A DNA stretch of 64,000 nucleotides from the NCBI GenBank assembly GCA_965243205.1, contig CBDEUK010000002.1, positions 1,376,001 to 1,440,000 of the forward strand, given 5' to 3'. The position numbers and the translations under genes are program-made. Positions 1-64,000 of this stretch are shown piece after piece; positions within the stretch are counted from its first letter, which is position 1, and each line of letters begins with the position of its first letter. The notes under the pieces were generated by a model. It had not been told where the DNA came from. It was given only the letters and a program-made list of their open reading frames with translations, and ran no database searches. Source of the stretch: Gammaproteobacteria bacterium (GTDB taxonomy: Bacteria; Pseudomonadota; Gammaproteobacteria; Eutrophobiales; Eutrophobiaceae).

Positions 1-41
1 AGAAGAAATGACCGGTCGAGTACTGCTTAAATTAAAACAAG

Positions 42-1214
42 ATGACTAAGGCCTCTTCAACTCTTTATCGTTTCCATTTATTTGCTTTATTGTGTGCCTG
101 TTTATTCATTACTTTACCTTTAAAGGCTGAAGAAGATGATCTGAATGATAAAAATCAAGAATTAGAGTCCTTAAAAATACACATTAAAGAAGCCGAACAA
201 GAACTCAATTCTGCAAATAAAGAAAAACTCAGCCTATCGGAAGAACTCAAACAACATGAAGTTCGTATCAGTGAATTGGCTGCCAAAATTTCTGAATTAA
301 CACTTAGCCTCAAAGAGAAAAAAATCACTCTGGAATCGTTAAAAAAAGAAGAACAAAAAGAATTATCTCAACTAGAAAACGAACGAGATATTTTAGCCCA
401 ACAGATTCGCTCTGCTTATATGGTCGGTCGTGCTGATTACATTAAGTTATTACTCAATCAACAAGATCCTGCCAAAGTCAGCCGAGTGTTGGCATATTAT
501 GATTATCATAACCGGACTCGCATTGAAACCATTCAAACGGCTGTAGCAAAACTAGAAAAACTATACGAACTTGAACAAAGCATCGAAACAGAAACAGCTG
601 AAATAGTTGCTTTACAACAAGAGCATGAACAAAAAATCAATGAATATTCAAATAACCGTGAACAACGACAGGCTGTTCTATTAAAACTGGATCAATTTAT
701 TCAGAAAAAAGACGTTGAGCTTGAGAATCTACATGCAGCAGCCAAAGAACTTGGTGAGTTACTCACTACACTTAATAAAGAACAAAAAAGTACTATAGAA
801 TTTTTTGAAGATATTCCACCATTTCAAAATATGCGCGGCAAAATGTCCTGGCCAATTGATGGAAAAATTGTTGAACACTTCGGAACACCAAAAAAAGGCG
901 AAGATTTACAATGGAACGGGGTCGTGATCAGGGCAAATACTGGTGATGATGTAAAAGCCATTAATAATGGTAAAGTGGTGTTTGCGGATTGGTTTAAAAA
1001 CCTCGGTATGTTAATCATTGTGGATCATGGAAATGACTTCATGAGTCTCTATGCCCATAATGAAAGCCTACTCAAAAAACAAGATGATTGGGTTTTAGCA
1101 GGAGAGACCATCGCTACTGTTGGTGATAGTGGAGGACAAAGCCAAGCAGGGTTATATTTCGAGATCCGCAAAGCGGGTAAACCTGTTAACCCAAGTCTTT
1201 GGTGTAAGAAGTAA
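42..1214 (+). CDS. envC: Murein hydrolase activator EnvC (coiled coil + degenerate M23 domain)
   Basis: Signal peptide, long coiled coil, C-terminal M23-like domain (WNGVVI, SLYAHNESL, LYFEIR); upstream of ctpA and yibQ as usual. Confidence 0.9.
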   Translation: MTKASSTLYRFHLFALLCACLFITLPLKAEEDDLNDKNQELESLKIHIKEAEQELNSANKEKLSLSEELKQHEVRISELAAKISELTLSLKEKKITLESLKKEEQKELSQLENERDILAQQIRSAYMVGRADYIKLLLNQQDPAKVSRVLAYYDYHNRTRIETIQTAVAKLEKLYELEQSIETETAEIVALQQEHEQKINEYSNNREQRQAVLLKLDQFIQKKDVELENLHAAAKELGELLTTLNKEQKSTIEFFEDIPPFQNMRGKMSWPIDGKIVEHFGTPKKGEDLQWNGVVIRANTGDDVKAINNGKVVFADWFKNLGMLIIVDHGNDFMSLYAHNESLLKKQDDWVLAGETIATVGDSGGQSQAGLYFEIRKAGKPVNPSLWCKK

Positions 1215-1278
1215 ACCGAACAGGATAAAATAGGTCGTAATTATAATTTCAATAAACACACTCTTACCGGAGCACATT

Positions 1279-2667
1279 ATGCATTCCGTTTTTCGTATTG
1301 CCTTTATTAGTATTTTAGTTATTTCTTTGTTGCCTCGAGTCGGTTGGGCGGAAGGTCCAGACTCTATTCCAGCAGATAATGCATCAGCATTACCTTTAGA
1401 TGAACTCAGAACCTTCACTGAAATTTTTGCCAAGATAAAAAACGACTATGTTGAAGAGGTAGACGATAAAGAATTATTAGAAAATGCTATCCGCGGAATG
1501 TTAGCAGGACTCGACCCACACTCAGATTACCTTGTTGCGGAAGCTTATAAAGAACTACAAGAAGGCACCTCAGGAGAATTCGGTGGGCTCGGCATCGAAG
1601 TTGGAATGGAAGATGGCTTTGTAAAAGTCATTTCGCCTATCGATGATACCCCTGCAGCACGTGCTGGCATCAAAGCTGGTGACTTAATCATTCGTTTAGA
1701 CGAAGCCAGCGTTAAAGGCATGAGCTTAAACGATGCCGTAAAATTAATGCGTGGCAAACCTGGCAGTGAAATTGTTCTGACGATTGTGCGTAAAGGTGAA
1801 GAGCAACCGCTTACTATCACTCTTGTTCGTGATTTTATTAAGGTAAAAAGTGTACGTTCTCGAACACTTGAGCCAGGTTTTGCATACTTAAGAATCTCTA
1901 CTTTCCAATCTAGAACAGCTGATGAATTACGTAAAGCCATTATGGATATGAAAGCTGAAAATAAAAAATCAGGTCTTAACGGGGTGATTTTAGACTTACG
2001 AAATAACCCAGGTGGTGTCCTACAGGCAGCCGTTGGCGTTTCTGATTTGTTCCTGGATAAAGGTTTGATCGTCTACACTGAAGGCCGTGTTAGTGATTCA
2101 CAATTAAAGTTTAATGCGAAACCTGATGATATTCTTAAAGATGTTCCTGTTGTGGTTTTAGTGAACGCAGGCTCTGCTTCTGCCTCTGAAATTGTTGCTG
2201 GTGCTTTGCAGGATCACAAACGCGCTATCATCATGGGTGAAAAATCTTTTGGTAAGGGATCAGTACAAACAATATTACCCATGAACAACCGATCTGCGTT
2301 AAAATTAACGACAGCACGATACTTCACTCCCAATGGCCGTTCGATACAGGCCTCAGGAATTGAACCAGATATTGTGATTGACCGTTTAAAAGTAGCTCAG
2401 CTGGATCCACAATTAAACACTGTGGTGAAAGAATCTAATTTAAGTGGTCATTTAGAAAATAAAAACTCCGAAGAGAGTACTGACAAGGAAAATAATAAAG
2501 AAGAGGCAAAGGGTGTTGAGGAAGCTGATGAAGATACTAAAGATCAAACAGAGAATGCTGACTCTGATAAGAATGATGCATCTTCGATTTCGCTAGCCGC
2601 AACGGACTACGAACTTTATGAAGCACTGAATGTGCTGAAAGGCTTAGCCTTTATAATAAAAAAATAA
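1279..2667 (+). CDS. ctpA: Carboxy-terminal processing protease, S41 family (PDZ + peptidase)
   Basis: GEFGGLGIEV, DLRNNPGG, SASASEIVAGALQD, FGKGSVQ motifs. Confidence 0.93.
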   Translation: MHSVFRIAFISILVISLLPRVGWAEGPDSIPADNASALPLDELRTFTEIFAKIKNDYVEEVDDKELLENAIRGMLAGLDPHSDYLVAEAYKELQEGTSGEFGGLGIEVGMEDGFVKVISPIDDTPAARAGIKAGDLIIRLDEASVKGMSLNDAVKLMRGKPGSEIVLTIVRKGEEQPLTITLVRDFIKVKSVRSRTLEPGFAYLRISTFQSRTADELRKAIMDMKAENKKSGLNGVILDLRNNPGGVLQAAVGVSDLFLDKGLIVYTEGRVSDSQLKFNAKPDDILKDVPVVVLVNAGSASASEIVAGALQDHKRAIIMGEKSFGKGSVQTILPMNNRSALKLTTARYFTPNGRSIQASGIEPDIVIDRLKVAQLDPQLNTVVKESNLSGHLENKNSEESTDKENNKEEAKGVEEADEDTKDQTENADSDKNDASSISLAATDYELYEALNVLKGLAFIIKK

Positions 2668-2673
2668 AAATTA

Positions 2674-3519
2674 ATGAGAAAAACTTCAGCGATACTGATT
2701 AAATCAGTATCGAGTTTGCTTGCTGGTGTCTTGATACTATCAACGCTTCTAGCAACGGCTCCTGTTTATGCAGAGTCATCGTCTAAAGCATTGGTCAGCA
2801 TCATCATTGATGATCTTGGTTATAAACATCACCAGGATTTTCGCGCTGTTGATCTACCAGCTCCTATTGTATGTGCGATTCTGCCTCATACTCCACTATC
2901 TTCAAAAGTTGCTGAAAGAGCCCACCGTGCAGGTAAAGAAATTATTCTTCATGTGCCGATGGAATCGATGCACAAGCATAAGCATAAAAACTTAGGCCCT
3001 GGTGCTTTATATACAAAAATGAGTAAGCAAGAATTTCTCAGTACGTTACGTAAGAATCTTAAAAGCGTACCTTTGGCAATTGGTTTAAATAATCATATGG
3101 GAAGTTTGCTAACCACTCATCCTATTCAAATGCATTGGTTGATGGATGAATTAAAACAACATGGTTATGCCTATATTGATAGCATGACTACAAGTGAAAG
3201 CGTAGCGAATATAGTTGCTCGCAATAAGAAATTGCCTTATTTGGTTCGAGATGTTTTTCTCGATAATGAAGTCAATCCTAATTATATACGTGGGCAATTA
3301 GAACGCTTAGTACAAAGAGCAAAAAAGAAAGGATCAGCTATTGCCATTGGGCATCCTCACAAAGCGACATTAGACGCGTTAGAAAACTTTATTCGCGAGG
3401 CACACTATCAAAACATCGATATCGTTTCGATGACAGAAATGTTGAAACACCGCAAACACAATACCCACACTTTACGCACTACTGCCTTGCCTAAAGAATC
3501 CGATAACACTTTCCACTAA
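2674..3519 (+). CDS. Divergent polysaccharide deacetylase (YibQ family)
   Basis: IIIDDLG, LHVPME, NNHMGS, RDVFLDN, IAIGHP motifs; synteny with envC-ctpA. Confidence 0.88.
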   Translation: MRKTSAILIKSVSSLLAGVLILSTLLATAPVYAESSSKALVSIIIDDLGYKHHQDFRAVDLPAPIVCAILPHTPLSSKVAERAHRAGKEIILHVPMESMHKHKHKNLGPGALYTKMSKQEFLSTLRKNLKSVPLAIGLNNHMGSLLTTHPIQMHWLMDELKQHGYAYIDSMTTSESVANIVARNKKLPYLVRDVFLDNEVNPNYIRGQLERLVQRAKKKGSAIAIGHPHKATLDALENFIREAHYQNIDIVSMTEMLKHRKHNTHTLRTTALPKESDNTFH

Positions 3520-3543
3520 AACCTATATTTAGGTTTAAAATTG

Positions 3544-3570
3544 TTAAGTAATTACTATGTAAGCCGATAA
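3544..3570 (+). promoter_or_regulatory. Putative sigma28 (FliA) promoter
   Basis: TTAAGTAA-N11-GCCGATAA with a perfect -10 box, just upstream of the WD40 gene. Confidence 0.45.
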
Positions 3571-3592
3571 CCTGATTTTCAGAATCACGTTA

Positions 3593-4579
3593 TTGATTGG
3601 CATGTTACGATTTCTAATACCGCTTATTTATTTCCTTTTTATCAATGCTTGCTCGCTAGATGAACCAACATTATCTGAATGGAAATTGTCCGAGTCTGGT
3701 TTATATGCATCAGATATTTCTAGCAATGGAAAATTTGCTGTTATCTCAAGCTTTCGTGAAGGTGTAAGTTATTGGGATTTAGAAAAATCACAAAAACTCT
3801 TTGACTGGAGTCATGGTAAAAATGCTAAAACCGCGATTTCACATGTAAAATTCTCGCCAGACAATTCACATGTAGTAACCGCTGACTTAAGGGCTTTTGT
3901 GGTATGGAATACAAATTCAGGTGAAGCGTTAGGCTATTGGAGTGTTGAATCAGATATTTTAGACATAGCCATTTCTAATGCTGCAACATATGTTTTGTTG
4001 GGTCTAAAAGATGGCAGAGCCTTGCATATTAATCTTGAAACTCAACGTCGACTGGAAGTGATCGCTCATCGAGAAGAGCGCGTCACAACGGTTGAGTTAA
4101 CACCTAGCGGCAAATATGCCATTACCGGAGGTAATGATCATCGAGCTGTAATATGGAATGCCGCAACAGGAAAGGAACATCAAACCTTTGAAATGAGCTC
4201 ACGTATTAAACTAGTTGAGTTTAATCAAAAAGGCACCCATGCTTTTGTTAGCACAGAAAAAAACCAAGCTTTTATATTTGATAAAAAATCCGGCAAACAA
4301 ATTTCTCAACTAAACTTTAAACCACGCCAAGGTTTAGTCAGTAGTGCACGATTTTCTAAAGATGGTAAACAACTATTGCTAGGTTTCCCAGGAAGATATT
4401 TATCCTTATGGGATACAAAAACAGGAACAGTCATTAAACATTGGCGAGTACCTAATAAAACCGTTGGTTTATCACCGCAGAGTGCAACAACTTACAGTGT
4501 AGAATTTATAGAAAAGAATAAAACGATTGTGGCTCAGGCTTCGAATGGTTTAGGTGCTAGTTGGAAACTGGCACCATAA
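3593..4579 (+). CDS. WD40-repeat beta-propeller protein, probable lipoprotein
   Basis: Lipobox-like INAC; repeated WD/WN-ending units (VSYWDL, FVVWNT, AVIWNA, LSLWDT); start may be ATG 3602. Confidence 0.75.
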   Translation: MIGMLRFLIPLIYFLFINACSLDEPTLSEWKLSESGLYASDISSNGKFAVISSFREGVSYWDLEKSQKLFDWSHGKNAKTAISHVKFSPDNSHVVTADLRAFVVWNTNSGEALGYWSVESDILDIAISNAATYVLLGLKDGRALHINLETQRRLEVIAHREERVTTVELTPSGKYAITGGNDHRAVIWNAATGKEHQTFEMSSRIKLVEFNQKGTHAFVSTEKNQAFIFDKKSGKQISQLNFKPRQGLVSSARFSKDGKQLLLGFPGRYLSLWDTKTGTVIKHWRVPNKTVGLSPQSATTYSVEFIEKNKTIVAQASNGLGASWKLAP

Positions 4580-4591
4580 AAAAACTTGTTT

Positions 4592-5146
4592 TTAGAACAT
4601 GCTAAATTCTTGTTCCATATCCAAATTTGGAAAATAGCGTTTCATCGTTATTGCATCGGGCTCTAATTGTTTAGCCATCATCAAATCGACATCTTCAGAA
4701 ATATGATCAATCACTGATTCAACATTCTCTTGGTAAGAAGCTTCACTTAATACATTGCCCCAGATTGAAAGGTTTTTGCTATAAATCAAACGTTGATCTG
4801 ATTTCTTGGCCCATTCACCAGACACTTCTTTACCTAAAACGGCTAGCTTTTCTTTAACAACAACCTGTCGGTCAGAATTAATTCCCTCGACTAACTCATC
4901 AGATACTTCCAACCAACCACGTGAAAAACCAGCCCAGCCTTTGTAAAAACGTTTTACCCACATTAGGTAGTCATCTTCTGACTGAGCAGCTTGATTATGA
5001 GTATCTTGTGAATACAAATTTTGATAGTACGATAATTTAGGAATATCAGACGGCCATTCTAAGGCGATAGAATCAACCTTTTTTGGGTTGGTACAAGCCA
5101 TTAACACTAATGGTAATAACAGAATGATAAAAACTTTATTCAACAT
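4592..5146 (-). CDS. Hypothetical lipoprotein
   Basis: MLNKVFIILLLPLVLMAC lipobox from ATG 5146; this start avoids overlap with ubiB. Confidence 0.65.
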   Translation of the reverse strand: MLNKVFIILLLPLVLMACTNPKKVDSIALEWPSDIPKLSYYQNLYSQDTHNQAAQSEDDYLMWVKRFYKGWAGFSRGWLEVSDELVEGINSDRQVVVKEKLAVLGKEVSGEWAKKSDQRLIYSKNLSIWGNVLSEASYQENVESVIDHISEDVDLMMAKQLEPDAITMKRYFPNLDMEQEFSMF

Positions 5147-5168
5147 AATGCGCCACTTATTTATACAA

Positions 5169-6830
5169 TTATTTTTTAAATGCCAAACCCACAAATCCGA
5201 CTCCTAAGCCAATAAGAACCCAACTTATCATTGGAGCTCCCCATAGCATAGATGATGATTCCATCTCGGATCCGTAAATTACAGCGGCACTGATCACAAA
5301 ACCTGAAGCAATTATCGCAAAAATTGTTCGATCTTTATCAATTCTAGATTCTTGACGTAATTTTTCCAGTTCTTGAGACTTCCATTCAAATTGCAATTTA
5401 CCGTCTTTGGTCCGCTCAATGACTTCGACGATCTTATTAGGTAAATCTGGCAGCCTATCAACCCAATAAGGAATATTTTTCTTAGTGCCTTTGTACAGAC
5501 CTCGAATTCCTACTCGGTCTTTCATCCACTGCTCCATTGATGGCCTAGCCGCTTCCCATAGGTTCAAATCAGGGTGTAATTCTCGCCCTAGGCCTTCAAT
5601 ATTAATCAGGGTTTTTTGCAATAATATTAATTGCGGCATAATGACCATGTTGAACTGCCTAGCCGTTTGGAACAAACGTAATAGCAAAGTACCAAACGAA
5701 ATATCTTTTAATGGACGATCAAATAATGGTTCACAGACTGCACGTATGGCAAATTCAAATTCATCTACTCGCGTATTGGCTGGTACCCAACCCGATTCCA
5801 CATGCAATTCAGCAACACGTTGGTAATCTTTATTTAAAAAAGCTAAAAAGTTCTCCGCAAGATAACGCTGGTCAAACTCACTGAGCGAACTCATTATGCC
5901 AAAATCAACTAATATGAAACGGGTTTTCCCGGAATTATCTTTATCAACAAATATATTTCCCGGATGCATGTCAGCATGAAAATAGTTATCACGAAATACT
6001 TGAGTAAAAAATAAATCTACTCCTGTTTTTGCTAACTGCTCCAGATCAACGCCCATTGCATTTAATGCTGAAATATCTGAAATATGCGCCCCGTAGATAC
6101 GTTCCATCACCATGACATTTTTCCGTGTTAACTCCCACTCAACATTGGGAATGTAAATGTCGTCAGAATCTTGCATATTACGTCGAAGCTGTGAAGCATT
6201 TGCCGCTTCGCGCATTAGATCTAGTTCATTCAGTAGCGTCTTTTCAAATTCACTAACGACATTACTGGGTTTTAGCCGCTGACTATCTTTTGAATAACGT
6301 TCTGCTTGGCGAGCTAAGAAATGTAATATGCCTATATCACGCCGGATAACTTTTAAAATATCTGGCCTTAAAACTTTAACAATAACATCACGGCCATCTT
6401 TTAATTTAGCACTATGAACTTGTGCGACCGAAGCAGAAGCCAAAGCTGTTTCATTGAATTCTGTAAATACTTCTTCAAGAGAAAAACCATAGGCTTGTTC
6501 AATAATGGAACGGGCTTCTTTACCAGAAAACGGGCGCACGGAATCTTGAAGTTTTTCAAATTCAATAACAATGTCTTCCGCTAACATATCTCTACGTGTA
6601 GACAATTGTTGCCCAAGTTTAACGAATACGGGCCCTAAATCTTCCAGAACTCTTCTAAGACGAATCGCGCGTGGTTCATGTTTTTTCTCAAACCAGTTCC
6701 AAGGCAATAAATACAATATAAACCTTAAAGGTCGAAATAAATGTGTAGCAAAAACAATTTCGTCCATACCATGACGGATCAAAATCCGTTGAATGTTAAG
6801 TAATCTAAAAATTTCGCCTATGGAGAACAT
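5169..6830 (-). CDS. ubiB: Ubiquinone biosynthesis kinase-like protein UbiB
   Basis: LGPVFVKLGQ, ASASVAQVH, FHADMHPGN, DFGI; in the ubiE-ubiJ-ubiB operon. Confidence 0.95.
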   Translation of the reverse strand: MFSIGEIFRLLNIQRILIRHGMDEIVFATHLFRPLRFILYLLPWNWFEKKHEPRAIRLRRVLEDLGPVFVKLGQQLSTRRDMLAEDIVIEFEKLQDSVRPFSGKEARSIIEQAYGFSLEEVFTEFNETALASASVAQVHSAKLKDGRDVIVKVLRPDILKVIRRDIGILHFLARQAERYSKDSQRLKPSNVVSEFEKTLLNELDLMREAANASQLRRNMQDSDDIYIPNVEWELTRKNVMVMERIYGAHISDISALNAMGVDLEQLAKTGVDLFFTQVFRDNYFHADMHPGNIFVDKDNSGKTRFILVDFGIMSSLSEFDQRYLAENFLAFLNKDYQRVAELHVESGWVPANTRVDEFEFAIRAVCEPLFDRPLKDISFGTLLLRLFQTARQFNMVIMPQLILLQKTLINIEGLGRELHPDLNLWEAARPSMEQWMKDRVGIRGLYKGTKKNIPYWVDRLPDLPNKIVEVIERTKDGKLQFEWKSQELEKLRQESRIDKDRTIFAIIASGFVISAAVIYGSEMESSSMLWGAPMISWVLIGLGVGFVGLAFKK

Positions 6831-6832
6831 GT

Positions 6833-7429
6833 TTATTTATTATTCATTAATCGTTCGAATCTAAGTTTCAAAAGCTCAACTTCATTACGTATTTCATCTA
6901 CATCATTAACAAATTCATTCACTAATAATTGATCTGGAAGTATTCCTGTTTCAAAACGCAAATAATCACTGCTATTACGTTTAAAACTATCTCTAAAATT
7001 ATTTATATTGGCTTTTGCATCTTTAAAAAACAATGTAGCTTTTCTCGCTACAGTATCCCCAACATATTCAGAAATTATTTCTTCCCAATCAATATCCAAT
7101 CGTTTCAAGGTATTTTGAAATCGCTGTGCTAAATTGATATCACCTTTTAATTCTAAATCGCTTGGAAATGTTGATTGACCATCTTTATTCCTAAGCAATG
7201 ATAATAATGATATAGGCTTGCCTTTAATAACCACGTCAGCATCAACTTCTTTATTCAATAAAAACTGCAAACCCAATGCATTTGGTTTAATCGCCAAACG
7301 AATATTCATACCATCAATATCCACAAGAATGGTTTTTCCTGAGTATTCTGCAATCTCACTGAGTATTTCAGGATCGTAACCCAACAAACGATTCACAACG
7401 CTTTCTAATTTATTTATTAATTCATCCAT
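6833..7429 (-). CDS. ubiJ: Ubiquinone biosynthesis accessory factor UbiJ (SCP2 domain)
   Basis: LDIDWEE..SEYVGD motif, SCP2-like N-terminus, located between ubiE and ubiB. Confidence 0.88.
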   Translation of the reverse strand: MDELINKLESVVNRLLGYDPEILSEIAEYSGKTILVDIDGMNIRLAIKPNALGLQFLLNKEVDADVVIKGKPISLLSLLRNKDGQSTFPSDLELKGDINLAQRFQNTLKRLDIDWEEIISEYVGDTVARKATLFFKDAKANINNFRDSFKRNSSDYLRFETGILPDQLLVNEFVNDVDEIRNEVELLKLRFERLMNNK

Positions 7430-7432
7430 TAC

Positions 7433-8182
7433 TTAAATTTTATACGCCGTATGAATTGCCACAATACCAGCCGATAAATTTTTATAGCTAACACGTTCAA
7501 AACCAGCTTGTTCTAATAACTCTTTTAATGTTTCTTGATCAGGATGCATACGAATCGATTCAACTAAATATTGATAACTTGCCTCATCATCCGCAATTAA
7601 CTTTCCAAACTTTGGTATCAAATTAAATGAATACTCATCATAAACTTTCTGTAGTATAGGCAAGCTAAGTTTAGAGAACTCTAATATCATTAATTGAGAA
7701 CCATAATTCAAACATCGATACATTGATTTTAACGCTGTTAACTTATCAGTAACATTACGTAATCCAAAGGCGATTGATATAAAATCAAAACTATTGGAGT
7801 CAAACGGTAAACATTCAGCATTGACTTGAGCAAACTGAATATTATTAGTGATGCCTTTATTAATAAAACGGTCTCGGCCTTCACGTAACATATCACCATT
7901 GATGTCTGCTAAGGTTACTTGGCCTTTATCACCAACACGTTTTAATAATTTAAAACTGAGATCACCAGTACCTCCAGCCAGGTCTAAAACCTTATCGCCT
8001 TTTTTGATAGCTGCTGTATGAATCGCATATCGCTTCCAAAAACGATGTATGCCCAGAGACATCACATCATTCATAATATCGTATTGAGAAGCGACCGACG
8101 AAAAGACCTCACCTACTTTACGAGTCTTTTCATGCTTTGAGACTTTCTCAAAACCAAAATCAGTATAATCAGTATTAGCCAT
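7433..8182 (-). CDS. ubiE: Ubiquinone/menaquinone C-methyltransferase UbiE
   Basis: YDIMNDVMSLGIHRFWK, LDLAGGTGD, FGLRNVT; start taken as ATG 8182 (MANTDY). Confidence 0.95.
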   Translation of the reverse strand: MANTDYTDFGFEKVSKHEKTRKVGEVFSSVASQYDIMNDVMSLGIHRFWKRYAIHTAAIKKGDKVLDLAGGTGDLSFKLLKRVGDKGQVTLADINGDMLREGRDRFINKGITNNIQFAQVNAECLPFDSNSFDFISIAFGLRNVTDKLTALKSMYRCLNYGSQLMILEFSKLSLPILQKVYDEYSFNLIPKFGKLIADDEASYQYLVESIRMHPDQETLKELLEQAGFERVSYKNLSAGIVAIHTAYKI

Positions 8183-8543
8183 CTTGTTGTTTTCTTGTGT
8201 GCCCTGCTTCAGATAATTTATCAAGGTATCCTTGCCAATAATATTGCTTATTTTGACCAAGTTCTTTCAAATAAGACCACGTGTACAATCCTGTATTATG
8301 ACCGTCATCAAAAATAATTTTTATAGCGTAATTTCCTACAGGTTCAATCGTTTCGATAAGAACATCCTCCTTACCAATTTGCAAAACAGCATCATCCTTG
8401 CCATGTCCTTTGACTTCTGCTGAAGGCGAGTGAACTCGTAAATATTCAAAACTATATTCATAATGTTCGTCATTTTCAAAACTTACACGCAAACAACGCG
8501 ATTGTTTTTTAAGCGAAATTTCTTGTGGAATATCTGTCGACAT
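8175..8543 (-). CDS. DUF971 / gamma-butyrobetaine hydroxylase-like N-terminal domain protein
   Basis: EYLRVHSPSAEVKGHG, VGNYAI, FDDGHNTGLYTWSYL; usual hslU-DUF971-ubiE context. Confidence 0.88.
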   Translation of the reverse strand: MSTDIPQEISLKKQSRCLRVSFENDEHYEYSFEYLRVHSPSAEVKGHGKDDAVLQIGKEDVLIETIEPVGNYAIKIIFDDGHNTGLYTWSYLKELGQNKQYYWQGYLDKLSEAGHTRKQQDG

Positions 8544-8557
8544 AAAACTTGTAAATT

Positions 8558-8597
8558 AAAACAGTGCAAACATAGTAGCGGAATAATGTCTGCACTG
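8558..8597 (-). terminator. Putative intrinsic terminator after hslU
   Basis: Minus strand CAGTGCAGACAT...ATGTTTGCACTG followed by TTTT. Confidence 0.45.
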
Positions 8598-8627
8598 ATA
8601 GATGGGATTTGACTGAAACTGTATGAA

Positions 8628-9959
8628 TTACAATATATAACGTGCTAAATCTTCGTCTTCGACAAACTCATTAAGTTGTGAATTCACATACTCTGCATTC
8701 ACGGTCACGCTAGAACCATTTTTATCAGATGCTTCATACGAAAGGCTTTCTAAAAGACGTTCCATTACGGTATGCAAACGCCGCGCACCAATGTTTTCAG
8801 TAGATTCATTAACTTGCCAAGCAATTTCAGCAAGTCGTTTTAAACCATCGTCTTCAAATACGAGTTCAATACCCTCTGTTTTCATTAAGGCAATATATTG
8901 TTGAGTTAATGCAGCATCGGGCTCTTTTAAGATACGAATAAAATCTTCGACCGATAATGCTGATAATTCCACGCGTATCGGTAAGCGCCCTTGTAATTCA
9001 GGAATCAAGTCCGAAGGCTTCGCTAAATGAAATGCGCCTGATGCAATAAATAAAATATGATCGGTTTTGACCATGCCGTGTTTGGTCGTAACTGTACTAC
9101 CTTCTACAAGCGGTAATAAATCACGCTGAACACCTTCACGAGAGACATCTGGTCCTGAGGTTTCTGAACGACGGGTCACTTTGTCGATTTCATCCAAAAA
9201 CACTAAACCATTTTGCTCTACATTTGCTACCGCTCTGGCTTTGATATCTTCTTCGTTCACCATTTTAGCGGCTTCTTCATCGGTTAAAGCTTTTAAAGCG
9301 TCTTTCACTTTTACTTTACGTGATTGTTTCTTACCGCTGGAAAAATTTTGGAACATATTTTGTAGCTGCCCCGTCATTTCTTCCATGCCAGGAGGCGCCA
9401 TGATTTCAACACCAATCGAAGGCGAACTCAGTTCTATTTCGATTTCTTTTTCTGCAAGAGCGCCTTCTCTCAGCATGGTTCGAAATTTATCTCGTGTTGA
9501 AGAATTATTATTTTCGTCACCATCAGGATTTTGAAAGCTGCGAGCTGATGGCAATAAATAATCTAAAACCCGTTCCTCTGCGGCTTTTTCAGCCCGCTCT
9601 TTAACTTTTTCTAACTCGATTTCTCGTGTCATTTTGATAGAGACATCGACTAAATCTCGAATGATTGATTCTACATCACGTCCAACATATCCAACTTCGG
9701 TAAACTTTGTAGCTTCGACTTTAATAAATGGTGCATTGGCCAATTTCGCTAAACGACGAGCGATTTCAGTTTTACCTACGCCTGTAGGTCCAATCATTAA
9801 AATATTTTTAGGGGTAATTTCGTTACGTAAATCTTCACTGACTTGACTACGACGCCAGCGATTTCTTAAAGCAATAGCAACAGCTCGTTTGGCCTCGTCT
9901 TGACCAATAATGTGTTTATCTAATTCATTAACAATTTCACGCGGGGTAAATTCAGACAT
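8628..9959 (-). CDS. hslU: ATP-dependent protease ATPase subunit HslU
   Basis: [20 protein letters not shown]-terminal DLARYIL. Confidence 0.97.
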
Positions 9960-9978
9960 ACAAATTCCAATAATATTT

Positions 9979-10524
9979 TTATTCTTCAGTGGTAAGTTCT
10001 TCGATGGTTAAGTTTCGATTGGTATAAATACAAATATCTGCAGCAATATTTAAGCCTTTTTCAACAATTTCTCTGGCTGATAACTCTGTATTTTCCAATA
10101 AAGCAATCGCCGCAGAGCTGGCAAAGGAACCGCCAGAGCCAATAGCCATAATCGAATTTTCAGGCTCTATCACATCTCCATTACCAGAAATAATTAACGA
10201 AGTGGTCTTATCAGCAACACAGAGCATAGCTTCTAAACGACGCAGCATACGGTCAGTACGCCAGTCCTTAGCTAACTCCACAGCAGATCGAGTTAAATGC
10301 CCTGAGTGCTTTTCAAGCTTGCCTTCAAAGCGCTCAAATAACGTAAAAGCATCCGCAGTGCCGCCTGCGAACCCAGCCAGAATTTGACCTTTATATAATC
10401 TTCGTACTTTATGAGCGTTGCCTTTCATGACGGTATTACCCAGTGAAACCTGCCCGTCACCACCAATCACGACTTGGTTACCTCGACGCACCGACAAAAT
10501 CGTCGTACCTCTAAATTGTTCCAA
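9979..10524 (-). CDS. hslV: ATP-dependent protease subunit HslV
   Basis: TTILSVRR N-terminus, [20 protein letters not shown]; TTG start with an RBS. Confidence 0.97.
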
Positions 10525-10566
10525 TCAAACTCTCCTCTCTACGAGATTTTTACGATAAGAAATTGA

Positions 10567-10594
10567 ATATGGGGATTACTGAGCAAAAAACAAT
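10567..10594 (-). promoter_or_regulatory. Putative sigma32 promoter of hslVU
   Basis: Minus strand ATTGTT-N14-CCCCATAT; consensus -10, weak -35. Confidence 0.5.
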
Positions 10595-10708
10595 GACCTT
10601 TTGAAGTCATCTATTATGATGCTGTTGTATTTTGCATCATCTAAAACAAATTTTAGCATTTTTGATCACTCATCAGTCATTGTTTAGCAGACAGTTTTCA
10701 AAATTTTC

Positions 10709-10735
10709 TCAAGTAATCGTTTGATTTGTCGATAA
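10709..10735 (+). promoter_or_regulatory. Putative sigma28 (FliA) promoter of the receiver-cheC-GGDEF/EAL operon
   Basis: TCAAGTAA-N11-GTCGATAA, close to the TCAAG-N14-GCCGATAA consensus, about 30 bp upstream of ATG 10768. Confidence 0.55.
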
Positions 10736-10767
10736 TTTATTTAGAAATAAAGCCTTTGGAGATAATA

Positions 10768-11133
10768 ATGACTAGTAATAGCCAAAAGATGCTAATTGTC
10801 GATGATAGCAAGCTTTCAAGAATGATGATTAGAGGAATCGCAATCGACACGTTTCCAGAATTAGACATTATTGAAGCCGCAAATGGCGATGAAGCAATCG
10901 AATACTCTAAAGGAGAAGATATCGATATCATGACCATTGATTTTAATATGCCAGGTATCGATGGTATCGAATTAGCGGGGAAGCTCAAATCATCTCACCC
11001 TAATGCTCGTATTTCATTACTCACTGCTAACGTACAAGACGCTATTAGTGATAAAGCCCGTAACTTAGGTATCGGTTTTATCCCAAAACCTATCAATGAA
11101 GAAAAAGTGAAAAGCTTTCTTAATGCGGGGTAA
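10768..11133 (+). CDS. Single-domain response regulator (CheY-like receiver)
   Basis: LIVDDS, phosphoacceptor IDFNMPGIDG, LTAN, FIPKP; GGAG RBS before ATG 10768. Confidence 0.88.
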   Translation: MTSNSQKMLIVDDSKLSRMMIRGIAIDTFPELDIIEAANGDEAIEYSKGEDIDIMTIDFNMPGIDGIELAGKLKSSHPNARISLLTANVQDAISDKARNLGIGFIPKPINEEKVKSFLNAG

Positions 11134-11139
11134 TTCATT

Positions 11140-11769
11140 ATGGAACAATTAGATGATTTTGATATTGATAGCCTTAATGAACTCATCAACATGGCTATGG
11201 GCAGTGCAGCTGCAAAGTTACATGAACTATCGGGCAATGAAGTTAAAATGTCCGTGCCTAACGTTAAACTGATTTCTCTAGATGAATACAAAGAAAATTT
11301 AGAACGTGATTCTGATGAATTAATCAGTGTCACAGAAAGTTTTGGTGGTGATTTTAATGGCAATGCGGTTTTGTTGTTTCATTTCAACAAAAGCCGAAAT
11401 CTAATACGCGGTCTGATTCCAGACTTTAATGAAGATGATAGTTTTACCAATCTCGAAGAAGAGGTAATAACCGAAATTGGCAATATATTATTAAACAGTT
11501 GCATTTCAACTTTTGCCAACGTATTAAAACGAGAATTTACCACGTCTATACCTAAGTTTAATAAAGGTTCAACTAACCATATTATGGGAATTCTTTCAGA
11601 TAACCTTGAGAGCGGAGAAGACGAACTCAAGATTATTCTTGCCGAAGTAGAGTTTTATGTCGAGGCGAAAGAAGTCTCTGGTCATATGGCATTGACTGTG
11701 AGCTTACCTGTTTTAAAAACATTATTAAATGAACTCTACGCAGCAGTAAATATTACCAAAGTTGCTTAA
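11140..11769 (+). CDS. CheC/CheX-family phosphatase
   Basis: Two ExxN motifs (NELINMAMG, TEIGNILLN) and SVPNV / SIPK segments. Confidence 0.85.
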   Translation: MEQLDDFDIDSLNELINMAMGSAAAKLHELSGNEVKMSVPNVKLISLDEYKENLERDSDELISVTESFGGDFNGNAVLLFHFNKSRNLIRGLIPDFNEDDSFTNLEEEVITEIGNILLNSCISTFANVLKREFTTSIPKFNKGSTNHIMGILSDNLESGEDELKIILAEVEFYVEAKEVSGHMALTVSLPVLKTLLNELYAAVNITKVA

Positions 11770-11775
11770 TACCCA

Positions 11776-13539
11776 ATGTTTCTAGACGATAATTTTAAAC
11801 TGTTTTTAAGTTCTTGTGATGCTGGGGTCATTGTTTTAGATCAGAGTTATTCCATTGTGGCTTGGAATCAATGGATGACTGAATGTACTAATCTAAAAGA
11901 ATCATCTGCTCTAAATAAAACATTGCATGAAATCTTTGATAACCGTTTAAGTAAACATCTAGAATCAGTTATTCAAAGTTGTTTAGAACTTGGTCATAGT
12001 GCTTTCCTATCGCCGCGTTTTCATAAACACCCTTTACCATTATATCGAAAAAAAAATCAACCTGATGAAACCATCATCTATCAAAAAATCACTGTATCAA
12101 GAGTAATCAATAAAAATGGTGAAAAATTTTGTTTTATCAATATCAATGATGTCAGTGCATCTGTATTAAGAGAACAAAAATTAATTGAACAAACCATCGA
12201 ATTAAAACTGGTTAAAGAAAACCTAATTGAATCGAATAATCGTGTTCAAGATCTTGCGTTTCAAGATAACCTTACATGTCTTGCAAATCGAAATTTATTT
12301 AATGACCATCTAGAAATGGCCATTGCATTAGGCAAACGACAAAAAAGCAAATTTTCTGTTTTATTGATTGATTTAGATCACTTTAAACAAACAAACGATT
12401 CTTATGGTCATGATGTCGGTGACAAACTTCTTAAAGAGGTATCATCAAGAATTAAAAGTTGTTTACGTGAATCAGATACGGCTGCACGTTTAGGCGGTGA
12501 TGAATTTGCAATTATTCAACCAGATTTACGATCGATAGACAGTGCCACTACATTAGCCAAAAAAATTATTGAGGCTATTACAAAACCTATCAACATAAAT
12601 GATTTATCTATTCAAAGCAGTTGTTCAATCGGTGTTTCAATATTCCCTGATGATGGGTTAACAAAAGACATTTTGTTAAAAAATGCTGACCTTGCGCTTT
12701 ATCACATTAAAGATACCAGTCGTTCGGACTGGTCGTTTTATTCAGAGCAGATGCGTAAAGAACAAACTAAACGTCAGCTTCAAAGAGATAAACTTTATAA
12801 TGCAATAAAAAATAATAAGATCATAGCGTACTATCAACCAGAAATTTGTTTAGCTACAAAAAAAATATCTTGTTTAGAAGCTTTAGCGCGATATATTGAT
12901 GAAGACGACAACATCATCATGCCTTATGAGTTCATCGAGGTGGCTGAAGAATATGGTTTGATTAATGATGTAACTATTTCAATATTAAAAACCATATGCC
13001 GCTCTAAAGTATTATTGGAATATACCTCAGCTTCTCGTATTGCAATCAATTTATCTGCAAAACAATTTTTCGATAATGAATTAATCAAAGAATTATTTGA
13101 TACACATGATTTTCTTAATAAGAACAATTCAGGTTTAGAGATTGAAATAACAGAAAGTATTTTGATTAAAAATCCAGAATACGCTATTGAAATTCTTCAT
13201 CGACTTGCAAAAAAAGGTATTTCAATAGCTCTAGATGATTTTGGAACAGGTTATTCCTCACTCCAATATTTAAGCAAATTCCCTATTCATAAATTAAAAA
13301 TTGACCGATCATTCATACATGATATTGGTTCTAATACCTCAAATGAAGTCATCACAAATTCAATCATATCCCTTGGACATAATTTAGGTTTAGAGGTGGT
13401 CGCTGAAGGTGTTGAAACATTGGAACATCAAAATTACCTTATCGAAAAAAGCTGTGACTATGGACAAGGTTATTACTACAGTAAACCTATTGATGAAAAT
13501 GGGATCTTAGCCTACTGCAAAAAATCTAAAGCAGCTTAG
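11776..13539 (+). CDS. PAS-GGDEF-EAL diguanylate cyclase/phosphodiesterase
   Basis: N-terminal PAS-like region (IVAWNQWM), DLDHFK, RLGGDEF, LEALAR, DDFGTGYSSL, AEGVE. Confidence 0.92.
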   Translation: MFLDDNFKLFLSSCDAGVIVLDQSYSIVAWNQWMTECTNLKESSALNKTLHEIFDNRLSKHLESVIQSCLELGHSAFLSPRFHKHPLPLYRKKNQPDETIIYQKITVSRVINKNGEKFCFININDVSASVLREQKLIEQTIELKLVKENLIESNNRVQDLAFQDNLTCLANRNLFNDHLEMAIALGKRQKSKFSVLLIDLDHFKQTNDSYGHDVGDKLLKEVSSRIKSCLRESDTAARLGGDEFAIIQPDLRSIDSATTLAKKIIEAITKPININDLSIQSSCSIGVSIFPDDGLTKDILLKNADLALYHIKDTSRSDWSFYSEQMRKEQTKRQLQRDKLYNAIKNNKIIAYYQPEICLATKKISCLEALARYIDEDDNIIMPYEFIEVAEEYGLINDVTISILKTICRSKVLLEYTSASRIAINLSAKQFFDNELIKELFDTHDFLNKNNSGLEIEITESILIKNPEYAIEILHRLAKKGISIALDDFGTGYSSLQYLSKFPIHKLKIDRSFIHDIGSNTSNEVITNSIISLGHNLGLEVVAEGVETLEHQNYLIEKSCDYGQGYYYSKPIDENGILAYCKKSKAA

Positions 13540-13580
13540 ATTACAGACATAATTTAAATTTTTTTCATCATTAGATTTTT

Positions 13581-14480
13581 TTATTTCTTTCGAGCTCTTG
13601 GGTGAGCTTTATCATATACACTCGACAAATGTTGAAAATCCAAATGCGTATACACTTGAGTTGTTGAAATATCGGAATGGCCAAGCAGTTCCTGTACTGC
13701 ACGTAAATCACCACTGGATTCTAATAAATGACTTGCAAAGGAATGGCGTAACATGTGTGGATGCAATGAGATATCGATACCTTGTTGTATAGCTCTTTGT
13801 TTGAAGCGCTGTTGAATCGTCCGTGGACTGATACGTTTTCCTCTTTTAGAAATAAACACTGCTGAGTCTAGATCAATCGACTCATTAACTAATTCACTTC
13901 TAAAGCGATACCATTGCCTTAACGCAGTAATCGCTTTGCTGCCAATTGGCACACTACGTTCTTTACTGCCTTTGCCTATAACATTTACAACACGGTCATT
14001 CATATCAATATCTTTGATATTTAATCCTACTAATTCGGAAAGTCGTAAACCTGAAGAATACATCAATTCTATAATCGCCTTATCGCGCACAGCCAAAGGA
14101 TCAGATTCATCAAAATTTAAAAGCTGCCCTGCTTGCTCAGTATCCAATACTTTTGGTAATTTTCGTGCGGACTTTGGTGGTGAGATACCTTGGGCAGGAT
14201 TATTGGTGACAAGATCGTTTTGTAATAAGAATTGATAAAAACGTCTTATAGAAGATAAGTTGCGTTGTAACGATTTACCCGAAATACCTGAACGATGACG
14301 TTTAGCAATGTATTGTTGCAAGCCATGGTTATCGAGTTCAGTCCATGATGTTAACGATTGTGATTCACAATAAGATTGTAATTCTTTTAAATCGCGTTGA
14401 TATGCCTTTCGAGTATGCTCTGATAAATGTTGAATGCTGTTAAAAAATTTTTGAGTAGCATCAACAAAAAGTTCGCTCAT
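13581..14480 (-). CDS. xerC: Tyrosine recombinase XerC
   Basis: SSGLRLSEL, HPHMLRHSFASH, LGHSDISTTQVYTH; dapF-yigA-xerC operon. Confidence 0.95.
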   Translation of the reverse strand: MSELFVDATQKFFNSIQHLSEHTRKAYQRDLKELQSYCESQSLTSWTELDNHGLQQYIAKRHRSGISGKSLQRNLSSIRRFYQFLLQNDLVTNNPAQGISPPKSARKLPKVLDTEQAGQLLNFDESDPLAVRDKAIIELMYSSGLRLSELVGLNIKDIDMNDRVVNVIGKGSKERSVPIGSKAITALRQWYRFRSELVNESIDLDSAVFISKRGKRISPRTIQQRFKQRAIQQGIDISLHPHMLRHSFASHLLESSGDLRAVQELLGHSDISTTQVYTHLDFQHLSSVYDKAHPRARKK

Positions 14481-14499
14481 GATTGATTAACAATCTCTA

Positions 14500-15204
14500 C
14501 TATTCTGCAACCCAGGTTTTCAAAATTAAGCTCAACATATCAGCAAGGTTAGTTAGTAGCTCAACTCCCATACCTGGTTGGAAACGTTCTGCATCAAAAC
14601 TACCTATGGATAAGATACCATTCCAATTAAAACCGATTAGAGGTACTAATACTGCTGAATTAATACTATCGCCATCATCCCCGAATAGAAAAACCTGTTG
14701 TTGGTGTTTTAACCGGCCCGATAAAGGACGTTGTTTTTCAATAATGGATTTAAACAATTGTTCATCGAGCGTACTTTTACCAACAAACTCTGGTCCTGCT
14801 TCAAAATCGATAAAGGCAGGATCTGCAAATAATTTCACCGCAACAGTATCGGCATGAAAGTTTTTCTTAAGATTATCGTAAAGGGTAGAAAAAATTTCTC
14901 GTGGGTCACCTGAATCCATTAAGGTTAGAGCAAGTTGATGCATACGTTGCGCAAGCTCTTCGTTTTGTCGAGCTATCTCTATGAGTTCATGTAGTCGTTT
15001 ATTGAGTTGTTGATTTTGTTCACGTAGTACCGAAATTTGTTTTTCAACCAATGAAACAGCGTCACCCGATTGATGCGTAATTTCTAATTCACTGAGTAAT
15101 TCCGCATGTTTTGTAAAAAAATCAGGGTGCGCTTGTAGATAAGTCGCCACATCCGCTTCGGTAATGGACGTGTAACTCTGTTCGGTTTCATTTTGTGTGG
15201 TCAT
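14500..15204 (-). CDS. DUF484 family protein (YigA)
   Basis: VATYLQAHPDFF, AVSLVEKQ..LR; located between dapF and xerC. Confidence 0.9.
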   Translation of the reverse strand: MTTQNETEQSYTSITEADVATYLQAHPDFFTKHAELLSELEITHQSGDAVSLVEKQISVLREQNQQLNKRLHELIEIARQNEELAQRMHQLALTLMDSGDPREIFSTLYDNLKKNFHADTVAVKLFADPAFIDFEAGPEFVGKSTLDEQLFKSIIEKQRPLSGRLKHQQQVFLFGDDGDSINSAVLVPLIGFNWNGILSIGSFDAERFQPGMGVELLTNLADMLSLILKTWVAE

Positions 15205-16031
15205 AAACTAATTTTCCCCTCAAACACTAACTTCGCTGGTCCTGTCATCCAAACCTGTTCACCATCTCCATCCCATTGAATATTTAAACTGCCGCCTGGT
15301 AAGGTAACATCTACTGATGATTCCAAACCATGGTATTGTCTACCCACCACAACCGCAGCACAAGCACCAGTTCCACAAGCTAATGTTTCGCCTACACCAC
15401 GCTCGTAGACCCTGAGTTTAATGTTTGAAGAATCTACAATCTGCATAAAACCAACATTCACACTATTTTCGAATAATGCGTTTTGTTGAATAGGGGCAGC
15501 AATGCTTGCTATAGGATAATCCTCTAGGCCTTCTACCTGAATTACCGCGTGAGGATTACCCATACTTACGGCATTAAAGTCAAACGTTTGGGAATCAACA
15601 TCGATTAAATACTCATTTTTTTGGCTATCAGTATTCAATCCAATACCTTGTGTTGAGAAATCAGGTACGCCCATATCAACTCGAACATGACCATTAGCCT
15701 CATTGTATAAATGAATAACACCTTTTTGAGTCTCAGCAGATATTATCGACTTATCAATGCCGCGTTTTTCTCGAAGATAAACTGCGATACATCGCGCACC
15801 ATTCCCACATTGTTCAACTTCATCACCGTCAGCATTGTAAATGCGATACAGAACATCGTTATCAATCGAGTTTGGTTTTTCGAGAGCTAATAATTGATCA
15901 CAGCCGATACCAAAATTTCGATCAGCTATATAACGAATTTGCTCTGAGGAAAGTTCTTGTTTGTGATCGATGAAATCCAGCACAACAAAGTCATTGCCAA
16001 GACCATGCATTTTGCAAAAATTTAACTGCAT
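15201..16031 (-). CDS. dapF: Diaminopimelate epimerase
   Basis: KMHGLGNDF, QCGNGARC, ERGVGETLACGTG. Confidence 0.97.
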   Translation of the reverse strand: MQLNFCKMHGLGNDFVVLDFIDHKQELSSEQIRYIADRNFGIGCDQLLALEKPNSIDNDVLYRIYNADGDEVEQCGNGARCIAVYLREKRGIDKSIISAETQKGVIHLYNEANGHVRVDMGVPDFSTQGIGLNTDSQKNEYLIDVDSQTFDFNAVSMGNPHAVIQVEGLEDYPIASIAAPIQQNALFENSVNVGFMQIVDSSNIKLRVYERGVGETLACGTGACAAVVVGRQYHGLESSVDVTLPGGSLNIQWDGDGEQVWMTGPAKLVFEGKISL

Positions 16032-16052
16032 CTTGAATACACTAGCAAAGAA

Positions 16053-16502
16053 TTAGCTAGCAAGGATTTCGACTTGTAAAATAATACCATCGACCGCTGT
16101 GACTTTAACGCGTTGGCCTTGCTCCGCATCCTCACCTTTGACTTTCCATATCGAATCACCAATTTTAACTTTACCATAACCATTAATAATTGGATCTGCT
16201 AAGGTATAAGTTTGACCGACGTATTGCTCACCACGACGATTCAATGTTGGGGCATCGGTTTTTATTGGATTGCGAGTTAAATACATTCTGTATCCAACTA
16301 AACTTGTGATAGAGAAAATTGCAAACAACATACACTCCAGTTGCCAAGACATATCAGGGAACATCCATGACAAGCATCCAACCACAAAGGCAGCGATACC
16401 AAACCATAAGAAAAAAGTAGCTGGTGCTAATAATTCAATAATTAATAAAATAAGTCCGGCAGTCCACCACTGCCACGACTCTATATTAGTAATAAATTCC
16501 AT
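16053..16502 (-). CDS. NfeD-like membrane protein (YbbJ family)
   Basis: Hydrophobic N-terminus, LNRRGEQYVG, OB-fold C-terminus; partner of the adjacent SPFH gene. Confidence 0.88.
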   Translation of the reverse strand: MEFITNIESWQWWTAGLILLIIELLAPATFFLWFGIAAFVVGCLSWMFPDMSWQLECMLFAIFSITSLVGYRMYLTRNPIKTDAPTLNRRGEQYVGQTYTLADPIINGYGKVKIGDSIWKVKGEDAEQGQRVKVTAVDGIILQVEILAS

Positions 16503-16528
16503 AATGCTCTCTCTGTTAACTCAGATAT

Positions 16529-17452
16529 TTAAGACTGAGGTTTTTTATCAAATGCTTCTTTGGCTATTTCTGTAATACCTGCAATAGAACCAATCACACT
16601 ACCAGCTTCTAGAGGCATTAATACGACTTTTTGATTATCTGCTGAAGCAATATCTTTCAAAGCATCCACATATTTATTTGCAACGAAATAGTTAATAGCC
16701 TGTATATCACCTGTCGCAATCGCATTTGATACATCTTGAGTCGCTTTTGCTTCTGCGGCGGCTAAACGTTCTCTCGCTTCTGCTTCACGAAACGCAGCCT
16801 CTTTATCACCTTCGGCTTGTAAAATAGCTGCTTGTTTTTCACCGTCGGCTTTCAAGATTTCTGCTTGTCGGAAACCTTCTGCTTCTAAAATATTGGCACG
16901 CTTTTCACGTTCAGCTTTCATTTGTCTGGCCATAGCATCAACCAAATCTTGTGGTGGACGAATATCTTTAATTTCGATACGAGTTACTTTTACACCCCAA
17001 GGAGTCGTAGCGTCATCCACAACAGTTAGTAACTGTGCATTAATGTTGTCACGTTTGGATAATAATTCATCGAGATCCATTGAACCCATGACCGTACGAA
17101 TATTCGTCATAGTTAGATTTAATAATGCATTGGAAAGATTATTGACTTCATAAGCTGCCGCTGCAGCATCCAGTACTTGGAAATAAACCACGCCATCAAC
17201 CTGCACCATAGCATTATCTTTGGTAATAACTTCTTGTGAAGGTACATCGAGCACAATTTCCATCATATTCATCTTATGACCGATACGGTCAATAAATGGA
17301 ATGATAAAGTGTAATCCAGGACGCAGACTTTTGGTAAAACGGCCAAATCGCTCAACCGTGTACTCATAACCTTGAGGTACCGATTTAGCCATCATGAAGA
17401 CTAGAATGACTGCTAAAAATAAGAATAAAATAATCAAGCTATCAGGGCCCAT
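16529..17452 (-). CDS. qmcA: SPFH/Band 7 stomatin-like protein (QmcA family)
   Basis: [38 protein letters not shown]. Confidence 0.9.
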
Positions 17453-17525
17453 GGCTATGCTCCTTTAAATGATTCAATATAACGTAATATGGTGACAAAA
17501 TTAGTTAATTCAAGTCTAAACTAAT

Positions 17526-18368
17526 TTAATTATTTTGCTCATCCAAGTCATTATCCTGACTAATTTTGAGTTCTGCAATTAACTCATCCATCCAAACTAG
17601 CATACGTTTGACCAAGATCACTTTTTGATTGGTAAATTCTTGATCCGCCCCACCAACCATAATTTGCTTATAAAAATTATTTTCCGCTTTACGAATCGCT
17701 AGCCGTCGATCCGCAGCACTATCGATAACTATTTCAAGATCATTACTGCCATAAAGGTCTAGCAAAGGTAATCCAAAACCCTCCAATTCTTTTAGCAAAT
17801 TAAATTTAGGGTTCAAATATGGATAGGGTTTCAAGCCAATACCTATCATACCAAGCACTCCAGGATTATCTTTTTTCAATGAATCAAGACCTGTGACGGC
17901 GCCGAACCCATAGCCTATAAGTACAATATTTTCATAATTCAAACTTGCTAAATGCTTAACCGCTTTATTAATGCGCTTACTTGCTTCGTCAAAGGTTTTA
18001 CCATAATCATCAACTGGTTCATCAGAAAATAATAGCGGTAGTTGAATCGAAAATGTTGACCATCCATGCTTGGGCAAATCTTCTCTTAGATATTGAATGA
18101 CACCTGGCCAATCTGGGTGACCTGCCATTGGATGTAATAGAACCACAGCGCCTTTTTTTTCATCGCTAAGGTATTGTTGATAAAGCGCCAAAACTTCATG
18201 TTTTGCAAGCTTAAGTTGAACTGGCTCACCCGCAATATTTCGTTCAACTAACTTTTTGGCTATTAGCTGTTCCCGTTCAAAATCGATGTAAATTTCGCTA
18301 TAAACACTATGGGAAAACAGGTTCAATAGGAAACTGATGATGATTAATTTCATTTTATTCATTATCAC
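17526..18368 (-). CDS. DUF3530-like alpha/beta-hydrolase-fold exported protein
   Basis: Signal peptide, GAVVLLH...HPDWP, GWSTFSIQLP, LIGYGFGA, PLLDLYG. Confidence 0.7.
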   Translation of the reverse strand: MIMNKMKLIIISFLLNLFSHSVYSEIYIDFEREQLIAKKLVERNIAGEPVQLKLAKHEVLALYQQYLSDEKKGAVVLLHPMAGHPDWPGVIQYLREDLPKHGWSTFSIQLPLLFSDEPVDDYGKTFDEASKRINKAVKHLASLNYENIVLIGYGFGAVTGLDSLKKDNPGVLGMIGIGLKPYPYLNPKFNLLKELEGFGLPLLDLYGSNDLEIVIDSAADRRLAIRKAENNFYKQIMVGGADQEFTNQKVILVKRMLVWMDELIAELKISQDNDLDEQNN

Positions 18369-18454
18369 TGGCCTAATGTCATATAGCTAAGAACCGCCTA
18401 ATCGGTTAAAGTTGCGTTCAGAAATATTCCAATAATCATAATAGTTTAATTCAA

Positions 18455-19123
18455 ATGTCTAATCATATTATCGCGCCATCTATTTTATCGGCCAATATGG
18501 CAAAACTCGGAGAGGATGTTGAAGCCGTGATAAAAGCTGGGGCTGATTTTGTCCATGTCGATGTCATGGATAATCACTATGTGCCTAACCTCACTTTTGG
18601 TCCAGTGATCGTACAAGCTCTGCGTGATCATGGTATTACTGCGCCAATGGACGTGCATTTGATGATAAAACCAGTCGATGCTCTGATTCCGGAATTTGCC
18701 AAAGCAGGAGCGACGTATATCACCTTTCACCCTGAAGCCAGTGAACATATCGATAGAACTATCCAGCTGATTATTGATTCTGGTTGTAAACCTGGTTTGG
18801 TTTTGAATCCTGCAACTTCCGTCCATTATCTGGATCATATACTAGAGAAACTGGATATGATTCTTCTAATGTCGGTAAACCCAGGGTTTGGCGGTCAATC
18901 TTTCATACCGAGTTCTTTGGAAAAACTCCGTACCGTTAGAAAACTGATTGACGAAAGCGGTCACGATATTCGCTTAGAAATTGATGGCGGAGTGAAAGTT
19001 GATAATATCGCCGAAATTGCGCGAGCTGGTGCTGATACCTTTGTTGCAGGTTCAGCTATTTTTAACAGCCCTGATTACTCGTCCACCATCTCTCAAATGC
19101 GAGAGGAGTTAGCTTCCGTTTAA
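18455..19123 (+). CDS. rpe: Ribulose-phosphate 3-epimerase
   Basis: [37 protein letters not shown]. Confidence 0.97.
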
Positions 19124-19128
19124 ATTCG

Positions 19129-19797
19129 ATGTTGTTGAGCAAACCGCAACTTGTCGCCTTCGATTTGGATGGAACATTGGTCGATAGCGCTTTAGACATA
19201 GCTCTTTCAGTTAACCTGATGTTGAAAAAACTGAATAAACCCGAACATTCTGAACAAACAATTCGTCATTGGATTGGTAATGGCGTTGAAAAATTAGTAC
19301 ACCGTGCCCTTACTGGCGATGAGGATGGTATTGCTGAACGTACACTTTTTGAAACTGCTTTAGCTATTTTTAAAGAATTTTATACGGAGAATGTGTGTAA
19401 CCGCAGCCAAGTTTATCCAAATGTAGTAGAAACGTTAGATCACCTTAAAGCAAAAGGCTATAAACTTGCGGTGATTACCAATAAACCAACTGTGTTTACT
19501 GAAGAGTTGCTAAAAAAATTAAGCTTATTCGATTATTTTGCCTTAATAATATCTGGCGATAGCTTAAAGAAAAAGAAACCTGATCCGATGCAACTATCAC
19601 ATACCGCGGAATATTTTAATATCTCTCCTGAAGATGCCTTGATGGTCGGAGACTCCATCAATGATGTTCTCGCAGGAAAAGCAGCAGGTTTTCAAGTACT
19701 TTGTGTCGATTACGGTTACAATCGTGGAGTGGATATACGAGAATCTAGCCCAGATTGTGTGGTTAGCTCTCTCGCGGCCCTCAAAAAATTAATGTAA
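19129..19797 (+). CDS. gph: Phosphoglycolate phosphatase
   Basis: [24 protein letters not shown]; rpe-gph-trpE context. Confidence 0.92.
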
Positions 19798-19807
19798 TTT
19801 TATATTT

Positions 19808-21307
19808 ATGAGTCCTGAAGAATTTCAAATTTTAGCAGATGCTGGTTATAACCGTATCCCATTGATGCGTGAAGTACTGGCGGATCTCGAAACGCCATTG
19901 AGCGCGTATATGAAACTCGCCAATGGTCCTTACTCTTATTTATTTGAATCAGTACAAGGCGGTGAAAAATGGGGTCGTTATTCCATTATTGGTTTGCCTG
20001 CCTCATTGGTTTTTAAAGTTCGTGGTAATTACATCAGTATTGAGCAAGACGGTGTGACCGTCGAACAAGTACAAACCAACGATCCACTTAAGGAAATCGA
20101 ATTATTACAACAAGAATTTAACGTCCCAGAGGTACATGGTTTACCGCGCTTTACTGGTGGCCTAGTGGGTTACTTTGGTTACGACACCATCGGTTATATT
20201 GAAAAACGCTTAAAGCAAAATAATAAATCTGACCCGTTAGGCTGCCCTGATATATTGTTGATGGTGTCAGAAAAAGTTATTGTATTTGATAACCTCAGCG
20301 GCAAGTTATACATCATCGTACATGCCAATCCCGAACAAGAAAATGCGTATGAAAATGGTTTAATCGAACTAGAAGAAATTCAAGAAAAATTACAAACCAC
20401 TTCTTTACCACCAATCCACCATACTCCGCGACAAATTTCTGAAACTGATTTTGTCTCTGATTTTAGCCGTGAAGAATTTGAAGAAGCTGTTGAAAAAATA
20501 AAACAATACATTGTTGAAGGCGATACCATGCAAGTGGTTTTATCTCAGCGGCTATCCATACCGTTCGAAGCACCACCAATTAATTTATACCGCGCTTTAC
20601 GCAGTTTAAATCCATCTCCATATATGTATTTCTTGAATCTCAGTGATTTTCATATCGTCGGTTCATCACCAGAAATTCTGGTGAGAAAAGAAGACGATAA
20701 AGTTACTGTTAGACCGATTGCTGGTACGCGCCCTCGTGGAGCTAGCGAAGAAGAAGACAACGCACATGAATTCGATTTAATGCAAGATCCTAAAGAGTTA
20801 GCAGAGCATCTAATGCTAATCGATTTAGGCAGAAATGACATAGGACGTGTTGCAAGATTTGGCAGTGTTGAAGTCACTGAAAATATGGCTATCGAACGTT
20901 ATTCACATGTGATGCACATTGTTTCGAATGTAGTCGGCGAACTGAACGAGGAACTAAGCAGCATTGATGTTTTACGTGCTACTTTTCCAGCCGGTACTGT
21001 ATCTGGTGCACCAAAAATTCGTGCTATGGAAATCATTGATGAATTAGAACCTGTAAAACGTGGTGTTTATGCAGGTGCAATTGGCTATCTTTCTTGGGCG
21101 GGCAATATGGATACCGCTATAGCTATTCGAACAGCAGTCATCAAAGATAAACATTTATCCATTCAGGCAGGTGCTGGTGTTGTTGCCGATTCAGTGCCAA
21201 GTAAAGAATGGGAAGAAACCATGAATAAAGGTCGTGCAATCTTTCGTGCCGTTAGCATGGCTGAGCGAGGCTTACATAAAAAACCGAAAAAGGTAGTGCT
21301 GCCATGA
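19808..21307 (+). CDS. trpE: Anthranilate synthase component I
   Basis: [50 protein letters not shown]. Confidence 0.96.
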
Positions 21308-21888
21308 TTTTAATGATCGACAATTACGATTCCTTTACCTATAACTTAGTGCAATATCTAGGTGAACTTGGTCAAGATGTTCAAGTACATCGTAATGATG
21401 AGATTTCGATTCAACAAATTGAAGAATTAGCACCAAACCAAATTGTTATCTCTCCTGGACCATGCACACCGAATGAGGCAGGTGTTTCCATCGAAGTTAT
21501 TTCGCAATTTAAAGGTAAAATCCCAATACTAGGGGTTTGCTTAGGTCATCAAAGTATTGGCCAAGTGTTCGGCGGAAAAATCATTCATGCCAGAGAAATC
21601 ATGCACGGTAAAACTTCGGATATTTATCATTCAGGCGAAGATGTATTTATGGGATTTTCAAATCCATTTACCGCGACTCGTTATCATTCACTCGTGGTTG
21701 AAAAAGAAAGCTTGCCAGATTGTTTTGATGTTACAGCCTGGACTCAAACCCCTGATGGGCAAATGGATGAAATCATGGGTATTAAACATAAAGAATACGC
21801 GATTTCTGGCGTGCAGTTTCATCCTGAATCGATCCTCACAGCGTTTGGTTATGATTTATTAAATAACTTTTTAATCCAAGATATTTAA
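21304..21888 (+). CDS. trpG: Anthranilate synthase component II (glutamine amidotransferase)
   Basis: [24 protein letters not shown]. Confidence 0.95.
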
Positions 21889-21894
21889 CGGCTC

Positions 21895-22908
21895 TTGATC
21901 GTGGATTACAAAAGCACTCTCAATCAGCTACTCAACCATCATGATTTATCCAGTGATGAGATGACCCAAATAATGCGCATGATTATGACGGGTGAATGTA
22001 CCGATGCACAGATAGCCGGATTTTTAATCGCGTTACGCCAAAAAGGCGAAACGGTTGACGAAATTACCGCTGCTGCCCAAGTCATGCGCGAATTATCTCA
22101 AAAAGTTTTGATTGATGTTCCTCACCTTATTGATACTTGTGGTACTGGTGGCGATGGGGCTAATACCTTTAATATTTCGACAACCGTTGCATTTGTCGCA
22201 GCTGCTGCAGGCGCTAAAGTCGCAAAACATGGAAATCGTTCCGTTTCTAGTAAATCAGGCAGCGCTGATTTACTAGAAAAAGCAGGCGTTAAACTGGATA
22301 TGTCAGCAGACGATATTGCTCGTTGCGTTAAAAAAACTGGAATTGGTTTCATGTTTGCACCTATGCATCACAGTGCAATGAAACACGCAATTGGCCCACG
22401 TAAAGAATTAGGCGTTAGAACTATCTTCAATGTTTTAGGCCCTTTAACTAATCCTGCATCAGCACCTAATCAATTACTCGGAGTGTTTGATCGACAATGG
22501 TTAGTTCCTTTAGCTAAGGTGTTAAAACAATTAGGCAGCGAACATGTTTTGGTCGTGCACTCTGAAGATGGCTTAGATGAAATCAGTTTATCGGCCGCAA
22601 CTTATATTGCAGAACTTAAAGAAGGTTCTATTTCAGAATACACAATCACACCTGAAGAATTTGGTTTTGAACGAATTGATATAAAACAACTGGCTGTTAG
22701 TAGTATTGAAGATAGTCTCAATACCTTTCATTCAGTTTTAAATAATAATCCTGGCCCTGCCCTAGATATTGTTTGTTTGAATGCTGGTGCTGCAATATAT
22801 ACAGCAGGACTAAGCAATTCAATTGCAGAAGGTATTGAACAAGCAAAACAAGCTCTAGCTTCTGGCAAAGCAAAAAATACCTTAGAAAAACTCACTCAAT
22901 TTAAGTAA
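21895..22908 (+). CDS. trpD: Anthranilate phosphoribosyltransferase
   Basis: [29 protein letters not shown]. Confidence 0.96.
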
Positions 22909-22912
22909 TAAA

Positions 22913-23713
22913 ATGCAAGATACACCTGATATTTTAAAAAAAATTCTCGATGTTAAAGTAGAAGAAGTTGAACATAGACAACGTGAAAGATCCTTGACAG
23001 ATATAAAAGCAGAAGCAGAAGATTGTGCAGAAACACGAGGCTTCACATCTGCTATACAAAGCAAACTTGACGCTGGTTTACCCGCAGTCATTGCAGAAAT
23101 AAAAAAAGCGTCTCCGAGCAAAGGTGTGATTCGTGAAAATTTCAAACCCGCTGATATCGCAAAATCCTACGCAAAAGCTGGTGCCGCTTGTTTGTCGGTA
23201 TTAACTGATATTAAATTTTTCCAAGGTGATGATGCTTATCTACAACAAGCCAGAAAAGCCTGCGAATTACCTGTCTTGCGTAAAGATTTTATGATTGATC
23301 CTTATCAAATTTATGAATCACGAGTCATTGGAGCAGATTGTATTTTAATTATTGTCTCCGCATTAAGTGATATGCAGATGCAAGATTTAGTAGGTACTGC
23401 ACGTGAACTCGATTTAGATGTATTGGTAGAAGTGCATGACCGTGAAGAATTAGAGCGCGGCCTTATGCTAAGAACGCCTTTAATAGGAATTAATAATCGA
23501 AACTTAAGAACATTTGAAACCGATTTAAATACGACCTTAGGATTATTAACCGACGTATTCCATGATCGAACGGTTGTTACAGAAAGCGGAATACATACAC
23601 CAGAAGATGTGCAGTTAATGCGTAAAAACGAAGTCAATAGTTTTTTAGTTGGAGAGGCCTTTATGGCTGCAAACGATCCAGGTGAAAAATTAAAAGAATT
23701 GTTTCAACTTTAA
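22913..23713 (+). CDS. trpC: Indole-3-glycerol phosphate synthase
   Basis: [33 protein letters not shown]. Confidence 0.96.
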
Positions 23714-23755
23714 AATTTTGTCTACATTCACATTCCTACTCTATGGATAAGCCTT

Positions 23756-24661
23756 ATGAATAAATTCAGTTTAGCCCTTTTAACTCTTCTTTTACTACAA
23801 GCATGTTCTGAAAAAACACCAAATGAAATAACTTCCAGTGAAAAAGAACAAGCGAACAAGCTTGAATTAAGCTGGGAACTAACTGGCCTATCAACACCAG
23901 AGTCAGCACTTTATGACTCCGATAAAAACATCATTTATGTTTCTAACATAAATGGCGGTCCTATGGAGAAAGATGGTAATGGTTTTATTTCTATCATTTC
24001 CCCTGAAGGCAAACTTATTAATTTAAATTGGGTAAAGGGTTTAAACGCACCTAAAGGAATGAGCTTATTCGCTGATAAACTTTATGTTGCAGATATAGAT
24101 ATGCTAGTTGTTATCGATACCAATACTGGTGACATTCTTGAACAATATCAAGGCAGCAATGCAAAGTTTCTGAATGATGTCACCGTAACAAAAGATGGTA
24201 AGGTATTTGTTTCTGATATGTTAACCAACACGATATATTGTTTGGAAGGAAGTACATTCGATGTTTGGCTTAACGACGAAAAACTCATCTCACCGAATGG
24301 CTTACACGCAGAACCAGAACAACTTATCGTAGGTAGCTGGGGAGTGATGACAGATGGCTTCGCCACTAAAGTGCCTGGTCATATGTTATCTGTTCATTAT
24401 GATTCAAAATCTATTTCAAACCTGGGCAATGGCCAATCGGTGGGGAACCTAGATGGTGTTGAACCTATCGGAGAAAATTTTCTAGTAACCGATTGGATGG
24501 TAGGCAAATTATATAAGATTGATCGCGCTGGAAATGCTGAGTTACTTCTTGAATTAGAACAGGGTATGGCTGATCATGAATTTATTACTGAAGAAAATCT
24601 TATATTACTACCCATGATGAAGAACGACAAACTGCTGGCTTATACCCTATCTGTCCATTAA
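23756..24661 (+). CDS. SMP-30/gluconolactonase-like beta-propeller lipoprotein
   Basis: LQAC lipobox; PESA, GLNAPKG, FLNDV, PNGL, LDGV repeats. Confidence 0.75.
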   Translation: MNKFSLALLTLLLLQACSEKTPNEITSSEKEQANKLELSWELTGLSTPESALYDSDKNIIYVSNINGGPMEKDGNGFISIISPEGKLINLNWVKGLNAPKGMSLFADKLYVADIDMLVVIDTNTGDILEQYQGSNAKFLNDVTVTKDGKVFVSDMLTNTIYCLEGSTFDVWLNDEKLISPNGLHAEPEQLIVGSWGVMTDGFATKVPGHMLSVHYDSKSISNLGNGQSVGNLDGVEPIGENFLVTDWMVGKLYKIDRAGNAELLLELEQGMADHEFITEENLILLPMMKNDKLLAYTLSVH

Positions 24662-24684
24662 TTCGCCTTACATAGATTTACTTA

Positions 24685-24715
24685 TACAGAGTTCATTCCT
24701 ACACTGAACTCTGTA
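24685..24715. repeat. Perfect 11-bp inverted repeat
   Basis: TACAGAGTTCA-N9-TGAACTCTGTA; no U-tract on the + strand, so terminator versus operator is unclear. Confidence 0.5.
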
Positions 24716-24813
24716 AAAGCTGCTGCAAGTTATTAAATTATATAAAATTCTAGTTGATATAAATCCACGCTTAGAGTATACATTTAGAATTACATAAGCA
24801 ATGGTATGGCAAT

Positions 24814-26358
24814 GTGGGCGTAAAACTTCATACAGTTTTCAGACAAACCAAAACTGAGATTGCGTTAGGGATCTGTTTAAGTCTGCTGTGCGCTGGGTTA
24901 ATTTGGCATCAGACTGAAAAATCGCAAGTCCATACATGGCTATTAATTATAACCACCATCTACGCATTACGTTATGGTTTGGTCGATTATCTAAGCAAAC
25001 TGCACAGCGCCAATCGTAATAGTCTTGGTAACCAACTCATACTCGTTATCGGCCTGATAATATGTGGTTTAGCTTGGGCAGGCCTTATTATCAATACACC
25101 TTTTAAAACAGGATTCTCTGATATAAACCTGATCGGTCTCGGTATTGCTGGCGCAGTATCATTTATTGTTTTGATTGTATATCTCGGGCGTTTGGAATTT
25201 GTCTTAAGCTTTGCGATTGCTGCCCTAGCGTTACCATTTATCACTATAATTGATTCCCTTCAAAACCATATAATCACGCTCACATATCTCTTAACATGGT
25301 TAGTGTGTTTGGTATTTGGAAGCTCACGAATTAGAAAACAATTGCAATCACAACCCGTACGAAATATTGAGTCCATTAATGAATCAAATCTAAAACTACA
25401 AAACGAAAGATTAACGAACCAACTTGCAACTGCTCAAGCAAAAATCGAAGAATTAACGAATTCTTTGAAGCTAACTAACCTTGATTTAGAAACCACCCAA
25501 AATAAAGCAGATGCTCTCTCTATCACTTTAAATCAAATCAACCCTTTCGATTTAGAATCTGGACTATTAACTGAAGTTAAACATAAAACTATTCTACAAC
25601 GTGAATGGGCTAGGATGGGACGGCTCGACTTACCCATTAGCTTAATCTATTTATCAATTGATGATTTTGATAAATACCAAGAAGCGTATGATAAAAAAGC
25701 CGCTTCGATGACTTTCAAACGAGTTGTTAAAATTGTAAAAAATACTTGCCAGCGCCCTGGTGATGTTTTTGGAAAACTAAAAAATTCTATAATCGCAATT
25801 CTGCTTCCTGAAACTGAACTTGATCACAGCATCGAGCTAGCAAATACGATTTGTAAAGATGTGGAATCCTTAAATATAAAACATGTTGAGAATGCTGCAA
25901 ACGAATTCGTGACGGTGAGCCTAGGTATTGCAACAGTAATCCCTAACGATTTATTAACAGAAGGAGAATTTCTTAAACGTGCCGATTCAGCGCTTTATGA
26001 AGCAAAGTTCCAAGGAGGAAATCGAGTTTCACATTATATCAGCCATCCTGAATTAAAACTCGAGCATTGGGATGAAGAAAAAAATGGTAAAGTCACAGCC
26101 GATAAACTTAAAAAGAGATTAGGCTCTCTTGGTTTTGAAACAGAAAATAAAACCTACTTAGCTGGCGGAGATATTAAAGATCGACGAACCCACGCTGAAT
26201 TTGGTATTGGCATTTTAACCGGAAACTTTATGGTATTGATTGATGGAGATACTATAAAAATGAGAGCCGGAGATATATTAACTATTCCTAAATCACTTAA
26301 TATTCTTTGCAAAGTTAAAGGTTCAGAGACAGTTATTTGTTATGAAGGAAACCGTTAA
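24814..26358 (+). CDS. Membrane protein with coiled coil, degenerate GGDEF domain and C-terminal cupin-like domain
   Basis: About 6 hydrophobic segments; SIDDFD, RPGD I-site, VTVSLG, ADSALYEAKFQGGNR; GGDEF motif replaced by KNSII. Confidence 0.75.
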   Translation: MGVKLHTVFRQTKTEIALGICLSLLCAGLIWHQTEKSQVHTWLLIITTIYALRYGLVDYLSKLHSANRNSLGNQLILVIGLIICGLAWAGLIINTPFKTGFSDINLIGLGIAGAVSFIVLIVYLGRLEFVLSFAIAALALPFITIIDSLQNHIITLTYLLTWLVCLVFGSSRIRKQLQSQPVRNIESINESNLKLQNERLTNQLATAQAKIEELTNSLKLTNLDLETTQNKADALSITLNQINPFDLESGLLTEVKHKTILQREWARMGRLDLPISLIYLSIDDFDKYQEAYDKKAASMTFKRVVKIVKNTCQRPGDVFGKLKNSIIAILLPETELDHSIELANTICKDVESLNIKHVENAANEFVTVSLGIATVIPNDLLTEGEFLKRADSALYEAKFQGGNRVSHYISHPELKLEHWDEEKNGKVTADKLKKRLGSLGFETENKTYLAGGDIKDRRTHAEFGIGILTGNFMVLIDGDTIKMRAGDILTIPKSLNILCKVKGSETVICYEGNR

Positions 26359-26366
26359 CTTTTTAA

Positions 26367-26996
26367 TTACTGCTTGCCGTACGTCTTAAATTTTTCAATA
26401 TTAATATTCATTTCTTCTTCAGTTAATAAAACAGGATTTCCCAACTGGGCAGCAATACAGTATTGGTGTGCTAAATCTTCTATCAATTTAGAATTCTCAA
26501 GTGCTTCATCTAGATTAATCCCTGTTGCGATTTGACCATGATTTGCTAACAAACAACCTTTTCTATTATTCAAAGCACTGATGGCGTTAGTTGATAATTC
26601 TTCCGTACCAAACGTTGCATACTCAGCGCATCTGATTGAATCTCCACCTAACTTCGTCACCATATAATGAAAGCCTGGTATTGATTGTCGATTACAAGCC
26701 ACCCCCGTTGCATATGGAGAATGCACATGAACAATCGCTTTTACTTCTTCCATTGATTGATAGATAGCACTATGAAATCGCCATTCGCTTGAAGGTTTCA
26801 ATTTACCTTGTATAACTTGACCTTCGTAATCACATTCAACAATAGCTGATGGTTGTAAAACATTATATGGTAAACCTGTTGGGGTAATTAAAAATCCATT
26901 ATCAGTTCTAACACTGGCATTACCTGAGGCACCAACAGATAAACCAGATGATTCGAACTGTTGAGTAATTGAAATAAGTTGTTCTCGGAAATCCAT
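26367..26996 (-). CDS. Class II aldolase/adducin family protein (FucA/Ald2-like)
   Basis: SGNAS, ITPTG, PSSEWRFH, HVHS, LLANHG. Confidence 0.88.
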   Translation of the reverse strand: MDFREQLISITQQFESSGLSVGASGNASVRTDNGFLITPTGLPYNVLQPSAIVECDYEGQVIQGKLKPSSEWRFHSAIYQSMEEVKAIVHVHSPYATGVACNRQSIPGFHYMVTKLGGDSIRCAEYATFGTEELSTNAISALNNRKGCLLANHGQIATGINLDEALENSKLIEDLAHQYCIAAQLGNPVLLTEEEMNINIEKFKTYGKQ

Positions 26997-27033
26997 AACG
27001 TTTCATTGTAATTGATAAATAGGAAAGACTAAA

Positions 27034-27468
27034 TTATATGGGGGGAATTCTACCAGCAAACATCAATAAAATTTGTTTTGCTACAGTCGGTCCTTGTTTT
27101 AACAAATTAGAATCAAAACCTTTATCTAAGAACTCTGAATAGCCTTCAATATGTTTAAAATCTTCTTGTTGAACTATATGAAATCCCATCGACCATTCTG
27201 GAAATGTTCTTTGATCAATGGGGGATAGAAAATACTCCGTTATAGCCGTATGCCGTTTATCTTTCGATATTTTTAAACGAAACAAATCTTCAATAATATG
27301 TTTATCGCCTTCTAAAAGCTGCAAAAAAGAATTCTTATGATGCAACAACATGCCTGTAATATTTTTTCTCAAATTGTAATTACGAGCCTGCTCCAATAGT
27401 GACTTCAATTCAATTTCAGTCAACGGTTCTGTTTCAGCGCTGGTATACAATAATGAGTAAAGCTGCAT
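27034..27468 (-). CDS. Stand-alone BLUF blue-light photoreceptor
   Basis: LLYTS, ARNYN..NITGMLL, FLQLLEG, DKRH, RTFPEWSM. Confidence 0.9.
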   Translation of the reverse strand: MQLYSLLYTSAETEPLTEIELKSLLEQARNYNLRKNITGMLLHHKNSFLQLLEGDKHIIEDLFRLKISKDKRHTAITEYFLSPIDQRTFPEWSMGFHIVQQEDFKHIEGYSEFLDKGFDSNLLKQGPTVAKQILLMFAGRIPPI

Positions 27469-27531
27469 GCAACTAACTCCTTGTAAGCCTTTTAGAGAAA
27501 GTGTAGTAGGCGAAAAGTATTAATTCAATGC

Positions 27532-28617
27532 TTATACATTAAAACGAAATAACATTACATCACCATCTTGGACGATGTAATCTTTGCCTTCAAGTCGCCA
27601 TTTGCCAGCTTCCTTTGCACCTTGTTCACCGTTATTTTCAATATAATCTTCATACGCGGTTACTTCAGCACGAATGAAGCCTTTTTCAAAATCAGTATGA
27701 ATAACACCTGCAGCTTTAGGTGCAGAACAACCTTGAGGAATAGTCCAAGCTCGCGCTTCTTTTGGACCAGCAGTGAAATAGGTTTGTAATCCTAGTAATT
27801 CATAACCTGCACGAATGATTCTATTCAATCCTGGTTCTTCTAAACCAATTTCGCTTAAAAAATCAGCCTTATCGGATTCATCCAGTTCGGCTATTTCCGA
27901 TTCAATCGCGGCACATACTGGAATCACCTGAGTACCTTCTTCTTTAGCAAGCTCAGTTAATTTTGCTAACCATTCGTTGGACTCAATACCATCTTCTTCG
28001 ACATTGGCAATATATAAAATTGGTTTAGACGTTAACAATTGTAAATTACCGATTTCCATTTCAGCAAAGCCATCTAATGTTCTAACGGGTGCACCAGTAT
28101 CTAAATGTTTAGCAATCAACTCTAATTGCTCTTGTTGAGTTTTGGCTTCCTTATTTCCACTGCGAGATAATTTTAAAACTTTTTGTAATGCCTTATCTAT
28201 TGTCTCTTGATCCGCTAAACACAATTCAGTATTGATGATATCAATGTCTTCTAAAGGATTTACTCGACCAGATACATGCACAATATTTTCATCTTCAAAA
28301 CATCGGACTACTTGAGCAATTGCTTGGGTTTCTCTGATATGGGCTAAAAACTGATTCCCTAAACCTTCACCTTTAGAAGCACCTTCAACCAAACCGGCTA
28401 TATCAACAAAATCCATATGCGCAGGAATCACTTCTTTGGATTGAGCAATCTTGGAAATCTTATCCAAGCGCGGATCAGGAACAGGAACTACACCAACATT
28501 TGGCTCGATTGTGCAAAAAGGATAATTCTCAGCATCAATACCAGAATTGGTTAATGCATTAAATAAAGTTGATTTACCAACGTTTGGTAAACCGACGATG
28601 CCACATTTAAAACCCAT
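27532..28617 (-). CDS. ychF: Redox-regulated ATPase YchF
   Basis: [32 protein letters not shown]-terminus. Confidence 0.97.
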
Positions 28618-28619
28618 AA

Positions 28620-29204
28620 TTACCCCTTTACAGTATGCAATGCGTTCATTGCTTTTTGCTGTTCGCCTGCAACGAATAATGGAATATTATCAACAGTATG
28701 ATGAACAGCGATATCAATTAAGTCTTGTTCATCATGACTCGCTCGTCCTAAAACATAATTAGCCACTTTATGTTTATCTCCAGGATGCCCTACACCGATA
28801 CGCAATCTTGAAAAACCATTTCCACCTAAACAACTAATAATGTCTCGAAGACCATTTTGCCCTCCATGTCCTCCACCTGATTTAAAACGTGCGGTTCCAG
28901 GCGATAAATCAATTTCATCATGAATCACTAATATCTCTTCCATTTTAATTTTATAAAACGACATTGCGGCTTGAACAGCTCTACCACTATTATTCATAAA
29001 GGTTTGGGGTTTTAATAACCAAACATCATTATCATTAATTGAAGCTTGAGCAATTTCAGATTGAAATTTAGATTGTAATTTGAAATTTGCTTGATACTTA
29101 TCAGCTAATAGGTCTAAACACCAAAACCCGGCATTATGCCGGGTTTGTTGGTATTCTTGGCCGGGATTTCCAAGACCAGCAATTAATTTTATTTTGCTGG
29201 TCAT
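28620..29204 (-). CDS. pth: Peptidyl-tRNA hydrolase
   Basis: [35 protein letters not shown]. Confidence 0.96.
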
Positions 29205-29232
29205 AGACTAACCCTCAAAATTTATCCTTAGA

Positions 29233-29874
29233 TTACTCTGACGCGTCCTCAGAAGAATCTTCAGCAGCATCACCAGACTCTTCTTCTGCATCCGAACCGC
29301 CTTTAGGTGCGTTCACAGAAACCACTGGCTGACTCGCATCACCGCCATGAGCTAAGGCATAGATTTCTACACCTTCTGGTAGCTGAAGATCGCCTAAATG
29401 AATGGTAGTTCCAAGTTCTACTTCTAATAAATCAATTTCGATGTATTCAGGAAGATCTTTTGGTAAACATTGAATATCCAATTCAGACATCACGTGACTG
29501 ATAACGCCACCTGCTTTCGCGCCAACACATTTTTCTTCATTCACATAGTGAATTGGAACCGTCATAGAAAGCTTTTCGCCTGCTTTAATGCGCAAGAAGT
29601 CTACATGTAGTACTTCAGGCTTATATACATGGCGTTGTAAGTCTTTCAAAACCACTTTTTCTTTCTTGCCATCAATTGATAGGTCAAGAATATGTGAGTA
29701 GAAAGCCTCATGTTCTAGGTGATGGAAAATTTCATTGTGAGGTAAAGTGATCATTACAGCATCATCACTACCACCATACACAATACCCGGGACTTTGCCC
29801 GCACGACGTAAGCGGCGGCTCGCACCTTTCCCCACGTCAGTACGCGACTCGGCATTAACATTAAATTCATTCAT
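29233..29874 (-). CDS. rplY: 50S ribosomal protein L25/Ctc (long form)
   Basis: GKGASRRLR, VPGIVYGG, HVDFLR. Confidence 0.96.
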   Translation of the reverse strand: MNEFNVNAESRTDVGKGASRRLRRAGKVPGIVYGGSDDAVMITLPHNEIFHHLEHEAFYSHILDLSIDGKKEKVVLKDLQRHVYKPEVLHVDFLRIKAGEKLSMTVPIHYVNEEKCVGAKAGGVISHVMSELDIQCLPKDLPEYIEIDLLEVELGTTIHLGDLQLPEGVEIYALAHGGDASQPVVSVNAPKGGSDAEEESGDAAEDSSEDASE

Positions 29875-29898
29875 GTTGTTTGCTCCTAATAGGTTAAT

Positions 29899-29924
29899 AA
29901 AAAACCTGCTTGCGACCAGCAGGT
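29899..29924 (-). promoter_or_regulatory. Hairpin in the prs-rplY spacer (L25 leader / terminator-like)
   Basis: Minus strand ACCTGCT-GGTCGCA-AGCAGGT then a T run; resembles the GGTCGC-containing hairpin found before gammaproteobacterial rplY. Confidence 0.55.
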
Positions 29925-29945
29925 AAATAAGTACTACTTAAAACT

Positions 29946-30899
29946 TTAATCAATAAACATCGAACTGAGTGAATCACCTTCACAAATTCGACGAATACTT
30001 TCCGCTAACATCGTAGCTACACTCAATTGTCTAATGCGACCACAATTTTTCGCATCTTCACTAAGAGGAATCGTGTCGGTTACAACTAATTCATCCAGCT
30101 CTGAGTTCGTAATATTGTCAATTGCCTTACCGGATAACACAGCATGGGTACAATAAGCTACCACTCGTTCAGCGCCATGTTTCTTCAATGCGCTTGCGGC
30201 ATTACATAAGGTACCTGCAGTATCCACTAAATCATCAACAATGACACACGTTCGTCCTTCCACATCACCAATGATATTCATTACCTCAGAAACATTGGCT
30301 TTAGGACGACGTTTATCAATAATCGCTAACTCGGTATCGTCCAATTGTTTTGCCACAGCCCTGGCTCGAACAACACCACCCACATCTGGGGATACCACTA
30401 CTAAATTATTGTATTTATGTTTCCAAATATCGCCTAATAACACTGGCGAACCATAAACATTATCCAAAGGGATATCGAAAAAACCCTGTATTTGATCAGC
30501 ATGCAAATCGACCGTTAAGGCTCTAGCAATACCAACTGATGAAATCATATCAGCGACAACTTTTGCCGTAATCGGTACTCGTGCTGACCGTGAACGTCGA
30601 TCCTGCCTTGCATATCCCATATAAGGAATAATTGCTGTAACTCTGGCTGCAGATGCTCTTCTAAATGCATCTGCCATAACCAATAATTCAACCAAACTAT
30701 CGTTTGCTGGCCTGCAGATTGACTGGACAATAAAAATATCCCGACTACGGACATTTTCCGCAACCTCAACCATGACTTCGCCGTCGCTAAAACGACCAAC
30801 ATTTATCTTACCCAATGGAAGATTTAAATATCCGGCAATATTCACTGCTAACTCTGGGTTAGCATTACCGGTAAATAGCATTATATTTTCAAGTGACAA
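29946..30899 (-). CDS. prs: Ribose-phosphate pyrophosphokinase
   Basis: [44 protein letters not shown]. Confidence 0.97.
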
Positions 30900-30933
30900 A
30901 ATAGCCCCTGAGTCGTTTATTTATTATGGAATT

Positions 30934-31010
30934 TGGCTGGGGCGCCAGGATTCGAACCTGGGAATGCGGGGATCAAAACCCCGTGCCTTAACCAACTTGG
31001 CTACGCCCCA
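30934..31010 (-). tRNA. tRNA-Gln (anticodon TTG)
   Basis: TGGGGCGTAGCCAAGTTGGTTAAGGCACGGGGTTTTGATCCCCGCATTCCCAGGTTCGAATCCTGGCGCCCCAGCCA; cloverleaf, encoded CCA, canonical ispE-tRNA-prs position. Confidence 0.97.
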
Positions 31011-31058
31011 ATAAAACTACTAAAAACCTTCCTGGTAGAATAAATTCAAAAATTACAT

Positions 31059-31913
31059 CTATTTCCCTTGTTTTGCTAAAGCAAGCCGCTCTAGTAAAGG
31101 GGAATCATTCATTGTCCTACATGCGATACCATGCCATCGCTTCGGAAGCTCCTCTAGAGCTTGTTCGGCCATTTCTTGACCAACAAACTCAGCAAATATG
31201 CAAGAACCGGTTCCAGTAAGCTTGGGCTCTGAATATTGAGCCAACCAAGTCATCGCTTCAACTACCTCAGGATAGCGCTTTTTAACCGCTGCCAAGCAAT
31301 CATTATGTCCTCCATCCCTGAGAAAGTCGCGTATTGTGATGGGAGGCGTGTTACGTGTCAAATCTTCTGCATTAAAAATTTCCGCGGTACTAATTTCGCA
31401 ATCTGGACGGACGACTAACAACCAAGCTTCAGCAGGCTCAATTGGAGTAAATTGTTCTCCAACACCCTCTGCAAAAGTCGCTTTACCTTGGATGAATACA
31501 GGGACATCCGCACCTAATTGCAAACCCAACTCCAATAACACATCAGCCGAATAATCCAGCTTCCATAGATAATTCAAAGCAACTAATGTTGTTGCAGCAT
31601 CGGAACTACCTCCACCTAAACCTCCCTGCATCGGTATGGATTTTCGAATTTCCATGTTCACGCCAAACTCGGTTCCGCTACGCTCTTGTAGTAATTTAGC
31701 CGCTTTAACAATTAAATCCGACTCTTCAGAAACGCCTTCGATTATGCTTGTACGAGAGATAGTTCTATCATTAGTTATTTCAAAATCCAGATAATCACAA
31801 TAATCTAAAAACTGAAATACCGTCTGTAAAATATGATATCCATCATCGCGGCGGCCAATAATGTGTAAAAACAAATTTATTTTGGCTGGCGCAGGCCAGT
31901 TAGTAGACTTCAC
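31059..31913 (-). CDS. ispE: 4-diphosphocytidyl-2-C-methyl-D-erythritol kinase
   Basis: PAPAKINLFLH, PMQGGLGGGSSDAA, LGADVPVF, LTGTGS. Confidence 0.96.
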   Translation of the reverse strand: MKSTNWPAPAKINLFLHIIGRRDDGYHILQTVFQFLDYCDYLDFEITNDRTISRTSIIEGVSEESDLIVKAAKLLQERSGTEFGVNMEIRKSIPMQGGLGGGSSDAATTLVALNYLWKLDYSADVLLELGLQLGADVPVFIQGKATFAEGVGEQFTPIEPAEAWLLVVRPDCEISTAEIFNAEDLTRNTPPITIRDFLRDGGHNDCLAAVKKRYPEVVEAMTWLAQYSEPKLTGTGSCIFAEFVGQEMAEQALEELPKRWHGIACRTMNDSPLLERLALAKQGK

Positions 31914-32521
31914 TGACTAAGTTTCCAATTTTTATTCAAAAGCGTGATCGTTGCATACTGGTTAGATAGAACAATCTTTCCAGGTAAAGAATATTGTTTA
32001 ACAGCCATGTAATTAGAAAATTTTATTAACCAATTTTTTTGTTGAAGCCCTACTAACTGAGCTTTTTCATTTACTTGTTTCAGTTCAACATTTAAAGACT
32101 CATCCACTAAACCTCTAACCCAATACATTAACGAACGAACTGGAATAGTCCAACCAACATTTTCTAACATGACTTGTTCAGGATTCTCGGTAACTAACAT
32201 TCCGTCATCAGGTGTCATCAAACTATACTGCTTATCTTCTTGTCTAATTTCATAGGTACCATGAAAAGGTGCAATGATCCGTAGCCTTGAAAGATCATCG
32301 TTATGTTGCCACTTCAATGTCGCAGACCAAGCATCTTCTGATGTTTTCACGCCAAGCCGGCCATTAATTTCCCATGCTTGAATGCTTTTTAATTCTTGTT
32401 GACGTTCAGACCATAATATTTCAGAAACTGGTTCTGTCGTTTTGTTTGAAACAACAGGATTATTACTACACGCAGTCATCAACAATAGGAGCAATAATGC
32501 TGGAAGTAACTTAATAAGCAT
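31910..32521 (-). CDS. lolB: Outer-membrane lipoprotein receptor LolB
   Basis: MTAC lipobox, GRLGV, GWTIPV..L.YWVRG, LP; directly upstream of ispE. Confidence 0.88.
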   Translation of the reverse strand: MLIKLLPALLLLLLMTACSNNPVVSNKTTEPVSEILWSERQQELKSIQAWEINGRLGVKTSEDAWSATLKWQHNDDLSRLRIIAPFHGTYEIRQEDKQYSLMTPDDGMLVTENPEQVMLENVGWTIPVRSLMYWVRGLVDESLNVELKQVNEKAQLVGLQQKNWLIKFSNYMAVKQYSLPGKIVLSNQYATITLLNKNWKLSQ

Positions 32522-32610
32522 CGAAAGGGAAATATATAATATGTTATCTGAAATAATATTTTAGGTTGTTAGATAATATCAATTATAACAACCTATTGCA
32601 GGCACAAAGT

Positions 32611-34449
32611 TTAATTTGTAAATCGTTTTATAACATTCAATAATTTTGTATCTTCAGGTGTTTCTTGCAAAGCAGTTTCCCAAACTTTTTTGGCACCTTC
32701 TTTATCACCTTTTACCCATAATACTTCACCCAAATGGGCTGCGATCTCAGGATCAGCGCGTAAAGCTATTGCTTGTTGTAGGTAATCAATAGCCTCATCT
32801 AAACGTCCCAAGCGATATAAAACCCATCCCATGCTATCCAATATAAAAAAATCTTTAGAGCTTAAATCGTAAGCACGTTTTATATAATCATAGGCCTCTT
32901 GATAGCGTTCGGTTCGATCAGCCAAGGTATACCCTAGAGCATTTAACGCTTGTGAATTATTCGGATCATTTTCTATCACTTGTTTTAAATCAGCTTCTAA
33001 GACATCTAATCGCCCCATTTTTTCAGCTAACATCGCACGAGCATATAACAAATCAGCATCATAACTTTGCTCTAATGCTTCGTTATAAACATCCATCGCT
33101 TGATTATTAAGCTTCTTATCAATAAGCATTTCAGCTTCGGCCTGTGTAATGATAGTCTGCTCTTGTTTAGAAGATGTTTGAATAGTTTTAAAGTGTTCAC
33201 GTGAATCTTTAATTCTACCTTGCTCTGCAATTAACATCCCTATTCGAATTTGAGAATCAAAATAATGTTGTCCCTTCTGAACTCCACCAAACCAAGTTTC
33301 AGCTTCTTTATAAAGTTTTTGCTCTTGAGTTATGCGTCCTAAATAGTAACCTGCTTCATCAGATTTCACACTGAACTTACTTAGGCGTATAAAGTATGGC
33401 TTTGCTTCTTCTAAACGATTCGCTTGTAGATGTAAAAAAGCTAAGGCATTAACCACATCAATATTTTCAGGGTGTTTGCTATCTAATTCTTCGAAAATCT
33501 TTTGTGCTTCTTCAAAGCGTTGTGCATCAGCAAGTAACCGTGCATGGACCAATTGAAGATTAAAACTTTCTGGCTGCTTTATTAGTTCTTGTTCTAACCA
33601 TGTAATCGCTTGAGTCTTTTTCTCTTGTTTTTGTAACAATGAAACGTAGGTAATTAAGGCACTTTCATTCTTAGGTTCTAACTCAATCACTTTCAATAAT
33701 AATTGTTCAGCTTTTTCTAAATCTCCTAAACGCGTAACAACATTGGCATAAGCGAATAAAGCTTTAGGATCAGATTGCCGTTGCTCCATTAAACGTTCCA
33801 TCACACTAACAACCGTCTTTTCGTTTTCCTCACGCCCTAACATATTGGCGATCATCCACAATTTTTGATCAAACTCACCATCACCATTTTCGATAATATC
33901 TTCTAAATGATTAACTGCTTTCTCGACCTCACCATTACGTATCGCCATAACAGCGAGTATCTGTTGTGCATCCATACTTTTTGGATCAACTTGAAACCAA
34001 AGTTCGGCAGCTTCAGCAGCAGCTTGGTTATCTCTTGCATAGACTGCAATTCTTGCAGCTCGCTCTATAACTTTAGGATCACGTGTCTGACGTGCTAGTT
34101 GTAGATAATTTTCCACTGAAATATCTAACTTACCCCGATGTCCCGCAATTTCCGCTAGTAACAATTGATATAAAATATCTTGCGTCAATTCAACATCGGG
34201 ACGTTTGACTGGATCTTGAGTTTGTATTGCTGTGGGAATTCGAGATTCTGCCTCAGTTTGTTCCACTGACTTCTCAGAGACATGGGCATCTTGCTCGGGA
34301 ATCGGCTGCAAGACATTACATGCCGATAGCCAAAAGACAGCCGTTAAAAATAGAATAATCTTAGTTAACACGTTGTTCTCTACCATAATCAGCACCATAC
34401 GGCGTATGGATATAATTGACAATATTTTCATTATAGTTGTTCCAAACAA
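32611..34449 (-). CDS. Tetratricopeptide-repeat lipoprotein
   Basis: LSAC lipobox, LYQLLLAEIAG, ALNALGYTLAD, DSMGWVLYRLG, EIAAHLGEVLW; hemA/lolB context; true start probably further downstream. Confidence 0.88.
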   Translation of the reverse strand: MFGTTIMKILSIISIRRMVLIMVENNVLTKIILFLTAVFWLSACNVLQPIPEQDAHVSEKSVEQTEAESRIPTAIQTQDPVKRPDVELTQDILYQLLLAEIAGHRGKLDISVENYLQLARQTRDPKVIERAARIAVYARDNQAAAEAAELWFQVDPKSMDAQQILAVMAIRNGEVEKAVNHLEDIIENGDGEFDQKLWMIANMLGREENEKTVVSVMERLMEQRQSDPKALFAYANVVTRLGDLEKAEQLLLKVIELEPKNESALITYVSLLQKQEKKTQAITWLEQELIKQPESFNLQLVHARLLADAQRFEEAQKIFEELDSKHPENIDVVNALAFLHLQANRLEEAKPYFIRLSKFSVKSDEAGYYLGRITQEQKLYKEAETWFGGVQKGQHYFDSQIRIGMLIAEQGRIKDSREHFKTIQTSSKQEQTIITQAEAEMLIDKKLNNQAMDVYNEALEQSYDADLLYARAMLAEKMGRLDVLEADLKQVIENDPNNSQALNALGYTLADRTERYQEAYDYIKRAYDLSSKDFFILDSMGWVLYRLGRLDEAIDYLQQAIALRADPEIAAHLGEVLWVKGDKEGAKKVWETALQETPEDTKLLNVIKRFTN

Positions 34450-34563
34450 ATCTCAATATAGATTAGATATCGGCAAGATTCCTGCAGATATTGAACTGAT
34501 ATTTACGTCCAATACAGCTACAATGAGGACAAGAGTTATTGCAATGTTAAATGAATTTTATAT

Positions 34564-35844
34564 ATGAGTATCCTAGCACTGGGGATTAACCACACGACTG
34601 CTCCCATTGAATTACGTGAAAAGTTGAGCATCAATGAGGAAGATCTGCCTTTAGCTTTGAGAGAATTCATAAAGCTCGATCAAGTTAACGAAGCCGCTAT
34701 TTTATCAACTTGCAACCGTACTGAGATATATTGCAGTCATGAAGCTATAAAACCAGAAAAGCCGATTGAATGGTTATCCAGTTACCATGGTTTAAATGGA
34801 CAGGAAATAAAACCATTATTTTATACTCACCCAGATTCAGATGCTGTAAAACACTTACTTAGAGTCGCTAGCGGACTGGATTCAATGGTGCTAGGTGAAC
34901 CTCAAGTTCTAGGACAACTAAAAAACGCTTATCAAACTGCCCTGGACAGTGGTTATATCGGCAAACATTTAAATCGTCTATTTCAACACTCTTTTCATGT
35001 TGCCAAAGTCATTCGTAGCCAAACAGAAATTGGCGCCCATCCAGTTTCAGTAGCATTTGCTGCTGTACGAATGGCTCAACAAATCTTTGGTGACCTAGAA
35101 AAACAAACCGTTTTACTGATTGGGGCGGGTGAAACTACAGAACTTGTTGCCAGACATTTACATGATAAAAACTGTCAGAAATTAATCGTAGCAAATAGAA
35201 CCGTTGAGCGAGCTCAAAAATTAGCGTCTGAATTTTCCGGCTATGCTATTACGCTATCAGACATACCTAACCATTTGCCTGAAGCCGATATCATCATCAC
35301 CTCAACCGCGAGCCAATTACCAATTTTAGGCAAAGGCGCCATCGAAAGCGCTATTAAAAAACGTAAACATCGACCAGTTTTTATTGTGGATCTGGCCGTT
35401 CCTCGCGACGTCGAACCTGAAGTCGGAAACTTGAACGACGTTTATCTATATACTGTTGATGATTTAAAAGATGTAGTACAAGAAAACTTAAATAACCGTA
35501 AACAAGCGGCGATTCAGGCGGAACAAATTATTGATACTCAAGTGAATGAGTTTATGGATTGGTTCAATTCACTTACAGCAATCTCAACCATTACCTCACT
35601 TCGAGAACATGCTGAAAAAATTCAATCCGAAACCACTGAATGGGCTTTAAAACGTATCCAAGAAGGAGCCGATGCAGAGTCCATCGTCAAAGAAACAACT
35701 CGTTTACTGACCAATAAATTAATTCATAAACCCAGCAGTCAATTACGCGAGGCCAGTGCTGATGGCCGTGAGGATCTGCTTGCGGCTGCCCATGAATTAT
35801 TTTCTCTCTCACCAGAAACTAAAAAACCGACCAAAAAAGATTAG
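34564..35844 (+). CDS. hemA: Glutamyl-tRNA reductase
   Basis: GINHTTAP, STCNRTE, GLDSMVLGEPQ, DLAVPRD. Confidence 0.97.
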   Translation: MSILALGINHTTAPIELREKLSINEEDLPLALREFIKLDQVNEAAILSTCNRTEIYCSHEAIKPEKPIEWLSSYHGLNGQEIKPLFYTHPDSDAVKHLLRVASGLDSMVLGEPQVLGQLKNAYQTALDSGYIGKHLNRLFQHSFHVAKVIRSQTEIGAHPVSVAFAAVRMAQQIFGDLEKQTVLLIGAGETTELVARHLHDKNCQKLIVANRTVERAQKLASEFSGYAITLSDIPNHLPEADIIITSTASQLPILGKGAIESAIKKRKHRPVFIVDLAVPRDVEPEVGNLNDVYLYTVDDLKDVVQENLNNRKQAAIQAEQIIDTQVNEFMDWFNSLTAISTITSLREHAEKIQSETTEWALKRIQEGADAESIVKETTRLLTNKLIHKPSSQLREASADGREDLLAAAHELFSLSPETKKPTKKD

Positions 35845-35902
35845 CTCATCTGCTAATCGCTGTTTAGAATCCGCTATCCGATTAAAGGTGCCATAAACCA
35901 AC

Positions 35903-36985
35903 ATGAAACAAAGTCTGTTAGATAAATTAGAAAAACTTGATGAACGTCTGATTGAAATTGATGCGTTAATGTCCGATCCCGATACAATTAACAATCAAAA
36001 TAAATTTCGTGAAATCTCCAAAGAACGAGCAGAAATTGATCCTATTGTTCAATGTTTTAAAAACTATAGAGGTGTAACGGATACTATTGAGACCGCCAAG
36101 GAAATGTTAAAAGATGGCGATGCTGAAATACGCGAAATGGCGCAAGAAGAATTGAAAGAAGCGCAAACACAAAACGAAGAATTGGAACTCGAATTACAAA
36201 AACTATTACTTCCCAAAGACCCAGCCGATAACAGTAATATCTTTTTAGAAATACGTGCAGGCACAGGTGGTGAAGAAGCTGCTTTATTCTCAGGTGATTT
36301 AATGCGTATGTATACACGTTATGCTGAAAGCCGCAAATGGCAAATAGAAGTCATTAATTTGGCTGAAAGTGATTTGGCTGGTTATAAAGAAATCATTTTA
36401 CGTGTGATCGGTGAAGGTGCTTATTCACGTTTAAAATTTGAATCTGGCGCTCATCGCGTACAACGCGTTCCTGAAACGGAATCACAAGGCCGTATCCATA
36501 CTTCAGCATGTACTGTCGCCGTGTTACCTGAATTGGATGAAGTTGAAGAGATTGATATCAATCCTGCCGATTTACGCATTGATACCTTTCGTGCTTCAGG
36601 CGCTGGAGGACAACATGTCAACAAAACTGATTCGGCGATTCGCATTACTCATATTCCGACCAACACTGTTGTTGAATGCCAAGACGAACGTTCACAACAT
36701 AAAAACAAAGCACGTGCGATGTCTTTATTATCCGCTCGATTGATGAATGCTGAACGTGAAAAACAATCTTCCGAGCAAGCAGAAAATCGTCGTAACCTTG
36801 TAGGCAGTGGCGATCGTTCAGAACGCATTCGTACTTACAACTACCCACAAGGCCGTATTACTGATCATCGTATTAATTTAACCGTGTATAAACTCGATGA
36901 ATTTATGGAAGGCAGTTTGGATATGATCATTGAACCATTGATTAACGAGTATCAAGCGGATCAACTTGCGACATTAAATGAATAA
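35903..36985 (+). CDS. prfA: Peptide chain release factor 1
   Basis: PET recognition motif (RVPETES), GGQ motif. Confidence 0.97.
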
Positions 36986-36990
36986 ATATT

Positions 36991-37830
36991 TTGTCTGCAT
37001 CTATATCATCATTGCTAAACACGGCCATTGAAACACTTTCATCAAGCGACTCTGCTCGGATAGACGCTGAAATATTATTAATGCATGTAATCGATAAAGA
37101 TCGTAGCTATATTTACGCCCACAGCGAAGATTTTCTTGAACCTTCTCAAATCAACACCTTTGATAACCTAATCCAACAAAGATCCAAAGGTGTGCCTATA
37201 GCTTATTTAACAGGTACAAAAGAATTCTGGTCTCGAAAATTTCATGTCACAAAAGACACCTTAATTCCAAGACCAGAAACTGAACTACTCATAGAAACCG
37301 TTTTAAAACTTGCCAATAAAAATGACGAGTTAAATATCCTTGATTTAGGTACAGGTACTGGTGCAATAGCAATTACTTTAGCCAAAGAATTACCACTAGC
37401 ATCACTAACTGCTACAGATATATCTTTTCATACATTAAACGTTGCAAAACGCAATGCTGAATATCATCAAATCAATAATATTGATCTCCATGTCAGTGAT
37501 TGGTTTAGTCATATTAAAGATAAGACATTTAATTTTATCATTAGTAATCCACCTTATATCAGTGAATCTGATCCACATTTACAACAAGGGGATGTACAGT
37601 TTGAACCAATCAGTGCATTAACATCAGGCAAAAATGGTTTAGATGATCTAACGACGATTATTACTCAAGCACAGAATTATTTAGAGTCAGATGGTTATTT
37701 ACTCGTTGAACACGGTTTTCAACAAGGCAAAGATGTTACGATTTTAATGGAACAAGAAAATTATCAATCTATACATGCATTATATGATTTAGCCGGTCAT
37801 CATAGAGCGACAATGGCTATGAAAAAATAA
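36991..37830 (+). CDS. prmC: Release factor glutamine methyltransferase
   Basis: LIPRPETE, DLGTGTG, SNPPY. Confidence 0.95.
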   Translation: MSASISSLLNTAIETLSSSDSARIDAEILLMHVIDKDRSYIYAHSEDFLEPSQINTFDNLIQQRSKGVPIAYLTGTKEFWSRKFHVTKDTLIPRPETELLIETVLKLANKNDELNILDLGTGTGAIAITLAKELPLASLTATDISFHTLNVAKRNAEYHQINNIDLHVSDWFSHIKDKTFNFIISNPPYISESDPHLQQGDVQFEPISALTSGKNGLDDLTTIITQAQNYLESDGYLLVEHGFQQGKDVTILMEQENYQSIHALYDLAGHHRATMAMKK

Positions 37831-37851
37831 TCAGCACGGTATGATCCTAAT

Positions 37852-38595
37852 ATGAACGAAGAACAATTATTACGATACAGCCGACAAATGATGTTGCCAG
37901 AGATTGATGCTGCAGGTCAGTTAAGACTTGCTGATAGCAAAGTATTAATCATAGGCTTGGGCGGACTTGGATCTTCGGCATCCATGTATTTATGCAGCGG
38001 CGGCGTTGGTGAACTAAGCTTAGTCGATTTTGACACCGTTGAGTTATCCAACCTGCAACGTCAAATTGTTCATACCACACTTAATATTGGTAAACCCAAA
38101 GTTGAATCAGCCAAAACTCAACTTAATGCTATCAATCCTGATATCCATATTAATACCATCAATAAAAAATTAGAATTTGATGAACTCTCAGCTCTCATTC
38201 AACAACATGATCTCGTACTAGATTGTTCAGATAATTTTCAAACCCGTTTTGAAATTAACAAAGCCTGTGTGACTCATAAAAAACCTTTAGTTTCTGCAGC
38301 AGCAATTCGTTTTGAAGCACAAGTAAGCGTGTTTGATCTAAGAAACGAAACCTCACCATGTTATCGTTGTTTATATGATGAAACTTCTTTTACCGATCAA
38401 ACCTGTACGGCCAATGGCGTGATTGCACCTTTGTTAGGTATTGTTGGTAGCATTCAAGCTTTGGAAGCAATGAAGTTGATAATGGATATTGGTGAAGTAC
38501 TTATTGGAAAATTACTGTTGTTCGATGCCTTATCGATGGAATGGCATGTTGCTAAACTCAATAAAGATACATCTTGTCCAATTTGTAGTTCTTAA
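37852..38595 (+). CDS. moeB: Molybdopterin-synthase adenylyltransferase MoeB (ThiF family)
   Basis: RYSRQ, GLGGLG, SNLQRQ, DNF, CYRC, CPIC; follows prmC. Confidence 0.88.
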   Translation: MNEEQLLRYSRQMMLPEIDAAGQLRLADSKVLIIGLGGLGSSASMYLCSGGVGELSLVDFDTVELSNLQRQIVHTTLNIGKPKVESAKTQLNAINPDIHINTINKKLEFDELSALIQQHDLVLDCSDNFQTRFEINKACVTHKKPLVSAAAIRFEAQVSVFDLRNETSPCYRCLYDETSFTDQTCTANGVIAPLLGIVGSIQALEAMKLIMDIGEVLIGKLLLFDALSMEWHVAKLNKDTSCPICSS

Positions 38596-38612
38596 GACCA
38601 AGCTAATAGTAT

Positions 38613-39566
38613 ATGAAGTACGACAACAGTCTTGACGCATTAATCAAACCTGGTAGTTCTGATCATTTTTTTCAATTTGAAACTTTTCCTCACTTATATT
38701 TAAACAGTCATCAGTTTGAAACCAGTAATGCGTGTTTATTAGCTGAACTGTGTCGTTTAATATATCGTAATGATCAATCGATTTATTCTGGATCAGAAAA
38801 AATTTCTTTTCTGAATACTGTTTTAAAATCCGTTAACATCGAGTGGCTTGATTGTTTTCAAAATGATGAACATTCTGTTTATGCATGGTTATTAAAAACT
38901 TCCGCTTATGACATACAAAAAAAACAAACAGTAGATTGTTTAATATTAATCTTTCGTGGCAGTAACAGCATTGATAATTGGAAACTCAATGCCAATGCAA
39001 AACTAACTTCTCATCACACTCAAGGAAATGTTCATCAAGGATTTCTAAAAGCATTCGAGTCTATAAAAAAATTATTAGACAAGAGCGATGACTTGCATAA
39101 ACTTCCAATTATTGTAGCAGGTCACAGTTTGGGAGCAGCGCTTGCCTTATTAACCATGGCTGAGTTTCAAACACATTTTTCGTTTGATAGTTGTTATTCT
39201 TTTGGTTCACCTAAAATTGGTGACCGTAGTTTTATAGAAACATTAGAATCAAATGATATATATCGAATTATTAATCGAAACGACATCATCACGATGCTGC
39301 CGTTTGATTTTTTAAACTCTCAATATCAGCACGTAGGTGAATCACATTATTTTACGGAAGAAAAACATTTCATTGGTTATCTCGAAGACAGCATCTTTTC
39401 GATGCAGCAAGATGATTTACCGAATATAAAAAAAATAAACTCTATTGAAGGTTTTCTTTTAATGTTTAAAAACCTCGAGCGGGATATACCGACTTATCTA
39501 TCAGATCATGCTCCGATTAACTATTTAGTAAGACTCAATAAACAGTTCGAATCTTTAAAAAACTAG
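38613..39566 (+). CDS. Class 3 lipase family protein
   Basis: FRGS, VHQGF, GHSLGAALA nucleophile elbow, FGSPKIG, DIITMLP, DH. Confidence 0.85.
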   Translation: MKYDNSLDALIKPGSSDHFFQFETFPHLYLNSHQFETSNACLLAELCRLIYRNDQSIYSGSEKISFLNTVLKSVNIEWLDCFQNDEHSVYAWLLKTSAYDIQKKQTVDCLILIFRGSNSIDNWKLNANAKLTSHHTQGNVHQGFLKAFESIKKLLDKSDDLHKLPIIVAGHSLGAALALLTMAEFQTHFSFDSCYSFGSPKIGDRSFIETLESNDIYRIINRNDIITMLPFDFLNSQYQHVGESHYFTEEKHFIGYLEDSIFSMQQDDLPNIKKINSIEGFLLMFKNLERDIPTYLSDHAPINYLVRLNKQFESLKN

Positions 39567-39573
39567 ACGTTGC

Positions 39574-40974
39574 TTAAACCGCCATATCCAATTCTTTGAT
39601 CTTACGTGTCAGAGTATTTCTTCCCCAACCTAATAACTTCGCTGCATCTTGGCGTCGACCACCAGTTTTTTGTAAGGCGACATCAATCATAATTTTTTCA
39701 AACATAGGCACTGCTTCAGACAATATATCGGAATTACCTTTCGATAAACTTTGCTCTACCCAACGACGTAAGCCACTTTGCCAATCACCATCTTCGGTCC
39801 TAGTTTGTTCATGATCTTTTAATTCTGGTGGTAAGTCTTCGATATGAATCTCATGTCCAGAAGCCATTACTGTTATCCAACGACAAAAGTTCTCTAACTG
39901 TCTGACATTACCTGGCCACTCTAATGCATTTAAAAATTCCTGAGTCTCCGGCATGATCATTTTAGAATCGATCTTTAATTCATTCGCTGATGCACGTAAA
40001 AAATGATCAGTTAATTCAGAGATATCTTCTCGACGTTCGCGTAATGGTGGTACATGTACACGAATAACATTCAAACGATGAAATAAATCTTCTCTAAACT
40101 CACCTGAATTAACACGGTTTTCTAAATTTTGATGAGTCGCTGCAATGATTCGCACATCCGAACGTATTGGCATATGCCCACCAACTCGATAAAACTCACC
40201 ATCCGCCAACACACGCAGTAAACGAGTTTGTAAATCCGCAGGCATATCACCGATTTCATCTAAAAATAGTGTTCCGCCATTGGCTTGTTGAAAACGACCA
40301 ACCCTTTGGCTCGTCGCGCCTGTAAATGCACCTTTTTCATGACCAAACAATTCAGATTCTAATAATTCTTTAGGAATCGCTGCAGTATTTAATGCTATGA
40401 ATGGGTTTTCCGCACGTGGACTGTGTTGATGTAAGGCCTTTGCGACTAATTCTTTTCCAGTACCAGATTCACCTGTAATCAGAACCGTTAAGTTTGAACT
40501 GGATAATCGGCCTATTGCTCTGAATACCTCTTGCATTGCTGGCGCTGAACCTAAGATTTCCTTATCAGTATCATCACTTTTTTTGGGCAAACTGGTTTCT
40601 ATAAGTTCACGTTCTGCTAAGGCTCTTTGTACAAGGTTAACTAATTCATCAATATCAAATGGTTTAGAAAGATATTCGAACGCACCACCTTGAAATGCCG
40701 AGACCGCTCTATCTAAATCGGAATACGCAGTCATGATGATGACTGGTACATTTGGAGCCATATCTTTAATTTGACCTAATAATTCAATGCCATCGGTATC
40801 AGGCATGCGAATATCAGAGATAATCGCTTGCGGGCAGCTACTTTTAAGTTGTTCTAAAACATGGTTACCATTCTCAAAACTCATAGTCTTTATTTCAGCC
40901 TTTTCGAGGGCTTTTTCTAATACCCAGCGAATTGACCGATCATCATCAACGACCCAAACTTCCTGCTTACTCAT
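39574..40974 (-). CDS. glnG: Nitrogen regulation response regulator NtrC
   Basis: VVDDDRSIRW, GESGTGKE, GAFTGA, LGWGRNTLTRK helix-turn-helix; start ATG 40974 (MSKQEV). Confidence 0.96.
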   Translation of the reverse strand: MSKQEVWVVDDDRSIRWVLEKALEKAEIKTMSFENGNHVLEQLKSSCPQAIISDIRMPDTDGIELLGQIKDMAPNVPVIIMTAYSDLDRAVSAFQGGAFEYLSKPFDIDELVNLVQRALAERELIETSLPKKSDDTDKEILGSAPAMQEVFRAIGRLSSSNLTVLITGESGTGKELVAKALHQHSPRAENPFIALNTAAIPKELLESELFGHEKGAFTGATSQRVGRFQQANGGTLFLDEIGDMPADLQTRLLRVLADGEFYRVGGHMPIRSDVRIIAATHQNLENRVNSGEFREDLFHRLNVIRVHVPPLRERREDISELTDHFLRASANELKIDSKMIMPETQEFLNALEWPGNVRQLENFCRWITVMASGHEIHIEDLPPELKDHEQTRTEDGDWQSGLRRWVEQSLSKGNSDILSEAVPMFEKIMIDVALQKTGGRRQDAAKLLGWGRNTLTRKIKELDMAV

Positions 40975-42037
40975 CTGTTGAATCTCTCCATGGAATGAGG
41001 ACGGTGAAAGTGGTTTTATGTTGGTTGCGATTGTATTCAATGATTCCTCCATGCTTTTGTACAAGCGATTGGGCGATTGGAAGTCCAAGACCAGTGCCCT
41101 CTGCTCGGGTAGTGATCATTGGGTAAAAAATTCTATCAACAAGGTTTTCATCTACGCCTGGGCCATCATCGATAATGTCTATTCTGATGCAAAGTTTATG
41201 CAATTGATGTGCGATAGTGACTTTATGCGTAGCCCTGGTTTTTATAATGATTTGGCCTTGATTATTAACAGCCTGATTAGCGTTACGTAGTAAATTTAAA
41301 AATACTTGCACCAAACTTTCCCGATCGACAAATATTTCGGGCAAACTTGGATCATAATCAGAGATAAACTGACTACTGATATCTTTCTCTGCATGAAGCA
41401 AATGCAGTACATATTGTAATATTTCGTGAATATTCTCTTCAGCAAATGAAAGTTCTTTATCCGGCGTTAAAATTTTATCGACTAAGTTACGTAACCTATC
41501 GGCTTCATTGATAACAATATCGGTATACTCTTTCAGCCCATCTTCTTCTAACTCTTGCCTTAACAATTGCGCAGCACCACGAATACCACCCAGTGGATTC
41601 TTAATTTCATGAGCTAATGCCCTGCCCAGTTCTTTCGTGGTTAAATTTTGAGAAATCAATGTTTCCTCACGAGCAATTCGGTTATAAAAATTACTATTCG
41701 TCATCTCGACCAACACATGTTTGCCTGACTTTTTAACGTTTATAGGCGTAAAGACACAGTCAACTGTAATCTTTTTCTCATTCAACAATTCAATTTCCAT
41801 AGCCCACTCGGAGTACGGAGAACCTGTTTCAAACGACCGTTGTAGTAATCCAGAAAATGCATTCTTTCCAGGAATGATGTGTTCAACTTTCATCCCTTTC
41901 ATCTGGCGCTGACTAACAGACAGCAAATCTTCTGCAGCAGCATTCATGAGGCCTAGACGAAATGCTTCATCAAATAACAACACAGCGGTTGTTAGATGCT
42001 CGCCAACTACTCCTGCTAAAGCCCCAGAATTAAACAT
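40967..42037 (-). CDS. glnL: Nitrogen regulation sensor kinase NtrB
   Basis: PAS domain, LAHEIKNPLGGIRGAAQLL, DYDPSLP, DDGPG, GTGLGL. Confidence 0.95.
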   Translation of the reverse strand: MFNSGALAGVVGEHLTTAVLLFDEAFRLGLMNAAAEDLLSVSQRQMKGMKVEHIIPGKNAFSGLLQRSFETGSPYSEWAMEIELLNEKKITVDCVFTPINVKKSGKHVLVEMTNSNFYNRIAREETLISQNLTTKELGRALAHEIKNPLGGIRGAAQLLRQELEEDGLKEYTDIVINEADRLRNLVDKILTPDKELSFAEENIHEILQYVLHLLHAEKDISSQFISDYDPSLPEIFVDRESLVQVFLNLLRNANQAVNNQGQIIIKTRATHKVTIAHQLHKLCIRIDIIDDGPGVDENLVDRIFYPMITTRAEGTGLGLPIAQSLVQKHGGIIEYNRNQHKTTFTVLIPWRDSTDE

Positions 42038-42051
42038 AACTCATATATTAT

Positions 42052-42068
42052 TGCACCAAATTAGTGCG
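42052..42068. promoter_or_regulatory. NtrC binding site (autorepression of ntrBC)
   Basis: TGCACCAAATTAGTGCG matches TGCAC-N7-GTGCA, 14 bp upstream of the ntrB start. Confidence 0.8.
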
Positions 42069-42230
42069 AATTATAGATATTTATTTAGTATTTACAGATT
42101 CAGCTTATTTTTTTACTAATAAATTCAATGATTTAAAAAACATAAAAAAATAGCTAATTACTCTATATCATAAAGAGCAATAACTAGACCATATTGGGGC
42201 AAGCTTGGTCTGATTGATGGATGGAAGTAA

Positions 42231-42812
42231 TTAGTTGGTGGGGCGATTAATGATTGAAATGCGCTGTAAATGCACAGTAACACTATTGGATTCAAAGATA
42301 CTTTTACCAGCAGCAGATTTAATTTTAGCTTGTAAGGTGTGAGTACCACGATCTACATTTGCTAAATCGAAAGATAATTGACGACCGCTTGCTACTTCAG
42401 CTCCGTCCATATACAACGCCACAGTATCATTACCACGCAACTCAGGCTCCAACGTTAATAATATTGTCATTGCCCCTGTATTTTCTCGAATATTTTCATC
42501 GTTTTTAGGACTCACAATGCTGAAATTATTGTATTTTGGTAATTCTTTTATCGTATTGGATGCAGAGCCAGCAGGAGCTGCACCGACATTTTCTCTAGGC
42601 ACTGTTTGAATATCTTGAATGATAATTTTTTCTGCATTCTTCGATGGTTGATCAGAAAACACAGGATTACCGTCTTTATCACGAGTGACAAAGATCTCAG
42701 TAGCAATAGCGTTGATTGATAGAGAGACAGCAATGATAGATAGACCAATACAACAAATACCTTTGTTAAATCGTGTTTTCATAAATGCTTTGTCTCTGCT
42801 ATTTGAATTCAT
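42231..42812 (-). CDS. DUF4124 domain exported protein
   Basis: Signal peptide, RDKDGNPVFSDQP, Ig-like C-terminus (NVDRGTHTL); this family commonly lies between glnA and ntrB. Confidence 0.8.
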   Translation of the reverse strand: MNSNSRDKAFMKTRFNKGICCIGLSIIAVSLSINAIATEIFVTRDKDGNPVFSDQPSKNAEKIIIQDIQTVPRENVGAAPAGSASNTIKELPKYNNFSIVSPKNDENIRENTGAMTILLTLEPELRGNDTVALYMDGAEVASGRQLSFDLANVDRGTHTLQAKIKSAAGKSIFESNSVTVHLQRISIINRPTN

Positions 42813-42998
42813 GGATCTTAATTGACCTTTGTTAAGTACACAAATAGTAAGACGAAAATAAATACATAAGGTTTCATTAAATAATCGAATAAAATTATTA
42901 ACTTATAGTGATATTTACTTTCTTTTCAGTCTGCTCTCACCTACTATTTTAACTATTGATACATTAATCTTACTTATCAATATTAAGAGGTCTTAAGT

Positions 42999-43952
42999 GT
43001 GACGCGTTTTCCAGAACAGCCAAATGATGATTATGCTTTAATCTACCTGGAAAATACTGACCAAGAACTACCGGAAAAACCCAATCCAAATTTACGCTAT
43101 GCATATTTCAAAACCATAGCGCGTGGTGGGAAGGCCATTATCCAATCTTGCAAAGACATGTATCTTTCTAGAACGGTCTGTTACAAAACACTCAAACCTG
43201 AATTTGCCGATGACCCCATAGAGAAAAAACGCTTTTTAAGGGAAGCTCGTGTCAGTGCAATGTTGCAACATCCAAATACGATTCCAACCTATGAACTGGG
43301 CCGTGATAGTAAGGGGCATTATTACTTCACAATGAAATTAGTTCATGGTTATACATTAAGAGAAATCCTCGATTACCGCGAACGTTACGACTTAAGTCAA
43401 TTAATCAATGTTATTACGCAAATCGCTCAAGCATTAGACTATGCACATAGCCACCGAGTTATCCATCGAGATATTAAACCAGAAAATATTTTAGTTGGTC
43501 CATTTGGAGAAGTAGTACTAATGGATTGGGGCTTAGCCAAAGTTTGGAACCCTGATGGAACCAGTCCAGAACCTGAAAGAAAACCAAATTTAACATCCAA
43601 CGTTAAAATTTCTTCGATGACCGATACTGAAAATCTTCAAGGTACGATTTCTTATATGTCACCTGAACAATTGCGTCGAGACCCTGATATAGACTTCGCT
43701 ACTGACATATACAGTTTAGGCACGGTGCTCTATGAAGTGTTAGCCGGGAAACTACCATTTGAAGGACAAACAATCAGTGAATTAAGTAAACAAATACTCG
43801 AAGATAAACCTGCAAAACCGTCGGAGGTAACCACTGCTAACGTTCCAAAGTTATTAGAACAAATAGTGATGCAGTGCATTCAGAAAGAAAGCGATAATCG
43901 TTTTAATAGCTGTGCAGAAATAATTCGCATGTTAGAAGAAGATTGGAAGTAA
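42999..43952 (+). CDS. Soluble Hanks-type serine/threonine protein kinase
   Basis: ARGG loop, CYK, FLREAR, HRDIKPEN, DWG, GTISYMSPEQ, DIYSLG; no transmembrane or sensor domain. Confidence 0.92.
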   Translation: MTRFPEQPNDDYALIYLENTDQELPEKPNPNLRYAYFKTIARGGKAIIQSCKDMYLSRTVCYKTLKPEFADDPIEKKRFLREARVSAMLQHPNTIPTYELGRDSKGHYYFTMKLVHGYTLREILDYRERYDLSQLINVITQIAQALDYAHSHRVIHRDIKPENILVGPFGEVVLMDWGLAKVWNPDGTSPEPERKPNLTSNVKISSMTDTENLQGTISYMSPEQLRRDPDIDFATDIYSLGTVLYEVLAGKLPFEGQTISELSKQILEDKPAKPSEVTTANVPKLLEQIVMQCIQKESDNRFNSCAEIIRMLEEDWK

Positions 43953-43953
43953 A

Positions 43954-43970
43954 CGCACTATTGTTGTGCG
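43954..43970. promoter_or_regulatory. NtrC enhancer site 1 upstream of glnII
   Basis: CGCACTATTGTTGTGCG (GCAC-N7-GTGC). Confidence 0.75.
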
Positions 43971-43995
43971 TTTTTATCCTTTGATTTAGCATATA

Positions 43996-44012
43996 AGCAC
44001 TGTATTTGTGCA
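43996..44012. promoter_or_regulatory. NtrC enhancer site 2 upstream of glnII
   Basis: AGCACTGTATTTGTGCA (GCAC-N7-GTGC), 42 bp from site 1. Confidence 0.75.
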
Positions 44013-44088
44013 TTATTATTTTTTTTACAAATATTTCTACTCAAATCGTACGTTCATAGTCTAAATACAATATATATAAATTAAAATA

Positions 44089-44101
44089 TAACCTATTGAT
44101 T
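44089..44101 (-). promoter_or_regulatory. IHF binding site
   Basis: Minus strand AATCAATAGGTTA matches WATCAANNNNTTR, between the enhancer and the sigma54 promoter. Confidence 0.65.
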
Positions 44102-44174
44102 TTTAAAAACTATAACCACTACTGACCAATTCTATTTTATTTCCCTAGCCATAATATATAGACTATGCCGCGAC

Positions 44175-44190
44175 TGGAACGCATATTGCT
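44175..44190 (+). promoter_or_regulatory. Sigma54 (-24/-12) promoter of glnII
   Basis: TGGAACGCATATTGCT (GG-N10-GC). Confidence 0.8.
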
Positions 44191-44260
44191 GAATAAGTCG
44201 CACAATTGCGGTTCAAACCTAAAGAAAATACCAACAAAGAGTGGAGGATAATTAAATATC

Positions 44261-45274
44261 ATGAAAAGCAAGTTGGAATATATTTGGCTTGATGGGTACA
44301 AGCCTACTCAAAGTCTTCGCAGCAAAACCATGGTTAGAGAAGATTTCAGCGGCAAATTAGAAGATTGCCCAATGTGGTCATTTGACGGTAGCTCGACAGA
44401 ACAAGCTGAAGGCGGTAGTTCAGATTGTTTATTAAAACCAGTTATGTGTGTCCCAGATCCAGACCGTAAAAACGGTTATCTTGTTATGACCGAGGTATTG
44501 AACGCAGACGGTACTCCACACGAATCAAATGGCCGTGCGACCATTGACGAAGCTGACGACGACGATGATTTCTGGTTTGGTTTCGAACAAGAATACTTCT
44601 TATGGGATCCTGTTACAGATGTACCTCCTGGCTTCCCTGCAGGCGGTTTCCCACGTCCACAAGGCCCTTACTATTGTTCAGTCGGTGGTAAAAACGCTTA
44701 TGGCCGTGAAGTCATCGAAGAACATTTGGATATCTGTTTAGAAGCTGGCTTAAACGTTGAAGGTATCAACGCTGAGGTTGCAGCAGGTCAATGGGAATTC
44801 CAAGTATTCGCGAAAGGCGCTAAACGTGCTGGTGACGAAACTTGGTTAGGTCGTTATTTCCTAGAACGTACTGCCGAAAAATATGGCTTAGCCATCGAAT
44901 GGCATCCTAAACCACTAGGTGATACTGACTGGAACGGTTCTGGTATGCATGCAAACTTCTCAAACGGCGCAATGCGTGAATCTGGTAAAGAAGAAACCTT
45001 CACTAAAATTTGCGATGAGTTTGGTAAGAACATTGAACGTCATATCAGTGTTTATGGCGCTGAAAATGACCAACGTTTAACTGGTGCACACGAAACTCAA
45101 TCAATCGATCAATTCAGTTACGGTGTTTCTGACCGTGGTGCTTCTATCCGTATCCCAGTAGGTACAGTTGAAGACGGTTGGAAAGGTCGTTTAGAAGATC
45201 GTCGTCCTGCTTCTAACGCTGATCCATACAAAGTGGCAGCAGCGATTGTGAAAACAACTAAAGAAGCTGGCTAA
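44261..45274 (+). CDS. glnII: Glutamine synthetase type II
   Basis: 337 aa; LEYIWLDG, LRSKT, WSFDGSST.QA, QGPYYC.VG, GINAEV..GQWEFQ, DWNGSGMH, RLTGAHET, GVSDRGASIRIP, EDRRPASNADPY are all GSII signatures. Confidence 0.93.
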   Translation: MKSKLEYIWLDGYKPTQSLRSKTMVREDFSGKLEDCPMWSFDGSSTEQAEGGSSDCLLKPVMCVPDPDRKNGYLVMTEVLNADGTPHESNGRATIDEADDDDDFWFGFEQEYFLWDPVTDVPPGFPAGGFPRPQGPYYCSVGGKNAYGREVIEEHLDICLEAGLNVEGINAEVAAGQWEFQVFAKGAKRAGDETWLGRYFLERTAEKYGLAIEWHPKPLGDTDWNGSGMHANFSNGAMRESGKEETFTKICDEFGKNIERHISVYGAENDQRLTGAHETQSIDQFSYGVSDRGASIRIPVGTVEDGWKGRLEDRRPASNADPYKVAAAIVKTTKEAG

Positions 45275-45301
45275 TCGTTTCATCATTACTCTTCTGAGTA
45301 T

Positions 45302-45330
45302 AAAAAACCGGGGTTCGCCTCGGTTTTTTT
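45302..45330 (+). terminator. Intrinsic terminator after glnII, probably bidirectional
   Basis: AAAAAACCGGGG-TTCG-CCTCGGTTTTTTT. Confidence 0.85.
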
Positions 45331-45361
45331 ATACCTGGAATTTGGTGAATACTAACTATTC

Positions 45362-46015
45362 TTAGGAATGGATAATTAAATGTCGATCAGAAACATCTGT
45401 AACCTCTAAATGTTCTAACCCACATGTTTGCAATTGGACTTTTACTTCATCAACTGTAAAAGCTGCCTTTAGAGAATTAAAAAAATCTTTTTGTAATACT
45501 TCTGGTTCATCCTTGGCATATTCATAAACTAACTGTTCAGCGACAGATTCTGATTCTGGTCGCATTAAGTCCATGATAAAAATTTTTGATGATGGATTGC
45601 TAAACTGTTTAACGCCATTCCAAAAATGGAATGGCTCGTGTATATGATGCAACAAACTATTACTGATAATCACATCGTAGTTTTCTAACGGTAACTCAGA
45701 GCTTTGAATCATACTTTGATATAGCTCTATACGATGCTGTAAATCGTGTTTTGCAATTGCTTCTCTACCAAAAGCTAACATCGCTTCTGCACCGTCCAAA
45801 CCATGAATAATCGTTTCAGAAAAAGCCTTAGCAAAGCGAATGCTGATATCCGCTGGCCCACATCCCAAATCCAAAACCAAACCCTGAATAGCTTCTGGAA
45901 ATGTTTGCTTAAACAATTCAATGAAATGATTATGCGGTTCAGAGAAATCAGCCATTGCATAGGCTTTGGCTTGTTCGAACTCATTCATGAGTTCTGGTTC
46001 GACTATTCTTTGCAT
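45362..46015 (-). CDS. Class I SAM-dependent methyltransferase
   Basis: VLDLGCGPAD, LDGAEAML, ISNSLLHH, MDLMRP. Confidence 0.85.
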   Translation of the reverse strand: MQRIVEPELMNEFEQAKAYAMADFSEPHNHFIELFKQTFPEAIQGLVLDLGCGPADISIRFAKAFSETIIHGLDGAEAMLAFGREAIAKHDLQHRIELYQSMIQSSELPLENYDVIISNSLLHHIHEPFHFWNGVKQFSNPSSKIFIMDLMRPESESVAEQLVYEYAKDEPEVLQKDFFNSLKAAFTVDEVKVQLQTCGLEHLEVTDVSDRHLIIHS

Positions 46016-46021
46016 AAATAA

Positions 46022-47272
46022 TTAAGGAAGCAAAACTTCATGCTCAAATAATTCTTCAATCGTTTCCCTTCTACGAATTAAACGAGGCAAGCCTTCTGAA
46101 ATCATTATCTCTGCAACACGAGGCCTCGTGTTGTAATTAGACGCCATAGTAAAACCATAAGCGCCTGCAGAACAAACAGCAATTAAATCATCTTGTTGAA
46201 TAGCAAGTTTACGTGCTTTACCTAAGAAATCTCCCGTTTCACAAATAGGGCCAACAATGTCGTATTCGGCTTGCTTAGTATTTGAATTTTCATTCACCGT
46301 TAAAATTTCATGATACGCACTGTAGAGCGATGGTCGTAACAGATCATTCATTGCGGCATCTACAATCGCAAAGTTTCTATCTTCACCTTGTTTAATGTAT
46401 TCCACTTTAGTGACCAGTACTCCTGCGTTACCAACAATCGAACGACCAGGTTCAATTAACACTTCCATGTTTTCATCGTTGAGAGTTTCAATAATTGCCT
46501 TAGCATAGCTGCTCATCTCAGGAATAGTCTCATCCTGATATTGAATTCCTAAACCACCACCGATATCCACATGCTTTAATTGAATACCTTTGCTACTCAG
46601 TTTATTAATCAATTCGACTAAACGTTTTAATGCATCAATAAATGGTGATATTTCCGTTATCTGCGATCCGATATGGCAATCCACACCAACAATTTCTAAA
46701 TGTTCCAATGAATTTGCTAACTCATAAGCTTTGACGGCTTCATCGTATGCAATGCCAAATTTGTTTTCACGTAAACCTGTAGAAATATAAGGATGCGTAT
46801 TGGCATCGACATCGGGATTAATGCGTAATGACACAGGTGCTATTTTATTAATAGAACCTGCAACTGAATTTAAACGATGCAACTCTGCAATTGATTCAAC
46901 ATTAAAGCATTTAACACCGTACTCAAGAGCCAATTTCATTTCCTGTTCAGTTTTACCAACGCCAGAAAACACCACTTTGTTTACATCACCACCCGCTTTA
47001 CGGACGCGTTCTAATTCACCGATTGAAACAATATCGAATCCCGAACCAAGCTTGGCTAATACATTTAAGATAGCAATATTGGAATTGGCTTTAACGGCAT
47101 AACAGACTAAATGCGGATGTTCGCCAAATGCAGAATCATAAGCTAGCCACTGTTGTTCCACGCTATTTCGAGAATAAACATAACACGGTGAACCATATTC
47201 ATTAGCAATATCTTGCAATGAAACACCATCAAGGCATAACACACCGTTTTGGTAAGAAAGAGATTCAAACAT
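46022..47272 (-). CDS. lysA: Diaminopimelate decarboxylase
   Basis: YAVKANSN, HIGSQ, IGGGLG, EPGRS, GPICETGD. Confidence 0.96.
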   Translation of the reverse strand: MFESLSYQNGVLCLDGVSLQDIANEYGSPCYVYSRNSVEQQWLAYDSAFGEHPHLVCYAVKANSNIAILNVLAKLGSGFDIVSIGELERVRKAGGDVNKVVFSGVGKTEQEMKLALEYGVKCFNVESIAELHRLNSVAGSINKIAPVSLRINPDVDANTHPYISTGLRENKFGIAYDEAVKAYELANSLEHLEIVGVDCHIGSQITEISPFIDALKRLVELINKLSSKGIQLKHVDIGGGLGIQYQDETIPEMSSYAKAIIETLNDENMEVLIEPGRSIVGNAGVLVTKVEYIKQGEDRNFAIVDAAMNDLLRPSLYSAYHEILTVNENSNTKQAEYDIVGPICETGDFLGKARKLAIQQDDLIAVCSAGAYGFTMASNYNTRPRVAEIMISEGLPRLIRRRETIEELFEHEVLLP

Positions 47273-47284
47273 GATTGGAGATGA

Positions 47285-47407
47285 TTATTTTTCTTCAGAC
47301 TCAGTGGTTTCTTCAGGCAAATACAAATCGCCTTTTTGCCCACACGCAACGGTTCCTAGTAGTAATAGGAACAATAAAGAAATTGTTTTGAAACGAATTG
47401 AGTTCAT
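47285..47407 (-). CDS. lptM: Small lipoprotein LptM/LppL (YifL family), 40 aa; not in the ORF track
   Basis: MNSIRFKTISLLFLLLLGTVACGQKGDLYLPEETTESEEK; CGQKGxLYLP signature directly upstream of lysA. Confidence 0.9.
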   Translation of the reverse strand: MNSIRFKTISLLFLLLLGTVACGQKGDLYLPEETTESEEK

Positions 47408-47444
47408 TGATAGTTCTAAAGTTGGTTTTTGATAATTGTATACT

Positions 47445-47477
47445 AAAAAAGCCCTATCCGTAATCGAATAGAGCTTT
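47445..47477 (-). terminator. Intrinsic terminator after the VPLPA-CTERM gene
   Basis: Minus strand AAAGCTCTATTCG-ATTA-CGGATAGGGCTTTTTT (with G-U pairs). Confidence 0.7.
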
Positions 47478-47500
47478 CAAATAGAAAGAGAGTTTTTTAA

Positions 47501-49573
47501 TTATTTTTGCTTATGCTTGAATAAAAATAATAGAGATGAGATAAATAACCAAGCTGCCGCAGGCAATGGAACATTAGAAGCAGGAGTTAGTAAAACAACT
47601 TTTTCCTCATATTCTCCCTCAACACCAATCACTAAAATCTGGCCTCGCTCATTCGCTAGATAAGCCTCTTTTAGATAATCCAAATCGATTTCACCTAATT
47701 CATCCCTCAATAATGTACCTAAATCTACAAAGCCATTTTCTACTGTAAAGGCGAAACCTCTTCCATCTAAATATGTGTCGTCTTGCCCCCATAGTATATA
47801 AACCCCGAGAGCTAAGCCATCATCATCTAAATAATAAATTTCACTTTCAGTAAAACCGTCTGAACGTAAAGATACATCAAATGAAAATGTCTGATCGGTA
47901 TTTGAATCATAAAACCAGGCAACTTGGCCATTTTTTTCATTTCCATTATATTTTTGAGAAAGCCCAACGACCTGCCCTATTTCGTTTAAGTCAAAAACTC
48001 GACTGTTTTGTCTTCCATCTGTTCCAGTAAATTCATTTCCAGTTAACCCAATTTGAATAGTGCCAACGCCATTAAATAACCATGAATCAGTATCATTTTG
48101 GTATTCACCAGTAAAACGGTCGGAAAGACCAATGACGTATCCTTGATTATTGATATCGACTACTTCTGAATTACGTTCTCCTTGGCTACTGGTATGCTCA
48201 CTATCAACTAAACCTATTTGTTTTGTTTCAGAACCATCATAAAACCATGTATCTCTGCCTAGAAAATCTTGTTGATTAAAGCGCATAGAATCTCCAGTTG
48301 CCTGTCCTTGGTCATTGAGCATTTTTGCTTCACTAAATTGAACACCATATTCATCGGTATATTCTTCTCCTATGAAACCTAAACGAACAGTTTTATCGCC
48401 ATCATAAACCCAGGCACTCTGACCTCTATGCTCTACTATATCTGGAGTTCCAGCGCCGCTAACAAGGTTATAATGTTCTGAGCCTCCAATAACCTGACCA
48501 TTTTTATTAATTGCCTTTTTGTCACCATTTAGTGGAAATAAAATCTCACTATATTGCCTGCTCTCATTGCTTGTGTGGTATGCATCGGTCAAACCCATTT
48601 GAGTGTAATTTCCTTGATCGTATAACCAAGCTACTTGGCCCGCATCAAATTGATTCAAACGAGTAGATTCTCCAATCACCTGTCCTGCTTCATTGATTGA
48701 AAACACTCTACTTTGGGTTTCGCCATTGACATCTTCAAATTCTGAACCATTAAGCCCAAGTGCTATTGTCTGATTACCATCATATATCCAAGCATTCGTT
48801 CCATCACGAAAATCACGCAATGAAAAGTCGTCTGTTTTAAACCTATCGGAATTTCCTATAATAGCGCCTTGAGAATTATAATCGTTCCATGTTGAATTCT
48901 GATAGCCATCACTTGCTCGAGTATGCCTGTCGCCTGTAAATCCTAACTTTTTAGTTTCAATTCCATTGTAAGCCCATACACTATAACCATTATCATTCAT
49001 CCCATTAAATCGAGTTGAACTACCTAATACATGAGAAGAACCTACAATTATTTGAGCTTCACTGTATTCAAAACCATCAGATCTTGTGTATTCATCACTA
49101 GTAAGACCTACTTCTCTTGTTTGGTTGTCATGATAAACCCAAGCGTGCTGACCATGTGATGTTGTAGTACCTGATACATATCTTTCAGAAACGCCTGCTA
49201 CCCATCCTTCATTGTTTAGAGCAAAAGCACTGCTTGATTGATAGCCGTTTATATCCGTATATTCTGTGCCTATCAGTCCAACCTGTTTCGTACTGACGCC
49301 ATCATAAAACCAAGCACTTTCTTTAGTACTTTCATTTGTGATTGGATCTTCGAAAAAAGTACGTCCAATTACCTGGCCACTATTGTTGAGAGGCTTGGGG
49401 CCAGAAAAAGCAGTAACTAAAGGCACATAGCTAAATACTGGAATATTTTGACCATCACCTTCTAATCCAAGAATTTGGATATCGTAATTTTCGAATAAAT
49501 CGGCGGCTTGAGTTGAAAAAACAGCAGAAGCTAAAATAATTGAAATAAATAATCTTTTTGATAATACGTCCAT
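47501..49573 (-). CDS. Secreted repeat (beta-propeller-like) protein with VPLPA-CTERM/PEP-CTERM sorting signal
   Basis: Signal peptide; about 9 repeats of roughly 55-64 aa; C-terminal VPLPAAAWLFISSLLFLFKHKQK. Confidence 0.85.
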   Translation of the reverse strand: MDVLSKRLFISIILASAVFSTQAADLFENYDIQILGLEGDGQNIPVFSYVPLVTAFSGPKPLNNSGQVIGRTFFEDPITNESTKESAWFYDGVSTKQVGLIGTEYTDINGYQSSSAFALNNEGWVAGVSERYVSGTTTSHGQHAWVYHDNQTREVGLTSDEYTRSDGFEYSEAQIIVGSSHVLGSSTRFNGMNDNGYSVWAYNGIETKKLGFTGDRHTRASDGYQNSTWNDYNSQGAIIGNSDRFKTDDFSLRDFRDGTNAWIYDGNQTIALGLNGSEFEDVNGETQSRVFSINEAGQVIGESTRLNQFDAGQVAWLYDQGNYTQMGLTDAYHTSNESRQYSEILFPLNGDKKAINKNGQVIGGSEHYNLVSGAGTPDIVEHRGQSAWVYDGDKTVRLGFIGEEYTDEYGVQFSEAKMLNDQGQATGDSMRFNQQDFLGRDTWFYDGSETKQIGLVDSEHTSSQGERNSEVVDINNQGYVIGLSDRFTGEYQNDTDSWLFNGVGTIQIGLTGNEFTGTDGRQNSRVFDLNEIGQVVGLSQKYNGNEKNGQVAWFYDSNTDQTFSFDVSLRSDGFTESEIYYLDDDGLALGVYILWGQDDTYLDGRGFAFTVENGFVDLGTLLRDELGEIDLDYLKEAYLANERGQILVIGVEGEYEEKVVLLTPASNVPLPAAAWLFISSLLFLFKHKQK

Positions 49574-49650
49574 TTTGAGTCCATTTTCGTGTTTAAAACA
49601 CTTTTTATATACTTTTAATTCTATATTTTTTTGATTTCATTATCATTACT

Positions 49651-50412
49651 TTAACTAACAACAGGAAAAACTCTGCCCACTAAAAATTCTTTTTTGGAGA
49701 AGTGAAACATGGTTTGTTCATTATCTTTTCGATTATTCAAAATTTTAAAGCTCACTGTTTCTTTAGAAGTCATACAAAATAAACGGCGTTTATTTTGAGG
49801 TAGCTTTTTCTTTAACGCCTTAGGTTTGGTAATGGCTAAATTAAAGCCTTTATCAGGACAACGTGCTGATTCAAATCGAATGCCATCGCAATTATTCTCT
49901 CGTAGATATGTCCCGACTTGTTGCGTCAGTTCATAGCTATTTTTGGAGATCATATCTTTACGACGTTTTTTAAATGGTGGCTTAGTAACATCCACTGCTA
50001 GAGAACATTTATAGGCTGCTTGAAATGCTGTGTGTTGAGTTTGCAATGGATTAGGCGGGGCTTTGCTCATACCTTGCCAGAAAAGAAAACGATAATAAGC
50101 AACTTCAGCTAATACTGTATTAAACGTTTCAGAACCGTAAAAAATACCGCGTTCATTTGCGGTTCCAAAACGCGAGCCCCATCGCAACGGCGGGTAACGA
50201 AACGGTGTTGATAATAAATAATCCAGACCTTTTGTGTCTTCTGGCTGCGAAGGTTTACAACCATCTAACAACTGTTCTAAAACATCTTGTTCCTCAATAT
50301 TATCGACCAAACTCATAGTAGCAATTTGTTCTTGGCTTTCTACCACACGCCAAATATCGCCTTGAAGAATCTCAGTATTAATAGAGCCCCAAGACGAGTT
50401 AAATCTTGCCAC
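49651..50412 (-). CDS. RES-domain toxin (MbcT/ParT-like)
   Basis: WRVVESQ (R), TPFRYPP, GSRFG, AEVAYYR (E), FESAR (S); overlaps the upstream antitoxin gene by 14 nt. Confidence 0.88.
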   Translation of the reverse strand: MARFNSSWGSINTEILQGDIWRVVESQEQIATMSLVDNIEEQDVLEQLLDGCKPSQPEDTKGLDYLLSTPFRYPPLRWGSRFGTANERGIFYGSETFNTVLAEVAYYRFLFWQGMSKAPPNPLQTQHTAFQAAYKCSLAVDVTKPPFKKRRKDMISKNSYELTQQVGTYLRENNCDGIRFESARCPDKGFNLAITKPKALKKKLPQNKRRLFCMTSKETVSFKILNNRKDNEQTMFHFSKKEFLVGRVFPVVS

Positions 50413-50773
50413 GAATACCGTCCAGGTATCTGGAAACGCTCATGAGTCCTTCCAAGCTTTGAACTTGTTCAATAGGAATTCCGCCTGTGTGCAAATTTTT
50501 GGTATGAAACCAATGTTGCATGGCTTGTTCATCACCACCCATCAAAGCATGCAAAGCACGATAGCAACGGATCAATACCAAGGCTAATTCACCATGTTTG
50601 CTATCGGCTTTTAAACCATTAGCGCGGTATAAACTGCTTTTATTGCGACCCACAATAGCTCCGAGAACTTCAGGTGCAATATCCAAAGCCTTGCCAACAT
50701 TCATTAAAGCCTTGCGAACAACACTATCTTGATCAACTGCAGTCGTATTTTTATTGAGGGCTTGAGTAGCCAT
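50399..50773 (-). CDS. Xre/MbcA/ParS-family antitoxin
   Basis: N-terminal HTH-like region, C-terminal 'YRALHALMGG...WFHTKN...GGIP...GL..V..YLDGIRG'. Confidence 0.88.
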   Translation of the reverse strand: MATQALNKNTTAVDQDSVVRKALMNVGKALDIAPEVLGAIVGRNKSSLYRANGLKADSKHGELALVLIRCYRALHALMGGDEQAMQHWFHTKNLHTGGIPIEQVQSLEGLMSVSRYLDGIRGKI

Positions 50774-50815
50774 AATTCACTCCGTTTAGTCTATTACAGA
50801 AACACTAAACATAAT

Positions 50816-50855
50816 TCTTATTTAAGATAATTTAAATATATAATCTTATTTTAGA
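50816..50855. promoter_or_regulatory. Candidate TA autoregulatory operators
   Basis: TCTTA-TT-TAAGA (50816-50827) and TCTTA-TT-TTAGA (50844-50855) upstream of the antitoxin. Confidence 0.4.
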
Positions 50856-50936
50856 ATTTTCAAGATCATTTCAATTTTGAATTACACATCAGAAACTACG
50901 ATACTCTCTGTTTTGAAATGAACTGAAGAATACATC

Positions 50937-51596
50937 ATGCAAGAAGCCGTCATTATTGAACCACAAACTGAACACAAAGCCACGGTTATCTGGCTACACG
51001 GCTTAGGTGCCGATGGTCATGACTTTGAACCAATTGTGCCACAATTAAAATTGGATAAAGAACTTGGGATTCGTTTTATCTTCCCGCATGCACCAATCAT
51101 GGCAGTCACCATTAATGGCGGCATGCAAATGCGTGCTTGGTACGATATAAAAAGTCCTGACCTTACTCAGCGTGAAGATTTAGAAACCACAAAAACTTCC
51201 TCAGAAACGATTAAACGATATATCGAGGCTGAAATAGATTCAGGAATCCCTTCAGAAAAAATTATTATCGCAGGCTTTTCACAAGGCGGTGCGATTTCTT
51301 TATATACCGGTTTGCGTTTTGATAAACCTCTCGCTGGTATATTAGCGCTTTCTACTTATCTACCCATTAAAGACTCCACTGAATCTGAATTGCATGAAAG
51401 TAATAAGACAACTCAGATCATGCAGATGCATGGCGAGTTTGATCCAATCATTCCAATTTCAACCGCGAAACAAAGTTTTGACTATATGAAACAACTTGGA
51501 TTAAACATTGAATGGATAGATTACCGTATGGAACATTCAGTTGTACCTGAACAAATACGCGATATTGCGGACTGGATTAATAAGATTTTAAGCTAG
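50937..51596 (+). CDS. Carboxylesterase/phospholipase (alpha/beta hydrolase)
   Basis: WLHGLGADG, RAWYDI, GFSQGG, HGEFD, MEH. Confidence 0.9.
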   Translation: MQEAVIIEPQTEHKATVIWLHGLGADGHDFEPIVPQLKLDKELGIRFIFPHAPIMAVTINGGMQMRAWYDIKSPDLTQREDLETTKTSSETIKRYIEAEIDSGIPSEKIIIAGFSQGGAISLYTGLRFDKPLAGILALSTYLPIKDSTESELHESNKTTQIMQMHGEFDPIIPISTAKQSFDYMKQLGLNIEWIDYRMEHSVVPEQIRDIADWINKILS

Positions 51597-52858
51597 TTAT
51601 TCGATGTATTCGCAGGCTTACGACGACGGCGCGGTCGTTTTTTATAGGAACGTTGTTGTGGGGCTTTTTCAATTTTTTTCGGCGGCTGAGGTTCAACTAA
51701 TAAATCTTGGGTAATCGTCGCTGTCGGAATTTTATCGCCTAAGTATTCCTCAATTTCCATCAGTGAATAAATAAAATCTTCGCAACCAAAACTCACGGCA
51801 TCGCCGCTAGCACCTGCCCTTGCAGTCCGGCCAATTCGATGAACGAAATCTTCAGGGTTTTGTGGTAAATCGTAATTAAATACATGGCTAACTTCTGGAA
51901 TATGTAAACCACGCGCAGCTAAGTCAGTAGCAACCAAAATAGGAATTTCACCCGTTGAAAATTTCTCAAATAAACTCTGACGTTTTTTTTGCGGTACATC
52001 GCCCGATAAGATTGCAACCTCATAATCATTACCTAATAAATAACCCGCAACTATTTCCGCATTATTTTTTGTATTAACAAAGATAATGGTCCGTTTCGGA
52101 TCAATCTGTTGCAATAAACCAAGCAACAACGGAATCTTTTCATCATTTGCAACGTGGTAAAGTACTTGTGTAACACGCTCAGCTGTAACTTGCTCTGGTT
52201 TGACCTCGATCAATTTCGGGTTATTCATGTGCTCATAAGCTAGCTCAGTGACTCGAAAATTTAACGTTGCTGAAAACAACATACTCAAACGTTGTTCAGG
52301 CTTAGGACAACGACGCAATAGATAACGAATGTCTTTGATAAACCCTAAATCAAACATGCGGTCGGCTTCGTCCAAGACAACAACTTCTATTTCCTTTAGG
52401 TGAAAAACTCTTTGTTGGTAGTAGTCGATTAATCGGCCTGGAGTCCCGATTAACACGTCCACAGGCTCATTAAACTGAGCCAGTTGTTTTTTATAATCAA
52501 TACCCCCATATACTAATCCGAGTTTAAGATCAGCAAACTGATTCAGAGAAACTGCATCTTTATGGATTTGAATCGCCAGTTCTCGAGTTGGTGAAATAAT
52601 CAGGGCTCGAGGCTTGCCAGGTTCACATTGACTCTTTGAATTGAGTAAGATTTGTAGTGTTACCAATAAAAAACTGGCGGTTTTACCAGTTCCTGTTTGC
52701 GCTTGACCCGCCACATCTTGTCGATTTAACGAGATCGGTATGGTTTCTGCTTGGATTGGGGTACAGAACTCAAAATTGAGTTGATTCAAGGCTTGTTGTA
52801 GCGAATCATCCAGTTCTAATTGATCAAAGCGGATATTCGACGAGATAGTATTGGTCAC
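51593..52858 (-). CDS. rhlB: DEAD-box RNA helicase RhlB
   Basis: AQTGTGKT, PTRELA, DEADRMFDLGF, HRIGRTARAG; divergent from trxA-rho; start taken as GTG 52858. Confidence 0.9.
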   Translation of the reverse strand: MTNTISSNIRFDQLELDDSLQQALNQLNFEFCTPIQAETIPISLNRQDVAGQAQTGTGKTASFLLVTLQILLNSKSQCEPGKPRALIISPTRELAIQIHKDAVSLNQFADLKLGLVYGGIDYKKQLAQFNEPVDVLIGTPGRLIDYYQQRVFHLKEIEVVVLDEADRMFDLGFIKDIRYLLRRCPKPEQRLSMLFSATLNFRVTELAYEHMNNPKLIEVKPEQVTAERVTQVLYHVANDEKIPLLLGLLQQIDPKRTIIFVNTKNNAEIVAGYLLGNDYEVAILSGDVPQKKRQSLFEKFSTGEIPILVATDLAARGLHIPEVSHVFNYDLPQNPEDFVHRIGRTARAGASGDAVSFGCEDFIYSLMEIEEYLGDKIPTATITQDLLVEPQPPKKIEKAPQQRSYKKRPRRRRKPANTSNN

Positions 52859-52954
52859 ACAATGCTCACAGTTTTTGCAGTCTGATCGACAGTATCTTAG
52901 AATTGACTCAATTAACAACTTATTTTAACAACGTCAGAGGACACTTGATTACTA

Positions 52955-53281
52955 ATGAACGATAAAATTGTTGCTGTTTCAGATGCCAGCTTTGAAAATG
53001 ATGTACTGAAATCTGAGAAACCTGTTCTACTTGATTACTGGGCAGAATGGTGTGGACCATGCAAAATGATTGCACCGATTCTTGATGAAATTGCTGAAGA
53101 GTACAGCGACAAAATCACCATCGCGAAAATCAATATCGATGAGAACCAAGAAACACCTGCGAAATATGTTGTAAGAAGTATTCCTACTTTAATGATTTTT
53201 AAAGAAGGCGAAGCTTCTGCAACCAAAGTTGGTGCTTTATCAAAAGCCCAATTAATGGAGTTTATTGATAGCACAATCTAA
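52955..53281 (+). CDS. trxA: Thioredoxin
   Basis: WCGPC; upstream of rho. Confidence 0.97.
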
Positions 53282-53444
53282 GCTTAACCATTAAAAACTG
53301 GACGAATTGTTACTTTAGTGCTAGTGTATATGTCCAAGGCGTATTAAATACTTTCCTTTTTTAATCCCCAAAACAAAAACTAATAACAATTCGGCGTAAC
53401 CCGCCATATACACTAATCCTTCTTTTACTTTTTACCATCTAACT

Positions 53445-54704
53445 ATGAACCTTACCGAACTAAAACAACAACCAGCATCTGAACTTATTAAATTATCTGA
53501 AAACTTAGGTCTTGATGGCCTAGCCCGGTCACGAAAGCAAGACGTGATCTTTGAAATCCTCAAGGCACAAGCCAAAAAGGGTGAAGACATCTACGGAGAT
53601 GGTGTTTTAGAGATTTTGCAGGATGGCTTTGGTTTCTTACGTTCAGCAGGTAGTTCATATTTAGCAGGCCCGGATGATATCTATGTATCACCTAGCCAAA
53701 TTAGAAGATTTAATTTAAGAACTGGGGATAATATTTCTGGCAAGATTCGCCCACCTAAAGATGGTGAACGTTATTTTGCATTACTTAAGGTAGCCGAAAT
53801 TAACTTCGAGCCACCTGAAAAAGCCAAACACAAAATCCTTTTTGAAAACTTAACGCCGTTATTCGCTCAAGATCGTATGCAACTTGAGATTGGTAATGGT
53901 AGCACTGAAGATTTAACTCCACGTATTATCGATTTAGCGTCACCAGTCGGTAAAGGCCAGCGCGGTTTGATTGTAGCGCCACCTAAATCTGGTAAAACCA
54001 TGATGCTACAAAGCATCGCGCAATCGATTACACATAATAACCCTGAGTGTCATTTAATTGTTTTACTCATCGACGAACGTCCCGAAGAGGTAACTGAAAT
54101 GGAACGTTCTGTACGCGGTGAAGTAATCTCCAGTACCTTTGATGAACCTGCCTCACGTCACGTACAAGTTGCAGAAATGGTAATCGCTCGTGCTAAACGT
54201 TTAGTCGAGCATAAAAAAGATGTGGTTATTTTATTAGATTCCATTACGCGTTTAGCGCGTGCTTATAACACCGTCGTTCCTGCCTCAGGCAAAGTTTTGA
54301 CCGGTGGTGTGGATGCAAATGCATTGCAACGCCCAAAACGTTTCTTTGGTGCAGCCCGTAACATCGAAGAAGGTGGTAGCTTAACCATTCTTGCAACAGC
54401 ACTGATTGATACTGGTTCTCGTATGGACGATGTGATTTACGAAGAGTTTAAAGGTACTGGTAATATGGAATTACACCTTGAACGTGAGATCGCAGAAAAA
54501 CGCATCTACCCTGCTATCAATATCAATCGTTCAGGAACACGGAAAGAAGACTTACTCACAACCCCTGATGAACTACAAAAAATTTGGATCCTGCGTAAGC
54601 TACTTCACCCAATGGAACCACTTGCTGCGATGGAATTTTTATTAGAACGCTTACGTGGTACTAAGAATAACGCTGAATTCTTTGATGCAATGAAAAAAGG
54701 TTAA
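53445..54704 (+). CDS. rho: Transcription termination factor Rho
   Basis: [31 protein letters not shown]. Confidence 0.98.
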
Positions 54705-54749
54705 ATATCTAGTAGCCTATCAAGTCACATACCTGCTATTTCTAGACCT

Positions 54750-56327
54750 TTATGCTTTAAAACGTAGCAACATCATATTCATATTGTTTGCTCGATTTGT
54801 CAGATTTTCACTCGCACTCAAAGTTTCTTTCGCTTGCGCACTGGTGTCATCCGTTGCATCACTGATTCGTATAATATTTTGACTCATTTCAGTTGAAACA
54901 ACACTCTGCTCTTCAGTAGCACTTGCAATCATTTGATTCATTCCATTAATCTCACTTACCCGAGTACTTATAGCATCTAATTCTGTAACAACTGTTTTTC
55001 CTTGCTCAACGCAATTCATCGCCTGCTCTGAACCCAACTTCATTGTATCAACGGCCTTTTTAGCCGCTGTGCGTAACGTATTGATTATATCTTCAATATC
55101 ACGTGTAGAATCTTGAGTTCTGCTAGCCAAAGTACGAACCTCATCAGCAACCACTGCGAAACCTGCGCCATGTTCTCCTGCACGAGCTGACTCAATAGCC
55201 GCGTTTAATGCTAATAAATTCGTTTGATCAGCAATTTCCTGAATGACATTTAAAACATTGCCAATTTTTTCACAATCGTTATCAAGATTTTGAATAACTT
55301 CAGCAGTATCTTTTACTCTATCAGCCAATTCGTGAATGGCATTCATCGCATTGCCAACAACTGATTTACTGGATTGAGATTGTTTATCTGTCTCTTCAGC
55401 TAATCGGTAAGCGTTCTGAACTGTTTTAGCAATCTCATTAATCGTGGTCGACATTTCTTCCATTGCCGTTGCTACAGAATGGGTATCACGTTGTTGACTA
55501 AATAAAGCCTCACTTGATGAATTACTAGCTGCAGTGGTTCTCTCTGCTTCTAATTTTAATTCTTGTGCAGATTCCCGTACTCGACCTAGTACTGTTTTTA
55601 TTTTTGCAGATTGGATCTTTAAGGCTAGATCTAATTGTCCTATCTCATCTCTATTTCCAGTATAAAACCAACTCAATAATTCATTATCAATAATCTGTTT
55701 GGACTGAATCGCTAAATCTCTTAAACGTTTTGTAGTAACAAGAGAACCACAATAAGCCAACCCTGCACTTAAAGTAAGTGTTGCTAAATGTAGCTTTAAT
55801 GATGCTTCAGGTATTGCTACAAGAAATGCTAAATAAGGTAATAATGATAAAAGAAACGAAATATACGTTTTTAAACCGATACTACATTCAGACCACCAGC
55901 TGACAAATCGATTGGATTTATTGTTCCAAACTTCTTTATAAACTTTTTCGGCGCGTGTTTTCTCTTCTATGCTAGGTTTACTTCGAACTGATTCAAAACC
56001 GCATACTTCACCATCTTCATATATCGGTGTCACAAATGCATTTACCCAATAGTGATCACCATTTTTACAACGATTTTTCACGACACCAAGCCAAGGTTTT
56101 CCCTGTTTAATCTGCTGCCACATATTGGCAAATATGGCTGGAGGTACATCAGGATGACGAACTAAATTATGAGCTTTTCCTTCTAATTCATCCCAGCTAA
56201 AACCACTGATCTTAATAAAATCATCATTTGCATAAATAATTTTACCTTTTAGATCGGTAGAAGAAATTATTTCTGTCTCATCATCGAAATCACGTTCTAT
56301 ATCTGTGATAGGTAAATTTTTCCTCAT
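54750..56327 (-). CDS. aer: Aer-like PAS-domain methyl-accepting chemotaxis protein
   Basis: PAS ([26 protein letters not shown]), membrane anchor, [15 protein letters not shown] signalling domain; start ATG 56327. Confidence 0.88.
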
Positions 56328-56425
56328 TATCCAACTCCAATACATAAACGACTTAGGCTGTATCGGGATTCAATTTAAAATCCTCACAAGAAAGAATCCT
56401 ACTTCGGTTAATAACTGATGTTTGC

Positions 56426-56439
56426 TTGATCTAGATCAA
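56426..56439. promoter_or_regulatory. FNR/Anr box upstream of aer
   Basis: Perfect TTGAT-CTAG-ATCAA; candidate -10 TAGGAT (minus strand 56401-56396) at about class II spacing. Confidence 0.75.
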
Positions 56440-56447
56440 ATACACAC

Positions 56448-56477
56448 AAAAAAAACCCCGCATAAGCGGGGTTTTTT
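56448..56477 (-). terminator. Intrinsic terminator after groEL
   Basis: AAAAAAAACCCCGC-ATAA-GCGGGGTTTTTT. Confidence 0.9.
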
Positions 56478-56498
56478 ATTCACTACGAAAAGGGGGTA

Positions 56499-58214
<1,716 letters not shown>

Positions 58215-58249
58215 TTAAATTCGTAATTAAATGTTTTTTGTAAAAAGAC

Positions 58250-58540
58250 TTAGCCTTCAAGGACACCCATGATGTCTTCTTCACGCATAACCAGTAGCTC
58301 TTCACCGTCTACTTTCACTTCGGTACCTGAATATTTACCGAAAAGGACTTGGTCACCGACTTTCAAGTCAACTGCGCGCACATCACCGTTTTCTAAAATT
58401 TTGCCATTACCGACAGCCAATACTTCACCTTTGATAGGTTTTTCAGTAGCACTATCAGGGATCACGATACCGCCAGCAGAAGTTTTTTCTTCTTCCATGC
58501 GTTTGACGATCACACGATCATGCAAAGGGCGAATTTTCAT
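58250..58540 (-). CDS. groS: Co-chaperonin GroES
   Basis: [24 protein letters not shown]. Confidence 0.99.
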
Positions 58541-58592
58541 AGTATTTCACTCCTAAATAACTTATTGATTAAAAAGAAAATTTAAATATTTA

Positions 58593-58619
58593 CTAGCACT
58601 CTTAGTAATTGAGTGCTAA
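58593..58619. promoter_or_regulatory. CIRCE element (HrcA operator)
   Basis: CTAGCACTC-N9-GAGTGCTAA, one mismatch from consensus, upstream of groES. Confidence 0.92.
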
Positions 58620-58698
58620 TTGTGCTACGAACTATAGTTCAAATACGTTTAAAGTCAACTGGATAGAGCGTTGACAGAGTTATTATTCGAAGTTTGCT

Positions 58699-58726
58699 AG
58701 ATGGGGATCGGGCTTGAGAATTCAAG
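58699..58726 (-). promoter_or_regulatory. Sigma32 promoter of groESL
   Basis: Minus strand CTTGAA-N14-CCCCATCT. Confidence 0.85.
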
Positions 58727-58748
58727 CCCGATTAGAAAAGACAATAAT

Positions 58749-59933
58749 TTATGAATTTGCCTGATAGAAAGCCATGAGGATTTTAGCCACTTCAGGACGA
58801 GCAAATTCTGGAGGCAAGTCCTCACCTGCAGCTAACATTTCGCGGACTTTGGTACCAGAAAGTAATACAAAGTCTTCTTTAGAATGGTCTTCTGCATCGC
58901 GCATCATGACCACTTTATTTAGCTTTTTAGAATACGCAGTGTGATCCGCTCGGAAGATTTCAATTTCTAGCGCACCCTCTGGCAATTCATCAAAAATACT
59001 TTGTGCATCAAAAGGACCATAGAAATCTCCAACACCTGCATGGTCACGTCCCACAATTAAATGGGTACAACCTGCATTTTGTCGGAATACAGCGTGCAAT
59101 ACTGCTTCACGAGGACCTGCGTATAACATATCAAACCCATAACCAGTAACTTCGACAGTATTATCTGGGAAATATAACTCGACCATTTTACGAATCGCTG
59201 CATCACGTACATCCGCAGGGATATCGCCTTTTTTCAATTTGCCTAACAGCATATGAATCAATACGCCGTCTGCTCCAACACGTTCCAATGCCATTTTGCA
59301 GAGTTCTTCATGAGCACGGTGCATTGGGTTACGAGTTTGGAAAGCAACAACTTTTTCCCAACCGTTCTTTTCGATCAAACCGCGAATTTGTGGGGCTGTA
59401 CGGAATGTTTCTGGAAAATCTATTTCAAAATAGCTGTAATTGAGTACTTGAATCGGCCCTGAAATAACGTATTTTCCTAGGCCCATAAAGGTTGAAACAC
59501 CTGGATGTGCGTCATCTAGAGTACCAAAGTTTTTGGCCGCCATTGTTGTTAGTTGGTCAGTGGTAACTTCTTCAATCGCTTCAATATCTTGAATTGCTAA
59601 AACAGGATTCCCATCGACATTAGGATCACGCAAAGCAATACGTTTAGCATCCCCAACCGAAGAAATATCATCCGTGCGATTCATCACGGTGACTGGCCAG
59701 AAAACGCCATCTGTTGTTTTCATATGCGAAGACACACTTAAAGCATCTTCTAAATTCATATAGCCTTTTAGTGGAGTGAAGTAACCTGCCCCAAGCATCA
59801 CTGCATTCGCTGCTGATGCTGAATTTAGCAATATCGAAGGTAAACCTTCAGCTTCTTTGATGAGGTTGTTTCGAGTCGCCTCATCTTCTACGAATAACGG
59901 CGTTAGCGTTTCAGAACCGTGGGGCTTTATCAT
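58749..59933 (-). CDS. sat: Sulfate adenylyltransferase (homo-oligomeric Sat type)
   Basis: AFQTRNPMHRAHE, KKGDIP, MLYAGPREA..HA..RQNAGC, VGRDHAGVG, LSGTKVREML, RPEVA. Confidence 0.95.
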   Translation of the reverse strand: MIKPHGSETLTPLFVEDEATRNNLIKEAEGLPSILLNSASAANAVMLGAGYFTPLKGYMNLEDALSVSSHMKTTDGVFWPVTVMNRTDDISSVGDAKRIALRDPNVDGNPVLAIQDIEAIEEVTTDQLTTMAAKNFGTLDDAHPGVSTFMGLGKYVISGPIQVLNYSYFEIDFPETFRTAPQIRGLIEKNGWEKVVAFQTRNPMHRAHEELCKMALERVGADGVLIHMLLGKLKKGDIPADVRDAAIRKMVELYFPDNTVEVTGYGFDMLYAGPREAVLHAVFRQNAGCTHLIVGRDHAGVGDFYGPFDAQSIFDELPEGALEIEIFRADHTAYSKKLNKVVMMRDAEDHSKEDFVLLSGTKVREMLAAGEDLPPEFARPEVAKILMAFYQANS

Positions 59934-60101
59934 TCCAAAGTCTCCTAAAAATCTCTTTCATGTATGTTTAAAAAACGGCCGATAACCATAATGATCTGGC
60001 GAATAAATGCAAGCAATAACCGCTATTTTGCTAGGTTTTAGTAAGTTAGCACTGGCAAAAACTCATTTATGACTTTACTATTTCAAAAACTATGAAAATG
60101 T

Positions 60102-60326
60102 ATGGGGTGTCCTGAAATGTCACAACCAATAGAAGTTTCCTCACCTGAAGCTGGAAAAAAAACCTCCACCATTATTAATACCGTCGATAACCAAGATACC
60201 GTTCAATTGGATGCAGAAAATGCTAACTGTTATTGGAATGATCAAGCATTCAATAAAGGCGATCGAGTTATTAATGATAGTAAATGTTACGAATGTGGCT
60301 TTGGTTTATGGACTGAAGTGAGCTAA
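60102..60326 (+). CDS. Small hypothetical protein with a two-cysteine C-terminal module
   Basis: CYWNDQAF..G......CYECGFGLW; start could be 60117. Confidence 0.55.
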   Translation: MGCPEMSQPIEVSSPEAGKKTSTIINTVDNQDTVQLDAENANCYWNDQAFNKGDRVINDSKCYECGFGLWTEVS

Positions 60327-60338
60327 CGACTAGGCTTC

Positions 60339-60905
60339 TCACTTCGAATTCGAACGAAAAGCATATCGTTCATCTTGTTTTATGATATCTCCAACATGAG
60401 TTGAAAATTTCTGCGTATCTCGCTCTTGAAAATAAAAATCCAAAGTATATTTAACCGTTGAAAATGCTAACTCATCCCATGGAATTTCTGATTTCAGCAA
60501 TAATTTAGTTTCTAAACTTTCAATGCCCGGTTTGAAATCTAACGTTTCTAGCTCAGACAAATACATCAAATAAACTTGATTGACATGAGGCAAACTAAAA
60601 ACACAATAAAGCTGTTGTATTTTCACTGAAGCCATTGCTTCTTCCCAAGTTTCTCTTTGTGCCGCTTCATGCGTAGTCTCTCCATTTTCCATAAAACCAG
60701 CCGGTAAGGTCCAATAACCGTATCGTGGTTCTATCGCTCGCTTGCATAATAAAACTTTATCTTGCCAAACCGGGATACAACCGCAAATAATTTTTGGATT
60801 TAAGTAATGTATCATCCCGCATGCATCGCACACATGACGCATACGATTATCATCTTCTGGAATCATCGTAATGATTTTTCCACCACAATCACTACAAAAA
60901 TTCAT
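60339..60905 (-). CDS. NUDIX hydrolase with N-terminal zinc ribbon
   Basis: FCSDCG...CDACG..HYLNP, LPAGFMENGET...A.RETWEE. Confidence 0.92.
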   Translation of the reverse strand: MNFCSDCGGKIITMIPEDDNRMRHVCDACGMIHYLNPKIICGCIPVWQDKVLLCKRAIEPRYGYWTLPAGFMENGETTHEAAQRETWEEAMASVKIQQLYCVFSLPHVNQVYLMYLSELETLDFKPGIESLETKLLLKSEIPWDELAFSTVKYTLDFYFQERDTQKFSTHVGDIIKQDERYAFRSNSK

Positions 60906-61011
60906 TTATTATCCCTGAAATATTTTGAGTTTTAGTTGGCAAGTTCATCGTTGAGTTATGTTATAGCATGTAATTAATGTTACTGTATTACTTAAATTTG
61001 TTTAAAACTTT

Positions 61012-61308
61012 ATGGCAACCAAACAACCTTATTTTGCAGATTTTCGAGTTCATGTTCTAAGTCATATAAAGGACATTGAAAAACGAGAATATGAAAGCCA
61101 TTCAATCGAATGGTTTTTATTGAAGTATTTACATCGTCTTGCTAAATCAGCCAACCCTCCAAGTCAACGTGGTGATATGGAAAATGCTATTCGTGCATTA
61201 ATCCGATTCTATGTTGATAACTTGGAAGAAAATTCCGATTTAGGCACTCGCTGTCAAACCATCTATAATGAATATCGAAAATGTTTACGACGACAACAAG
61301 AGAAATAA
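61012..61308 (+). CDS. Hypothetical protein (helical)
   Basis: 98-aa ORF filling intergenic space; no recognised motif. Confidence 0.6.
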   Translation: MATKQPYFADFRVHVLSHIKDIEKREYESHSIEWFLLKYLHRLAKSANPPSQRGDMENAIRALIRFYVDNLEENSDLGTRCQTIYNEYRKCLRRQQEK

Positions 61309-61323
61309 CGGTATCATCTATTT

Positions 61324-61530
61324 TTGGAGATCTTTATGCCTTCTAAAGAAATTACAGATTATTTGGTCATTAGCAATGCAAACCCGATGCAGCTTTCCGT
61401 TAAAGTGAATGAAAAAATTCAGGAAGGTTGGGTCCCCTTAGCAGGTGTAACTGTCGGCGCAGCTATTAGCGAACGTAATACCTTAGTCAGTTATGCGCAA
61501 GCGGTAGTTAAATATAAAATTGCACCTTAG
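61324..61530 (+). CDS. DUF1737-like small protein
   Basis: Y.V.......L...VNEKIQEGWVPLAGV.......YAQAVVK pattern; start probably ATG 61336. Confidence 0.65.
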   Translation: MEIFMPSKEITDYLVISNANPMQLSVKVNEKIQEGWVPLAGVTVGAAISERNTLVSYAQAVVKYKIAP

Positions 61531-61537
61531 TGCTTAT

Positions 61538-62347
61538 TTATAATTTACCAACAAAAACAAAACCTAAAATTACTACGCCTAATAAAATTCTATAGACAAC
61601 ATATGGCAGCATGCCAGTGCTTTGTAGAAACTTTAAAAAGTAATGTATTGATAACCAAGCACTGATAGCCGAAACAGTAGCCACAACTGTAAAAGCATAC
61701 CAATCTGTAGCCGCTTCTCCAGTAAAATGCCGGAATGCTTCGTGACCTCCTGCTAATAATATCACCGGGATAGCCATTAAAAATGAAAAACGTGCAGCAG
61801 CATTTCTATCAAAGCCCATCATTAATCCAGCGGTCATCGTAATACCAGATCGTGACGTACCAGGGATTAAAGCTAACACCTGAGCCAAACCAAACATAAA
61901 TGCCGAATGATAACCAATACGTTCATATGATTTTATTTGCTGGCAAGTAGAATCCGCCCACCATAATAAAATACCAAAGCCTATAGATGCCAACCCAATA
62001 ACATAGGGTTCACGTAAATAATCAGCTATGTAGTCATAAAGAAATAAACCAACAAGTGCGATTGGTATTGTTGTTATGATAAAAAACAACATGTATTTAT
62101 GATTTGAATTTGGACTATAAGCAAAAGGTTTTGCAATCCAAGGTTGGATAACCGTTTGAATATCTCTTTGAAAATAAACTAATACCGCCAACAAACTACC
62201 AAGGTGCGCAGCTATGTCGATAGTAACACCTTGATCATCCCAGCCCATAATATTAGGCAACAATATTAAATGTGCGGAACTGGAAATAGGTAAAAATTCG
62301 GTAATGCCTTGAATAAGCCCAAGTAAAATTAAATGTAGTGTTTCCAT
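61538..62347 (-). CDS. uppP: Undecaprenyl-diphosphate phosphatase
   Basis: QGITEFLPISSSAH, ALIPGTSRSG, AARFSFLM. Confidence 0.96.
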   Translation of the reverse strand: METLHLILLGLIQGITEFLPISSSAHLILLPNIMGWDDQGVTIDIAAHLGSLLAVLVYFQRDIQTVIQPWIAKPFAYSPNSNHKYMLFFIITTIPIALVGLFLYDYIADYLREPYVIGLASIGFGILLWWADSTCQQIKSYERIGYHSAFMFGLAQVLALIPGTSRSGITMTAGLMMGFDRNAAARFSFLMAIPVILLAGGHEAFRHFTGEAATDWYAFTVVATVSAISAWLSIHYFLKFLQSTGMLPYVVYRILLGVVILGFVFVGKL

Positions 62348-62362
62348 TATTCAATAATAATT

Positions 62363-63526
62363 CTATAAACTGTATGTTAAATCTTTAAAAGAAAAGCCAT
62401 CTAAAGATTGATGATAATCTTTGCCAAGTGCTAAGACTTTAAAACGTTCACCCATTTCATCAGGCATCACTAAGCTTTTTAATTCAGAATTTAATTTTAT
62501 GGTATCTAGATCCGTATTATTTATTATTTCATTATAAATAGATTGTATATCATTCCCTAATAGAAAATTCGCTTGGGTAGTATAACCTAAAATATCGTAA
62601 CCATTCTGGTAAGCTATTTTTGTAAAAGCAGAAAACTCTACATCACTGGTAATATCTTGAAACCCGATATTAATGTATGGATCATCGTGCACTCTATGTT
62701 GGTAAAAACATCGCATAGTACCCTTTTGTTTATCATGCGAATAATAATCATGTTTCGCAGAGCCATAATCCATTATCAAAAATACACCTTTCTTTAATTT
62801 CTGCATTATCTGTTTTAGTAATGGTTCATACATTAGATGTATCTCAGTTTGATACTGTTCATGTTCTAGCAACTCATTAGGAATATGTTTTTCAATATAT
62901 TGTTCTATAGAAGAATTAATCTCTATTATTTTCCAAATAAACTCCTCTTTTTCATAACTAACACTCATTTCATAGAATTGATTATTAATTACTTGTAACC
63001 GTTTAAATGGAAGAGCATCCAATAATTCATTGGCGATAATCACCCCAGATAATTGAGGAATCTGTTCTTGGTTTATCCACTGAATTTTTGGTAAGTATTC
63101 AGGGATACATTCTTCAAATAATTCTTTTTGTTTCTCCTTTAAAGCTGGACTGGTTTCGATTAAAAAATAAGATTCTGGTAGCGCTGAAAATTTATGTAAA
63201 TACAAAACTATATCTTTAGTTAACTGACCATCACCCGGGCCAAGTTCAACAATACATCCATCCGATGTTTGTTCCAAAATTTGCAAACATTGTTTAGCTA
63301 TTATCATTGAAAATAATGATGAACGGGTTGGTGCAGTTATAAAATCACCATCCGCACCAAAGATTGCATGTTTATGACAATAATAGCCATTTTCAGAATC
63401 GTACAGCGCAAGGTTTAAAAACTCATCGAAACCAATCGAACCACTCTTTTGAACAGATTGTATAAGTCGGTTGATTAATGACTGACTTTTTTTTAGATTA
63501 TTCGCGCTAAGTGGGGGTAGATTCAT
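62363..63526 (-). CDS. SAM-dependent methyltransferase, MidA/NDUFAF7 family
   Basis: ALY...GYY, GDFITAP, ELGPGDG, ANELLDALP, DYG, QDITSDV, EMGERFKV. Confidence 0.9.
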   Translation of the reverse strand: MNLPPLSANNLKKSQSLINRLIQSVQKSGSIGFDEFLNLALYDSENGYYCHKHAIFGADGDFITAPTRSSLFSMIIAKQCLQILEQTSDGCIVELGPGDGQLTKDIVLYLHKFSALPESYFLIETSPALKEKQKELFEECIPEYLPKIQWINQEQIPQLSGVIIANELLDALPFKRLQVINNQFYEMSVSYEKEEFIWKIIEINSSIEQYIEKHIPNELLEHEQYQTEIHLMYEPLLKQIMQKLKKGVFLIMDYGSAKHDYYSHDKQKGTMRCFYQHRVHDDPYINIGFQDITSDVEFSAFTKIAYQNGYDILGYTTQANFLLGNDIQSIYNEIINNTDLDTIKLNSELKSLVMPDEMGERFKVLALGKDYHQSLDGFSFKDLTYSL

Positions 63527-63587
63527 TTACAATATATGATAGTTTTATTTAATCAGTTCCATATCACCCTAATGTTCGAGCAGTTAA

Positions 63588-64000
63588 ATGGATAAAGTCG
63601 CGATAGTTACAGGTTCAGCAAAACGGATTGGTGCAGCAATTGTAAAACGCCTTCACCAAAACGGATTCAATGTCATGGTACATTACCATGAATCTAATAA
63701 TGAAGCTGAAAAACTCTGTGACGAACTTAATCAACAAAGACCTAATTCAGTTTATGAGATTTGTTACGATTTAAACGACCAAGCTTCATACGCTTCAATC
63801 ATTGAAAAATGTTTAACACAATTCCAACGTCTTGATGTTCTAATAAATAACGCATCAACGTTTTATTCAACTGATATAGATAATATTAATGAAAAAGTTT
63901 GGAATGATTTAATAAACATTAATCTCAAAGCACCAACGTTTCTTATCAAAGAAGCAACCGATTCATTGAAAAAGACCAACGGCTGTATCGTAAACATAAC
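63588..64000 (+). CDS. Pteridine reductase / FolM-like SDR, truncated by the window end
   Basis: MDKVAIVTGSAKRIGAAI...VHYHES...LINNAS.F...NLKAP; divergent from the MidA-family gene; not in the ORF track. Confidence 0.85.
   Translation, partial: MDKVAIVTGSAKRIGAAIVKRLHQNGFNVMVHYHESNNEAEKLCDELNQQRPNSVYEICYDLNDQASYASIIEKCLTQFQRLDVLINNASTFYSTDIDNINEKVWNDLININLKAPTFLIKEATDSLKKTNGCIVNI

Follow-up and report, generated by a model that had tools for sequence, protein, structure and literature searches.

A Hanks-type Ser/Thr kinase co-inherited with one clade of type II glutamine synthetase: a candidate for post-translational control of nitrogen assimilation

The kinase gene and its surroundings

The locus described here lies within a 64-kb stretch of DNA that was analysed as a whole (hereafter, the window). 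Its two central genes are both on the forward strand: a gene encoding a Hanks-type Ser/Thr kinase (42999-43952), which starts at GTG and yields a protein of 317 aa, and glnII (44261-45274), encoding a type II glutamine synthetase (GSII) of 337 aa that belongs to the group of sequences referred to here as clade A. On the upstream side, on the reverse strand and divergent from this pair, are located the gene of a DUF4124 protein (42231-42812, Pfam assignment), ntrB (40967-42037), which encodes the nitrogen regulation sensor kinase NRII (NF008293, 306 bits, cut-off 240), and ntrC (39574-41088), which encodes the sigma-54 activator NRI (TIGR01818, 734.5 bits). The listed ntrC open reading frame opens at TTG and the family models match it from residues 39-44, so its real start is probably near 40974. 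In relatives, glnA, the gene of the type I enzyme (GSI), sits between the DUF4124 gene and the kinase gene. It is gone in this genome, and a search of the 186-bp spacer between these two genes with the GSI of a relative found no remnant of it.

Regarding the regulatory elements, glnII is preceded by a predicted NtrC/sigma-54 promoter of the glnA type, composed of two tandem NtrC-like palindromes and a -24/-12 element. The palindromes follow the pattern GCAC-N7-GTGC and are located on the forward strand at 43955-43969 and at 43997-44011 (GCACTGTATTTGTGC, a pattern match), while a third one (42053-42067, + strand) lies just upstream of ntrB. These three, all in this locus, are the only sites of this pattern in the window, where 0.52 would be expected, and none of 100 shuffles reached three. 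The first site is beside the kinase stop codon (43950-43952), as the first-pass annotation had reported, and close relatives carry a palindrome at the equivalent position. The sigma-54-type promoter, TGGAAC-N5-TTGCT (44175-44190, + strand), precedes the start codon of glnII by ~70 nt and is the sole match to TGGNAC-N5-TTGCW in the window; the relatives' loci L020-L023, L026, L027, L030 and L049 conserve it, at positions of about -77 to -88. A terminator-like hairpin (43951-43973, + strand) is also present right behind the kinase stop codon. The first palindrome lies inside this hairpin and doubles as its stem, which is a caveat for its reading as an NtrC site.

The kinase matches the Pkinase family of Pfam (PF00069) in a profile search with 1.4e-44 and 152.9 bits (cut-off 31.7). 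The domain fills residues 36-306, aligned to positions 3-255 of the 263 in the profile, so that neither a sensor nor a membrane domain could fit in the protein. The motifs ARGGKAII, VCYKTLK, HRDIKPEN, DWG and SPE can be read in the translation. When 37 orthologues were aligned, the residues K63, E82, H156-R157-D158, N163, D176-W177-G178 and S221-P222-E223 proved invariant; by motif position, K63, E82, D158, N163, D176 and E223 are presumably the VAIK lysine, the alphaC glutamate, the HRD aspartate, the catalytic-loop asparagine, the DFG aspartate and the APE glutamate, respectively. The only change in the glycine loop is an alanine in place of the first glycine, G43-G44 being invariant, and T208 and T216 are near-invariant in the same alignment. 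The description of a kinase with intact catalytic motifs and no sensor, placed upstream of glnII in an ntr locus, was confirmed by the open reading frames, the Pfam search and this alignment.

Furthermore, the protein presents a conserved, family-specific N-terminal extension of 32 residues, in which D21, R33 and Y34 are invariant, and an activation-loop insert (residues 192-213) which is variable and modelled with low confidence; the whole structure model has a pLDDT of 85.3 and a pTM of 0.84. The nearest solved structures are PknB kinase domains, with ~30% identity. Compared with the Stk1/PknB PASTA model NF033483, the protein reaches 252.4 bits, below the cut-off of 450, and it matches only positions 8-266 of the 563 in the profile, ending at residue 317. 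Judging from these comparisons, it is an ordinary bacterial PknB-like Hanks kinase that stands alone and belongs to a tight orthologous family, whose members form no fewer than 2049 clusters at 90% protein identity. The earlier idea of a eukaryote-like switch grafted onto a bacterial Ntr system cannot be kept in that form, since the kinase is PknB-like and a eukaryotic origin is not demonstrable. Kinase open reading frames of 649 and 675 aa, found in two genomes, were considered as possible fusions and rejected: they look like stop-free upstream extensions and lie among many overlapping open reading frames.

The clade-A glutamine synthetase and the distribution of GSI and GlnE

GSII matches the Pfam families Gln-synt_N (44.6 bits) and Gln-synt_C (73.1 bits), both over their cut-offs, as well as the solved GSII structures 4bax (1.3e-95, residues 3-332) and 3fky (3.3e-95). 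It aligns end to end with the NCBIfam model of GlnII, NF041605 (residues 1-333 on positions 1-328 of 333), with 390.2 bits, below the equivalog cut-off of 500. The protein represents a divergent GlnII subclade, with 58 clade-specific positions. Among 39 sequences there is no variation at E109, E111, E172, E179, H230, R292, R297 and E312-R315, which occupy conserved glutamine synthetase motif positions. The alignments of GSII to GSI models end at position 370 in one model (length 462) and at position 376 in another (length 469), and the adenylylation loop (Tyr397 in E. coli numbering) presumably falls past the end of these matches, in agreement with the first-pass annotation, which had described the protein as lacking the GSI-type tyrosine loop.

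Clade A is monophyletic (59 tips, support 0.75), and no fewer than 590 GSII loci were found. The identity within the clade is 76-91% across phyla, and 77-91% when Gammaproteobacteria, Myxococcota, Planctomycetota, Acidobacteriota and Acidimicrobiales MAGs are compared. Such extreme conservation would be expected of a surface constrained by a partner, and the kinase could control GSII by means other than its phosphorylation, such as a stoichiometric binding that alters the assembly, stability or localisation of GSII. The N-terminal extension of the kinase could serve as the docking element, and autophosphorylation together with a PP2C phosphatase would set the binding state. This explanation is distinctly improbable considering that the catalytic residues of the kinase are invariant in 37 of 37 orthologues, which argues for genuine phosphotransfer.

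Concerning the phosphorylation of GSII itself, which is the reading preferred here, the Ser, Thr and Tyr positions of clade-A GSII were compared between kinase carriers and five kinase-less MAG loci. No candidate phosphosite was singled out, because the kinase-less clade-A GSIIs retain nearly all the conserved Ser/Thr. Only T333 differs in some of the sequences, being Val in one of the five kinase-less loci and in the four distant-kinase lineages compared (4/4), and it is not decisive.

In the genome to which the window belongs, which is 100% complete, neither a PF03710 match (GlnE) nor GSI was found. GSII is its only Gln-synt_C protein and, hence, its sole glutamine synthetase. Three sister genera are also devoid of both GSI and GlnE. 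These cases are in line with the proposal that the kinase replaces adenylylation by GlnE, but the proposal does not hold in general: canonical GSI is kept in 6 of the 11 kinase-carrier genomes tested, and GlnE in 5 of the 11, where it coexists with the kinase. It follows that the kinase accompanies clade-A GSII and does not substitute for GlnE, and the loss of GSI and GlnE is a later event of some lineages.

Co-inheritance and co-location of the kinase and clade-A GSII

An orthologue of the kinase was found in 10 of 400 sampled Gammaproteobacteria (56-73% identity), and the same ten genomes encode a GSII with 84% identity or more, in each case within ~320 bp of the kinase. Another 20 genomes of the sample have distant GSIIs only (47-61%), and the kinase orthologue is absent from them. 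At the kinase-anchored loci, GSII adjoins the kinase in 57 out of 80, in all four orientations (27 GSII->kinase, 14 kinase->GSII, 11 divergent and 5 convergent), and at the GSII-anchored loci the kinase is within 3.5 kb in 30 out of 80; since related genomes are not independent, there were fewer independent events than these linkage counts suggest. The first-pass annotation had suggested looking for a consistent position of kinase orthologues beside glnII, and this is what the kinase-anchored loci and 10 of 10 carriers in the sample presented.

Of the 80 loci in each set, 23 of those anchored on the kinase and 50 of those anchored on GSII have no partner gene nearby. Nevertheless, clade-A GSII is encoded elsewhere in five of five gammaproteobacterial genomes with a lone kinase, and the kinase is encoded elsewhere in five of five with a lone GSII. 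Moreover, the pairwise distances of kinase and GSII are correlated (Mantel r = 0.71, 53 pairs, 0 of 999 permutations as high). The kinase and clade-A GSII are thus co-inherited and co-located across many lineages and in every orientation. Among five MAGs from outside the Gammaproteobacteria that encode clade-A GSII, three gave no kinase match at E <= 1e-50 and the other two have only kinases that are 44-46% identical; clade-A GSII is apparently able to exist alone, given those three MAGs, which may be incomplete.

A PP2C phosphatase gene adjoins the kinase at 29 of 80 kinase loci, and the three genes are all together at 20 of them; at the GSII-anchored loci, PP2C is present in 10 of 80. The PP2C genes beside the kinase are of two different types and placements. 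In Reinekea marinisedimentorum DSM 15388, a harmless carrier that is in culture, the genes of the kinase, PP2C, GSII and GSI are found in a row. The search for a partner PP2C, also suggested at first, was therefore successful in part of the family and not at the locus of the window, where there is none; the genome encodes four PP2C homologues away from the locus, all of them distant (~23-32% identity).

A shared history could be the only reason for the linkage, if both genes had been acquired jointly by horizontal transfer and their separation were still pending, the function of the kinase being unrelated. The identity of 77-91% between the clade-A GSIIs of Gammaproteobacteria and the other groups named above fits horizontal spread, and the correlation of distances is also expected from co-transfer alone. 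On the other hand, the genes have been rearranged and even separated, yet both are kept in 10 of 10 unlinked gammaproteobacterial genomes; the kinases are now only 52-73% identical, which indicates that the association with GSII is old; and PP2C genes of two types and placements have been recruited beside the kinase. This possibility is regarded as highly improbable, and the kinase and GSII, with a PP2C phosphatase in many genomes, are best explained as a conserved functional module.

GSII might not be the substrate of the kinase in such a module. GSII bound to its substrate or product could sense on behalf of the kinase and activate it, with PII, NtrB, NtrC, GlnD or a metabolic enzyme as the target. 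This would suit a kinase without a sensor domain that is located in or beside ntr loci in several lineages (the window; L043, with the order ntrB-ntrC-kinase; L088; L122), in a genome that retains PII, GlnD and NtrBC. There are also precedents: the glutamine synthetase of B. subtilis signals to TnrA and GlnR, and the phosphorylation of cyanobacterial PII at Ser49 is reversed by a PP2C. However, the phyletic tie of the kinase is to one GSII clade and not to PII or NtrBC, which are present in most kinase-less genomes (in 41 relatives, PII is present in 36 and the kinase in 6), and ntrBC is not adjacent at most kinase-GSII loci. This alternative is regarded as rather unlikely.

The proposed switch on GSII and known systems

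The reading preferred here, to which a probability of about one half is given, is that a dedicated kinase/phosphatase switch acts on GSII. The kinase would phosphorylate GSII on Ser/Thr, this phosphorylation would quickly adjust the activity or stability of the enzyme, and PP2C would reverse it. NtrBC would exert the slow, transcriptional control of glnII and the kinase the fast, covalent one, taking for GSII the role that adenylylation by GlnE has for GSI. In its broadest form, which is put forward tentatively, this could be a third covalent switch of glutamine synthetase in bacteria, in which a Hanks kinase and a PP2C act on one GSII clade, have spread horizontally as a unit and have replaced GSI/GlnE entirely in some lineages, including this one.

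The pairing recurs in many Gammaproteobacteria, marine and other, as well as outside this class, and suggests that nitrogen assimilation is subject to a so far undescribed phosphorylation switch. The co-inherited kinase, accompanied by the phosphatase in many genomes, is a concrete candidate for the post-translational control of bacterial GSII. In the literature searched, no paper was found that ties GSII or glnII to a Ser/Thr kinase encoded beside it or dedicated to it.

Ammonium enters biomass through glutamine synthetase, and the textbook case of fast control of this enzyme is the adenylylation of GSI by GlnE. The system proposed here would resemble it as a fast and reversible covalent control placed over NtrBC/sigma-54 transcription, with a regulator dedicated to one enzyme. 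It would differ in the modification (Ser/Thr phosphorylation instead of Tyr adenylylation), in the enzyme families involved and in the type of glutamine synthetase. In eukaryotes, the GSII of plants and algae is phosphorylated, with binding of 14-3-3 proteins. The likeness is that Ser/Thr phosphorylation would regulate a type II enzyme, whereas no plant kinase is known to be genetically dedicated to glutamine synthetase and the kinase described here is PknB-like; to our knowledge, a 14-3-3 protein is not expected in bacteria. Another known case is AceK, a kinase and phosphatase dedicated to isocitrate dehydrogenase and encoded beside related metabolic genes. It shares with the present proposal the dedication to one central metabolic enzyme, but it is a single bifunctional non-Hanks protein, while here the Hanks kinase and PP2C are separate and the target is predicted.

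Regarding bacterial GSII, a gammaproteobacterial GSIIB clade has been described as the sister of green-plant GLN2, with a patchy presence in Gammaproteobacteria, Planctomycetes, Actinobacteria and others from which horizontal transfer was inferred (Ghoshroy et al. 2010, PMC2978018). GSIIB and clade A are alike as patchy bacterial GSIIs, a likeness that implies no identity. That paper says nothing of a kinase encoded nearby, and the terms "kinase" and "phosphorylat" are absent from its main text and from that of another paper on GSII evolution (PMC9310647).

Finally, two bacterial kinases come close to the present one. According to a review, GlnA is phosphorylated by B. subtilis PrkC (PMC6213207), which serves as a precedent for the proposed switch, and PknG, with GarA/OdhI, is a Hanks kinase of Actinobacteria tied to nitrogen/glutamate metabolism (same review). 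Both have in common with the kinase of the window a PknB-like catalytic domain and a link to glutamine/glutamate metabolism. Unlike them, with their multiple substrates, their sensor or membrane domains and no known co-inheritance with a glutamine synthetase gene, it is a kinase-only protein of ~317 aa and, if the proposed switch is true, it would be a rare case in bacteria, where a Hanks kinase serves one metabolic enzyme only.

Layout of the ntr locus

ORF, Pfam and NCBIfam analysis confirmed that the kinase and GSII genes lie at the ntr locus, as the first-pass annotation had described. The minus strand carries ntrC (39574-41088), ntrB (40967-42037) and a DUF4124 gene (42231-42812), followed on the plus strand by a protein kinase gene (42999-43952; 317-aa product) and glnII (44261-45274), which encodes a glutamine synthetase of 337 aa; past the latter, a methyltransferase gene and then lysA are found on the minus strand. 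A pattern scan of the whole 64-kb window found GCAC-N7-GTGC three times, every time within the ntr/glnII locus, against 0.52 expected by chance, and three sites were reached in 0 of 100 shuffles. Two of these palindromes (43955-43969 and 43997-44011) lie between the kinase gene and glnII, upstream of the latter, as does the window's single match to the sigma-54 promoter pattern (TGGAAC-N5-TTGCT, 44175-44190). Immediately after the kinase stop codon, the first palindrome doubles as the stem of a hairpin that resembles a terminator. In close relatives, the palindromes and the sigma-54 promoter are kept at equivalent positions. Judging from these elements, glnII looks NtrC/sigma-54-driven and the kinase gene looks like a transcription unit of its own. 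The third, NtrC-like palindrome (42053-42067), which precedes the ntrB start codon by 16 bp, suggests that ntrBC may be autoregulated.

Elsewhere on the minus strand, the window encodes a type II toxin-antitoxin pair (49651-50773), formed by a RES-domain toxin (253 aa) and an overlapping Xre/MbcA/ParS-type antitoxin (124 aa), and a repeat-rich 690-aa protein (47501-49573) with three DUF3466 stretches, a signal-peptide-like N-terminus and a hydrophobic C-terminal tail.

The kinase and the GSII clade

The kinase consists of a complete Hanks catalytic domain and no other domain (Pfam Pkinase, 1.4e-44, residues 36-306), and all the motifs quoted for it earlier were found in the translated ORF. Across 37 aligned orthologues, K63, E82, H156-R157-D158, N163, D176-W177-G178 and S221-P222-E223 are invariant, T208 and T216 of the activation segment are almost so, and a family-specific N-terminal extension is conserved, with D21, R33 and Y34 invariant. 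Control through binding instead of phosphotransfer is an unlikely mode of action for this protein. AlphaFold models the protein with confidence (pLDDT 85.3, pTM 0.84), the exceptions being residues 1-10 and an activation-loop insert (192-213). The nearest solved structures are PknB kinase domains (~30% identity), and the score against the PASTA-kinase equivalog, 252 bits, lies under the cut-off of 450. The family comprises at least 2049 protein clusters at 90% identity (E <= 1e-60); the 120 clusters listed are 287-350 aa long, mostly 315-327 aa, and those having source names bear generic ones only. The window's own genome (G000) gives 16 Hanks-kinase matches, which makes it unusually kinase-rich for a small gammaproteobacterial genome, and at least three of its Hanks kinases directly adjoin PP2C homologues (for example C1:329323-334857, C1:370958-372540 and C2:1141244-1142818).

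The glutamine synthetase is of type II, with Gln-synt_N and Gln-synt_C domains (Pfam) and matches to solved GSII structures (4bax, 1.3e-95; 3fky, 3.3e-95). An end-to-end alignment with the NCBIfam GlnII model scores 390 bits, under the 500-bit equivalog cut-off. The enzyme's match to GSI models stops at model position 370-376, which we take, by E. coli numbering, to be ahead of the adenylylation tyrosine. No candidate phosphosite was singled out in GSII.

Kinase-linked GSIIs form one clade, here clade A (59 tips, support 0.75, stem length 0.27), whose sisters are two GSIIs without kinase (56-58% identity). Its 58 clade-specific positions include a short insertion in the N-terminal domain (residues 29-36), an acidic stretch (~residues 97-101), one extra residue ahead of DWNG and an extended C-terminus. 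Clade-A GSIIs 78-86% identical to the window's enzyme were also seen in MAGs labelled Acidimicrobiales, Acidobacteriota/Vicinamibacteraceae, Planctomycetota and Kuenenia (public loci L133-L135, L152, L154, L166, L174, L178, L182, L184, L190 and L194), which points either to wide horizontal spread, to very strong constraint or to some binning contamination.

Co-occurrence, gene order and PP2C

Kinase orthologues (64-73% identity) occur in six of 41 related genomes (G000 and the comparison genomes G003, G007, G011, G014 and G016), where they adjoin a GSII 83-91% identical; neither the kinase nor such a GSII was found in the remaining 35. In an even, class-wide sample of 400 scored gammaproteobacterial genomes (one more was unscorable; kinase threshold E <= 1e-70), ten carry the kinase, three from the window's own family and seven from six others. 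The same ten hold a GSII at least 84% identical, and the anticipated adjacency to glnII held in all ten, within ~320 bp by coordinates. Another 20 genomes have distant GSIIs only (47-61%) and no kinase orthologue. Pairwise distances of both proteins are correlated (Mantel r = 0.71, 53 pairs, reached in 0 of 999 permutations), a value to which shared species history contributes. The link is weaker outside Gammaproteobacteria: among five MAGs, any of which may be incomplete, kinases were 46% identical in the Acidobacteria MAG and 44% in the Blastopirellula MAG, and none was found at E <= 1e-50 in the Acidimicrobiales, Rhodospirillaceae and Thalassobius MAGs.

Among the best 80 of 255 public stretches encoding a kinase relative, GSII adjoins the kinase in 57, Pirellulaceae and Myxococcota MAGs included, with a median gap of 276 bp; 27 run GSII to kinase, 14 kinase to GSII, 11 are divergent and 5 convergent. 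The other 23 loci lack GSII, two of them with a contig end right beside the kinase. All five genomes tested with a kinase and no nearby GSII have a clade-A GSII elsewhere (81-89% identity), and all five Gammaproteobacteria tested with GSII and no nearby kinase have the kinase elsewhere (58-62%). Co-transfer alone, with no functional link between the genes, is disfavoured because both are retained although they now occur in every relative orientation and, in some genomes, apart from each other, and we consider it very improbable.

A PP2C gene, the partner phosphatase that had been proposed, adjoins the kinase in 29 of these 80 loci (28 convergent and downstream), and 20 loci hold all three genes. 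None is present at the window locus; the four PP2C homologues of G000 (three at ~29-32% identity, one at 23-28%) are all elsewhere in the genome. In the cultured Reinekea marinisedimentorum DSM 15388 (L149, 1413-6175), kinase, PP2C, GSII and GSI are consecutive on the same strand, the PP2C being ~32% identical to the convergent-type query; PP2Cs (28-32% identical) also lie between kinase and GSII in L117, L118, L126, L127 and L141.

Anchoring on GSII instead (best 80 of at least 590 stretches encoding a relative), a kinase of at least 45% identity lies within 3.5 kb in 30 loci, and PP2C is present in 10. In many of the remaining loci, a clade-A GSII sits immediately upstream of (DUF4124-)ntrB-ntrC, the place classically held by glnA (L143, L145-L147, L153, L155, L156, L159, L161, L163, L164, L167, L175, L185 and L192); in the genomes of this type that were tested, the kinase is elsewhere.

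GSI, GlnE and the proposed switch

G000 (2.79 Mb, two contigs, rated 100% complete) has GSII as its only Gln-synt_C protein. A GSI model search returned nothing at E <= 1e-30, a relative's GSI as query matched only GSII (30% identity), and GlnE (PF03710) was not found. In L020 and L021, DUF4124 and the kinase gene flank a GSI gene, which is divergent from the kinase; no glnA remnant was detected at the corresponding window position with the relative's GSI as query. Among 11 carriers of the kinase tested, GSI scores above the model cut-off in six (G003, G007, G083, G087, G135 and G184), GlnE is present in five (G003, G007, G083, G087 and G184), and five have neither (G000, G011, G014, G016 and G375). 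Within the window's family, all 19 genomes that lack the kinase have GlnE, and 17 of them have GSI above the cut-off, the exceptions being 89% and 83% complete. Carriers are therefore enriched in losses of GSI and GlnE, yet such loss is not the rule. The idea of the kinase as a possible GlnE substitute, raised by the first-pass annotation, holds only in part; the kinase arrived together with GSII and did not originate as a GlnE replacement.

In the window's family, GlnE is encoded by two adjacent open frames of ~430-450 aa with one GlnE domain apiece (for example G007:C1:223403-225258 and G003:C25:3424-5291), which could represent a split glnE or frameshifts; more distant class members mostly have one frame of ~950-1000 aa.

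A predicted catalytically competent kinase and a GSII with conserved motif residues are co-inherited and co-located, often with PP2C. We propose, with a probability of roughly one half, that the kinase phosphorylates GSII and PP2C reverses this, which would layer fast covalent control over NtrBC/sigma-54 transcription. G000 retains two PII genes, GlnD (925 bits) and NtrBC, and a possible though less probable reading is that GSII acts as the sensor and the kinase targets PII, NtrBC or another protein.

The earlier interpretation is supported in part, and the conserved GSII-kinase(-PP2C) module appears to be previously undescribed. Searches of article full texts listed none that connects a dedicated kinase with GSII or glnII, and "kinase" and "phosphorylat" have zero occurrences in the main text of two GSII evolution papers (PMC2978018, PMC9310647). 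If the proposal holds, the system would resemble GlnE/GSI as a dedicated covalent switch and AceK/IDH as a kinase dedicated to one enzyme, although the window kinase belongs to neither the GlnE nor the AceK family. Plant GSII undergoes phosphorylation, and this is the nearest to the proposed switch in chemistry. A bacterial precedent is PrkC, which phosphorylates GlnA in B. subtilis (PMC6213207) but is a multi-substrate sensor kinase, unlike the window kinase as proposed.
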